The position numbers and the translations under genes are program-made. The notes beneath the pieces are model-generated. The model saw only the letters and a program-made list of their open reading frames with translations, did not search any database and was not told where the DNA came from. A stretch of 64,000 bases of DNA from Octopus vulgaris. Its lineage: Eukaryota. Where the stretch lies: NCBI GenBank assembly GCA_951406725.2, contig OX597817.1, positions 79,298,001-79,362,000 of the forward strand. Reading direction: 5' to 3'. Positions 1-64,000 of the stretch are shown here, piece by piece (within the stretch, counting starts at the first letter, position 1; every line of letters begins with the position of its first letter).

Positions 1-617
1 ATGATTTTTCTTTTATTCGTTGTTATCGTTGTTGTTGTTGTTGTTGTTGTTATTTTTGTGTAGCCCCAGGTCAGACATGATCAAGCAATTCTATAATCAA
101 AGACATTCCTGTCTAACTAGGAGTGTCTATAAATGTATTATTCAACATGTTACTCCTTAATATCAGTTAATTTCTTTCCAGGTAACAAGTGGCTTGAAGG
201 AAAATTTAGCTGTTGTTTCTAGTAGGTTAAGGCCTGTGTTAGGCTTCCTTCTTATTGGTTTATCTGTAATAACATATCGCTTTTGATAATTTACTTTCTA
301 GATAAACCTCAAAAATTTTCATGAACTCACAATGAGTTGTTTGAATGGTGTCCTTTTTTTTTACGTTTTTGATATATATATATATATTATTTTAGCTCAT
401 TTCAGCTCACGAGCTGTGGTGATGCTGAGACACTGCCATTTGGCATTGCTACATAATTTTACTTCACGAATGCTTTTTAGGAATTGACATTTGGTACAAG
501 AGAGAGTTTGATGCAGCTGCCCTCAACTGCATCTCCTGCCGTGAAGTTGGTTCATATAGGACACCAGACAGGAAGAGGTCCAGCTTTATTTTGAAGACAC
601 CTATATCCACATATCAA

Positions 618-1318
618 TATGTGTGTGAAGTCAAAAATTATCCTCACTTTTGCTATATATCTTTATTATTGTTCCACTGCCTTTTGCCCACATGTGCTTA
701 TAGCTGCAACTATTGTGGTAACAGGATCAAAATTTGAGCCTCATCACACCATTTTTACTTCTGGCTTTACAGTATAAGCATGGTTGCTCCTCTAACAATA
801 TGCCCCAAAGAAGAACAAAGATCAGAGATCCAGTTTCTATGGAAAAGGGTGTACAATCAATAGTGCAAGATACAGTGTTTTGTTGGCCAACAAACTGAAG
901 CCAGCAATTTGCACCAAACGCCGAAGCCTATAGTCAAAAGTTTTCTTGTTGCATGACAATGCATACCACACACGGCCGCCCAGACCATTGAAACCATTAA
1001 CCAACTGAGTTTTAAGATGTTGGAACACCCTGCCTACAGCCCAAATTTCACCCCTTCTGACTGTCATATCTTTGGACTGTTTAATGATGGTTTACAAGGT
1101 CGTTGATTTCCTGCAGATGATGTGAAGGAATCAGTGCATAAATGGCTGCACAATCAACTGCAAACCTTCTTCTTGGAGGGAATATGCAAGCTTGTGGACT
1201 GCTGGACAATGTGCCTTGGAAACGAAGGAGATTATATAAAAAAATGACATACTTGTTTATCCCTTGCTTTTGTGTATCTACATTAAGAAAACAAGAGTGC
1301 ATATAATGTTTAACTCTC

Positions 1319-1324
<6 letters not shown>
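618..1324 (+). mobile_element. Decayed, internally deleted mariner transposon
   Basis: Frameshifted C-terminal transposase (VFLLHDNA..., MLEHPAYSPNFTPSDCHIFG) at about 840-1240; weak TIR-like ends next to TA. Confidence 0.75.
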
Positions 1325-1370
<46 letters not shown>

Positions 1371-1802
1371 ATATATATATTTGTAATTATAGGCGCAGGA
1401 GTGACTGTGTGGTAAGTAGTTTGCTTATGAACAACATGGTTCTGGGTTCAGTCCCATTGCGTGGCACCTTGGACAAGTGTCTGCTACTATACCCACATGC
1501 CTCCCAAAGCCTTGTCAGTGGATTTGGTAGATCGAAACTGAAAGAAGCCTGTTGTGTATATGTATATATATATGTATGTGTGTATATATTTGTGTGTCTG
1601 TGTTTGTTCTCCCAACATCGCTTGACAACCGATGCTGGTGTGTTTATGTCTCCGTAACTTAGCAGTTCAGCAAAAGAGACCGATAGAATAAGTACTAGGC
1701 TTATGAAGAATAAGTCCTGGGGTCAATTTGCTCGACTAAAAGGCGGTACTCCAGCATGGCCACAGTAACATGACTGAAACAAGTAAAAGAGTAACTGTTT
1801 AT

Positions 1803-1860
1803 ATCCCACTGATGAGGCAGAGTATATTTTTATACAGAGCCAAAAATTCGGATCTGGGAT
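1803..1860 (+). ncRNA. Degenerate type I hammerhead (pLTR remnant)
   Basis: atccca-CTGATGA-ggc...gcc-AAAA-attcggat-c-tgggat: 6-bp stem I, stem II ggc/gcc, near-palindromic stem III, AUC triplet; the G of GAAA is mutated. Confidence 0.6.
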
Positions 1861-4724
1861 TATCCAATAATATTTATTATTGTTAGTTTATTTGTCTATT
1901 TGTCTATTCTTCTGGTGCTGTATGAATACATGATGTGATTTTAGAGTCAAGTTTTGACTGCTATCTTTTAGATACCCTTAATTATAATTTTAATAATGGT
2001 TATTACTTACAAGATTTTTATTCCCATGCTGGCCACTTGGTATGATCAGTATTTTAGAAAATATATTTTTTAATTGATATTTCACTAATAAATGAGTTAA
2101 CAGTGAGAATACAAGCAAAAGAAGTAACAAATAGATTGGATAGAGAGAAAATAGTTAAAACATATGATAAGGACTTGTGCATGTAAGAAAATTAGACAGA
2201 AAAGACAAAGAAGAGAGAATAAGGCAGAGAGAGAGAGAGAGAGAGGTTGGGGCAGAGAGTGAAAATTAATTTAAGGATAAATGGTAAAAGGAAAGCTAAT
2301 GATGAAAATTAAAGACAAAAAATGATGTATGAAAAACTTGAACAGAAGCTTCCACAAAAACAGATAACAGAACTTTAGAGATGAAAGTTGAAGTATTTTA
2401 AAGAAAGTTGAATATTTTGGAAGATGAATTTTAGAAGGAAAGTTTCAGAGGTCTGGGCGTTGATGACTAAAATTAAGCAAGACAGAATATCTAAAAGTGA
2501 GTAGGAAAGGTTTGAGAGATTTAAGTAAGTATATGAAATGAGAAAAAATTTAATAGAGAGATACCTATGTAGTGGGAAAGGTGTAGCAAAAGATGTTGAG
2601 GTAGCAGTTGAAATAGACATGTGGACAACATCAAAGTAAAGCATCAAATTGAAGTTTAAATAATTTATTTAGACGACACTTGCATTTACTTCTTGTTTAC
2701 ACCAAAAAAGTCACTACATGGCATTACCAACTAACTTCGAGTTGGGGAAGAAGAAAATAACAGGGTAAATACTGTGTCAATATGATTAGGTAGAACCGGG
2801 CATGTTTTGTGTCTGTGTGAGCATTGGTCATTCAGTGGTGTCTGTTTATGCTCTGCCACTGCTACCGTGTTGGATCGTTCTTACTGAATATGTGGGTCTC
2901 TGTTGGCTGCTTAACTGGCGCAAGGCTTCTCTTGGCAGTTCGCTTGGTGATGGCTCTCTCACCTCTGGCTATCTGCTTCTGTCGTATGTCTGACTGTATT
3001 TATAATGGTCATGACAGCTAGAAGGACAAACATACCACAGAAGCAATTCCTACTTATGTAGGTCGCCTCCTGTCCACTTGAACCTTAAATGATACGGGCT
3101 GAGGTCATGGGTCAAAGGAAAAAAAAACATCCATCACTTTTTGACAGGACAAAGAAATTTCGTTCATACCTGTTTGGCCAGTGGTGTGTCAGACAAGCAA
3201 AAATCCTTTGATTCAACTTTGAATCTCAGCTCAGAAAAAGGAAGTGCTAGTTTTTAAGAGCAACACTTTCCTTAGCCCTTTGCTCCACATGCAAAAAGTG
3301 GCTTTTCGCCACAAGAAAGACGATGCCACCTCTATCCTTTCTTCCTTTCTGGTCAGCACCATGAATTCCTTACTCTTTCACTCTCTACTGACAGTCAACC
3401 TTTATCTACACTATCAACTACTAACCAGCGAGCCAACCTTGTCACTATCACTAGAATTAGTACTGTCTCTTTAACTACCTGTCAGGCAAATGAATAAACA
3501 TATGTAAATATTATTTCTTCCTTCTTGGTGTTGATTCTTCGATGTTCACTGGTTACTCAGATGCGAAAACCTTGAAGCATTACGTCTACATGCTACATTC
3601 AGTAGTGGGCTACTTCATATCGAATTCATATGGCACATCACATCTAGTCTGCTACACCTACTAAATATTGATATAAAATTAAAGAAATGGTCTACCAAAT
3701 GGCAATAGTTAAGATTATAAAGATTGTTAGAGAGAATTTTAGAGAGACTGTTAGAGAGTTTATTTGAAAGAAGTTTAGAGAGAAATCTGGACAGATGGTT
3801 GAAGAGATGACTCTCTAACATGATAGTGAAATGATAAAAAAAAAATTAGTTTGAGGGATGGTTGAGATGATAGTTAGACAGATAATTTTTTAAAAAAAGG
3901 GGATTAGAAAGAAAATTTTAAAAAGCTAAAAAATACGATACAAAAGATGCTTAGAGAAAGAATGCAATAAAGATTTCGAGAAAGATGCCGAGAAAAAAAC
4001 GGTGAGAGATATTTGTTAAGTAGTTAGTATGGATAATGGTTAAAGAAAGGATGAAAAAGATGGTTACAGAAATGATTTGAAAGATGGTTAGAAAAAAGAT
4101 TCAAAAGATAATTAAAGAGAAGACAACTGTAAATACGGTTACAGAGAAATAAACTAGAAAGTCGGTTAGAGAGAATCAAAATCCTCACGTCCAACCTCAT
4201 CGTGGAATTTAATTACAAATTATTATATAGACAAGATTGATTTCTCTGCCTTATCTTTGCAGTCACTTTGATTTGATGGCTATTTTTCGGTCTAATAAAC
4301 AATATTAAAGTGACCTTTTTGCCTTTGTTTTTGTTTTTATGTTCCGCTATTTTGTTTTTCTTTCATTTCCATTTATTTTTATTTTTTAAATTCTTTCTTT
4401 CATTTCCATTTATTTTTATTTCTAAACTCTTTCTATCTTTCTCTTTTTTCTCCTTCATTTGCTTGTTTGTTTACTTCTTGTTTTCAGGATGATTTTTGTT
4501 TTATTTCGTTTTATTTTCAATCTTGTTTTCTTTATGTTTTATTTGATGTGTGTTTTGGGGATGAAGATTGAATATTGAAAATAAAATAAAATAAAAAAAT
4601 AAATAAATAAAAGAGAAGGAAAATCAAATGGGTGAAAACAAAAACAAACAATTATAACAATAACAAGAATAACAGCATGAACACCAGCAGGAAGACCAAC
4701 AACAATGCAAGCAATTAGTGTTAG

Positions 4725-6720
<1,996 letters not shown>

Positions 6721-7134
6721 TTTGGTAATCATCTGCTTTGTTGTTCACATTATTGTTGTAGTTACAATTTTTTACTGTGTATATATGTATTGCACTACAT
6801 CAAAGATGTTACTAGACTAAGGCCAATGTATTTATATCTGCATATATGTAGGTATGTGTATGTGTGTGTGTATGTGTGTATATATACATATACATACATG
6901 TATATATGTCAGTATGCATATATGTATGTATCTATATGTATATCACATGTAGTTATACGAATATGTGTATCTAAATATGTACACACACGCACACATACCC
7001 ACACACATATATATATACATATATATATGTATGTATATGTGTATACATATATATATATACATATATATGTATGTATCTATATGTATATCACATGTATTTA
7101 TATGAATATGTGTATCTAAATATGTACACACACA

Positions 7135-7196
<62 letters not shown>

Positions 7197-7372
7197 TGGG
7201 TATACATATATATACATATATATACATATATATGTGTGTATATATATATATAAATATATATATGTATGTATTTATGTATATACATATATGAATATACATA
7301 TACTCATATTTTGAGTTCTTTTTTCTCTTTTATATCACTATACCTATATATGTGTGCATATATTTATGTATA

Positions 7373-7428
<56 letters not shown>

Positions 7429-10218
7429 CACACATATATATATATATATCTAATACATTAACATTATACATACATGCACATTCATATGTGTGTGCATGTG
7501 TGTGTGTGTATTGGTTTTCATATATAATATGGAACCGTTATGTCTGTGAAATAAAAATAAGTTGATGTCTACATCAATTGTTTCTCTGTTATTGTTGTTG
7601 TATTTCCTATTATAATACTTTCTTAACATTTGATCACTTAATTTTCCTTTGTGTTTTTTTTTTGTTTTTTTTTTGTTTTTGTTAACATATGGAGATGTTT
7701 ACACTGGACAGTGTGGGTGGATCAATTGATTCGTTACTGGACAACTATTAAAAGATCACTGAATCATACTCTGTCCGTTAGACATTCCCATTCACAACAT
7801 ATAAACCGACACTCAAAGAAAGAAAGCCACATGCAACTACACAACACGGACACTATTACTACACCATGAGAAGAAGAACACTGTCACTCCTACACAATCC
7901 AGACAAATATTAAAAGCAGAACTAGATGTTTAATCTGCATCAAATTGCAACCTATAGTCTTCAAGAGGAATGGCAGTTTAGGCGAGTGGTTCTTAACCAG
8001 TGTCCATAATGCCCTTGGGGTTCCATATAGCCTTGGTGAAAGGGGGCCATATGGCCCTGGCAATTGGGGTCTATATAAGATTTTGTTGTTAAAATTTAGC
8101 TCCAATAAATTGGTTATAGTTCTACAATGCACAAAATATTTCCATTCTTTTATACAGTAGATGTTGGTATTGCTATGTGGTAAGAAGCTTGCTTCATAAT
8201 CACATGGTTTTAGGTTCAGTCTCATTGTGTGTTTCCTTGGGCAAGCCGCTTCTACTCTAGCCTCAGGCAGACCAAAGACTTGTGAGTGGAATTGGTAGAT
8301 GGAAACTGAAAAATGCCTCTCAAATATATATAAATGTGTGTGTGTGTGTGTATGTCTTTGTGTGTTTGATTTTCCTCCACTACCACCTGACAACCGGTGT
8401 TGGTGTGTTTGTATCCTATAATTTAGCCGTTTGGCAAAAGAAAGTGACTGACACAAACAACAACAAAATAAGTACTGGGGTTGATTTACTTGACTAAAAA
8501 TTTTTCAATGTGGTGCCCCAGCATGACCACACTCCAATAACTGAAACAAGTAAAGAGACAAACATAATTCCAAAGAAGCCTGCTTCTCAACATGGTTCCA
8601 GGTTCAGTTTTACTGCATGGCACCTTAGGCAAGTTTCTTTTACTACAGCTTTTTAAAACTCATACTACGGTCCACCATAGAAAATTTAAGCATTTTATAG
8701 TTCGTTAAATCTAAGTGAATCTTCCAAGGCTGACGCTAACATTCATTAGATCACTGAATATGATTAAACATTAAGTACAAGACACTTGATATAAGATAAA
8801 TTCCAATAAGGAATCGAATGTAGAACCAAGGTCACAAAGATCTCATTTCTATTAAAATTAACCTTTTGTCTAATAAAAGGAAACCCTTATTTGTTGAGAA
8901 TTTGGTCATCCTAAATAGAAACACCAAGCTGAAATATCATACAAACTTCTAAACTGAATTACTGGGCTATGTGTCAAATTTGGTACCCAAGAAACTTCCA
9001 GTAAAACCCTCTGTTAGTGTGTTAGTTAAATCTACCGTCTTCAGATCTTGGCACACAATTCAAGTGTGTCTTCTTTCTGCCTCTTTTACCATTACTTAAA
9101 CTGCCGTTTGCAGCTCTTCAGCTGCTGGCTGAGTCCCAATGTATTTCTAATCCTTCACCAAAGCATTCTTTTGATTATTTATTTATTCCACATGTATGTA
9201 TATTTGTGTCTGTGCATGTGTTTATGTGTGTGTCTTTGTTGTATATGTGTATGTGTTTGCATGTGCATGTGTATTTCCATATGACTTTCACTGTCTCAGT
9301 TTTCTTTCTCATTCTTTCTTTCTCTATCTTTGTTTTACTCTGTTCTACATTCTTCCTTTCTATTGTCATCAGTCAGAACTTTACTTAATGAACAGACCTT
9401 TATTTATGCAAACCATTCCCCCACCACCACACACACACACATGTGCACCGCTCACCTTCCACAACTGAAAACCCTATATTTCTCAAGAACTATATTCCTT
9501 TCTATATATCCCCTCCAGATCATTAATATTTCTCCAGATCAAAGGAAGTGCTAACTATATCAATTTTCGCCATATTTCTGCATCATTAAAAGGATTGGCA
9601 GTACATAATTATCTCTTATTTAGGCATAAAGCCAATTGTTGAATGGACCAAGGATATGCAGTATCATTAGCACCAATATATTACTGGTACCATATTTATC
9701 AAATCCAGATGGACTATCCAGTTTGACTGTTATTAATATATTCATACCAAATCTTACTGTTAATTCTCAAATCAACCAAACTGCAAGTAGCTTTTGGAAA
9801 TCTGCAATCTTTGTTATTGGGACTAAATAATAATGTGAAAGACTGAAATTATCATGAAAATATTGTTTACATCATGTAATGTCCTCTTTTCCATGCTTGC
9901 ATGGGTCAAACAGTATTTGCTGAAGCATGTTTTTCTATGGTTAGTTATTATACATTTCCTGAATCCAGCCTTCGCATGTTTCCAAGCAAATTAAAATTGG
10001 TCTATGGCCAGACAAACTTTTTTATGAAAGACTGGAGACAAAGAGCATTGCTTTTATGTTGGTAAATCTCATTCACAATCATCATTTGATGACAAGACAA
10101 GGGTACATACATATATATAAAGACACACATACACATAGATATATATACGTATGTATGTGCATATATCTATCTATCAATATATTTATGTATTTTTGATATA
10201 TATATGTTTGCATGTATG

Positions 10219-10286
<68 letters not shown>

Positions 10287-10396
10287 CATATATATAAGTA
10301 TATATATATATGTATGTATATATATGTATATATATGCATATATGTATATACATATATATATGTATATATATAGGTATATATCTATGTATGTATTTA

Positions 10397-10437
<41 letters not shown>

Positions 10438-11313
10438 GTGCAGCCCTGTGTGGCTAATAAAGAAACATCTATTTATCTATATACATATATATATATATAT
10501 ATATACATTGTTTTTTTCTTGTGTCTGGTACTTATGGAGCTGGCTTTTAGAAAAATGGGTTCCATCACCATAATTTACACGTGATACTTTTTTCTTTTTG
10601 TTATCTTTTGGCAATAACAGAAGGCAGTACTCAAAATTATTTACAGGACTTCATAGATTGCTAGAAGGGAGGGGTAAGGTATCACTAGCTTTGAAACCTG
10701 ACTGAAACACTTACAACAGAGTGGACCTCACTAAAGGCATCAGTGGTGCCAGCTAGTGGATATGTTAAGCCAAGTTAGCTACAGCAGGATTTTAACTCAG
10801 AATGCAAAGAGCTGTAAGAAATGTTGCAATCTACAAGGTTCAACATTCTTACAGTTCTACAAATCAACAGTCTTGAAGTGATACCTTTTTAGTGACCAAA
10901 AAAATCTGGACAACATATTTGATATTTATCAAATTTGAACTAAGAGCACAGAGTATCAGAACACATACCACAAAATACACTGTAACGACTCTGCTAATTC
11001 ATTCCATCATGACAATTTGCCCCCATCAAATACAAATTATTTAATATTGACCCAAAACTCAATAAGTTGGTTCCCATTTAAGGACAATTTTAGGTTTTTT
11101 CTTTACAAATTCTATTGTTATTTTTCTGGGTGGAGTTTTCTAGACTTCTTTTACTTTAATTTTAGAAATAACCATAGATTTATACCTTTCCGAAATCCGT
11201 TAACCCTTTCTGCCCAGCTCTGATCACGAGATATCTCATTACATGAAACAATTCCAGTTGATTCTTATATATTGCATTTTATCATCATCATCATTATTAT
11301 TATTATTATTATC

Positions 11314-11426
<113 letters not shown>

Positions 11427-11447
11427 CATCATCATAACTACTACTAC

Positions 11448-11505
<58 letters not shown>

Positions 11506-11741
11506 TCATCACTGAATCATTCTGCAGGCCAAGAAACATTCTATGGAAATAAAATAGCTTTTAGTTTCACTTACTTTACTTATTCTATGATATTATTAAA
11601 GATCTTCCTCATATAGGAAATTTGAAATCGATATATAATAATTAAAATACATACATACACTAGAAACACACATATGCATGCACATGTATACAGATGTACA
11701 CACACACGCACACACTCGCACACACATACATATATGTTTAA

Positions 11742-11806
<65 letters not shown>

Positions 11807-12696
11807 ATACATATATACATATACATATATGTACACACACAAGCACATACATACATACAAATATATATATATATAAGTATCGATGTATATTGCTGAAAGA
11901 TAACTTCTGGCAATTAGATTTTTTTTTTCTTAAACAGACCAGAAAGACGAAGAAAAAAAACAGAAAAATTTGGAGTGATGATATGATGATCTGATGATAG
12001 TGTTGGAGGAAAAACTAGTTTCTCTTTAATTATAAATTATACTGTAAATAAAATGCTGGACCTTCATTTTGAAAAATGCATTATTCTCTGTAATAATCTA
12101 TTCAAGAGACTGCCCGCTCTGCTTAAGTTCAAAATTCTGCCTCAAGCAGATACAGAAAGAATACAAGAGGAAAATAGTTTAATAATGTACTACAAGATTG
12201 CTAGCTCTAACTATAGAAACAAATTTGACATTTTTAATGGTAAATCATTTTAAGATTTCCTAAAATACAGTGTTTATTCAAAATGATTTCGTATTTTCAT
12301 TAACTTGTTTCTTTCTTCTGAAATATTTTAAATTATTTTTCTTTATTTCATTACTATTTTTTTATTATATTTTTCATTCAGTTAAAAAAAAAATTTTTAA
12401 CTTCTATTTCACTTTTTTTTTCTGTTTTGGAAGTTTTTTTGCTAAAAAATATTAAGATATTTATTTGAATATTAGTGAAATAATAAAAAAAATGTCAGGA
12501 AAAAAAATGAAAAACAATAAGAAGGAAAAATTTTTAAATATGAAGATAATATTGCAGTCTTATTCAGAATCTAAGAATATCTTTTTCATATAATACACAC
12601 AATACACACATATATGCATAAATACATACACATATATATTTAAGCATACATGAATACACACATGTCTCTTTATATATGTATATGTTTGTGTATATG

Positions 12697-12740
<44 letters not shown>

Positions 12741-13013
12741 TATGTATATATTTATACACACTCACATACATACATATATGCAAATATATGTATTTATATA
12801 TATATATCTATACACATATGTTTGTATGTGTGTATGTGTGTGTGTATATATATACACACATACACACACACACATATACATAAATATATATAAAATGTAG
12901 AGGAATAGGGTTATTATAATCTAGCAGATATTTCATGAGAACTCTGATAAAATCCAAATATGACTAACCACATTGAGTGATAGGAAACATTTAGAATCTT
13001 ATAGAATACACAA

Positions 13014-13403
13014 TTAACTTTTTAGTTCTTAAGCCAGCCATATGCAGCCAAGATATTCTACCTATTTCATGTTCAGACTGGCCAGGTCCAACCTCTCACA
13101 CCTATCCTACAATGTATTTCCAATTATTAACAAATGCATCGTTGAAATCTCAAAGCTACATTAAAATGCATGACTAATTCAAAACAATATGAATAAATAT
13201 GCATTACAATTGAACAGAAATAGGCGTAGGAGTGGCTGTGTGGTAAGTAGCTTGCTTACCAAACATATGGTTCCGGGTTCAGTCCCACTGTGTGGCACCT
13301 TGGGCAAGTGTCTTCTACTATAGCCTCAGGCCAACCAAGGCCTTGTGAGTGGATTTGGTAGACGGAAACTGAAAGAAGTCTGTCGTATATATGTATATCT
13401 ATA

Positions 13404-13434
<31 letters not shown>

Positions 13435-13673
13435 ATGCTTGTGTGTCTGTGTTTGTCCCCCCAACATTGTTTGACAACCGATGCTGGTGTGTTTACATTC
13501 CCGTAACTTTGTGGTTCGGCAAAAGAGACCGATAGAATAAGTACTAGGCTTGCATATAATAAGTCCTGGGGTCGATTTGCTCGACTAAAGGCGGTGCTCC
13601 AGCATGGCCACAGTCAACTGACTGAAACAAGTAAAAGAGTTAAAGAGAATAATCTGAATGTTAAAGGGTTTAA
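13014..13673. mobile_element. piggyBac-like MITE interrupted by a SINE
   Basis: Ends ttaactttttag.. and ..gttaaagggtttaa; SINE occupies 13221-13650. Confidence 0.5.
13221..13650 (+). mobile_element. tRNA-derived SINE family A (internal TA/TG microsatellite), representative copy
   Basis: Pol III-like head (tggctgtgtggtaag..ggttcagtccc), core gtggcaccttgggcaagtgtctt, tail ccagcatggccacagtc..(gtaaaaga)n. Other copies at about 1389-1793+, 8170-8560+, 18770-19175-, 36220-36385-, 40190-40535-, 44829-45260+, 51345-51545 with 54480-54643-, 58395-58793-, 63860-64000-. Confidence 0.85.
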
Positions 13674-14216
13674 CTGTACTCTCTCTGATTGGTGAAACCT
13701 GAGTTCACTTTGATGAATTTCATGTAGATTGCTGAGTATGTTATCAGTACTCTGAAGAATGACCTCAGGAAGCTGAACCTTTCAGGTGAGATGACAAAGG
13801 ACTGAAATACCTGGGACCTGGCCATACTAAAAAACACTTATGCCCCACACCAGCCATGAAAAGACTGATCCTTCTGGTTGCATAAAATACACATAGTGGT
13901 GTTATATAAAAGCACATGTGTGGTGCCTCATGATAGCACCCATGCAGTGCCACATAAAGGTGCTTATTAGGCAACACATAAAAGCATCTGTGTGGCGACA
14001 TGTAAAGCAACCATGCAGTGCCATATAAAAGCGCCCTTTTGGTGCCACATAAGAGCACCCAGTATACTCTGTAAAATGGTTGGTGTTAGGAAGGGCATCC
14101 AGCCATAGAAACTATGCCAAATCAGAATGGAGTATGGTGCAGCCCCCAAGCTTGCCAGCTCTGGTCATACCGTCCAACCCGTGCCAGTATGGAGAACTGA
14201 TGTTAAATGATGATGT

Positions 14217-14254
<38 letters not shown>

Positions 14255-14510
14255 TTGATGATGTTGATTATCAAGACATAATAATTAAAGATGGAGAATT
14301 ACACATCTTTAAAATTTATTTAGCAAAAACTATTTTCATCATATTATATTTTGACATGTATCTCTGCTGAATAAGTGTTTTAGGGTATTTTGATATAATA
14401 ATTTTGTGCATTTAATCGATTTATATTAAATCAATTGTAGAACATGTTCTAATCCAAATGTTGATAATCCTATACAATTTTATTTAAAGTGTTTTCCATA
14501 TGAGTGGTTT

Positions 14511-14565
<55 letters not shown>

Positions 14566-16822
14566 ATATACACACATGTGTACATATGTAGATAGATAAA
14601 TATATAAACAAGTAACTAGAAAGCTACGAAGTTAATAGGGCTTTATGCCGAGAGTTGTCCTTCAAGACTGGATGCATTTGAAGGTTGCCAAACCTAGGCC
14701 AGTTATACCACCACTCTACCTAAGTATCTGGTTGTGCTTTCTCAAAGACATACTTTAACAAAGGGGAATTAATGTCTCACTTGCAATGGTCTTATAGAAT
14801 GTTGGACACTAATCTAAACATTCTAAATCCTTGCAATGCTGGTGAAAATGGTTAGTGGCATTTCGGCCAGTTTTTCATTCTGAGTTCACACTCTGCTACG
14901 GTCAACTTTGCCTTTCAGAGTTGCTAAAATCAGTACCAGTTGAACACAGACGAAATTTTGAGTAATTCCTTCTCCTGAAATTGGTGAACTTGTGCCAAAG
15001 TTTGAAATCAATATTCCCAGATAGACATAAATCTAGAACTGGATTCAGCTTTCAGTTTTGTACTGGTTCCCTAAAAACTCTCCTTTTTAGGCAAATTTAG
15101 TAGGGGAATTAGTTTAGTTGCCAATGACTAGATAATGGAAGATGTTGTACTAGAATATGCTACCAATGACTCACATTAGCAATTTATCATGATCATCAAC
15201 ATCATCATGCTCATTGTCATCATCATCATCATCATTATCATTATTATTATTACTATTATTATTGAGCTGGCAGAATCATTAGCAAGCTGGGAAAAATGCT
15301 TAACAGTGTTTCATCTGTCTTTACATTCTGAGTCCAAATTCTGCCAAGGTCAACGTTGACTTTCATCCTTTTGGGGTCAATAAATTAAGTACCAGTTGAG
15401 CACTGGGGGCTGATGTAATCAACTTACTCCTTTCCCTGAAATTACCAGCTTTGTGCCAAAATTTGAAATCATCATCGTTATTATTATCATTATCATCATC
15501 ATCATCATTGTCATCACCATCATCATCATCATTAGCAGCAGCAGCAGCAGTTGTAGTAGTAGTGGTATTGTCTTTGCACAGCTTCTAACGCTGGAGATGT
15601 ACTGTGGTGTCAGCTGTTCACTACCAGTGAACTAGGGTAATACCTCTTATTATTTTATTATTGTTGTTGTTGTTGTTGTTGTTGTTGTTAATATTATTAT
15701 TCCTGTTATACTTCTCAGAGCACTTGGTCTTGCTTGTTCGGGTTGATTCTGTGAGAGCAGCCTGCAGTCTGTTGTAAGAAGTCTCAGAGGGTCTCTTTCC
15801 ACACATTATAAACTTTGATACTTAGTTGTTAATGATTGTGTATTATTATTATTATCATTATTATTATCATTATTGAAAAAGAAAGCAAGGCTAGGGAGGA
15901 GGTACTGTCATGCAGTAAGTTCATTAGAAGCTGTGTGAATGGGCCTACTCTAAGTGTGCACCTGTAGGCCAGATGGAAGGGAGAGGAGAGGGTGCCTTCC
16001 TGAGGGTGCCTTCCTTGATGATAAGAGGTCCAAAGTGCATGAAGTCTCTTTGGTCACCTTACAGTGGAATTCACACCTATTGGCCAAGCGTATTGTTGAT
16101 TTAATCTCTGTGTTAATCATATTTGTTTGCTGATTGCACATTTAACAACACTGTCCCTCGTTTGTGATTCATCTTCTATGTTTTATGTTCAACCCTGGTG
16201 GCCAATAAAGAAATTATTATTATTATCATTATTATCATTATTATTATTATTATTAAAGGATTAAGTCGATTACATCAACCCCAGTGCATAACTGGTACTT
16301 ATTTAATTGACCCCGAAATGATGAAAGGCAAAGTCAATTTCACCAGGGTCAACTTTGCCATTCATCCTTTCAGGTTCAATTAAATAAGTACCAGTTATGC
16401 ACTGGGGTCGATATAATCAACTTAATCTCTTCCCCCAAATTTGAGGCCTTGTACTTCCAGTAGAAAGGATTATAATTATTGTTGTTGTTGTTGTTGTTAT
16501 CTAATGATACATATTTTTTAGGGCTGAAAGTTCTTCCCATTGCCAATACACCCCAGTTTCCAACCAAGTTATTATTTTCGTGTGGCCAGACATATTTCGC
16601 AGAACATTGGAAATGAATGAAACTGCTTGCATGTTTGTGCCAATCATTTATAAACCCCACAATTTCAAAACAAGAGGTGAAATGGAGCAACATGAAATTA
16701 AATGTCTTGCTTAAGAACATAGCACATAGCTCGGTCTGGGAATCGAACTCACTACCTCATGATTGTGCGCCTGACACTCTATCCACAAAGCCATATATAT
16801 ATATATTTATATATATATGTAT

Positions 16823-16933
<111 letters not shown>

Positions 16934-17354
16934 AATACACACATTTATGTATATGTATATGAACAAGTATTGTGTGCGCTAGGGAGTGCAGTATGCTTCC
17001 ATATGTGTTTCTGTCTGTATGCATGAGTGTGTATTTGGAGAGAGAGTTAGTAACAAATTGTAAAATATATTCCAAAATATATTGATATAGATCACTATAT
17101 ACCATCTAGATGAAGAAACGGAAGGATGGTGGGATAGATATTGTATAATTGTATCATATTAAAAAATATATACATCCATCATGAAGATTTGAAAATTATC
17201 AATCAAACTTCCAGATGATTCCAATACTGTTCATATAAGGCTTCAACAAAAAATATTAAATAATTTCTGTCCTCTACTCAAAATTTTAACATTGCTAGAG
17301 GGCAATATATATACATATATATGTATATATATATGTGTGTGTGTGTATATATAT

Positions 17355-17480
<126 letters not shown>

Positions 17481-17901
17481 ATATACATATATAGAGGGAG
17501 AGAAAGAGAGAGAGGGAGACAGACGGACAGACGAATATATATATATATATATATATACACATACATATAGTTGTATATATATAGACACATATATATACAT
17601 GTATACATATATGTAAATGAACATATATATTATATATATTATACAAATATTTGTGCATATGCATGTATATATAAGCATGTGTGTGTGTATGTGTGTCTTT
17701 ATAGAGACAAGTATCTATTTTAAATGCTATATAAAGGAAAAACGATTGCAGATTGTGTTCTTTAAGGTTTCCTGATGTGGATTCCAATTATAAATATGGA
17801 ATTTTAAATTATACATTTGATTATTCAAGGGAATCAAAGCAATGAAGTGACACAGAAAGGAAAATGATAATGAATAGAGATAGGGAGACAGAGGTATATA
17901 A

Positions 17902-17937
<36 letters not shown>

Positions 17938-18058
17938 TATATATGTAGAGATAGATGATAGATAGATAGATAGATTGGTAGATACATATATATATATATT
18001 TACACATATATGTATATACAGATACACATATATACATACATATATGCATAGATACATA

Positions 18059-18336
18059 CAGGGGTGTAGCTAGGGTAAATGGTACCCAGGTGAAGCATCA
18101 AAATTGTGCCCTCTGCCCCCAACCAAAAAGCAGTGCATGCATTTTATGAGGTCAAGTAAGAACCACCTAGTCTGTCTTGTGGCATGGATGGTAACAAGCA
18201 AAACAAACCATGCTTGAAAAAGTATTCAAATTTTTTTTAATGGCTTAATCAAAAAATGATCTTGGGTAAATTTTGCCCCACTCAAACTGGTGCCCAGGGC
18301 ATGTGCCCTACTTACCCCACCTTAGCTATTCTCCTG
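18059..18336. mobile_element. MITE (probably hAT)
   Basis: Imperfect TIRs CAGGGGTGTAGCTAGGGT / ACCTTAGCTATTCTCCTG; flanks gatacata/tatacata. Confidence 0.65.
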
Positions 18337-19182
18337 TATACATACATACATATATATATATACACACACTACATATATATTCATACATATAGAGAGATAC
18401 ATACATACATACATACATACATACATACATACATACATACATACACACATACATGCATACATATATATCATCATCATCATCATTTAATGTCGGCTGTCTA
18501 TGCTGGCACGGGTTGGATGCTTTTTACGCGCCACCAGTATGACTGCCCTTTGTGTATCACGACTGCAATTTTGCTCGGATTGATGTGTCTTCTTCTCAAG
18601 CATGACATAATGCCAAAGGTCACAATCATTGCCTCTGTGAAGCTGAACACTCAAAAAGAACTCAGCGACTTTGCTTCCATGGATCTCAATGCATGAAATG
18701 AACTCAGCCACTTTGCTTCCATGAGGCCCATCACTCGTTTTCACTTGGCTTGACGGGCCCTCTCAAGCACTCTCTTTACTCTTTTACTTGTTTCAGTCAT
18801 TTTACTGTGGCCACGCTGGAGCACCGTCTTTAGTCGAGCAAATCGACTCCAGGACTTATTCTTTGTAAGCCTATTGGTCTCTTTTACCGAACTGCCAAGT
18901 TACAGGGACGTAAACACACCAGCATCGGTTGTCAAGCAATGTTGGGGGGGGGCAAACACAGACACACAAACATGTACACAGACATACATATATACATACA
19001 TATATATATATACATATATACGACGAGCTTCTTTCAGTTTCTGTCTACTAAGTTCACTTGGTCGGCCCAAGGCTATACTAGAAGACACTTGCCCAAGGAA
19101 TCATGCAGTGGGACTGGACCCACAATCATGTGGTTGGTAAGCAAGCTACTTACCTCACAGCCACTCCTGCACCTATACATAT

Positions 19183-19264
<82 letters not shown>

Positions 19265-19273
19265 GTATATATG

Positions 19274-19308
<35 letters not shown>

Positions 19309-20081
19309 TCGCATGATAGATCTAGTAAAATGCTTAGTGGTATTTCGTCTGCTGTTACACTCTGAGTTCAAAATCTGCCGAGGTCATTTTTACCTTTCAT
19401 TCTTTTGTGGTCGATAAATTAAGTACCAGTTACGCACTGGTTTCGATGTATTTGACTTAATTCCTTTGTCTGTCCTTGTTTGTCCCCTCTATGCTTAGCC
19501 CTTGTGGGCAATAAAGAAATAAGATTAAACGATAGAATAAGTACTAGGCTTTAAAAAATGTGTCTTCAGGTCGATTCATTTGGCTAAAATCATTCAAGAT
19601 GGTGTCTCCAGCATTGCCTCAGTCAAATGACTGGACAAGTAAGTAAAATTTAAATATATATGTATATATGAGTATGACGTCCTGTTTTTGTTATTATTAT
19701 TATCATTATTGTTTTTACGTATTTTCGTATTCTTATTCGTGTTATCATTATTGTTTTTACGTATTTTCGTATTCTTATTCGTGTTATCATTATTGTTTTT
19801 ACGTATTTTTTTGTATTCTTATTCGTTCCCGTCCTTGTTTTGTATACATTCGAGGCTTTCTTCCAAGGAATCTAATGCGCTTGGCTTAGATTTTCCTTTG
19901 GGGCTGGCCAGGTCGGAGCAATCTCAAGATTAATCAGCCGAAATTGCGAGGATGATCCGGTTCTTGACTGAAGATTGAAGGCTTCGAATGTCCCGTCCGT
20001 GTTTTTTGTATCGTCTTCTAAATGTTTTGCGTTCTTGTCCCAGTTAGTATTTTTTTATGTGTGTGTATATATATATATATA

Positions 20082-20135
<54 letters not shown>

Positions 20136-20404
20136 TTAATAAGGGTGAGAGAATTAGATACTAATTTAATAGTATATCTATTCAACACCAAGTGGCCTAG
20201 TGCTCCGAGAAACCTGGATTATTATAATATTTTATAATATATTATAATATTTTTACAAAATAAATATAAGAGAGTGGTCACTATATGGCTCACTCTAGCA
20301 CTAGTTAATCCAAAAGGTTTCAACCACAAAAATACATGTTTCCCATGAAAGTCAGTACGATTGTTAGCTCACACGGACAGGGCAAATAAAAAATAACAAA
20401 AATA

Positions 20405-20500
20405 CAGATTATTTTGGGACAATTGTTTCGCTATTAATGAATTAAATGTAATTTTACTTACAAAAAAATCCACTTGTAGCTCCTCAGCCAAAACTATCTG
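20405..20500 (-). ncRNA. Type I hammerhead ribozyme, tandem-duplicated copy
   Basis: Identical to 21795-21890; predicted cleavage at position 20418, 1390 bp from the other minus-strand copy. Confidence 0.85.
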
Positions 20501-20577
20501 GATGAAATCCACTCAAGTGATTGAGTGGTTGGTAAGCAAGCTACTTACCTCACAGCCACTCCTGCACCTATACATAT

Positions 20578-20663
<86 letters not shown>

Positions 20664-20664
20664 G

Positions 20665-20699
<35 letters not shown>

Positions 20700-21472
20700 T
20701 CGCATGATAGATCTAGTAAAATGCTTAGTGGTATTTCGTCTGCTGTTACACTCTGAGTTCAAAATCTGCCGAGGTCATTTTTACCTTTCATTCTTTTGTG
20801 GTCGATAAATTAAGTACCAGTTACGCACTGGTTTCGATGTATTTGACTTAATTCCTTTGTCTGTCCTTGTTTGTCCCCTCTATGCTTAGCCCCTTGTGGG
20901 CAATAAAGAAATAAGATTAAACGATAGAATAAGTACTAGGCTTTAAAAAATGTGTCTTCAGGTCGATTCATTTGGCTAAAATCATTCAAGATGGTGCTCC
21001 AGCATTGCCTCAGTCAAATGACTGGACAAGTAAGTAAAATTTAAATATATATGTATATATGAGTATGACGTCCTGTTTTTGTTATTATTATTATCATTAT
21101 TGTTTTTACGTATTTTCGTATTCTTATTCGTGTTATCATTATTGTTTTTACGTATTTTCGTATTCTTATTCGTGTTATCATTATTGTTTTTACGTATTTT
21201 TTTGTATTCTTATTCGTTCCCGTCCTTGTTTTGTATACATTCGAGGCTTTCTTCCAAGGAATCTAATGCGCTTGGCTTAGATTTTCCTTTGGGGCTGGCC
21301 AGGTCGGAGCAATCTCAAGATTAATCAGCCGAAATTGCGAGGATGATCCGGTTCTTGACTGAAGATTGAAGGCTTCGAATGTCCCGTCCGTGTTTTTTGT
21401 ATCGTCTTCTAAATGTTTTGCGTTCTTGTCCCAGTTAGTATTTTTTTATGTGTGTGTATATATATATATATA

Positions 21473-21526
<54 letters not shown>

Positions 21527-21794
21527 TTAATAAGGGTGAGAGAATTAGATACTAATTTAATAGTATATCTATTCAACACCAAGTGGCCTAGTGCTCCGAG
21601 AAACCTGGATTATTATAATATTTTATAATATATTATAATATTTTTACAAAATAAATATAAGAGAGTGGTCACTATATGGCTCACTCTAGCACTAGTTAAT
21701 CCAAAAGGTTTCAACCACAAAAATACATGTTTCCCATGAAAGTCAGTACGATTGTTAGCTCACACGGACAGGGCAAATAAAAATAACAAAAATA

Positions 21795-21890
21795 CAGATT
21801 ATTTTGGGACAATTGTTTCGCTATTAATGAATTAAATGTAATTTTACTTACAAAAAAATCCACTTGTAGCTCCTCAGCCAAAACTATCTG
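21795..21890 (-). ncRNA. Type I hammerhead ribozyme, inverted copy
   Basis: Reverse complement of 21915-22010; predicted cleavage at position 21808. Confidence 0.87.
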
Positions 21891-21914
21891 GCGTGTGATT
21901 GAGTGGATTTCATC

Positions 21915-22010
21915 CAGATAGTTTTGGCTGAGGAGCTACAAGTGGATTTTTTTGTAAGTAAAATTACATTTAATTCATTAATAGCGAAACAATTGTCCCA
22001 AAATAATCTG
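21915..22010 (+). ncRNA. Type I hammerhead ribozyme (intact core)
   Basis: Stem I cagat-ag-ttttgg / ccaaaa-ta-atctg; CTGAGGA 21928-21934; stem II gcta/tagc closing a 43-nt loop; GAAA 21986-21989; palindromic stem III ACAATTGT; GUC cleavage triplet ending at 21997. Confidence 0.88.
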
Positions 22011-22235
22011 TATTTTTGTTATTTTTTATTTGCCCTGTCCGTGTGAGCTAACAATCGTACTGACTTTCATGGGAAACATGTATTTTTGTGGTTGAAACCT
22101 TTTGGATTAACTAGTGCTAGAGTGAGCCATATAGTGACCACTCTCTTATATTTATTTTATATTATATATATATATATACATGTTACGTTTATATATTTGT
22201 TTTGCAAGATTTTTTATGTGAAATTGTGTATTGAA

Positions 22236-22462
22236 ATATATATTGTTGTATTTAGGGATGGTCATTTTGCCAATTTAACCAATAAAACACACGCACTATA
22301 TATTTGATGCAGTCACAGGAGTGTGACGAAAGAACTCTGGCCAAAATAAGATTACGATTAATGTAAAAAATAAATAACGCTGAAGTAACACCTAATATAT
22401 AGTGCATGTGCTTTTATCGGCTAATCTGGCAAAATGACCATTCCTAAATACAACAATATATA
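22236..22462. mobile_element. Inverted pair in (TA)n with truncated hammerhead-like remnant at 22304-22346
   Basis: Arms about 22236-22304 and 22394-22462 are diverged reverse complements; the spacer reads ttgatgca-gtcac-aggagt-gtgac-GAAA-gaactct. Confidence 0.6.
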
Positions 22463-22470
22463 TACATATG

Positions 22471-22553
<83 letters not shown>

Positions 22554-22596
22554 TCATTATCATTTAACGCTAGCATGCGTGGGTATATGTGAATCG

Positions 22597-23644
22597 TTGA
22601 CGATGTGTCCTGTGTTGCCTTCGAAACACGCCTGAGTTAACTAGCGACAGCTGATGACGGTGGATTTTTCCTTGTGTAGCATGTCCTGTACTTGTTTTCT
22701 TGTAAAAAAAAAAATTTTGTTTTTCCCGTTTCTACGTCTTGTGTTGTCCTGTACTTACGTATATTTATTTATATATGCATGTATATATACATGTAGATAT
22801 AGGTACGTACATATATGTTTGTATGTATGCATATATTTTTATTTATTACATTATTGTCTGACAGCGCCTCGCGTCAGGTTCGTTTCGATGTATCGGTTCG
22901 TTCCACTTCTTGTCTCCATTTAATTTTTATATATATATTTAAGACGCAAAATTCGCTCCCTTTGCTTTACCCTCTCCACTCTCTCTCCCTCTCACTCTTC
23001 CTCTTTTCTCTCTCTTAGCCGCGTGTCCCCCTCCTCCTTCCTTCTTTCTCACCGCCAGCCTAAAAATTTCTTTCTTTCGCACGCTGCCTCTGCTACTGAA
23101 AAGTCAAGCTTTCCACACGCTGCCACACAACATCTTTCGTCTAGCCAAAAAAAGGCATTTTCGTTTGTTTGTTTTTTCTCACTTGTTCTCTTGTTTGTTT
23201 GATTTCCCGTATTGTATTCTCTTTTTATTTCTCGTCTTGTATTTTTTTGTACATGTATTTTTATCTTGTATTTTATTGTGCAGTTTTATTGTTACATCCT
23301 GTTTGTGTTGTTACCCGTTTTACCCCGCTGCTTGGAATTTTATTTTAATTCTCTCGCAGGAAGGCCTAGTTGACGATGTGTCCTGTCTTGCCTTCGAAAC
23401 ACGCCTGAGTTAACTTGCGACAGCTGATCACGGTGGATTTTTCCTTGTGTAGCATGTCCTGTACTTGTTTTCTTGTAAAAAAGTTTTGTTTTTCCCGTTT
23501 CTACGTCTTAAAATTTTGTTTTTCCCGTTTCTACGTCTTGTTGTGTTGTCCTGTACTTACGTATATTTATTTATATATGCATGTATATATACATGTAGAT
23601 GTAGGTACGTACATATATGTTTGTATGTATGCATATATTTTATT

Positions 23645-23650
<6 letters not shown>
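22597..23650 (+). mobile_element. Non-coding element with about 250-280 bp direct terminal repeats (PLE pLTR/retrozyme-like layout)
   Basis: 22597-22846 is repeated at 23369-23650 (ttgacgatgtgtcctg..ttgccttcgaaacacgcctgagttaac...); pyrimidine-rich interior; flanked by (TA)n. Confidence 0.6.
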
Positions 23651-23682
<32 letters not shown>

Positions 23683-23917
23683 TAGAAAAAAACCACCTTT
23701 TATCAATTCAAAATGAACAATTAAATTACACCATCTAGAAAATTACATATAACAGAAATATCAAAATTAAAATAACAATAAATATGTCAATGATTAAGTG
23801 AATTGCAAAAAAATAATAATAAAAACGTATATAATAGGTAGAATAATGACAGGTGTTTCGTGGTTCTATTTAAGAAATTATTATTCCCTCAAAAATAATA
23901 ATAATTATATATATATT

Positions 23918-23983
<66 letters not shown>

Positions 23984-24581
23984 GAGAATGTTATGTGTGT
24001 GTATGCTTGCGTATGTTCCTTGTGCATTCCAAAATCGAATTGCCGATTTTGACGTAAGGTGTATCAAAAGATTTAGTAAGCTTTTGGCTACCAGCTAAAC
24101 TATATATTCATTCACATATTTCCATTACAAAATTTTAACATTATTATTTTTCTTTTAGTCACCTATCGTAAACGACATTTTATATACCTCCCACAATGAC
24201 GATGACGTTACATTTTCTATACGAGTATGTTCGCACCTTCGTTACCTACGTTAGGCCGATGACTTACAAGTATATGTGCGTGACGGTGTATGTGTCTGTC
24301 ACTATACATACATGTTTGTGACAACTAACACGCACACACATCTAAAGACAAAGGCAGACACACACAGTGACAGAGATGGATTTCACGTGTGCGTTAATGT
24401 ACGTGTGTGTGTCTCTCTTAGTTTATGTATGTAACTTCCCCACTCCAACAGTGAAATGCGCCGATATTGAAAGTTTACTTGCGGCCTAGACTTCAAACAA
24501 ACAACAACTTTCACTTTCAAGTACTACCAACAATGAAAATTTGGTTGATTTAACACCACTTACAATAGTCGCAAATATATC

Positions 24582-24616
<35 letters not shown>

Positions 24617-24625
<9 letters not shown>

Positions 24626-24955
24626 TAAATTAGAGATAAAACCACTATTAAGCAAATCAAACAGTGAAAATCATAAGCCAATACATTATTTAAATTATTA
24701 ATTTAAATAATTTTTAAAATTTTAACTTTAATTTAAATATTTTAATTGGATTTTTATATTTTATATTTTATATTTTTTATATATTTTTTAATTAATTTTA
24801 TTTCTATGTATTGGCTTATGATTTTCACTGTTTTATTTGCCTAATAGTGGTTTTATCTCTAATTTAATATAATATATATTTATACTATAAAATTAGATTT
24901 AATCCTAAATCTAATTTTTCCCTGTAAGTTTGGATTTACTCCCTAATATTATTAT
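24617..24955. repeat. Inverted repeat element within (TA)n
   Basis: Arms 24617-24685 and 24807-24878 are near-perfect reverse complements around a roughly 120-bp almost pure A/T spacer. Confidence 0.8.
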
Positions 24956-24964
24956 TATATATAC

Positions 24965-25065
<101 letters not shown>

Positions 25066-25598
25066 AATTTGGTTATTTTACAATTTCGGAAACTTGGCGA
25101 AATAGAAAGCCTCAGCGGCTCTTTCAATATAAATACAGAAATGTTATTCCACTCCTTCTCGCCAGTTTCAAGGTAATGTTCTTTTTTTAACAGTCCTTGT
25201 ATTCTTCATCACTGTATCAACGTCGAATCCTCCTTTTTATACACTTAGTTCAGCGTTCGTTCCAAAATTGTAAAATATATTTATTTTTGTATGAAAAATT
25301 GAATTATGCCTTCTGAATTTTCTTGAACATTCACTTTCTTACCGTGACATTCATTCAATCGTGAATTTTATAAAATTTAGTACATGTTCCAAATAAATGT
25401 TGACTTTCTGTACTTTCTTACATTGGTGAAGCATACTAACTTTTACTAAATTGGTGACTTTGCATTCTTTTATAGCATAACTAGGCTAGAGAAAGTATGT
25501 TTTGCACTTATATTGACTACATTTCCTTTCGCTTGAACTTCGTGTGTGTACGTTTTGCTGTTTTCAATATTATCAATTCTATGAGTGTGTGCGTGCGT

Positions 25599-25662
<64 letters not shown>

Positions 25663-25724
25663 GTTCGTTACGTCTATAGTAAACTATAGTAAAGAACATT
25701 TTACTCTGTTTTAATGAGCCCATA

Positions 25725-26710
25725 TCAAATGAAGCAGCTATATTTATGGATGGTGATCCCATTGAAAATCATGATATTCTCATTCGTGTTCAAGATAACC
25801 TTAAACGTATTTCACAGACTCACCCTTCTTATGATGCTCTCCAGGATAATCTTATTCTGTGGGATGGACACAATGGGTATTATCTCAACACTCCCCGGTT
25901 TGAACCTGCAACAGGATAGTCAATTACAAACAAAAAGATGTCACCAAATGACTTCTATTCTTACCAACTGATGTTAAGACCAGAACAGTCAAATTCTTTA
26001 TATTATAGGCACAAGGGAGGGGAACAGTCGACTACATCGGCCGCAGTGTCTCACTGGTACTTAATTTATCGATCTCGAAAAGATGAAAGGCAAAGTTGAC
26101 CCCGGCGGCATTTGAACAGGCGAAATACCGCTCAAGCATTTTGCCCGGGATGCTGACGATTTTCCCAGCTCGCTGTCTTCCAGAACAATCAAATCAATTA
26201 CACTTATCAAATAAACTTTATTTTCATTTATATACTTCCTGCTTTATCTCAATAACCAGCTACAGTCATTTCAAATACACTTCTCTACAACGACCAGGTT
26301 TCATTAGAAAATGAAATAGTTTTACAATTTCAAGTTGAACCAAAATTAAAAGTGTTGCAAAGAGTGACGATGTGTGAATAATGAAAACAAAATTTAGAAA
26401 ATGTTACAAATTAAAAAATTGTGATGGGGATAGAGGGAAATTAAAATTTTGAAAACGTGATTTCTGGACAAAATCGTATTTATATGCGATGAAACAATAC
26501 ATAGTTTCTGATCCTTCTTAAGAACAGAAAGCACTTTCATACAAACCTATACAAATTGTACCCTCGTTCTTCACTATTAAACAAAAAATAACTTCCATTA
26601 TTCCATTAACTATATATCAGCTGTGCCGAATCTGGCGATAAGAAAGGAGCAAATAATACAATGTGCTTGTAGGTCAGAACACCCGAGCAACGCCGGGATG
26701 CATTGTTAGT
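25725..26710 (+). mobile_element. Helitron remnant with inserted SINE
   Basis: 25728-26000 translates to ..LKRISQTHPSYDALQ..ILWDGHNGY..FYSYQLMLR (Helitron RepHel N-terminal motif); hairpin cccgagcaacgccggg..TTAGT at 26682-26710. The 5' boundary is not resolved. Confidence 0.75.
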
Positions 26711-26777
26711 GTGTGCGTGTGCGTATATATATATATATATATATATAATCAAAATAAGCAACAAGGGTATCCAGAGG

Positions 26778-26824
<47 letters not shown>

Positions 26825-27024
26825 GTGTGTGTATATATATATATATAAAAGGTATGTGAATATATTGTTGTCTAAATTACGCAAAAATAAAAATAACACT
26901 GACATCTCATTTTCACAGATATATTTACCAAAATTATATAAAGATATCTTAAAATAGTAAAGAGTGCCCCAGCATGACCACAGCTCATGAGCTGAAACTA
27001 GAATCAATCAATCGATCAGTAAAT

Positions 27025-28088
27025 TTATTCAATAAAATCACCATTGGATTGAACCACAGGCTCCAGATGACTTCGGAATCTCCTGCAACTCTTCTGGACA
27101 ATCTCCTTGTTTAAGTTGGTAAATGCTGCCATAATCCTTGCCTTCAGTTCATCTTTGGTGTTACAAGGAATTCTGTTGGTCTCTCGCTCAACTGCACCCC
27201 ACACATAATAACCAAGTGGACTGCAGTCTGGGGAGCTAGGTGGCCAGATTTTAGGGGTGATGTGGTCGTAGTAATTGTTTGACAGCCATGACTGTTTTCT
27301 TCTGCTTGTGTGACATGGTGCAGAATCTTGTTGCCAGACACAGGGTTTTCTAGTAGCCACCCTCTTCACCCAGGGCAGCGCTACCTCCTCCAGACACTTG
27401 ATGCCACCAGTCATCTTCCCGTGTGGCATAAGGTCGCCATCACTAGTGATAACTCGAAACACCATGATGTTGATTGGATGTTTGATTTTCATCAATCTCG
27501 GTAAATGTTTTGGAGACACGGCAAGCCAACGGTTGTTCTCTGTGTTCACCAACTGATTCTGGCAGAAATTTTTTTTCTGAGAAAAGCCAAAGCATGGTCG
27601 GTTGGAGAGGATACTTGAGTTTGTTCATAATAAATGTTCGTAGCATGGTCTTTTCTCTTGTCCTTTGTGGCTTGGGATAAAATTTGGTACTCCCTCATCT
27701 TGTATGAGGAACACTGAATGTCTTCATGCACTTCCTGCCTGATAAGAAACTCAGACATTCCTGTGTCCCTGGCAATGGACCTGATTGACTTGGAGAGATC
27801 GTTGTCGATCATAGCTGGGATCTCACCAACAAATTCAGGAGTTCTTTTCAGATTGACACCCAAGCACTCTGAAATGTTCGTATTGGAGCTTCCAGTGTGA
27901 ACGCCAAGCAGTTCATCATATCATTACAAAATTTCTGGCAGAGTGAATAGCATCATGCTGCTGTTTTTCTCACAGATGGTCCCCAACTGACCCTACTATA
28001 CTGTGTAGTTGGCAAAATTAAAAACAAACAATGCACATGCGCGAAATTAAAAATATAAAATGGTGAGAATTTATCCATCGCACCCTGT
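27025..28088 (-). mobile_element. Tc1/mariner-superfamily (maT/DD37D-like) transposon pseudogene
   Basis: ORFs 27546-27863 (HTH-like, KSIRSIARD) and 27025-27552 (WQQDSAPCH, WPPSSPDCSPLGYYVWG); terminus TA-CAGGGTGCGATGG at 28088. Confidence 0.9.
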
Positions 28089-28107
28089 ATATATATATGT
28101 GTGTCTG

Positions 28108-28179
<72 letters not shown>

Positions 28180-28185
<6 letters not shown>

Positions 28186-29598
28186 TGAGAATGTGTGTCT
28201 GTCTGTCTGTCTGTCTGTTTGTGTGTTTCCCTAAAACTTGAGAACTACACAACCAATTTCATTCAAATTTTACACATGCCTTACTTGGGGTCCGGGGAGT
28301 GTCATCGGCAAAAAAAATTTTTAATTTTTGCCTAGGGCGAGCCCACAGCAATATCATATCTTCTCCACTATTTCAGTATTACGTGTTAAAAGTGAAAGAA
28401 AAACATCTCTCTATTTTATGTCAGATACTTTCACTTTAACAATAAAAATTAGAGAAAATAATAACAATTGAATTATATGTAGTAAATAATAATTACAATC
28501 AAACTAAAGTATAATATAATGATTAAATCGTAGCATTGCATCATTGACTTGAACTTGAATCAGTGGTTTCACATGAATGGGAATAAATAAAAAATGAAAT
28601 TTAAGTGCAGAAATGGAATAGTCCAGATGGAGGTGTGCACGGCTTTTACATTAGATTATTTGCTAATTAGCTAGCATTAAGTATCTACATGAAGTTTGGT
28701 TGTACGAAAGATGCTTCTACTGAATACCGCTGTTGGTTTATTTCTGATCCATAAAGGACTATAGCTTCAACAGAGTTCTGCTTTTTTGTTTACCGTAAGG
28801 TTTGTTGTTATTATTATTTCTGTTTAACTATTGTTATCACGTTTGTTGGTTCCTCGTAAGGGAAGCGTTGTTGTATTGCATTTGTTAAATAATTGTAAAC
28901 CGTAACCCTCCCCCTTTGGGAGAAGGAGCTTTGGTTATTGTTTAAAAATTGAATTGCGTCCCTGTTTGGGGAAATTGTCAATATTTTCACCGTTTACACG
29001 GAAGCATTTTTGATAAAATGCCTTCGATAGAAGAAAGTCCAAAAATGAGTTTTGCTGCAGCCGTCTAACCAGTATCTAACCAGAGGCGGTAAATTCGCCA
29101 CAATGGAAGCAAGGTTCAAGTCAACGGAGCATGCAAGGGAGTACTCGACTCGAACCTTGCAAAGTCGAAATATTTTATTTTTACCTTTATATCTGGGGCG
29201 TAGGACGTCCCGGATAAAAGTTTTAAATGCCCCCCCCCCCCCGCCACCAGAAGTAGCGGTAGGCTGGATTGTAGCCACACTTCTATACAAGAGGGAGGAC
29301 AAGATACAATTGATCGAAATTACAAGAGACGGGCTAACAATTCCTGTCTGTTATATATTTTGAGTATTGTTATCACTAGCGATATCAAGATATAACTTTG
29401 TATTTTATGTGTAGATGTATATATAGAGATGTACATGTAATATTTACATATATATATACACATATATACATGCACTAGCACTATGACCCGGCAACGACTG
29501 GTCTTTAATGCTAGTATATATATAAAACTGAGAATATATGTCTGTCTGTCTGTGTGATCCCCTAAAACTTCAGAACTACACAATGCTACACAATGCTA

Positions 29599-29600
<2 letters not shown>
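28180..29600 (+). mobile_element. Non-autonomous Helitron plus short tandem partial copy
   Basis: 5' end aaaactgagaat..(gtct)n..ccctaaaactt..gaactacacaa, repeated at 29524-29600; 3' end gacccggcaacgactggtc..CTAGT at about 29486-29515. Confidence 0.7.
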
Positions 29601-29642
<42 letters not shown>

Positions 29643-29763
29643 ATAATAAATCTCTGAACGAGATATAAACAGTAACCGCTGACAACGTAAGGGTATCAGC
29701 CACATTCAGATGGCTAATACCCCTTACGTTATATATATATAATATATATAATAATAATATATA

Positions 29764-29814
<51 letters not shown>

Positions 29815-30090
29815 GGTTTGGCGATGATGTACAGGTATTATATATTAGAAAAAATGAGGTTCTCAGAAATCTGGATGGTTTTATATTTACAGATATTTAT
29901 TAATATGTCACATGCTTTTATGAATCATATATTAGCGCTTGTGTCCATATATATATATATTTATTTATATATATTACCAATATAATATGTATATATATAT
30001 ATATTTATACATATATACATATATATATATATACATATATATATATGTATATGTATATATATATATACATATATATATATACATATATAC

Positions 30091-30144
<54 letters not shown>

Positions 30145-30297
30145 TATATTGGTAATATGTATAAATAAATAATATATATATATGACATCTATCATCATCA
30201 TCAGTTAACACTATCTACTCTTCCATTCTTCTACGGATCACACAGAATTGTCGATGCAAATTTTCTATGGATGGATACCCTACGCGTGTGCGTGTGT

Positions 30298-30341
<44 letters not shown>

Positions 30342-30909
30342 ATATATGTGTATGTTTCTTTCAATGTGTGTGTATGTTTGTTTGTGCAGGTATAGAATTA
30401 TATACACTGAGCTATTAAATGAGTCTTTTATCTTTCGGGTTTTATATTTTTTCCCTCTATATCCTTCCTTTCTTCTTCTTTAAATTTCTATCAATGTAAC
30501 AACATGCTTCTCTATAAATCTCTGTAATTATTTTTTTCTCTGTAGCCCTCTTACTTTTACACACTAATCTTTTGTAAATCACACACTTTTAATGCTATTT
30601 TGACTTGCAATGAATTCCGTTTTAACTCCATTTTTTGAAAAATTCTTTTTAAAGCTTCTTTTAAATATTTTTATCGTATGTGTATTTAATTGCAGGATTC
30701 TCTTAAAATATTGTTCTTTATTTTACCCAGCTTACAGAAATTTAATAAACATGTCAGTATTTCATTGTTTATTTCTTTTGTTCCAAGTCGATATCTTTCT
30801 CATTTAGCTTATTTTTCTCTTCAGATCTATCTGTGTTGTGTTTATATTCTCTTCAGTTTATTAGAATTCTCAATGAATTTCTCTTTTGACCATCATTCTC
30901 ATCATCATC

Positions 30910-30968
<59 letters not shown>

Positions 30969-32889
30969 CATTATTATTATCATCATCATCATTATTATTA
31001 TTGTTATGCATTTGCAATATTAATTTTTGTTTTAGTTTTGTTCTTTTACTCCCAAGGTTAAAAAGACTTAATAATCTTTTTCACATCTTATTCAACAGAT
31101 TAGGTTTTGTAGCTCTCTCTAGCTTTCTTCCTTTCTCTCTCTATCTCTCTCTCTCTCTCTCTTTCTTTCTCTTTCTCTCTTATAGCTGTTCACAGCTATA
31201 TACCTAACATGGCTTTGCTTCTGGTAAACATCCAATCATTTCACACCTCACTTGAAACTATGCTGGCTGTTTGCCACAATCATATTCTTCTCTACTATCA
31301 TCGCAAATCTGATACCACCCAGTTTGCTCATACTGTTCACATATATGGCTATTTAGCCTTCTATCTTTTCATTTTAAATGATGACCACATGGTTGTAATC
31401 ACCTCAAGAAAAGAAATATCTTCGTTCCAGCTAATTGCCTAAAGAATCTTTGATATTTGCAGCATGAAAGATGCAATAAATACTATAATTCTTTAACCAT
31501 ATTCTACAACTTCCAAACAATAGATACTATTGTGCTTTCACTATATTTTACTATCTATTCCCAAACAATTCCCAGGCAATTTCTATGTAATATTTGTTTG
31601 ATAGCACATTATGCTTATCTAATCATATTAATAAAATTAATAAAATTATCGTTGTTATTTTTGCTGATAAGGTGGTAAGCTGACAGAATCATTAGCACAC
31701 TGGACAAAATGCTTACCGGCATTTTGTCAGTCTTTACGTTCTGAGTTCAAATTCCACAGATGTCAACTTTACCTTTCATCCTTTTGGGGTTGACAAATTA
31801 GCTACTAGTGAAACACTGGGGTCAATTTAATCGACTAGTCCCTTCCCCTAAATTTCAGGCCTTGCACCTATTGTGGAAAGGGTTATTACTAATGGTGGTG
31901 GTAGCGGTTGTGGCAGTGGTGGTGGTGATGGTGGTGGTGGTGGTGGTGGTGGTGAGCTGACGAATTCATTAGAATATCAGACAAAATAAAAAGAAAAAAG
32001 ATCCTTCCCAACTCATACAGCCAGTTTCCCAGTTTCTGGGGTGGATATATTCCCCACGGGACAGGATGCTGGTCCTTTACAAAGTTACTCATTTTGCCAG
32101 CTAAGTGAATAACAGCAATGTAAAATAAAGTGTTTTGCTCATGAACAAAATGCACTACCTGACCCAAGATTAGAAACCACAATCTTATGATCATTAATCC
32201 AGCACCCTTGCCACTAAGTGATGTGCTTCCAATATCAGACCAAATGTTTAGCAGCATTTCATTTGTCTCTATGTTCTAAGTTCAATTCCACCATAAGCAT
32301 CTTTGCCTTTTACCTTTTTGGGGTGATGCAATGGGGTCGAGGAATCAACTTGCCTCCCCTGCTACACACACACACCTCCACTAAATGGCTTGCCTTGTGC
32401 CAAAATTTTAAATCATTATTATAGTGGTTGTTGTTTATATTGTTATTGTTGTTGTTTATATTGTTATTGTTGTTGTTCTCGAAGGCAGTAATCTGACAGA
32501 ATCGTTAGCATATCAGACAAAATGCTTAGTAGAATTTGTTTTGGCTCCTTTAAATGTTTAGCTCAAATTCTTCCTAAGTAACGTTGCCTTTCATCTGTTC
32601 AGGGACAGTAGAATAAAGTACCAGTAAAGTCCCACAGTTAATGTAATTGAGTAACCCACGAACCCTTTCAACCTTTAAATTGCAAGCCTTGTTCCATGAT
32701 TTGAAACCGTTATCATTATTATCAATACAGTGAGCTAGCACAATTGTTAGCACAGTGGGTGAAATGCTTTGTGGTATTTTATCCATTCTTACGTTCTGAG
32801 TTCAAATTCCAGCAAGGTTGACTTTGCCATTCACCCTTTCATGGTCAATTAAATAAGTACCAGTTCAAATAGTCCACATTTTTTCAATT

Positions 32890-33345
32890 TCACCTTTTAG
32901 CAGTCGGTATTTTTCAATCTTTTCTAGTTCTTTGTCACTTATGTGTGCATCCCCACGTATTGCAATATCTACAATCTTGGTTTCCTATCTTCTTTATCTA
33001 CCACAACAATATCTGGTTTCTGAGCCTTGATTGGGGAGTCACATTTGATTGTAAAAGCCAGCAGTATCTTATATTCCTTGTTCTCAGTGACTCCTTTTTG
33101 TTCATGTTCATACCATTTCCATGCTCTGTCCAGGCTGTGCTTTCCACATAAGCTCCAGTAGATGAACTTAGCCATGTTATTGTGCCTCCTTTTGTAGTGC
33201 TTTTGGGTTAGATTGCTATACTCACTCACAATATGTGAGATTCTTTCATTTCTGCTGACATACATCCTACAAAGGGGTGACTCACTACTCTCCTCTATTT
33301 GGAACTTGGTGTAATTAGCTGTCAGAGATTGTTCTTGAGCACTGT
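32890..33345 (-). mobile_element. R4/Dong-clade non-LTR retrotransposon fragment (zinc knuckle + restriction-like endonuclease)
   Basis: QEQSL..CRM..E.ISHIVSE..YKRRHNN..WYEH..KPDIVVVDK. Confidence 0.85.
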
Positions 33346-33548
33346 ATGTCAATGCCTCAGGGCATCCTTTCAGTTCAGTTTTTATTAGCCTCAGGGCATC
33401 CTTTCAGATCATTTTTCTTAGCATCAGGGTATCCTTTCAGATCATTTTACTTTACTATGTTCAAATGTGGATCTTGTCTTTACCCTCATTATTATTGTTG
33501 TTGTTGTTGTTATTATCATTGTTGTTGTTGTTGGTATTGTTGTTGTCG

Positions 33549-33603
<55 letters not shown>

Positions 33604-33610
33604 CATTATT

Positions 33611-34970
33611 GAATGAGAGAGCAGTGCATGCCATCAAAGTGACACTGGGGTGAAATATATGAAGCCCAGTCATGTTTATTGTTTTCCTGAAAATCTCAGA
33701 TATGTTAGCGATGAAAAAAGTGAATGATTCCATCAAGATATCAAGGAGATGGAAACTCAGTACCAAGGATGCTGTGATGATGGCAGACTATTGCTGGTGT
33801 TTAAAACAAGATACTCCTGTCACTCAACATTCACAGTGTACACAAAGAAGCGTAAATTTATTCTTTGAATTTTCTGCCAAAAATCTTTGCCAATATACAT
33901 TTTCAAATTTAAATTTGTATTTGTGCTTTGTTTGTTTTTTGTTTTTTTGTGTTTTGTTAATATTATATGCCTCTTGTATGAATAAAATACTTACTATGTC
34001 ATATCTAGTCAGAAAACTAAACCTGATAGAGAAAATCTGAAGTTATTTTATAAAATTAGCAGGCAAAATCACTTAAGAATTCGTTGAAATATTCCAGGCA
34101 CCAGACAAAGAAATTTTTTTGTTGGTCAGTGTTGTTGTTATTGTTGTTGTTGTTGTTGTTGTTGCTGTTATTGAGTGAGAGAGCCATGACTGCCATCAAA
34201 AGGACACTGGAATGAAATATATGATGCCCAATGTACCCATCATGACTACCCATCTGATAAGGGTACACCAGGCACATGCATCACAACCATACATGTGGAA
34301 CATAGTGATATCAAGATAAACAGTGCATGGAGTTGCAGGTGAAGCCTATTCCACTCAAAAGGTCCCTGAATAAGGGTTGTTTGAGGATGTAGATTGAAAC
34401 ATCCATGTTCCCAAAGGGGAATTATCCAAACTCTAAAGAATTCCTCTCAACACATGACTATGATACTCCTCCACTACTTCTGATCGTGATCAGAGATGCA
34501 CATATCATCAGCCACTAAGGGTCATGCTCAACCAGTTATGGTCAAACGAGTGACAAGCAAATCTGTGGTACTGAGTACAATATTTGCTGTAGTCTATCTT
34601 TTATACTAAGACAAAACAATTTATATGATAACACTTCCAATCAGACGTCATGAGAGCCACTACCTGGAGCTGCATAAAGGCTTTTATTATTATTATTGAG
34701 TGAGAGAGCAGTGCATACCATCAAAGTGTCACTGGGGTAAAATATACGAAACCCAGTATACCCATCATGACTACCTGTCTGATAAGGGTACACTAGACAC
34801 ATGAATCACAACCATATGTGCATGACATGGTGATCTCATATCAAAATTAACATCACATGACCTTGCAGGTGGAGCCCAGTCAGAATTCTCTTCTGGTCGA
34901 GTAACCCATCCTGATCAAAAGGTCCTTGAGTAGGTATTGTTTAAGGATGTTGAATGAAACACCCATACTT
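33611..34970. repeat. Three copies or fragments of a (TAA)n-associated interspersed repeat
   Basis: ga(g/a)tgagagagc..tgccatcaaa..acactgg..aaatatat starts at about 33611, 34172 and 34698, each directly after TTA/TTG repeats. Confidence 0.7.
33690..33830 (+). pseudogene. DNA transposase C-terminal fragment (Sola-like; superfamily uncertain)
   Basis: VSDEKSE*FHQDIKEMETQYQG then a frameshift to MMADYCWCLKQD. Confidence 0.6.
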
Positions 34971-36187
34971 TTACTTATTCTTGTCCAATTACAAGTGGTG
35001 ACTGAGTTAGTTTAAAGTAGTTTCAAGTTTATAATCCTTTATTAGGAAAAAAAAGTTTCAAGCACATATTTGAAATTGCAGAAGCATTTAACCCACAAAA
35101 CATTTAATCTTCATATTTTAGAAGAAAAGATTCAGAATGGTTAAAAATAAAATAAACAGAGTAAATATAAAATAAAAAATATATTATTATATTTGGGAAG
35201 AGTCGTAACTGGTAAAACCCATAATCACACTCATCAGTTGTTGCTTGTCTATATTTCACTTTTCCTCCCTTTACAAAGCAATTGATGCTTGTTTATGTTT
35301 CCTAAAATAGGTTTTATTATACCAATCTGTAGGTTTCTTCATGGGTATACATGTTTTATTTTTGAATACTTCGTTTTTCAGTTTACAACTGACTTTTGCT
35401 TTGAAAACAAAAGGAAAATATAATCAAGAAACAACTGGAAAGTATGTTTATAGTCTCTATAAATCATAAAAGATTCTTCTAAAATATAACAATATTAGTC
35501 TCAACACATGACATCAGATGAAAATTCTTGTGAAACAAACATTAAACTGAAAAATATATTCCCTATATTAGTTAGATTAACTGGTACTATATTTACTACA
35601 TCCACAATGCAGATTCCTGAATAGCTGAACAGAATGACAATGAAATATTAATAACTATTAATTTCAATAATGAAATATCAAAATACAATGGGCGAAATAA
35701 GAGTTACCTGTTATATTTTCGGAAAGGAATATATACACTTCAGAAACTTGGGCAAAAAATCCCCCACATGACTTTGGTACTAATTTCTATATATTAGGAT
35801 GATATTCTGTGATATTTTGATCAACATGTGCATTTGTGTGTGTGTGTGTTAATAAGTATATATCTATATCTTCCAGCCTATGTATCCATGTATCTAACTA
35901 CACACACACAAGGGAAGTCACATGGCGTTAGTGGCAAAGATATTCAGCTCATGAGAGTAAAGTCATGAGTCCAATTCACAGAGACATAGTGTGTCCAAGA
36001 GCAAGACACTTTATTTCATGTTGCTCCAGTCAACCTAGGTGGCAAATTTCCCTGAGAACTACATTAAGGGTGGGCATGTCTGTGTAGTTTTCATCCACTT
36101 GCATGTTAATTTCATTGATTGAATCAACAGGAAAACTCATCATTGTAACCAACTGATTGCCAGATTTATGTATATATATACACATAT

Positions 36188-36221
<34 letters not shown>

Positions 36222-36667
36222 GATGGGCTCCATTCAGTTTCTGTCTACCAAATCCTCTCACAAGACTTTGGTCAAGCCAAAGCTATAGTAGAAGACACTT
36301 GCCCAAGGTGCCTTGCAGTGGGACTGAACCCAGAACCGTGTGCTTGGAAAGTAAGCTTCTTACAATACAGCCACTCCTGCACCTATGTATATGTGTGTGG
36401 TATGTGTGTGAGTGTATTTCAAATTAAATCTAATGCAAGGAAAATAAAGATGAAAACATCCAGTCTTTCACTGGCTCCACTGTTAACACTCAATTTTGTA
36501 GAGAAAAGCCTAATAATTCGCATGGGTTTATATTAAATTTATAAAAATGAATAGAAAATGGACATATACAATTGTCAACTCAAAAATTAAAATTTATTAA
36601 CATAATATAATATCATGTTAATAAATTTTAATGTTTGAATTGACATGATATATATATATACATATAT

Positions 36668-36895
36668 ACGGCGAGCTGGCAGAAATGTTAGCACGCCGGA
36701 CGAAATGCGTAGCCATATTTCGTCTGCCATTACGTTCTGAGTTCAAATTCCGCCGAGGTCGACTTTGCCTTTCATCCTTTCGGGGTCGATAAATTAAGTA
36801 CCAGTTGCGCACTGGGGTCGATGTAATCGACTTAATCCATTTGTCTGTCCTTGTTTGTCCTGTCTGTGTTTAGCCCCTTGTGGGTAGTAAAGAAA
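36668..36895 (+). mobile_element. tRNA-derived SINE family B, representative copy
   Basis: ggcgagctggcagaa..gagttcaaattcc (B-box-like)..gactttgcctttcatcctttcggggtcgataa. Other copies at about 4910-5122, 5765-5972, 6050-6250, 14840-15015, 15262-15470, 19320-19522, 20710-20913, 26005-26175-, 31668-31885, 32480-32710, 42155-42370, 43640-43850-, 46735-46912-, 56190-56400. Confidence 0.85.
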
Positions 36896-36920
36896 TATAT
36901 ATATATATATATACATATAT

Positions 36921-38250
36921 ACTAGCAGAAATACCCGGTGTTGCCTGGGTTAAAGAAAATAATGATGAAATTTATAAAAACCATCTAGATTATGCAGGTC
37001 TCAAGTTCAAGTAGCTGAGATAACAACTTTCTACATAACTCTACATCTCATACTGACATGGAACATAGACATTAAGTGAAATGTGAAAAGAAAGTTTTCA
37101 ACTCATATATGTATATAAGGTAAATACACATTTGTCTAACTTATTTTGTAACCAAAAAACAGGTACAGATTATAAACAATGAAAAGCTGTGCGTAGAGTA
37201 CACACACACAAACAGACATCGAATATATTACAATATTGTTTCACTTTTATACACACAGATATACATTCACGCATGCCACTCGAAAAGTGAAAACATAATA
37301 GTAATACCTTAACACTCAATGGTTTTACACTTCTGTATATGACATGGTCCTACTATTCATGTAAGTGCTTCTTCATATACTGTGTTTTCTTTCTTGCCAT
37401 GTTTATCACTGAGAATGTAGAGGTTCTTTTCATCTCCAACACAAGAACATCCAACATACAGCTGACCATGTGAGAAGCAAGGTTGAAGGAGCTTAAGTCC
37501 CACCACCTTTTCAGATTGACCTTGTGCTTTGTTGATAAACATTGCAAAGCTGAGTTTGACAGGAAACTGCAGTCTCTTAAACTGAAAGGGGAGATCATTT
37601 GAGATGAGAGGTATCCTTGGAATGAAGACATTCTCACACATCATGTTGCTATGATGGAGAAGAGGTTTCTCAGCTGCATAGGTTACTGCCACATTTGTGC
37701 CTCTGTCAGAGTGGCATCCCAGTGTGCATCATCTTCTAGAAGATCTGTGAGATGGCAAGCCTGGTGATATGTTAGACATACTGTGTCGTCAAACATATGT
37801 AAGGTTGTAAATGATGTGGGTCCCTTGACATGGTGTAATAGAAGCCTTAGATAGTAGCACTCTGAGTAGTTGGAATGGATAACAAAGACTCAACCAAGTC
37901 TGTCTGATTACTTGATTCCCAGAATGTGTGTGGGTGCTCCAAGTGCACGTCTTTTCCAGTTGTTTTGGTGCCAGGTATAGAATTGTGGAACTTCATTGTA
38001 TAGCAGTCTTGTAGCAAATTCATCTTGAGATAGCTTGCAGAATCCTGTAAGTGTGGTATTTTTGGGAGCTTCCATTTGTAGTTGGACTGCGTCAGTCCTC
38101 AACAGCTTCACATAGTCATGTAAAATGAGTCTAAGGCCTTGTTCAGAGATGTGAGGGTGAAAGAATCCTGACATGTCAACAACCAGAATGCCTATTGTGA
38201 CCCTTCCTGCTGGCCACAGTTTCATAGAGTCCATTGCTTCAGTCCATGTC
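36921..38250 (-). mobile_element. Helitron remnant (Rep region + Pif1 helicase C-terminus + 3' hairpin/CTAG)
   Basis: 37357-37692 gives FKRLQFPVKLSFAMFINKAQGQS..FSHGQLYVG; 37700-38100 gives LLYNEVPQFYTW, YYLRLLLHHVKGPTSF and LLEDDAHW; 3' end cccaggcaacaccggg..CTAGT at 36921. Confidence 0.92.
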
Positions 38251-38530
38251 ACGTCTTACAGCCTCTACAGTGTTCACAGAGCAGTTTGATAGTTGGCATG
38301 AATTGTCATTAAACAAATACAAATAACATTTTTCCAGCATTCATATGACTTCTAGTCCTGCATGTCAGCTAACTTTTTCTCAACTACAGTTTAAATGTTT
38401 ATACACTCCAAAATCATTGACTATTCGCTAATACTTCATGCTATTTCTCAAAAAAAAAAGGTGACATAAAAATCGCCAAATTTAGCCTCAACATTCTGTT
38501 TATTGGTATATATAAATACATACATGTATG

Positions 38531-38594
<64 letters not shown>

Positions 38595-39102
38595 CATACA
38601 TACATACTTACTTACATACACATATACACATATTAAAGATGATCAGGAAGGGCCTCAGGCTTTGCTCATAATCTTCAAGCTATATACTACTTCAGTTACA
38701 TGAAGAGTTATGAATTCTTCTTCATACATAACACCAGTGTCATATTTTTTTTCTTTATCTTCTCTTAATTTCACCTTATCATTCTACTTCTCCACCTCTC
38801 TTTCTCCTTCCATTTAATTTTCTCTCTGTCACATTCTCTATTCAACTCTCTCACTCTTATCATGTAATATATTTTATTCTTTTAATGAAATCAATTCATA
38901 AGGTAACTCACATCTATGAAAACTTGTAGGCGTTTCATAGTAGGTGTCGATGGTATGCTAACAGCTATTTTGCTTTGGTTCTACCTCAATTTTCTGCATC
39001 ACTAATTTCATATTGGATGCCTAGAAACACACACACAACTACAATAATAAAAAGCTGTGTATGAGCATGTGTATATGTATACATATATATATATATACAT
39101 AC

Positions 39103-39139
<37 letters not shown>

Positions 39140-39472
39140 CACATACATATTTTTAGATATATACATTTACATATGCTCAAACATATTTATATGCATAAAT
39201 ACACATATGTATTTATGTATGTATACACATGTATACATATGTAAACATATATATATTATATATATATATATATATATATTTACCTGTGTATATATACATA
39301 CATATGCGTATTTATGCATATGAATATGTTTGCGCATATGTAAATGTATATATCTAAAAATATGTATGTGCATATACAAACATGCACACATACACACACA
39401 CACACACACACACATATAGTTACTTATATATATATGTGTGTGTATGTGTGTGTATATATAATTGTGTGTGTG

Positions 39473-39511
<39 letters not shown>

Positions 39512-39910
39512 CTGTATACATACACATATATCTATATGAATGTATGAGTGTCTATGAATGTGCATGTGTGTGTGTATGTGTATATATATATATATACAAG
39601 TGTGTCTGCATAGAACTTTGAGGGTGTTGCATAGAAGGATTGATCTTAATTATCTGTTCCTCTCAGGCTACCAAATTTGTCAGCAGCTTTGATTAGCCTT
39701 CTTCATTCCTCGCTTCCATTACTATTACTCCTATCTATGATGACAAGACAGATAACCAAATTAATTTGCAGTTATAGAAATGGTGGTAGGTGCCAAGATA
39801 CACGTCATGCCGATAAATACTCATGGTTACCATATCGGTTATTTGTTTTGAATTCTACAAATTAGACACACACATTCACACACACATACATGCATATGTT
39901 TGCATGTATG

Positions 39911-39947
<37 letters not shown>

Positions 39948-40544
39948 TTTATTTGTTGGGTAACTAGACTACCATTGGTTTCATGTTGGGTAAGATATCT
40001 TTCAGCAACTATTCAAGACTATACCTTGAGACGTTGATATTTATCACCATCTTGGATAGAAACACAATAAAGAATATTTATCCACCAATGCAGTGTTGAA
40101 TACTCATTCATTAAAGTACACACACACACACACATACACACAGACACATATACATACCTAATAATATAAATAATATATATATGCATATATACTCTTTACT
40201 CTCTTTTGCTTGTTTCAGTCATTTGACTGCAGCTATGCTGGAGCACCACCTTTAATCGAGCAACTCGACCCCGGGACTTATTCTTTTGTAAGCCCAGTAC
40301 TTATTCTATCGGTCTCTTTTGCCGAACCGCTAAGTTACGGGGACATAAACACACCAGCATCAGTTGCCAAGCAATGCTAGGGGGACAAACACAGACACAC
40401 AAACACACACATGCATATATATATATATACATATATACGACGGGCTTCTTTCAGTTTCCATCTACCAAATCCACTCACAAGGCTTTGGTTGGCCTGAGGC
40501 TATAGTAGAAGACACAGCCACTCCTGTGCCTATATATGGGACGT

Positions 40545-41135
40545 CACCAACTGTGTATACAACAAGAAGTACAAAAACAAACGAGTTAAATATGCAAACA
40601 ACGAGAGAAACAAATGGAAATCAGCACAAGTAACGTGGAGAATGACCCTTCATCACTTGTTGGCAGTCAATCTACTTCTCATTGTGTCATTAATGACAAT
40701 ATGAGTCTTTGAAGACAGTTGCTCCCATAAATACCAAAATAAAATTTGGGATTTATGGAGGGTCAAAATTGGGAACAAAAACAGGACAGTGGAGACAGGC
40801 AAGGAAACCGAATAAAAACAAACATGGAGGATCGCTGGACCAGAATGAGAGGAAAACAGTGAACACTGGGAGAAATATTTTCTTTGAAAAGAGAAAAACA
40901 AGAAAGAGATAGATACAAATAGAAGAGAGAGAGAGAGAGGAGACGTCCAGTCCTTAGGATGTTGTGCAGGAAAAAACAGATGGTCACATGAGGAAAAGAA
41001 AGATGGACGGTGGCCATGTGTGAGCAATGAGAGAGAGAAAAAGAGAAAGGATGAGAGAGAGACAGACAGACAGATAGAAAATGGTGAAGGGGAAAAAAGG
41101 GAATTAGAGATGGATGAGAGAGAAAACAGGTCAGA
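40545..41135 (-). mobile_element. Probable PLE 3' UTR/pLTR fragment with decayed hammerhead
   Basis: Minus strand is pyrimidine-rich like the 53470-54445 UTR and contains acaag-TGATGA-agggtcattctcc-ACGT-ta-cttgt (40626-40660). Confidence 0.45.
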
Positions 41136-41137
41136 GC

Positions 41138-41330
41138 AGTTAGTTAGTAAGTTAGTTAATTTTTTGGCTCAAAAAGCAAAAAGCAAGGCCATGTAGGGGG
41201 ACATGGAGTTATGTACAGAGCGGTCGTCGGCATCTTCACCATCTCGTCTGGCAGCTTATTCCACGGATCCGCTACCGGGACGGAGAAAGCCCCTTTCCTT
41301 CAATTGAGATGACATCATCGCAGATAGAGC
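41138..41330 (-). mobile_element. CR1/L2-type LINE 3' fragment
   Basis: FSVPVADPWNKLPDEMV motif, short UTR and (TAAC)n tail. Confidence 0.75.
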
Positions 41331-42799
41331 ACATCAAAAAGGTTAAGATAAACTTACATACATATGAATATATAGAGGCAATTAAGTGGATAAACAAACT
41401 AGATACATTAAATGTAATATATTAAGCATGACAGTTTAGGTATGAAACACAAAATATGTACACATGCGAAACGAGAAAAAGCAAAGGGTGATGACTTTCA
41501 CGTGGTGAATTTTTAAGTATAAATATATCTAAAGGTGGTGCTCCAGCATGGCTGCAGTCAAAATGACTGAAACAAGTAAAAGAGTAAAAGTAAAGATATT
41601 TATATTCCAACTTGTGCAGAATACAAATGACAGAGAAAATTAAAAGGGTGGAAGAAAGGTGTTATAAGTCCAACATGGTTGGTAGATGTAGTTCATCACA
41701 ATATGCAATTAACATTGGATATGATGAGCCTCCATTATCAGGGAGGATCGTACATTTTAATATATTTAATACATTTAAAATATTTAATGTATCTAATTGG
41801 TTTATCCGTGCAATTGCTTGTATACCCTCTCAACTTCATCCCTCTTATAGCCTTTCTTTACCTTGTGGAATCGATTCTCTGTAAAGACATTGGAGTCTAA
41901 GTTTGAATTTTTCAGTACTAAGTGTCTTCTGTACGGAGAATCTCTGGATCTTTATCTGTGGACTATATATGTATATATTCATCATCATCAACATTTAGTA
42001 TCTTCTTTTCCATGCTTGCATTGGCCAGATGGAATCCACTAAGATAGATTTTCTATGCCTAGATACCCTTGCCTGATGGAAGCCCTCAACTGTATATATT
42101 AATACATTCATACTTACATACATGCATACATATAACATTATCTTATTTGAAAACAAGGCGGCAAGCTGACAGAATCAATAGCACACTGGACAAAATGCTT
42201 AGTGGTATTTCATGTGCCACTATGTTCTGAGTTCAAATTCCACTGAGGTTGACTTTGCCTTTCATCCTTTCGGAGTTGATAAATTTAAGTACCAGTGAAA
42301 CATGGGGGTGATGTAATCAACTATCCTCCTCCCCCAAATTTCAAGTCTTGTGCCTATAATAGAAAGGATTATCATATTTGAAAACAGGCGAGTGTTGGTG
42401 ACTGGAAATGTATCCAGCCACAGAAAATTCTCCCCCAAAGTAGTATTGTCTGACCTATGCATGATGGAAAAAGCAGATGTTATGACAATGATGATGCTAT
42501 TGACAATGAAGAGGACACTACTGCAACAAAGACTGACCACTATTCATGTGCTTCTAGTTACATATAATTATATAATTTAAATGTAAATCATTATATCCAG
42601 GAGAGTACATCAGTGAAATTCCTCATATAATATTGAATTTACCCGAAAAATGTTCATTTGTGTGTTTTTTCAATGTGAATGCATACTCATTAGATATCTG
42701 ACACTGTTTGATTTTTACCTTTACTTTATGTGTATTCACTAGATACCTGACCCTCATAGTTAGATGTGAATTTACAGTGAGACAGGTTGTATTTTGTGT

Positions 42800-43633
42800 G
42801 CTTGGGAACAATCTAAAAATGGAGAGCCAAAATGAATGTTATTGACATGCTGCTTTTTTTCAAATTTAAAACAGCAAGAAAGCAATGGAAATCTCCAGGA
42901 ATACGTGTGCTGTGTATGGAGAGGATGCTATTATGGAAAATGAGTATCAAAAGTGGTTTCCCAAAATATTTATTTGGAAATTTTTCTATTCAAGATGCAT
43001 CTTACTCTGGCCAGTCATGTGAGACTAACAGTGAAACAAAACCCCATTATACAACTAAGATGATTGTAGATGTTCTCCAAATGTCCAAATCGAGTGTTGA
43101 AAACTATGTACATCGACTTGGTTACATCAGTAGGCTCAGTGTTTGGGTCCCACATTAATTGAATGCAGAAAATATGCCCAAATAAATATCCATGTTTTCC
43201 ATTTATTGGGACTCTTCCCATGAACAGGACTATCAGTTCAGATGTGTACTGTGACCACTAGACAGATTAAATGCAACGATCTACCCATGTCTGCAGATGC
43301 TGCAGACATGATGGGGCTTAACTGGGAAATTTTACCACACCCTCAATATTTAGTGGACCTTGCAGTTTCAAATTTCCCATGTTTCAGTCCCTTCGATAGT
43401 CATTGCATGTACAGACCTTCAGCTCTGAAGAGGACATAAAAATTCACCAGGAAGAGATCTTCAGCAGTAAAGACAGGAAATTCTTAGAGCAGAAAATAAT
43501 GGATCTACTCACAATGTAGCATAAGATACTGGAACTAAATGGCAATTATATCGTTGATTGAATAAATGGCTTTATTTTTAAACCTGTGTCTTATTTTATC
43601 TTAAAAAGCAAACAAACTTTTTGGCCAACCTAA
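42800..43633 (+). mobile_element. Decayed mariner transposon
   Basis: Fragments ...LGYISRLSVWVPH and WEILPHPQYLVDLAVSNF; TIR-like end ACTTTTTGGCCAACCTAATA. Confidence 0.8.
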
Positions 43634-45000
43634 TAATCTTTCTACTATAGGTACAAGGCCGGAAATTTGAGGAGATGGGACTAGCAAATCAGATCGACTC
43701 CAGCGTTTCACTGGTACTTGATTTATCGATCCCAAAAGGATGAAAAGTGAAGTTGACCTTGGTGGAATTTGAACTCAGAATGTAGTGACGGGCTGAATAC
43801 CACTAAGCATTCCATCCAGCTTGCTAACAATTCTGCCGGCTAGCCACCTTCTAACCAACTTAATAATAAATATGCTTCGATGTTTGTTCATTATCATCAT
43901 CATCATCATCATTTAACGTCCGCTTTCCATGCTAGCATGGGTTGGACGATTTGACTGAGGACTGGCGAACCAGATGGCTGCACCAGGCTCCAATCTGATC
44001 TGGCAGAGTTTCTACAGCTGGATGCCCTTCCTAACGCTAACCACTTCGAGAGTGTAGTGGGTGCTTTTACATGCCACCGGCACGAGGGCCAGTCAGGCGG
44101 TACTGGCAACGGTCACACTCAAATGGTGTTTTTTACGTGCCACCTGCACAGGAGCCAGTCCAGCGACACTGGCAATGACCTCGCTCAAATGCTTTTATGA
44201 GCAAGGTCATTGCAAGGAAATACTGCAGATATAGAAGGCTGTCAAATGATAAATGGAGAGGGATGGAATGAAACTAAGCAGGAAAAGGAAGTATTTAGTG
44301 CACTGCTTTTATTGATAAACAGAGAACAAGTAAGCAAAAGCTTGCAGCTTTACTATGAATATTTTGATAAAAGAACCTTTTAAATAATGAGAATTACATG
44401 CAAATATTTCAAAGTCTTTTTAAATATTATTTTAATGGTTTATGTAAATATGGTATCAGTATTTTTACTTAGGTTTTTATAACTATTGTTGAATTGTTTG
44501 GCACGAGTGGAAAATACATATTCTGTTAACTTTAACTGTGGAGGGATATGGAATGCATAAACTAAAATGTAAATAATTTCATTATCAAATACTTCCTTTC
44601 CTTAAACACTTCCATTATTGAATGTCAAGATTAAATGAAAATTTAATCAATAAGGATGATACGAAATCTAATCAATAACGATGAATCAAAATTTATGGAG
44701 TTAGATATATCTCAGTGATATGGGTTAAATCATTGTCAAATATTGAGTTGTCAGGAAAATTTGTTGTTTTCTTTTGTCTTAGTATTCCATTGGCATATGT
44801 CTGAAGAAAAGTATAAACTATTCAAATGTTAGGAGTGGCTGTGTGGTAAGTAGTTTGCTTACGAACTACAAGTTTCTGGGTTCAGTCCCACTATGTGGCA
44901 CCTTGGGCAAGTGTCTTCTAGTATAGCTTCGGGCTGACCAATGTCTTGTGAGTGGAATTGGTAGACAAAAACTGAAAGAAGCCCATCATATGTATATATT

Positions 45001-45052
<52 letters not shown>

Positions 45053-45398
45053 TGTTTGTCCACCCAACATCGCTTGACAACTGATGCTGTTGTGTTTATG
45101 TCCCCGTAACTTAGCGGTTCGGCAAAAGAGACCGATAGAATAAGTACTAGGCTTACAAAGAATAAGTCCTGGGGTCGATTTGCTCGACTAAAGGTGGTGC
45201 TCCAGCATGGCCACAGTCAAATGACTGAAACAAGTAAAAGAGTAACGAGTAAAGAGTAAAGAGTTAAAAAGGTAAACAAAAGAAACAAAAACCACTACAA
45301 TAAAAGTATTTTTGTATGTTATATTTTTTAAGTAACACGGGAAAGGATTAAAAAAGATGGGGAAAAAACAAACAAATTTATCTGACAAGGCATTAGAT

Positions 45399-45585
45399 CA
45401 GTGCTCTGTAACCAGTATGCCGTGGCACACTGGTGTGCCCCCAAGACAATGCTAGGTGTGTTGCAATGTAACCTGAATATAACTATTTTCCCTATATTTT
45501 TAGTTATATTTTTAGTTCACGTGTGCTGCTGAATTTTGAAAAGAATGTAAGTGTACTGCAAGTGGAAAAGGATTGCAGAGCACTG
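45399..45585. mobile_element. hAT-type MITE
   Basis: TIRs CAGTGCTCTG/CAGAGCACTG; 8-bp TSD cattagat/cattaaat. Confidence 0.85.
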
Positions 45586-46114
45586 CATTAAATCACCAAA
45601 TGTTTGACCAAATAATTGATGCCATATGAACTCAAAACTAACTTGCTTTGGAGAAAATGGTTTGCATAATAAAGGTGACAATGTGTTGTAGTATTATAAA
45701 GATACTGTACTATTTCAAAGGTATTTCTCATCAACAATATATATGCCTGTAATTAAAGAGAGAAGGTATCAATTAAGAAAGCATTAAAACAACAAAATTA
45801 TTTTATAATAAAACTAATTACGTTTTTGATTAGGCATTCAGTGTGGATATGTGGGGAGAAGTTTTGCTTCTTAATAACATTGTCTCAGGTTCGGTCCCAT
45901 TGCACAACACATTGGACAATATTCTTCTTAAACACCATCAACCTGACTACAAAGCTTTGTAAGTGGATTTGGTAAATAGAAATTGAAAGAAGTCCGTAGT
46001 AAATAATACCAAATGTAAAATGTTCTGGGGTGGATTTGTGATACTAAACCCTTTAAAACAGTACCTCAACATGTTCAATAACAACAACAACAACAACAAC
46101 AACAACAATAATAG

Positions 46115-46730
46115 TCATCGTCGTTTAATGTCCACTTTCCATGCTGGCATGGGTTGGACAGTTTGACTGAGGAGTGTCAAGCTAGAAGGCTGCACCAGGC
46201 TCCAATCTGATCTGGCAAAGTTTCTACAGCTAGATGCCCTTCCTAACACCAACCACTCCAAGAGTGTTGTGGGTGCTTTTCATGTGCCACCTGTATCAGG
46301 GCTAGTCAAGCGGTACTGCCATTGACCACATTTGAATGGTGCTTTTTATGTGCCACTGGCATAGGAGCCAGTCAGGTGGCACTGGCAATGACCACACTTG
46401 AATGGTGCTTTTGACATGCCACCAGGATGGGACAAGTCAGCTGGCACCGGCATCGACTATGCTCAAATGATGCTTTTTACATACCACCAGCATGGGAGCC
46501 AGTCAGGCAGCACTGGCAACGACCACCCTCAAATGGTGCTTTTTATGTGCCACCAGCACAGGACTAGTCAGGCAGTACTGGCATTGACCATGCTTGAATA
46601 GTGCTTTTTATGTGCCACCGGCATGGGTGCCAATTAGGCGGTACTGTTATTGGCCACAACAATGGTTTCACTTGACTCAACAGGTCTTTACAAGTGCAGT
46701 TCATTGCCCAATGATTGAAGAGTACTCGTA
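46115..46730 (-). mobile_element. SINE-like family C with internal ~60-bp tandem array and (GAT)n tail, representative copy
   Basis: Shared block ggaagggcatc(c/t)agctgtagaaac..ccaacccatgc(t/c)agcatggaaag..(gat)n; about six units of ggtgctttt..gtgccac..cagtcaggc..actggc. Other copies at about 13900-14270+, 43890-44200-, 57165-57620+, 60370-60960+. Confidence 0.8.
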
Positions 46731-47627
46731 AATGGGGAGAGGAGTAGTCATTTACATCGACCCCAGGGCTTGACTGGTACTTAATTTAACAACCTCAGAA
46801 GGATGCAAGCCAAAGTCAACCTTGGCGGAATTTGAACTCAAAACATTAGGACAGACAAAATTCCGCTTAACATCTTGCCCAGCACACTAACGATTCTACC
46901 AGCTCACCACCTTAATAATGATAATAACAATAATAGTTACAAAAACAACAGCAGCAGCAGCAGCAGTAGCAGCAGCAACATTAATTATAACATGGTTTAT
47001 ACAAGAGGATGTTAAAACAACAGACTAACACTATGATTGTTTGCCACATGCACAAGTTATAACAATAATCAAACTTCAGACTTGTTGGCAAGTTGGCTAG
47101 CAGGTTCTTACAGCTCTCAAAACAATAAGTTGATGACAACATGTCTGTGTATTCTCCTTGTAATTATAGTTTATTTTGGTGGGCTATACCAGAATGGCCA
47201 GTATGTGCTCTAGTGTCATTGTCGGTAGTGGTGGTGGCAGCAGTGTTGTTGTTGTTGTTATTGTTGTTGCTGTTGGTGGTGGTGGTGGTGGTGGTGGTGG
47301 TGGTGGTGGTGGTGGTGATATTGATGGTGGTGTGTGCAGTAGGTGGTGGAGGTTAAAAGAGATGTATTCGTTGCGAAAGGTTCAAACAACAACAACAACA
47401 CCATCACCGATTCAATTATCATCTCTAGCATCAACACCATTAAGAAAAGAACAATAGAAGCACACATTCATCGTATACAAATACGTAAACTTATGCATAC
47501 ATTGCATATGTTTATACATACATATTAGATATATATATGTGGATATATGTATGTATGTATGTATATTCATGTACATACTTGAATATGTATATATATATAT
47601 ATGATTAAATATGTGTATATGTAGGTA

Positions 47628-47675
<48 letters not shown>

Positions 47676-47715
47676 TACATGCACATATACATTTCTTCAT
47701 GTCAGACAAACAGGT

Positions 47716-47838
<123 letters not shown>

Positions 47839-47843
47839 CTATC

Positions 47844-47878
<35 letters not shown>

Positions 47879-47922
47879 ATATATATTTATATATATATAT
47901 ATGTATGTATATAAATATACAT

Positions 47923-47954
<32 letters not shown>

Positions 47955-48934
47955 GCTCTCTCTCTATCTTTACTTTCTCTCTTCCTTTAACTCTCTCCCT
48001 TTCTCACACACCAACACATTCTATCGTGCATACAAAGTTTTAAATATCAAAAGGTTCGGAAGAAAAAACAAACCTATGTAAGTTAACAAATATAACAGCA
48101 AAAAAAAACACAAGACAATAATATTAAAGGACAACAAAACAAAAGCGACTTAAGAATAACCAAACAATTTAATAAAAAAGCCTCATCAAACATTTTATCA
48201 AACAATATTTGTAAGGGTATGTCAAAAACAACTCCGTCAAAAACAACTCTGTCAAAAACAACTCCGTCCTTCCACTCACAAACACATCAAAATTTGGTTA
48301 ACTTTGGAGTATAAATAGCCAGAGAAAAATGTTTTAAATTCTCTAAAAGATTTAAATTCTCTAAAAGATTTAAATTAAATGCGATCATTGTAAAAAGGAA
48401 ATGATGTTTCCTCTTCGCCGAAACAAGATATCAAAATATTTTGGGTCATTTTCTTGGACGGAATCATAAAGACTCTATATTTTGGATAATATTTGGATTT
48501 AATTAGCCATTTTAACTGAGCGCTGTAATTAAGCTATGATGTAATTGCTTCTTTGAACTTAAAAATAGATATAAAACTTTTTTATTTTGCATTCGCTTTG
48601 CATTAAAATCAACGAATAAATTTATAAATGAACAAAAATATAAGAGAGTAAATTTATTATAAGACTGTTTGTAAAAGCTGATTGTTGTTTTGATTCTCTT
48701 AATTATTAATAGTATTAGTATAAAGGTGATTGTCATCATCATCATCATCATCCTTATTATTGAATATTTGATTCTTACTTTTTTCCTATTTTTTAATTTT
48801 TAGCTTTCAATTTTTACATTTCTTCTGTTCTGTTTACATTGTGCATTGTGCATGTATACACCTGTGTGTGTTTGTGAACATGTGTTTGTACTTGTGAGTA
48901 TGTTGTGTGTGAGTATGTGCACACGTGTATTAGA

Positions 48935-48987
<53 letters not shown>

Positions 48988-49761
48988 GATATAGATATAG
49001 ATAGATAGATAGATGATATACGAACATATATATATAGTTATGTATAGATATATAAAAATTGATATCTAAACATACATATGTATATATTTGTGTACGTATG
49101 TATGTATATATTTGTGTGTATATATACATGCACACACATACACACACACATGCATCAATATACTTATACATATATACATTATATATATATACATATATAT
49201 GTACACATACAAACGCTGGCTTATATGCAGGTGTATGTGTATTTGCATGATTGTGTGAGCGTGTTTATCTCTGTCCATGTGAAATTTCTGTCTTCTTTCT
49301 TTTTTCAGAATCATTTTATTACTGCTTATTATTTTTTTCTAGTTATGCGTTTAGTATATTTAATCGCAAATCTTAAGCTATCAATAGATTTTCATTGCTC
49401 TGCTTTGCAAATTAATTAGTATTTTAGTTAATTATGCAATAATTTATATGCCACATCCTCTTCATTAAAAACAAATATATATATATATAGGTATAAAAAT
49501 ATATTTTTTGAAGATAAATGTGCAGAAAAACTTCATTTGAATTAAAGAACAAAAGATCTATTTTTGCATAAAATGCTGCTGCATAACAAATTAAAAATCC
49601 TTAAGCAAGTCCTGTTAATATTTGCATTTTCATCATCTGCCAACTTACTTTAACTGGGAAGTTTAAATTTCAGTGATTAAGCAATGGATACATATATACA
49701 TACTTGTATATATATGTATTCACACACATATATGTATATACATATTCACACACACACACAC

Positions 49762-49810
<49 letters not shown>

Positions 49811-49924
49811 CCATGCCAGCATGGAAGTAGACATTAAATAATGATGATGATATATGTATATCTATATCTATGTGTGTCTGTGTGCGTGTTTATGACTGAA
49901 ACAAGTAAAAGAGATATATATATG

Positions 49925-49962
<38 letters not shown>

Positions 49963-49981
49963 GTGTGTGTGTGTGTGTGTG

Positions 49982-50048
<67 letters not shown>

Positions 50049-50104
50049 GTATATATATATATGTATATATGTATATGTATATATGTATATATATATATGT
50101 GTGT

Positions 50105-50135
<31 letters not shown>

Positions 50136-51544
50136 AAGGCACATGGCTGAGTGGTTAGAATATCATGACGTAGTGAGTTTGATTCCTGGACCAGGCTGTG
50201 TGTTGTGTTCTTGAGAAAGACACTTTATTTCCTGTTGCTCCAGTTCACTCAACTCTAGAAATGAGTTGCAATGTCACTAGTGCCAAGTTGTATTGGCCTT
50301 TGCGTTTCCCTTGTAATAACATCAGTGGCTTGGAGAGGGGAGGCTGGCATGCAAAGGTGACTGCTGGTCTTCTATAAAACAACCTTGTCTGGACTTGTGC
50401 TCAGAGGGAGAACTTTCTAGGTGCAATCCCATGGTCATTCATGATCAAAAGGAGTCTTTACCCTTTGCCCATTTTGGATGGTGTTTGTCAGATGACATCA
50501 GAGATTAAGGGCAAGATAAATGACATTTGCTTCATTAATTTTACATCAAGATACGAACTTTGAGATATATTGGCCAACAGTTAAAATTAAGTTAGAACTG
50601 GAACAATAGAATGATTGCACTACAGAGGGAATTGCCATCCATTCTTGGCCTCTGATTAAGCACCATCAGGGCATATAGACATTACAGACGTATTATGATA
50701 ATGCTATTTAGCCCACTTCAGTTTTGGGTCTCATGCCCAATTAGCTCTCCACTGTATCTAGCTAAAAAGTACAACTTTTAAGCTACTAAATATAAACCAG
50801 GGTGCTTTGTGTTCCATTTCTTAATAAATGAAAAAATATATAGTAAATGCACAAATGAAAAAATGTGTAATGAATGCACAGGCAAATGGGAAAGCATACA
50901 CTGAGTGCACAAACAGACAGAAAACACAAACAGAAGGTCCCTGATTCTTTATCCGTTATCAGCCAGGAGGTATTACTCAGTTTTGCACCATTAATAATAA
51001 GAGTGAGATGCTTCCCATACTGGTGGTGCCTGTGAAAGTTGCAGAGAATATTGGACCGAGGACAAACAATACATGGAATACAGGCTATACAGAAGTAGAC
51101 ATACGAAAGTGAATAAATGTAATTCAAGATGATAGACAAATGACAAAGACAAAATAAATAAGAAACTAGCAAAATACTACCTTAAGGCCAAAAGAACGGT
51201 TGGTGGGTAACGCTTAGATGGCAATCCTAAGGGATTAGATATGCACCAAATAGACAACCATGCAGCTGTGCAACCATATTAGCTATACATTTACTATACA
51301 TTTTTTCAATTATTATATATATATATGTTCTTTTCTTTTATTATTTTATTTGTTTCAGTCATTTGACTGAGGCCATGCTGAAGCACCACCTTTAGTTGAA
51401 CAAATCAACCCCAGGATTTATTCTTTGTAAATCTAGTGCTTATTCTAACAGTCTCTTTGGTGAACTGCTAAGTTACGAGGATGTAAACACACAAATGTCG
51501 GTTGTCAAGTGATGCTGGGAGACACAAAAACACACACACACACT

Positions 51545-51583
<39 letters not shown>

Positions 51584-51586
<3 letters not shown>

Positions 51587-53800
51587 CGTGCATTGGAGCG
51601 GTTCAACTTCTCCAGGCGCCAACGCCACCTCAACATCTCCCCGGCTGAGCTCTTGGCTCTTCGTTCCCTCCAACGGCGCGCTGACATTATCATCAAACCG
51701 GCTGACAAGGGTGGAGCTGTAGTGGTGTGGCGCGCGGACCTCTATAGGGCCGAGGCTTTCCGCCAACTCAATGACACCTCCTTCTATTCCCCTCTGCCCT
51801 CTAACCCCACACGTAGCTACCAACAGACGGTATCCTCTACTGTCCAAGACCTCATCTCGTCCTCCCGTCTCCCCCGCACCGCATCCAACCTAATTGTGCG
51901 AACCCCACGTACCCCCACCATTTACTTCCTCCCCAAAATCCACAAACCCAACAACCCTGGCCGCCCCATCGTCTCCGCCTGTAACTGCCCCACGGAGCTC
52001 ATCTCTAAATACCTCGACCGTGTCCTTGCCCCCCTAGTGGCATCTCTTCCCTCCCACATCCACGATACCAACCATGCTCTCCGGCTTTTCAACTCTTTCT
52101 CCTTTCCTCCCGGCTCCTCCAAAATCCTTTTTACTATGGACATCCAAAGCCTCTATACTGTTATCCCTCACCACGAAGGACTGCAGGCCCTTCGACACTT
52201 TCTTGACCTCCGCTGTAACCCTGTACCTGACACCTCCACACTCATTCGTCTGGCCGAACTTGTCCTTACTCTGAACTGCTTCTCGTTCGCGGGCGAGTTC
52301 TACCATCAGGTCTCGGGAGTGGCCATGGGAACGCGAATGGGCCCCAACTATGCGAACCTGTTCGTTGGCTATGTTGAGGCCCAAATATTCTCTAATTTCA
52401 CTGGTCCCACTCCTGAACTATATGGTCGTTACATTGACGACATTATCGGTGCCACCTCACTCTCCCGCGAACATCTAGATTCCTTCCTCTCTTTCGTCCA
52501 ATCTTTCCATCCAGCCCTCCACTTCACTTCCACTATCTCCAACACCTCTGTCTCCTTCCTCGACATTTCGGTTAGCATTCTTCACTCCACTCTTACCACC
52601 TCCATTCACTACAAACACACAGACTCACACTCATACCTCAACTTCTCTTCCTCCCACCCAGAACACACCAAGCTTTCCATCCCCTATTCCCAATTCCTCC
52701 GTCTACGTAGGCTCTGTAGTGACGACCATGACTTTGAGACTCAGTCTCAACGTATGGCTCACCACTTCATCCTACGTGGATACCCCCTCACCACTATCCA
52801 CACCGCCCTTACCAGAGCACGGTCCGTGGACCGTGTATCTGCTCTCTCTCCCCGAACCCGCCCTGTAGTCTCCCGCCTCCCTTTTCCCCTCACTTACCAC
52901 CCCACGACCCTACGTCTCCAACGCACCATTCTTCGAGCTTTCCGTCATCTCCAGTCCGACCCGTCCACTTCACACCTCTTCCCTAACCGACCCCTCCCCT
53001 CTTTCAAACGAGCCCACAACCTTCGAGACCTTTTGGTCCATAGCTCCTTCCCTGACCCTACCTCCCAACCCGGCTCGTTCCCCTGCTCCCGCCCACGTTG
53101 CCGCACTTGCCCTTACCTCTCCAACACCACCCGCCTCACTAGCACCCACCATCGACCCTATCCCATCATCCACTCCTTCACCTGCACCTCCAGCAATATT
53201 ATCTATTGCATCTCTTGCTCTCTCTGCAATTCCTTGTACATCGGACAAACGGGACGCCGCTTGGCTGACCGGTTCGCGGAACACCTTCGTGACATCCACC
53301 TTGCGAACGACACACCGGTCTCACGCCATTTCCGCTCCACCGGTCACTCCTTGCAACACCTATCTGTGTTCGGTTTGTCCTTATACAGAGGCCATCCGGA
53401 TTCCCGTTTGCGCCGTGAAGGGGAATTAATCTTCTCTCTTCGCTCTTATACGCCATTTGGTCTCAACTCTCCCCCTCCTCATCTAACCCCTCTCCCCCTC
53501 CTCACCTATCCTTTCCCCCCGACCCCTACTTCTTCAGTCCTTCATCCTTTCACCCCTACTCCCCTTCCCTTCTTCCCTCTTTCTCCCTCCCTCTTCCCCT
53601 TCCCTCTGCTCCCTCACTCCCTCTCTCCCCTTCTCTCTCCCCCTCTCCCTCTTTCCTCCTTCATCCCCCTCCTCCCCATCCTCTCCTCTTCCCCCCTCTT
53701 CTTCCCCTCCCCTCTCTCCCCCCTCTTCTCCCCTCCCCCTCTTCTCCTCACTACACCACATGACTTTACACATCACATCACATATGATGTGCCATACTAA
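51584..53800 (+). CDS. Penelope-like element polyprotein (reverse transcriptase + Cys-rich linker + GIY-YIG endonuclease), 5'-truncated
   Basis: Uninterrupted frame with PLE RT motifs IKPADKGGAVVVW, YFLPKIHK, GRPIVS, MDIQSLYT, GVAMGTRMGPNYANLF, YIDD (52430-52441) and SFLDI; linker CSRPRCRTC; GIY-YIG NIIYC..LYIGQTGR..RF.EH..PFGLN. The ORF-track start at 51509 lies in flanking SINE/(TA)n, so the real element sequence begins at about 51584. Confidence 0.95.
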
Positions 53801-54038
53801 TACACACACCAACTAATACATACTAATACGTACTAATACATACTAGTACATACTAATACATACACCAACCCTATACATACACACGTCCAGACCCCGCATA
53901 CGCACTTATACTCTCTCATACACACACACACACACTTATACATACCAATACGTACTAATACATACTAATACATACTAATACATACACCAACCCCATACAT
54001 ACGCACGTCCAGACCAATCCTACGCACTAATACTCTCT

Positions 54039-54077
<39 letters not shown>

Positions 54078-54140
54078 ATACATACTAATACATACACCAA
54101 CCCTATACATACACACATCCAGACCCCTCCTACGCACTAT
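53795..54140 (+). repeat. Composite tandem repeats in PLE 3' UTR
   Basis: 10-bp CATACTAATA units plus three copies of catacaccaacc(c/t)atacatac..(g/a)tccagacc separated by (CA)n. Confidence 0.85.
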
Positions 54141-54309
54141 TAGCTGGTCCCTCAACCCATTTATCAACCCTATTATCTCCCCTTATTTCGCTCTCGCGTC
54201 TCATGTTTGATCTTTGACCTCTGGCCGAAATCAGATCGCCATGTTGATTCGTTAGCTACTGCACGCATTTTTTTCTCTCCTTCTTTCTGTGTTTTTCTCT
54301 CTCTGTGTA

Positions 54310-54347
54310 TCTTTCTGTTGAAGAGCGTAGGCTCGAAACGTTAAAGA
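54310..54347 (+). ncRNA. Minimal hammerhead-like motif in PLE 3' pLTR
   Basis: tcttt-ctg-TTGAAGA-g(cgtaggct)c-GAAA-CGT-T-aaaga: core with C3>U, 1-bp stem II, palindromic ACGT stem III, stem I tcttt/aaaga with a bulge. Confidence 0.55.
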
Positions 54348-54444
54348 CTTGTTTTATTTATATTTCCTGAGCGCCATACTAATACAATTGTTCGTTTGTT
54401 TTCCACCTGCCTTCGTCTTTTGTTTATTTTCATAAAGCTTCCCG

Positions 54445-54482
<38 letters not shown>

Positions 54483-54639
54483 GACAGGCTTCTTTCAGTT
54501 TCTGTCTACCAAATCCATCCACAAGGCTTTGGTTGGCCTCAGGCTATAGTAGAAGACAAATGCCCAATGTGCTACACAGTGAGACTGAACCCAGAACCAT
54601 CTGGTTGATAAGCAAGCTACTTACCACACAGCCACTCCT

Positions 54640-54726
<87 letters not shown>

Positions 54727-54756
54727 ATATATATATATAATATATACATATATATG

Positions 54757-54813
<57 letters not shown>

Positions 54814-55595
54814 CTCAAATATTCATTAGTTTCCCCTGTTTATTCACCCAAACATTTATATAGGTGAAACTGATAATAGAATAATACACATAGACACACA
54901 CACATACACAGATGCACACATACACACACATTCACACACACCCACACACATGTGTGTGCACTCTCACACATACACATACTTATGTATGTTTGTTTTATAT
55001 GTGTTTGGGTGCATGTGTATAGCTGCTTACATTATAATATGTAAAGTCACAAGCTGCAAACAGTGTTGTTCTTGTCACGACAAATCTTCTGCTTGCTTTG
55101 TGAGACATTGGATGAGTTTGCTGCAGATAGCCGTAAACACACTACCCATAGTGGTTGATTAAAGGCTGAATGTGTCAGATGATAAGACTTCAGAATCAGA
55201 ACTACTATAGGGTTAAAGCAACAAAAACCAAAACAAGAACAAAATCATTTAGTTCTAGGGGCCTAACTGAAGATTTCACCTTCACGTAATGTTTCTATTA
55301 ACAGGCAATCTAAGGTTAGTGAACCCTGCATGCAATAAAAACCTGTTAGGGCAATTTGAACTCAGCTCAGAAAGCTATCGAAATATCTATCAAATTACAA
55401 TGCTTCTGCTGTTTCAAGAATTCAGTTGCAGTTATTTATGGTACCTATTTATGGTACCTATTTATAGTAAGATGAAATGAACCAGCAAGAATCAGGTGTC
55501 TCAGTCATTGTTACTTATCGAATTCAACATGGATCATAAGTAGGGATGTTCAAACTAGTTGTTAGATGTCTTCAATCAGAACTTAAAACCTTGTG

Positions 55596-55644
<49 letters not shown>

Positions 55645-56670
55645 CTCCACCAGAATATTAAAGAATGGTAAAACATGTGAGAAATGTCAAAAAGAAAAAC
55701 TGAAGAAAATAGGAAGAAGCTATCTGAAATATTGTGAAGACAAGCAAAAATGCACACATGCCCATACACATAAGCACACATAAAAATGCATTTATTTGTT
55801 ATTATTGAAGTTGACAAACTTTCTCTTACATGAATTTTGATCCTGGGAATGTGTTTCGTAACATACACTCATGAACAAACACACACAGGTAGAGAGATAG
55901 ATAGATGGATGGATGAATGGATGGATGGATGAATAGAGGGATACAAGATTATATGGCTGTTTGTATTATATTATCTCGTTTTGGGATTTGGTTTGCAAGA
56001 TTCTTTATATGAGTTTGTGTGTTGAAGCATATTCTGTTGTGTCTGGGGAGAGTCATTTTCTTTTTGTGCCTTATAATGTAACACACTCACTGGTAAAATT
56101 TCCACTTATTTCTTATTTTTCTTTTCCTAAAATTTTCATTGTATCTTGCAACCTTTTCAATAGTGTTGACTATATTAACTTTTCCTTTAGAGTGGCTACC
56201 TGGCAGAATTGTTAGCATGCTGGGCAAAATGCTTAGCAGCATTTCATCTGTCTTCGTGTTCTTAGTTCAAATACTGTCTAGGTCAGCTTTATCTTTCATC
56301 CTTTCGAAGTTGATGAAATGAAGCACCAGTTGGGTGCTGAAGTTGATGTGATCAACTTAGACACTTCCTTAAACTTTCAAGCCTATTCCTTTTAGCAGAA
56401 CGAAAAGAATGGATTATATTAACTTTCAACTAATCTGGTGGATTATTCTATAATTTTCTGCAGTACAGATTCAAGAATATTGTTGACAGTGACTTTAAAA
56501 AATGCAGCCAGCTAATCTGCCATCAGACTTCAGACAATGGCTTAGCTGGATGAAACTTCGAAGTCACTGCCAACAACATTATTGTCTGAGAAAAATAAAT
56601 ATATATAAGATTAGGTTTACATATATAAAAATCTGTATATATACATGTATATACATGTATATATGTATGC

Positions 56671-56708
<38 letters not shown>

Positions 56709-56772
56709 TGATAAAAATGGTAAGACAACAAAAGAATGAAAGAGACCTCGATATTATGTAAATAGAGGAATT

Positions 56773-57152
<380 letters not shown>

Positions 57153-58791
57153 TGACAGAGGCTAACCAACTTCCGTGCCAGTGGCACTTAAAGGGCATCA
57201 TTCGAGTGTGATCTTTACCAGCGTCGCCTTACTAGTAGGGTGCCCAAGAGCACCATCCGAGCGTGATCATTGCCAGAGCAGCCAACTGGCTTCCGTGCCG
57301 GTGGGCATGTAAAAAGGCACCATTCGAGCGTGATCATTACCAAAATCGCCTTCTGGCACCTGTGCCGGTGGCATGTATAAAAGGATTTGAGCGAGGTCGA
57401 TGCCAGTACCACCTGACTGGCCACTGTGACGGTGGCACGTAAAAGCACCCACTACACTCTTGGAGTGGTTGGCATTAGGAAGGAAGGGCATCCAGCTGTA
57501 GAAACTCTGCCAGATCAAGACTGGAGCCTGGTGCAGCCATCTGGTTTGCCAGCCCTCAATCAAAATCGTCCAACCCATGCTAGCATGGAAAGCAGATGTT
57601 AAACGATGATGATGATGATGATACATACACCATGGAATCTCCTGTTATTAAACAACAGATGAGGGTTCAATAATTTCTTATCGAACAACCACATCAGTAA
57701 ATTGTCTACAGTGGTCAACTGTTGATGTTCACATCAGTTCACTCAATCCAACAAGTCCACATTGCCTGTACAGGTGCAGAGGAATGCCATGCACCAGATG
57801 TCAAAATGATCACAGGGTAACAGGAAATAAAGTATTTTGCTCATGAACACGACACACCTGACAGTCTGGAAATTGAAACTATGATCTCATATGAAGACAC
57901 ACACATATATATATATGTGTGTGTATATGGATATATAAATATGTATATATAAGCATACATTATCATCATCATCATCATTTAACGCCAGTTTTCCATGCTA
58001 GTATGGGTTGGACGATTTGACTGAGGACTGGCAAACAAACATATATACATGTGTGCTTATATATATATATATATATATATATACGCATACATATACGTTA
58101 ATTTCCTTCTCCTCCTGTCTCTCATTCTATGCACACACATACACATATATGATTACTTACACATGCATACACACACACAGACACTCACGCACATATATAT
58201 GTGCGTGAGTGTGTGTGTGTAAGTAATTATATATGTGCATGTGTGTGCATAGAATGAGAAAAGAAATAAACATATATCTCTACACAAACACATATCTATG
58301 CTCTATATACATATACACTCACATAATAATGGTAATTCCTCTATAATGTAAAAACAAAATATAATTAAAATACAGTGTGTGTGTGTATGTATACACTCTT
58401 TACTCTTTTACTCTTTTACTTGTTTCAGTCATTTGACTGTGGCCATGCTGGAGCACTGCCTTTAGTCATACTAATTGACCCCAGAACTTATTTTTTGGAT
58501 GCCTAGTACTAATTTTATCTGTCTCATTTGCCGAACTGATAAGTTACAGGGATATAAACACACCAGCATCAGTTGTCAATCGATGTTGTGGGGACAAACA
58601 CAGACACAAACATATACATACACATACATATATACGACAGGCTTCTTTCAGTTTCTATCTGCCAAATCCATTCACGTGGCTTTGGTCGGCCCGAGGTCAT
58701 AGTAGAAGACACTTGCCCAAGGTGCTACGCAGTGGGACTGAACCCGGAACCATGTGGTTCGTAAGCAAGCTACTTACCACACAGCTACTCC

Positions 58792-58849
<58 letters not shown>

Positions 58850-59283
58850 GGCAGACATACATACATACAGACAGATAGATAGATAGATAGATACATGTGT
58901 GTGCATGTGTGTGTGTGTGCGTGTGCAATTTCTATTTTCTAATAATAAAAAAAAATGAAGCTACACAATATGTAAAGATGTTTTCTTTTTTTAGTAGTGT
59001 TATATATAAAAAAATTACTCAATGTAAGCTTCTGATGAAAAAATATCTAATTAATGATACAATGTTTTTAAGGTCTCTACTTTTGTGCTTGAAAAGCTTG
59101 TTTATTTCTAAATTTGCAATTAGCTTTTGAAAAAGCAATTAGCAATAATATTTGTTTTCTATACGCCTAATAAATACACTTAAATTCTTGTTACATACAC
59201 CCATTGTTTATCCTTTTATAATTTCATTTGTCCCCTTAAGAAAGTATAATCAAAACAATATTTTTTTTAATATAAACTGAAGA

Positions 59284-59318
<35 letters not shown>

Positions 59319-59501
59319 AGTATGTATATGTGTGTATATGTGTATGCATGTATATGTATATATATTTAATTAATATTTATGTATATCCATATATGTATAT
59401 GTGTATGTGTGTATGTGTGTGTGCTTGTGAATGTATGTATATCATATATCTTTTGATTCATTTATATATATATATACATACAAATATATACTTTTATATG
59501 C

Positions 59502-59539
<38 letters not shown>

Positions 59540-61132
59540 CATATATATGTATCTATATATATGTATATATATATGTATATATATGTATATATGTATGTAT
59601 ATATATATAGAGAATGAAAGTATAGATATATGTGCTTATACATATATATGTATGCATGTGTACCTCTATACATATATGTAATATACAGACATACTGCATA
59701 CACACACAAACCCATATGCACATGCACACACATACATGCATGTAGATATACACTTACCAGAGCTATTTAGAACCTTATTTTTCTTCATTAATTTTCTTTT
59801 GAATGCAGTAAATTAAAACTCTAATTTAGCATCCTTGTAAAAACATGGATAAAAATAAGGAAGCCATAAAAAATTTTATGAAATATATGAAAAATAACTT
59901 TGCATTTAAGCAACTGCAAATGTATTGTGCAAACTTTATTGACAATCTTATTACAAAATACAGGTGACTGCTGTGACACTGTAGCTTGTGGTTAAAGATT
60001 GCTACTAAGGCAGCAAGTAAAGTTTTATAAAATTATAATACAGGTGCAGGATAGATATGGTTCCAAGTTCATTCCCACTGCGTGACACCTTTCAAATATG
60101 AATTCAAATATGTTTGACTGACAAAATCATTATTTGAGTTGTTTGATACAGATGATACAAACAAGATCTAAACTTTTTGATACACTTTGTTATTGGTATA
60201 CATACTTATAAACATATATGTGTGTGTGTGTGTGTGTGCAAGTATATATCTGTATATACACATATCTCCCCTTAGATTTTTCTATCTGTTGATTCATTTC
60301 ATTCACAAGCTCCCATACACAGCATGGACTGAAATTTTCTTAAGAAAATACAAAAATACAATAATTTCAATATCATGATTAGTGAAAGTGAAACTGGTTG
60401 GGCCTCACAGAGGCAATGATGAAAGACTGAGACCTCTGGAAATATGCTGTGACTGCGAAGACCCGGTAAATAAAGTGAGTTCACAGCTGTATCCTACACC
60501 AGTTTTGCATAACCAACCACAGCCCATTCAAAAGTACCTTGGATCGTGGGCAACCTGCTGTGCTTGAGGAAACCTATTGAGTGAAGTACATCAACATCAA
60601 AATGAAAATCAAATGGAAATTATAGTTGTGATACCCATGCCGGTGGGAAGTAAAAGGCACTATCCGAATGTAGCTGATGCCAGTGCCGCCTTGACTGGCT
60701 TCTGTGCTGGTGGCACGTAAAAAGCACCAACCGATCGTGGCCATTACCAGCCTCCTCTGGCCCCTGTATTGATGGCACGTAAAAAGCACCCACTACACTC
60801 ATGGATTGGTTGGCATTAGGAAGGGTATCCAGCTGTAGAAACACTGCCAGATCAGACTGGAGCCTGGTGCAGCCTCTTGGCCCTAGACCCCAGTCGAACC
60901 GTCCAACCCATGCTAACATGGAAAGCAAACGTTAAACAATGATGTTGATGATGATGATGATTAAAACTACGTATGCTGTGTGCATTTTCCTTCTTTTATT
61001 TCAAATGTATTTTTTTTTAATTACAATTTACCAAGTGGGGATAATCGAAATTCTCTCCCGCCCTTTTTCTAACTCATATCTATACAGATATCTACCTATG
61101 CCTATGTACATACATATGCATATATACATACC

Positions 61133-61166
<34 letters not shown>

Positions 61167-61865
61167 TATTCCAAGAAAGTTAGAGGTTGTGAATCCAACC
61201 AACTAAGGGATAATATCTATTCAATATACTGCTGGTAGAATACCCAATTATTAATACACAAGTGTTTTTTTATTGCATGGCAATTACATTACCGAGTGTA
61301 CTAAATGGGTCAAGGTAAAGAGTTATTTTACCATTAATTCATAGAGCAATAAGAAAATGGAAGGGATCAATAGGTGGTTCATCAACTTTTAGACATTATA
61401 TTATGTCAACTTATTTATTTATTCACTAAAATGACAATTACAACAATATACATTCATGTATAACATATTATTTACATATATAATATATAACGATACCAGT
61501 AATTATTAAAATATATAACATACAGGAATAGAAATTGGGAAAATATCATTCACATATATATATATATTTATATATACACATATATATAGGTATATACATA
61601 CAAGACCTCTTATTCATGTGATTTTCTTGAGTCACCATCACAAATTGCTCATTTACAGCTGAGTGGAATGGAGCAATGGGAAATGAAGTGCTTTGCTCAA
61701 GAACACAATGTACAGCTGGCCTGGGAATTGAAACTATGATCTCACAATCATGAGTGCAACTCTCTAACCACCAGGCCACGCACCTTCACTACATACACAT
61801 AAACACACACACGCACAAATATACATGCACACACTCACAGACATATAAAGCTGTGTGTATGTGTG

Positions 61866-61897
<32 letters not shown>

Positions 61898-62609
61898 GGG
61901 GGGTGAGTGTGTGTATAGTTGTGAAGTCATGCCTGCAACTATACATAGATGTGCGTGCATGCATGGATGTATATGCTTCTATGTATGTATGTAGCATGTA
62001 TGTATATATATACGTATGTATATATATATGTATGTATATATATATGTATGTATGTATGTATTTATGGATGGCTGGCTGTATGTATGTATATCCACATGTA
62101 TATTTATGCAGTTACATTGTTAAAAATATTGGGGAGCAACCCAATCTAAATTCGTATCTATTAAAACAAATATCTATTAAATTTGATATTCAATTTAATA
62201 TCTATGAATATAAAGTGGGTTATTTCTCTACTATATGTAAATGTATGGCTGTATAGCTAAACTTATATTTCTGAAGTGATAAAAGTTAGGGCTCCTTCTT
62301 GAATCGTATAGACTCCTAGGATCAGTTTCTCCAGATTCTCTGGTATATATATATATATATATATTTATGTGTGCATGTGTGTGTGTATACATATATATAT
62401 ATATCTTATAATTAAGGGCTAAAGAAGGTTATTCTATAGCCAATACACTGATTTATCCACTTATAATCCACTTGTTACAGGAAAATTGAACTGAAAGCGG
62501 GCAGTTACCTTTAGAAAATTTAAATTTTGTTACTTCTATATTGAATCAATTTCGGAATTAATCCCTATAAAGGATATATTCTTATATATATATATAAATG
62601 TATATATAT

Positions 62610-62707
<98 letters not shown>

Positions 62708-63131
62708 CCAGATGGACTGAATGCTGTTCTGAAGCAGGATTACACATTTTTGCCTGCTTAAGGGACTAGACCAATGTGAAATGTTGAGTTTTGTTGAAGA
62801 GCACAATGAATCTCCTGGCCCAGGAATTGAAACCACAATCTTAGGATTATGAGTCCAACACCTTTACCACTCAGCGACACATCTCCACAACCCATATCTA
62901 TATAGTTGCGTTTGTTTGATTGATACTCTGGGCATTGATGGTGTATCAGAATCCAGTTGTAAGACCAACAAAATATCTTGCTCGTAAACTTAGCAATGTT
63001 TAATATAATGGCACCTGGAATGAAAAAGAATTCTACATTGTAAATTCTACACCACTGAAAACAGTTGGAAATTAAAGATGCCTATTTACTTCCTGCATGT
63101 CTGTGTATATATATATATATATATGTGCATG

Positions 63132-63192
<61 letters not shown>

Positions 63193-63309
63193 GTGTGTGT
63201 GTACATATGTGAGTGACATGGTGTGTATGTGTATGTGACTACTGACAGTTTGGATGGCTATGCATCTCAGTTCATATGGTCATGATTTTTAAACCTGACC
63301 ACAAACATA

Positions 63310-63379
<70 letters not shown>

Positions 63380-63620
63380 TTCTCTCTCTTTCTCCCTCTC
63401 TCTGCATTGTTTTGCCTTGTCTGTGCGAATCCTACCTCTCAGTGAAAGAAGCACATTCTGAACAACTAATATCACAAAAATGATGGCTTCTGCAAAACCT
63501 CTCCTACACTAGCTTACACAACGAATTATATGCAAAATAGCCATCTCTTTAGATGTGAAACAACCAACAAGTGGGCAATGTACTTGAGTAGCACAAGCTA
63601 TATGTCAAGAATTCAATTAC

Positions 63621-63813
63621 ATATCAGAGTGATTTTGTTTGATTTTTAGCACAATGCACTTGACTCTAAATTTCTGAATATTCCTTGTTTGTAAAGGTGA
63701 ATTCTTGCTTTCACTGGAAAGGTTTTTGTGACAAAAGAACATCCCCTTGCCAAATTGAAAAGAGCAATCTTCTACAAGGCTGTTAAGCTTGCAAGAAATA
63801 AGAAACAATTTCC
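63621..63813 (-). other. Possible spliced exon (193 nt) of an unidentified transcript
   Basis: Polypyrimidine tract ttttctcttttttcctctttCAG acceptor at 63814-63836, AT|gtaatt donor at 63620 and one open frame throughout; no recognisable protein. Confidence 0.3.
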
Positions 63814-64000
63814 CTGAAAGAGGAAAAAAGAGAAAATAATATAAATATATATATATACATTTTCACTCCTTTATTTGTTTCAGTCATTTGACTGCGGCCA
63901 TACTAGAGCACTGTCTCCTTAGTTAAACAAATCAACCCCAGCACTTATTCTTTGTAAGCCAAGTACTTATTCTGTCAGTCTCTTTTGCCAAACTGCTAGG

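Follow-up and report, generated by a model that had tools for sequence, protein, structure and literature searches.

We found that the three hammerhead ribozymes of the window (the whole 64,000-nt stretch of Octopus vulgaris DNA that was analysed) are no local novelty; judged from their sequence, they are incomplete copies of a 535-nt repeat that is young and codes for no protein. With good confidence we read their locus as a two-armed insertion of this repeat, a non-LTR retrozyme likely written in trans by a Penelope enzyme, to which a one-off 1.39-kb duplication was added. The window locus itself is an ordinary partial copy, and its value lies in the two-site end rule of its family. Insertions of the repeat end at two fixed unit positions, about 407 (site A) or about 277–280 (site B), and the two arms of an insertion use different ones. 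This rule is the main new result and is not previously described for retrozymes in the literature searched. In the octopus and cephalopod literature consulted, which left most subscription papers and Repbase outside, so that a repeat name may already exist for it, we found no description of this retrozyme family, nor of such an end rule in retrozymes. A squid genome paper merely counts 235 Rfam hammerheads (PMC6962438).

Each of the three ribozymes has the core CUGAGGA, GAAA and GUC. Hammerhead 1 lies at 20405..20500 on the minus strand (core start 20487, cleavage predicted after 20418), hammerhead 2 at 21795..21890 on the minus strand (core start 21877, cleavage predicted after 21808) and hammerhead 3 at 21915..22010 on the plus strand (core start 21928, cleavage predicted after 21997). 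These results agree with the first-pass annotation of this DNA, which had reported three hammerheads with cleavage sites at 20418, 21808 and 21997, the positions where we place the cleavage nucleotide C17, the minus-strand pair being spaced by 1390 nt; as it had claimed, the three sequences are the same over the displayed region. Stem I is 12 bp with one A.A mismatch, stem II is 4 bp and its loop is a 43-nt structured extension, and stem III is 2 bp with a palindromic tetraloop. The ribozymes thus show the features that define type I (CUGANGA, GAAA, NUH and three helices with helix I open), and their earlier placement among the type I hammerheads of the retrozyme and Penelope world was correct. 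With its 2-bp stem III the window ribozyme belongs to the canonical metazoan type, as opposed to the minimal type of the EN+ Penelope-like elements, and the canonical type works best as a dimer according to the part of PMC4209133 available to us. The earlier suggestion that the palindromic stem III permits a dimeric ribozyme holds for the modelled structure.

When the 96-nt hammerhead motif was folded, a z of −3.8 was obtained and none of 200 shuffles was equally low; the hammerhead-active structure is 2.7 kcal/mol less stable than the minimum-energy one. A search with the Rfam hammerhead models, a check that the first-pass annotation had proposed, did not recognise the motif: for the window ribozymes no hammerhead model reached its gathering score or appeared among the 64 matches to E = 10, probably because of the long 43-nt stem II extension. 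The matches to miRNA families were rejected, as they reflect just the palindrome and the microsatellites. The single internal loop of stem I is 1x1 and stem II is without a short loop; the usual loop–loop contact is therefore not apparent, and cleavage may proceed slowly. In the main text of a recent vertebrate study, eight of nine predicted frog retrozymes gave no in vitro cleavage, and one of the nine elements tested was active (bioRxiv 10.64898/2026.07.22.740005).

The absence of an associated ORF, also claimed earlier, was confirmed, the longest ATG frame in the full unit being an antisense one of 52 aa. No RT or GIY-YIG ORF was found in the 535-nt unit or at 19–23 kb of the window, and no tRNA gene at 18–23 kb. 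Short frames elsewhere in the window (27025–27920, 32969–33403 and 37357–38255) resemble what we take to be a Tc1/mariner transposase, a LINE end and a Helitron helicase.

The genome-wide search for copies, likewise proposed in the annotation, uncovered a large young repeat family. The intact ribozyme pattern matched 2,132 places in the genome and its reversed control none, which excludes chance. With the right arm as query, the 2.8-Gb genome gave 1,321 candidates, the best 40 of which are 99–100% identical. The full unit was observed at locus L023, where 535-nt units with one hammerhead each are repeated head to tail; unit positions in this report are numbered from the start used for that array. 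Six further arrays have a period of 533–535 nt, and the longest arm comprises 13 units (C1:40.93 Mb). Family copies are set in (TA)n tracts and are dispersed across many chromosomes. Also present are more distant copies and an older subfamily whose period is close to 503 nt; the subfamilies are 70–90% alike. Two promoter-type motifs, a TATA-like and an E2F-like word, lie within the unit segment that is absent from the window, and we take them as no proof of a promoter.

We aligned 17 hammerhead copies, which represent about four lineages only, so that the covariation counts are not independent. Stems were paired in 93% of the cells, and changes on both sides were seen in 5 of 23 pairs, 4 of them among the 12 pairs of stem I; the covariation score was reached by 0 of 500 shuffles. 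The free core position N7 is A in 37, G in 32 and C in 10 of 79 copies. A core kept intact in 2,132 places, together with stem I covariation across the subfamilies, argues for selection for the ribozyme. The 535-nt monomer also has a strong predicted fold (z = −6.7 as a linear molecule, and z = −5.7 against 30 shuffles as a circular one).

At the family level, therefore, we observed a type I hammerhead in consecutive tandem units, no protein coding, no LTR structure and head-to-tail units only, as well as a monomer predicted to be self-paired with its ribozyme free to fold. The 535-nt repeat family fits the non-LTR retrozymes, as a new family member. A plant LTR retrozyme was rejected, since a type I ribozyme in simple tandem units stands here against LTRs with a type III hammerhead there, and so was an autonomous Penelope-like element, as the unit is without an RT or GIY-YIG ORF. 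As far as the available part of the paper by Cervera and de la Pena (2020; PMC7229834) describes the metazoan non-LTR retrozymes of coral, mussel and axolotl, the octopus family resembles them in its short non-coding tandem unit with one type I hammerhead, low GC, no LTR structure, a self-paired predicted circle and coexistence with Penelope elements. It differs in the length of the unit (535 nt compared to about 170–400 nt), in the 43-nt structured extension that takes the place of loop II, and in its two fixed 3′ ends with A/B-paired inverted arms in (TA)n, which that part does not describe. Circles have been documented for the coral, mussel and axolotl retrozymes, and their expression and cleavage demonstrated (PMC7229834). 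The unit falls inside the 51–972 bp range of the vertebrate non-LTR retrozymes (Li, Clavereau, Pollet 2026; bioRxiv 10.64898/2026.07.22.740005).

To characterise the ends, 34 distinct insertions were examined; they come from the best matches of the genome searches and are therefore biased to young copies and arrays. Nineteen are two-armed, with the arms head to head. Arms in this sample end at unit about 404–410 (A) or 275–287 (B) and are followed by (TA)n. Among the two-armed loci 15 of 19 combine A with B, 4 combine B with another position, and the combinations AA and BB do not occur (0/19). One of those four is the window locus, which was cut by the edge of the extracted locus and is truly A+B; the other three end at 389, 453 and 212. 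Genome-wide, exact ends numbered 876 for A and 424 for one variant of the B end, compared to 1,548 run-on junctions. Next, the ends listed on C1 and, as far as 74.8 Mb, on C2 (100 A and 45 B) were paired where they lay within 15 kb of each other. All 22 outward-facing pairs were A+B, with no AA and no BB, for which the chance under independent ends is at most 2.4e-7; one further pair faced inward. As the B pattern covers one variant only, many true pairs were missed; AA pairs would have appeared.

The two sites are 130 nt apart. In contrast to these fixed outer ends the inner joints are ragged: judged from where the BLAST alignments stop, the arms overlap by 2–26 nt at 11 of 16 joints, abut at 4 and are separated by a small gap at 1. 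These features bear on whether the repeat is a satellite or a MITE-like element spread by DNA-level copying, with the palindromes as terminal inverted repeats. Tandem arrays and inverted arms are indeed common in this family, as such an element would have them. However, its outer ends are unlike (A versus B), its inner ends are ragged, its arms range from under 1 to 13 units, and its copies are scattered among (TA)n tracts on many chromosomes. Together this is the pattern of 5′-truncated reverse transcripts, and we regard DNA-level copying as scarcely credible.

The window locus holds partial units only. Arm 1 (20127..20516, minus strand) comprises unit 18–407; its 3′ end is at site A and runs into (TA)n. 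Arm 2 (21518..21891, minus strand) comprises unit 33–407 and also ends at site A in (TA)n, and arm 3 (21886..22158, plus strand) comprises unit 5–277 and ends at site B in (TA)n. Thus the locus obeys the end rule, the left arm ending at A and the right arm at B. Two arms are joined head to head through a 6-nt microhomology (21886..21891), and the resulting palindrome covers 21629–22178. The (TA)n target tract flanks them on the left at 21450..21517, with a duplicate at about 20060–20126, and on the right at 22159..22180. Unit positions 408–535 and 1–4, a quarter of the unit, are missing, and the locus probably represents a dead end. All three arms cross the cleavage site (unit 116), as a copy of a cut monomer could not; either a re-ligated circle or an uncut multimer thus served as the template. 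Downstream of the locus we also observed a 70-nt inverted pair (22236–22304 and 22394–22463), a direct duplication at 94–95% identity (22596–22854 and 23369–23656) and a 290-nt palindrome (24604–24889).

The anatomy of the insertions suggests how they might arise. The cDNA appears to be the top strand on the left arm and the bottom strand on the right arm, so both ends of the break would have primed synthesis. We propose that tandem arrays are transcribed, that the hammerheads cut out 535-nt monomers, probably aided by dimer formation, and that these would be closed into circles. A Penelope-like reverse transcriptase-endonuclease acting in trans would then cut both strands of a (TA)n tract, and each DNA end would prime one cDNA, one starting from site A and the other from site B, 130 nt away. 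The cDNAs would vary in length (under one unit at the window locus, elsewhere up to 13 units) and would finally be joined head to head, often via a few shared bases. In its most specific form, in which a Penelope enzyme, probably a dimer, carries out rolling-circle reverse transcription of one 535-nt circle from both ends of the (TA)n break, the two start sites being fixed, separated by 130 nt and obligatorily different, we give this scheme somewhat less than even confidence.

Published work on Penelope elements, as far as the sections available to us go, is consistent with such a mobiliser. A Penelope protein purified from a lizard element cleaves AT-rich DNA on both strands, extends each of them and uses two internal start sites on its RNA, the interval between them being the genomic tail (PMC11167929). 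The end rule matches this two-site start and two-strand priming in vitro, which makes a Penelope enzyme the likely mobiliser. Penelope insertions contain partial tandems and an inverted arm, with a tail that is often confined to one end (PMC8557442), and partial tandems, an inverted arm, a one-sided tail and a microsatellite target are what we found here, as expected for a non-autonomous element mobilised by Penelope. More generally, the family is like the EN+ Penelope-like elements (Poseidon PAc, PMC11167929; PMC8557442) in its partial tandems, inverted 5′-truncated arm, one-end tail, AT-rich or microsatellite targets, type I hammerhead and two start sites. It is unlike them in that the unit has no RT or GIY-YIG ORF. 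The 130-nt A–B interval counts against the Penelope link, as it exceeds the 30–40 nt of Penelope tails (PMC8557442).

The same Penelope mobiliser could also have copied an uncut multimeric transcript of an array, in which case the hammerhead would be weak or idle and no circle would be needed. Insertion by the lizard Penelope in vitro needed no ribozyme cleavage (PMC11167929, available part), partial tandems are normal for Penelope elements (PMC8557442, likewise), and long genomic arrays exist as templates. On the other hand, the selection implied by the 2,132 intact cores and by stem I covariation across subfamilies 70–90% alike would be hard to reconcile with an idle ribozyme, and the unit folds as a compact self-paired RNA like the retrozyme circles described in PMC7229834. 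We consider the uncut template unlikely and favour the circle.

Both ends of a target DNA also prime cDNA in the twin priming of LINE-1, which produces an inverted arm. There, the second primer has no fixed internal site and adjoins the point where the first cDNA ends. The octopus insertions are unlike this: each of their two starts is fixed, and their inner ends vary independently of each other.

The duplication involves the left host flank and the left arm. Its tandem copies, 19130..20501 and 20525..21891, are 99.5% identical and differ by three 1-nt indels and one 4-nt microsatellite indel, with no substitutions. Between them is a 12-nt inverted piece (unit 14–25; 20517..20528, plus strand), which ends in a 4-nt microhomology jumping back to 19130. 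The duplicated flank includes an older dispersed repeat (19640..20060, second copy 21031–21451) that is not part of the retrozyme; the duplicated interior as query gave 2,382 candidates, and its copies elsewhere are 88–97% identical.

The first-pass annotation had proposed that a minus-strand transcript of this region, cut by its two ribozymes, frees a 1.39-kb monomer, a nascent retrozyme that carries host repeats. It is true that two intact ribozymes lie on the same strand 1390 nt apart and that the 1390-nt circle folds with a z of −11.7 (8 shuffles), a value that the (TA)n runs probably inflate; fold energy fails to separate the 535-nt from the 1390-nt circle. However, the natural unit is 535 nt, its segment 408–535 is absent from the locus, the junction of the duplication occurs only once in the genome, and no similar duplication was seen at the 33 other insertions, most of which had about 1.5 kb of flank only. 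The captured interior, earlier described as SINE pieces, is the older dispersed repeat. Moreover, in a transcript reading through from the right side the antisense arm would be made first and is predicted to trap the upstream ribozyme, pairing with all 70 core nt of ribozyme 2. As both minus-strand ribozymes must cut to free a 1.39-kb monomer, transcription would have to begin within the short stretch at the middle of the palindrome. For transcript folding we relied on the perfect-hairpin result alone, as the minimum-energy folds of 1.6–2 kb transcripts formed stem I for no copy. A 1.39-kb retrozyme is thus very improbable. The annotation had also seen in read-through of the palindrome a built-in off switch. 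The pairing it expected was obtained, the ribozyme being predicted to pair with its antisense copy over 70 of 70 core nt; the switch was not upheld, since the head-to-head layout is the usual form of insertion (19/34) and is better regarded as a by-product.

Alternatively, the insertion may be real but the 1.39-kb duplication a product of faulty sequencing or assembly at the fold-back palindrome. The copies differ by indels alone (three of 1 nt and one of 4 nt), and one of these departs from the family sequence; such a pattern looks like consensus error. A very recent genuine duplication, however, would likewise show no substitutions. The junction is a templated three-part join of arm end, 12-nt inverted piece and 4-nt microhomology, and complex centres that resemble it occur at other insertions, for example at L084. 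At the centre of that two-armed insertion (L084:5770–5991), additional inversions and about 220 nt of simple-repeat DNA unrelated to the unit show that templates were switched at the joint. An artefact therefore seems doubtful to us. We read the duplication as a template-switch accident during the joining of two cDNAs, a one-off event that probably arose during repair of the joint.

The comparison with sequencing runs covered the full unit. At least half of the words of the unit were present in 20 of the 21 listed runs (six organisms, nine studies), none of which is recorded as RNA. In each of the four runs aligned to the unit all 30 bins were covered, and contigs joined the end of the unit to its start. 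Two runs from other organisms, X2 and X19, gave one closed contig each, of 565 and 563 nt (534 and 532, each plus 31), that of X2 having no flanks and no variants; closed contigs fit a circle and tandem DNA equally and show neither strand nor level. In runs X1 and X3, mapped to one unit (L023:1488–2022), A>G and T>C changes together accounted for 10 of the 15 and 19 of the 30 variant places, respectively, and no C>T was seen; the sites 1544, 1608, 1611, 1612, 1669, 1682 and 1688 are no common alleles of the older subfamily. This bias is possibly due to A-to-I editing of palindromic RNA, or to alleles. An editing signature in the genomic copies was rejected, as C>T (16 sites) and G>A (13) exceed A>G (10) and T>C (5).

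At least two Penelope families that are young, have open frames and end in (TA)n occur in this genome. The first has a 781-aa frame and 16 copies (L087–L102), 95–99.5% identical to one another's reference; these also have an open stretch upstream of the frame and repeated promoter-like blocks, and near the 3′ end a hammerhead-like motif with an atypical core was noted by eye. A copy of the second family lies in the window itself (51586–54447, plus strand), 5′-truncated between (TA)n tracts. It has a stop-free frame with an RT, and a cysteine linker and a GIY-YIG domain were recognised by eye. This family gave 19,271 candidates, with 147 scored copies at 98% or more and frames of up to about 1,200 aa. 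At about 54300–54350 of the window and in L166–L179 we observed a minimal hammerhead-like motif with a non-canonical core, U replacing the expected A6. The U was present in all 23 motif matches listed and is thus fixed in this young family rather than a product of decay.

The search for an autonomous partner, also proposed earlier, revealed no Penelope sharing sequence with the unit among the loci compared. It drew on the 150 scored of 6,136 GIY-YIG candidates; between the unit and 46 GIY-YIG loci, the window element and 14 full-length loci of its family, only AT-rich words were common, and loci of the 781-aa family likewise shared no more than such words. An apparent match of the unit in L169 is a diverged retrozyme copy and was rejected as partner sequence. 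Eight other hammerheads (L105–L112) have the same palindromic stem III with different stems, and several end shortly before (TA)n; they are probably the 3′ ends of further Penelope-type families. No Penelope ORF was found within 1.5 kb of ten other hammerheads with this stem III, two of which belong to the retrozyme family.

Penelope elements have been called a strong candidate for the mobilisation of animal retrozymes (PMC7229834, available part), and their non-autonomous use is likewise proposed for the vertebrate retrozymes, in a study that lists the mobilisation mechanism as unresolved (bioRxiv 10.64898/2026.07.22.740005). There, the link is drawn from co-occurrence, trees and pLTR similarity, and here from the anatomy of the insertions; the main text of that study contains no passage on molluscs or on inverted arms. 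It invokes local amplification and unequal crossover for the vertebrate tandems, whereas the fixed-end arrays and paired arms found here point to tandem formation at insertion.

The end rule suggests that the mobility of this retrozyme is tied to Penelope chemistry, and testably so. It makes a sharp prediction, that the partner Penelope protein starts cDNA at unit about 407, and on the other strand at about 277–280. A retrozyme family that is young, abundant and small suits the study of the unexplained tail and inverted arms of Penelope elements. If the proposed mechanism is true, the intermediate of Penelope integration would stand recorded in the thousand or so young natural insertions of the octopus genome, which would then be direct evidence from a genome for how animal retrozymes move.
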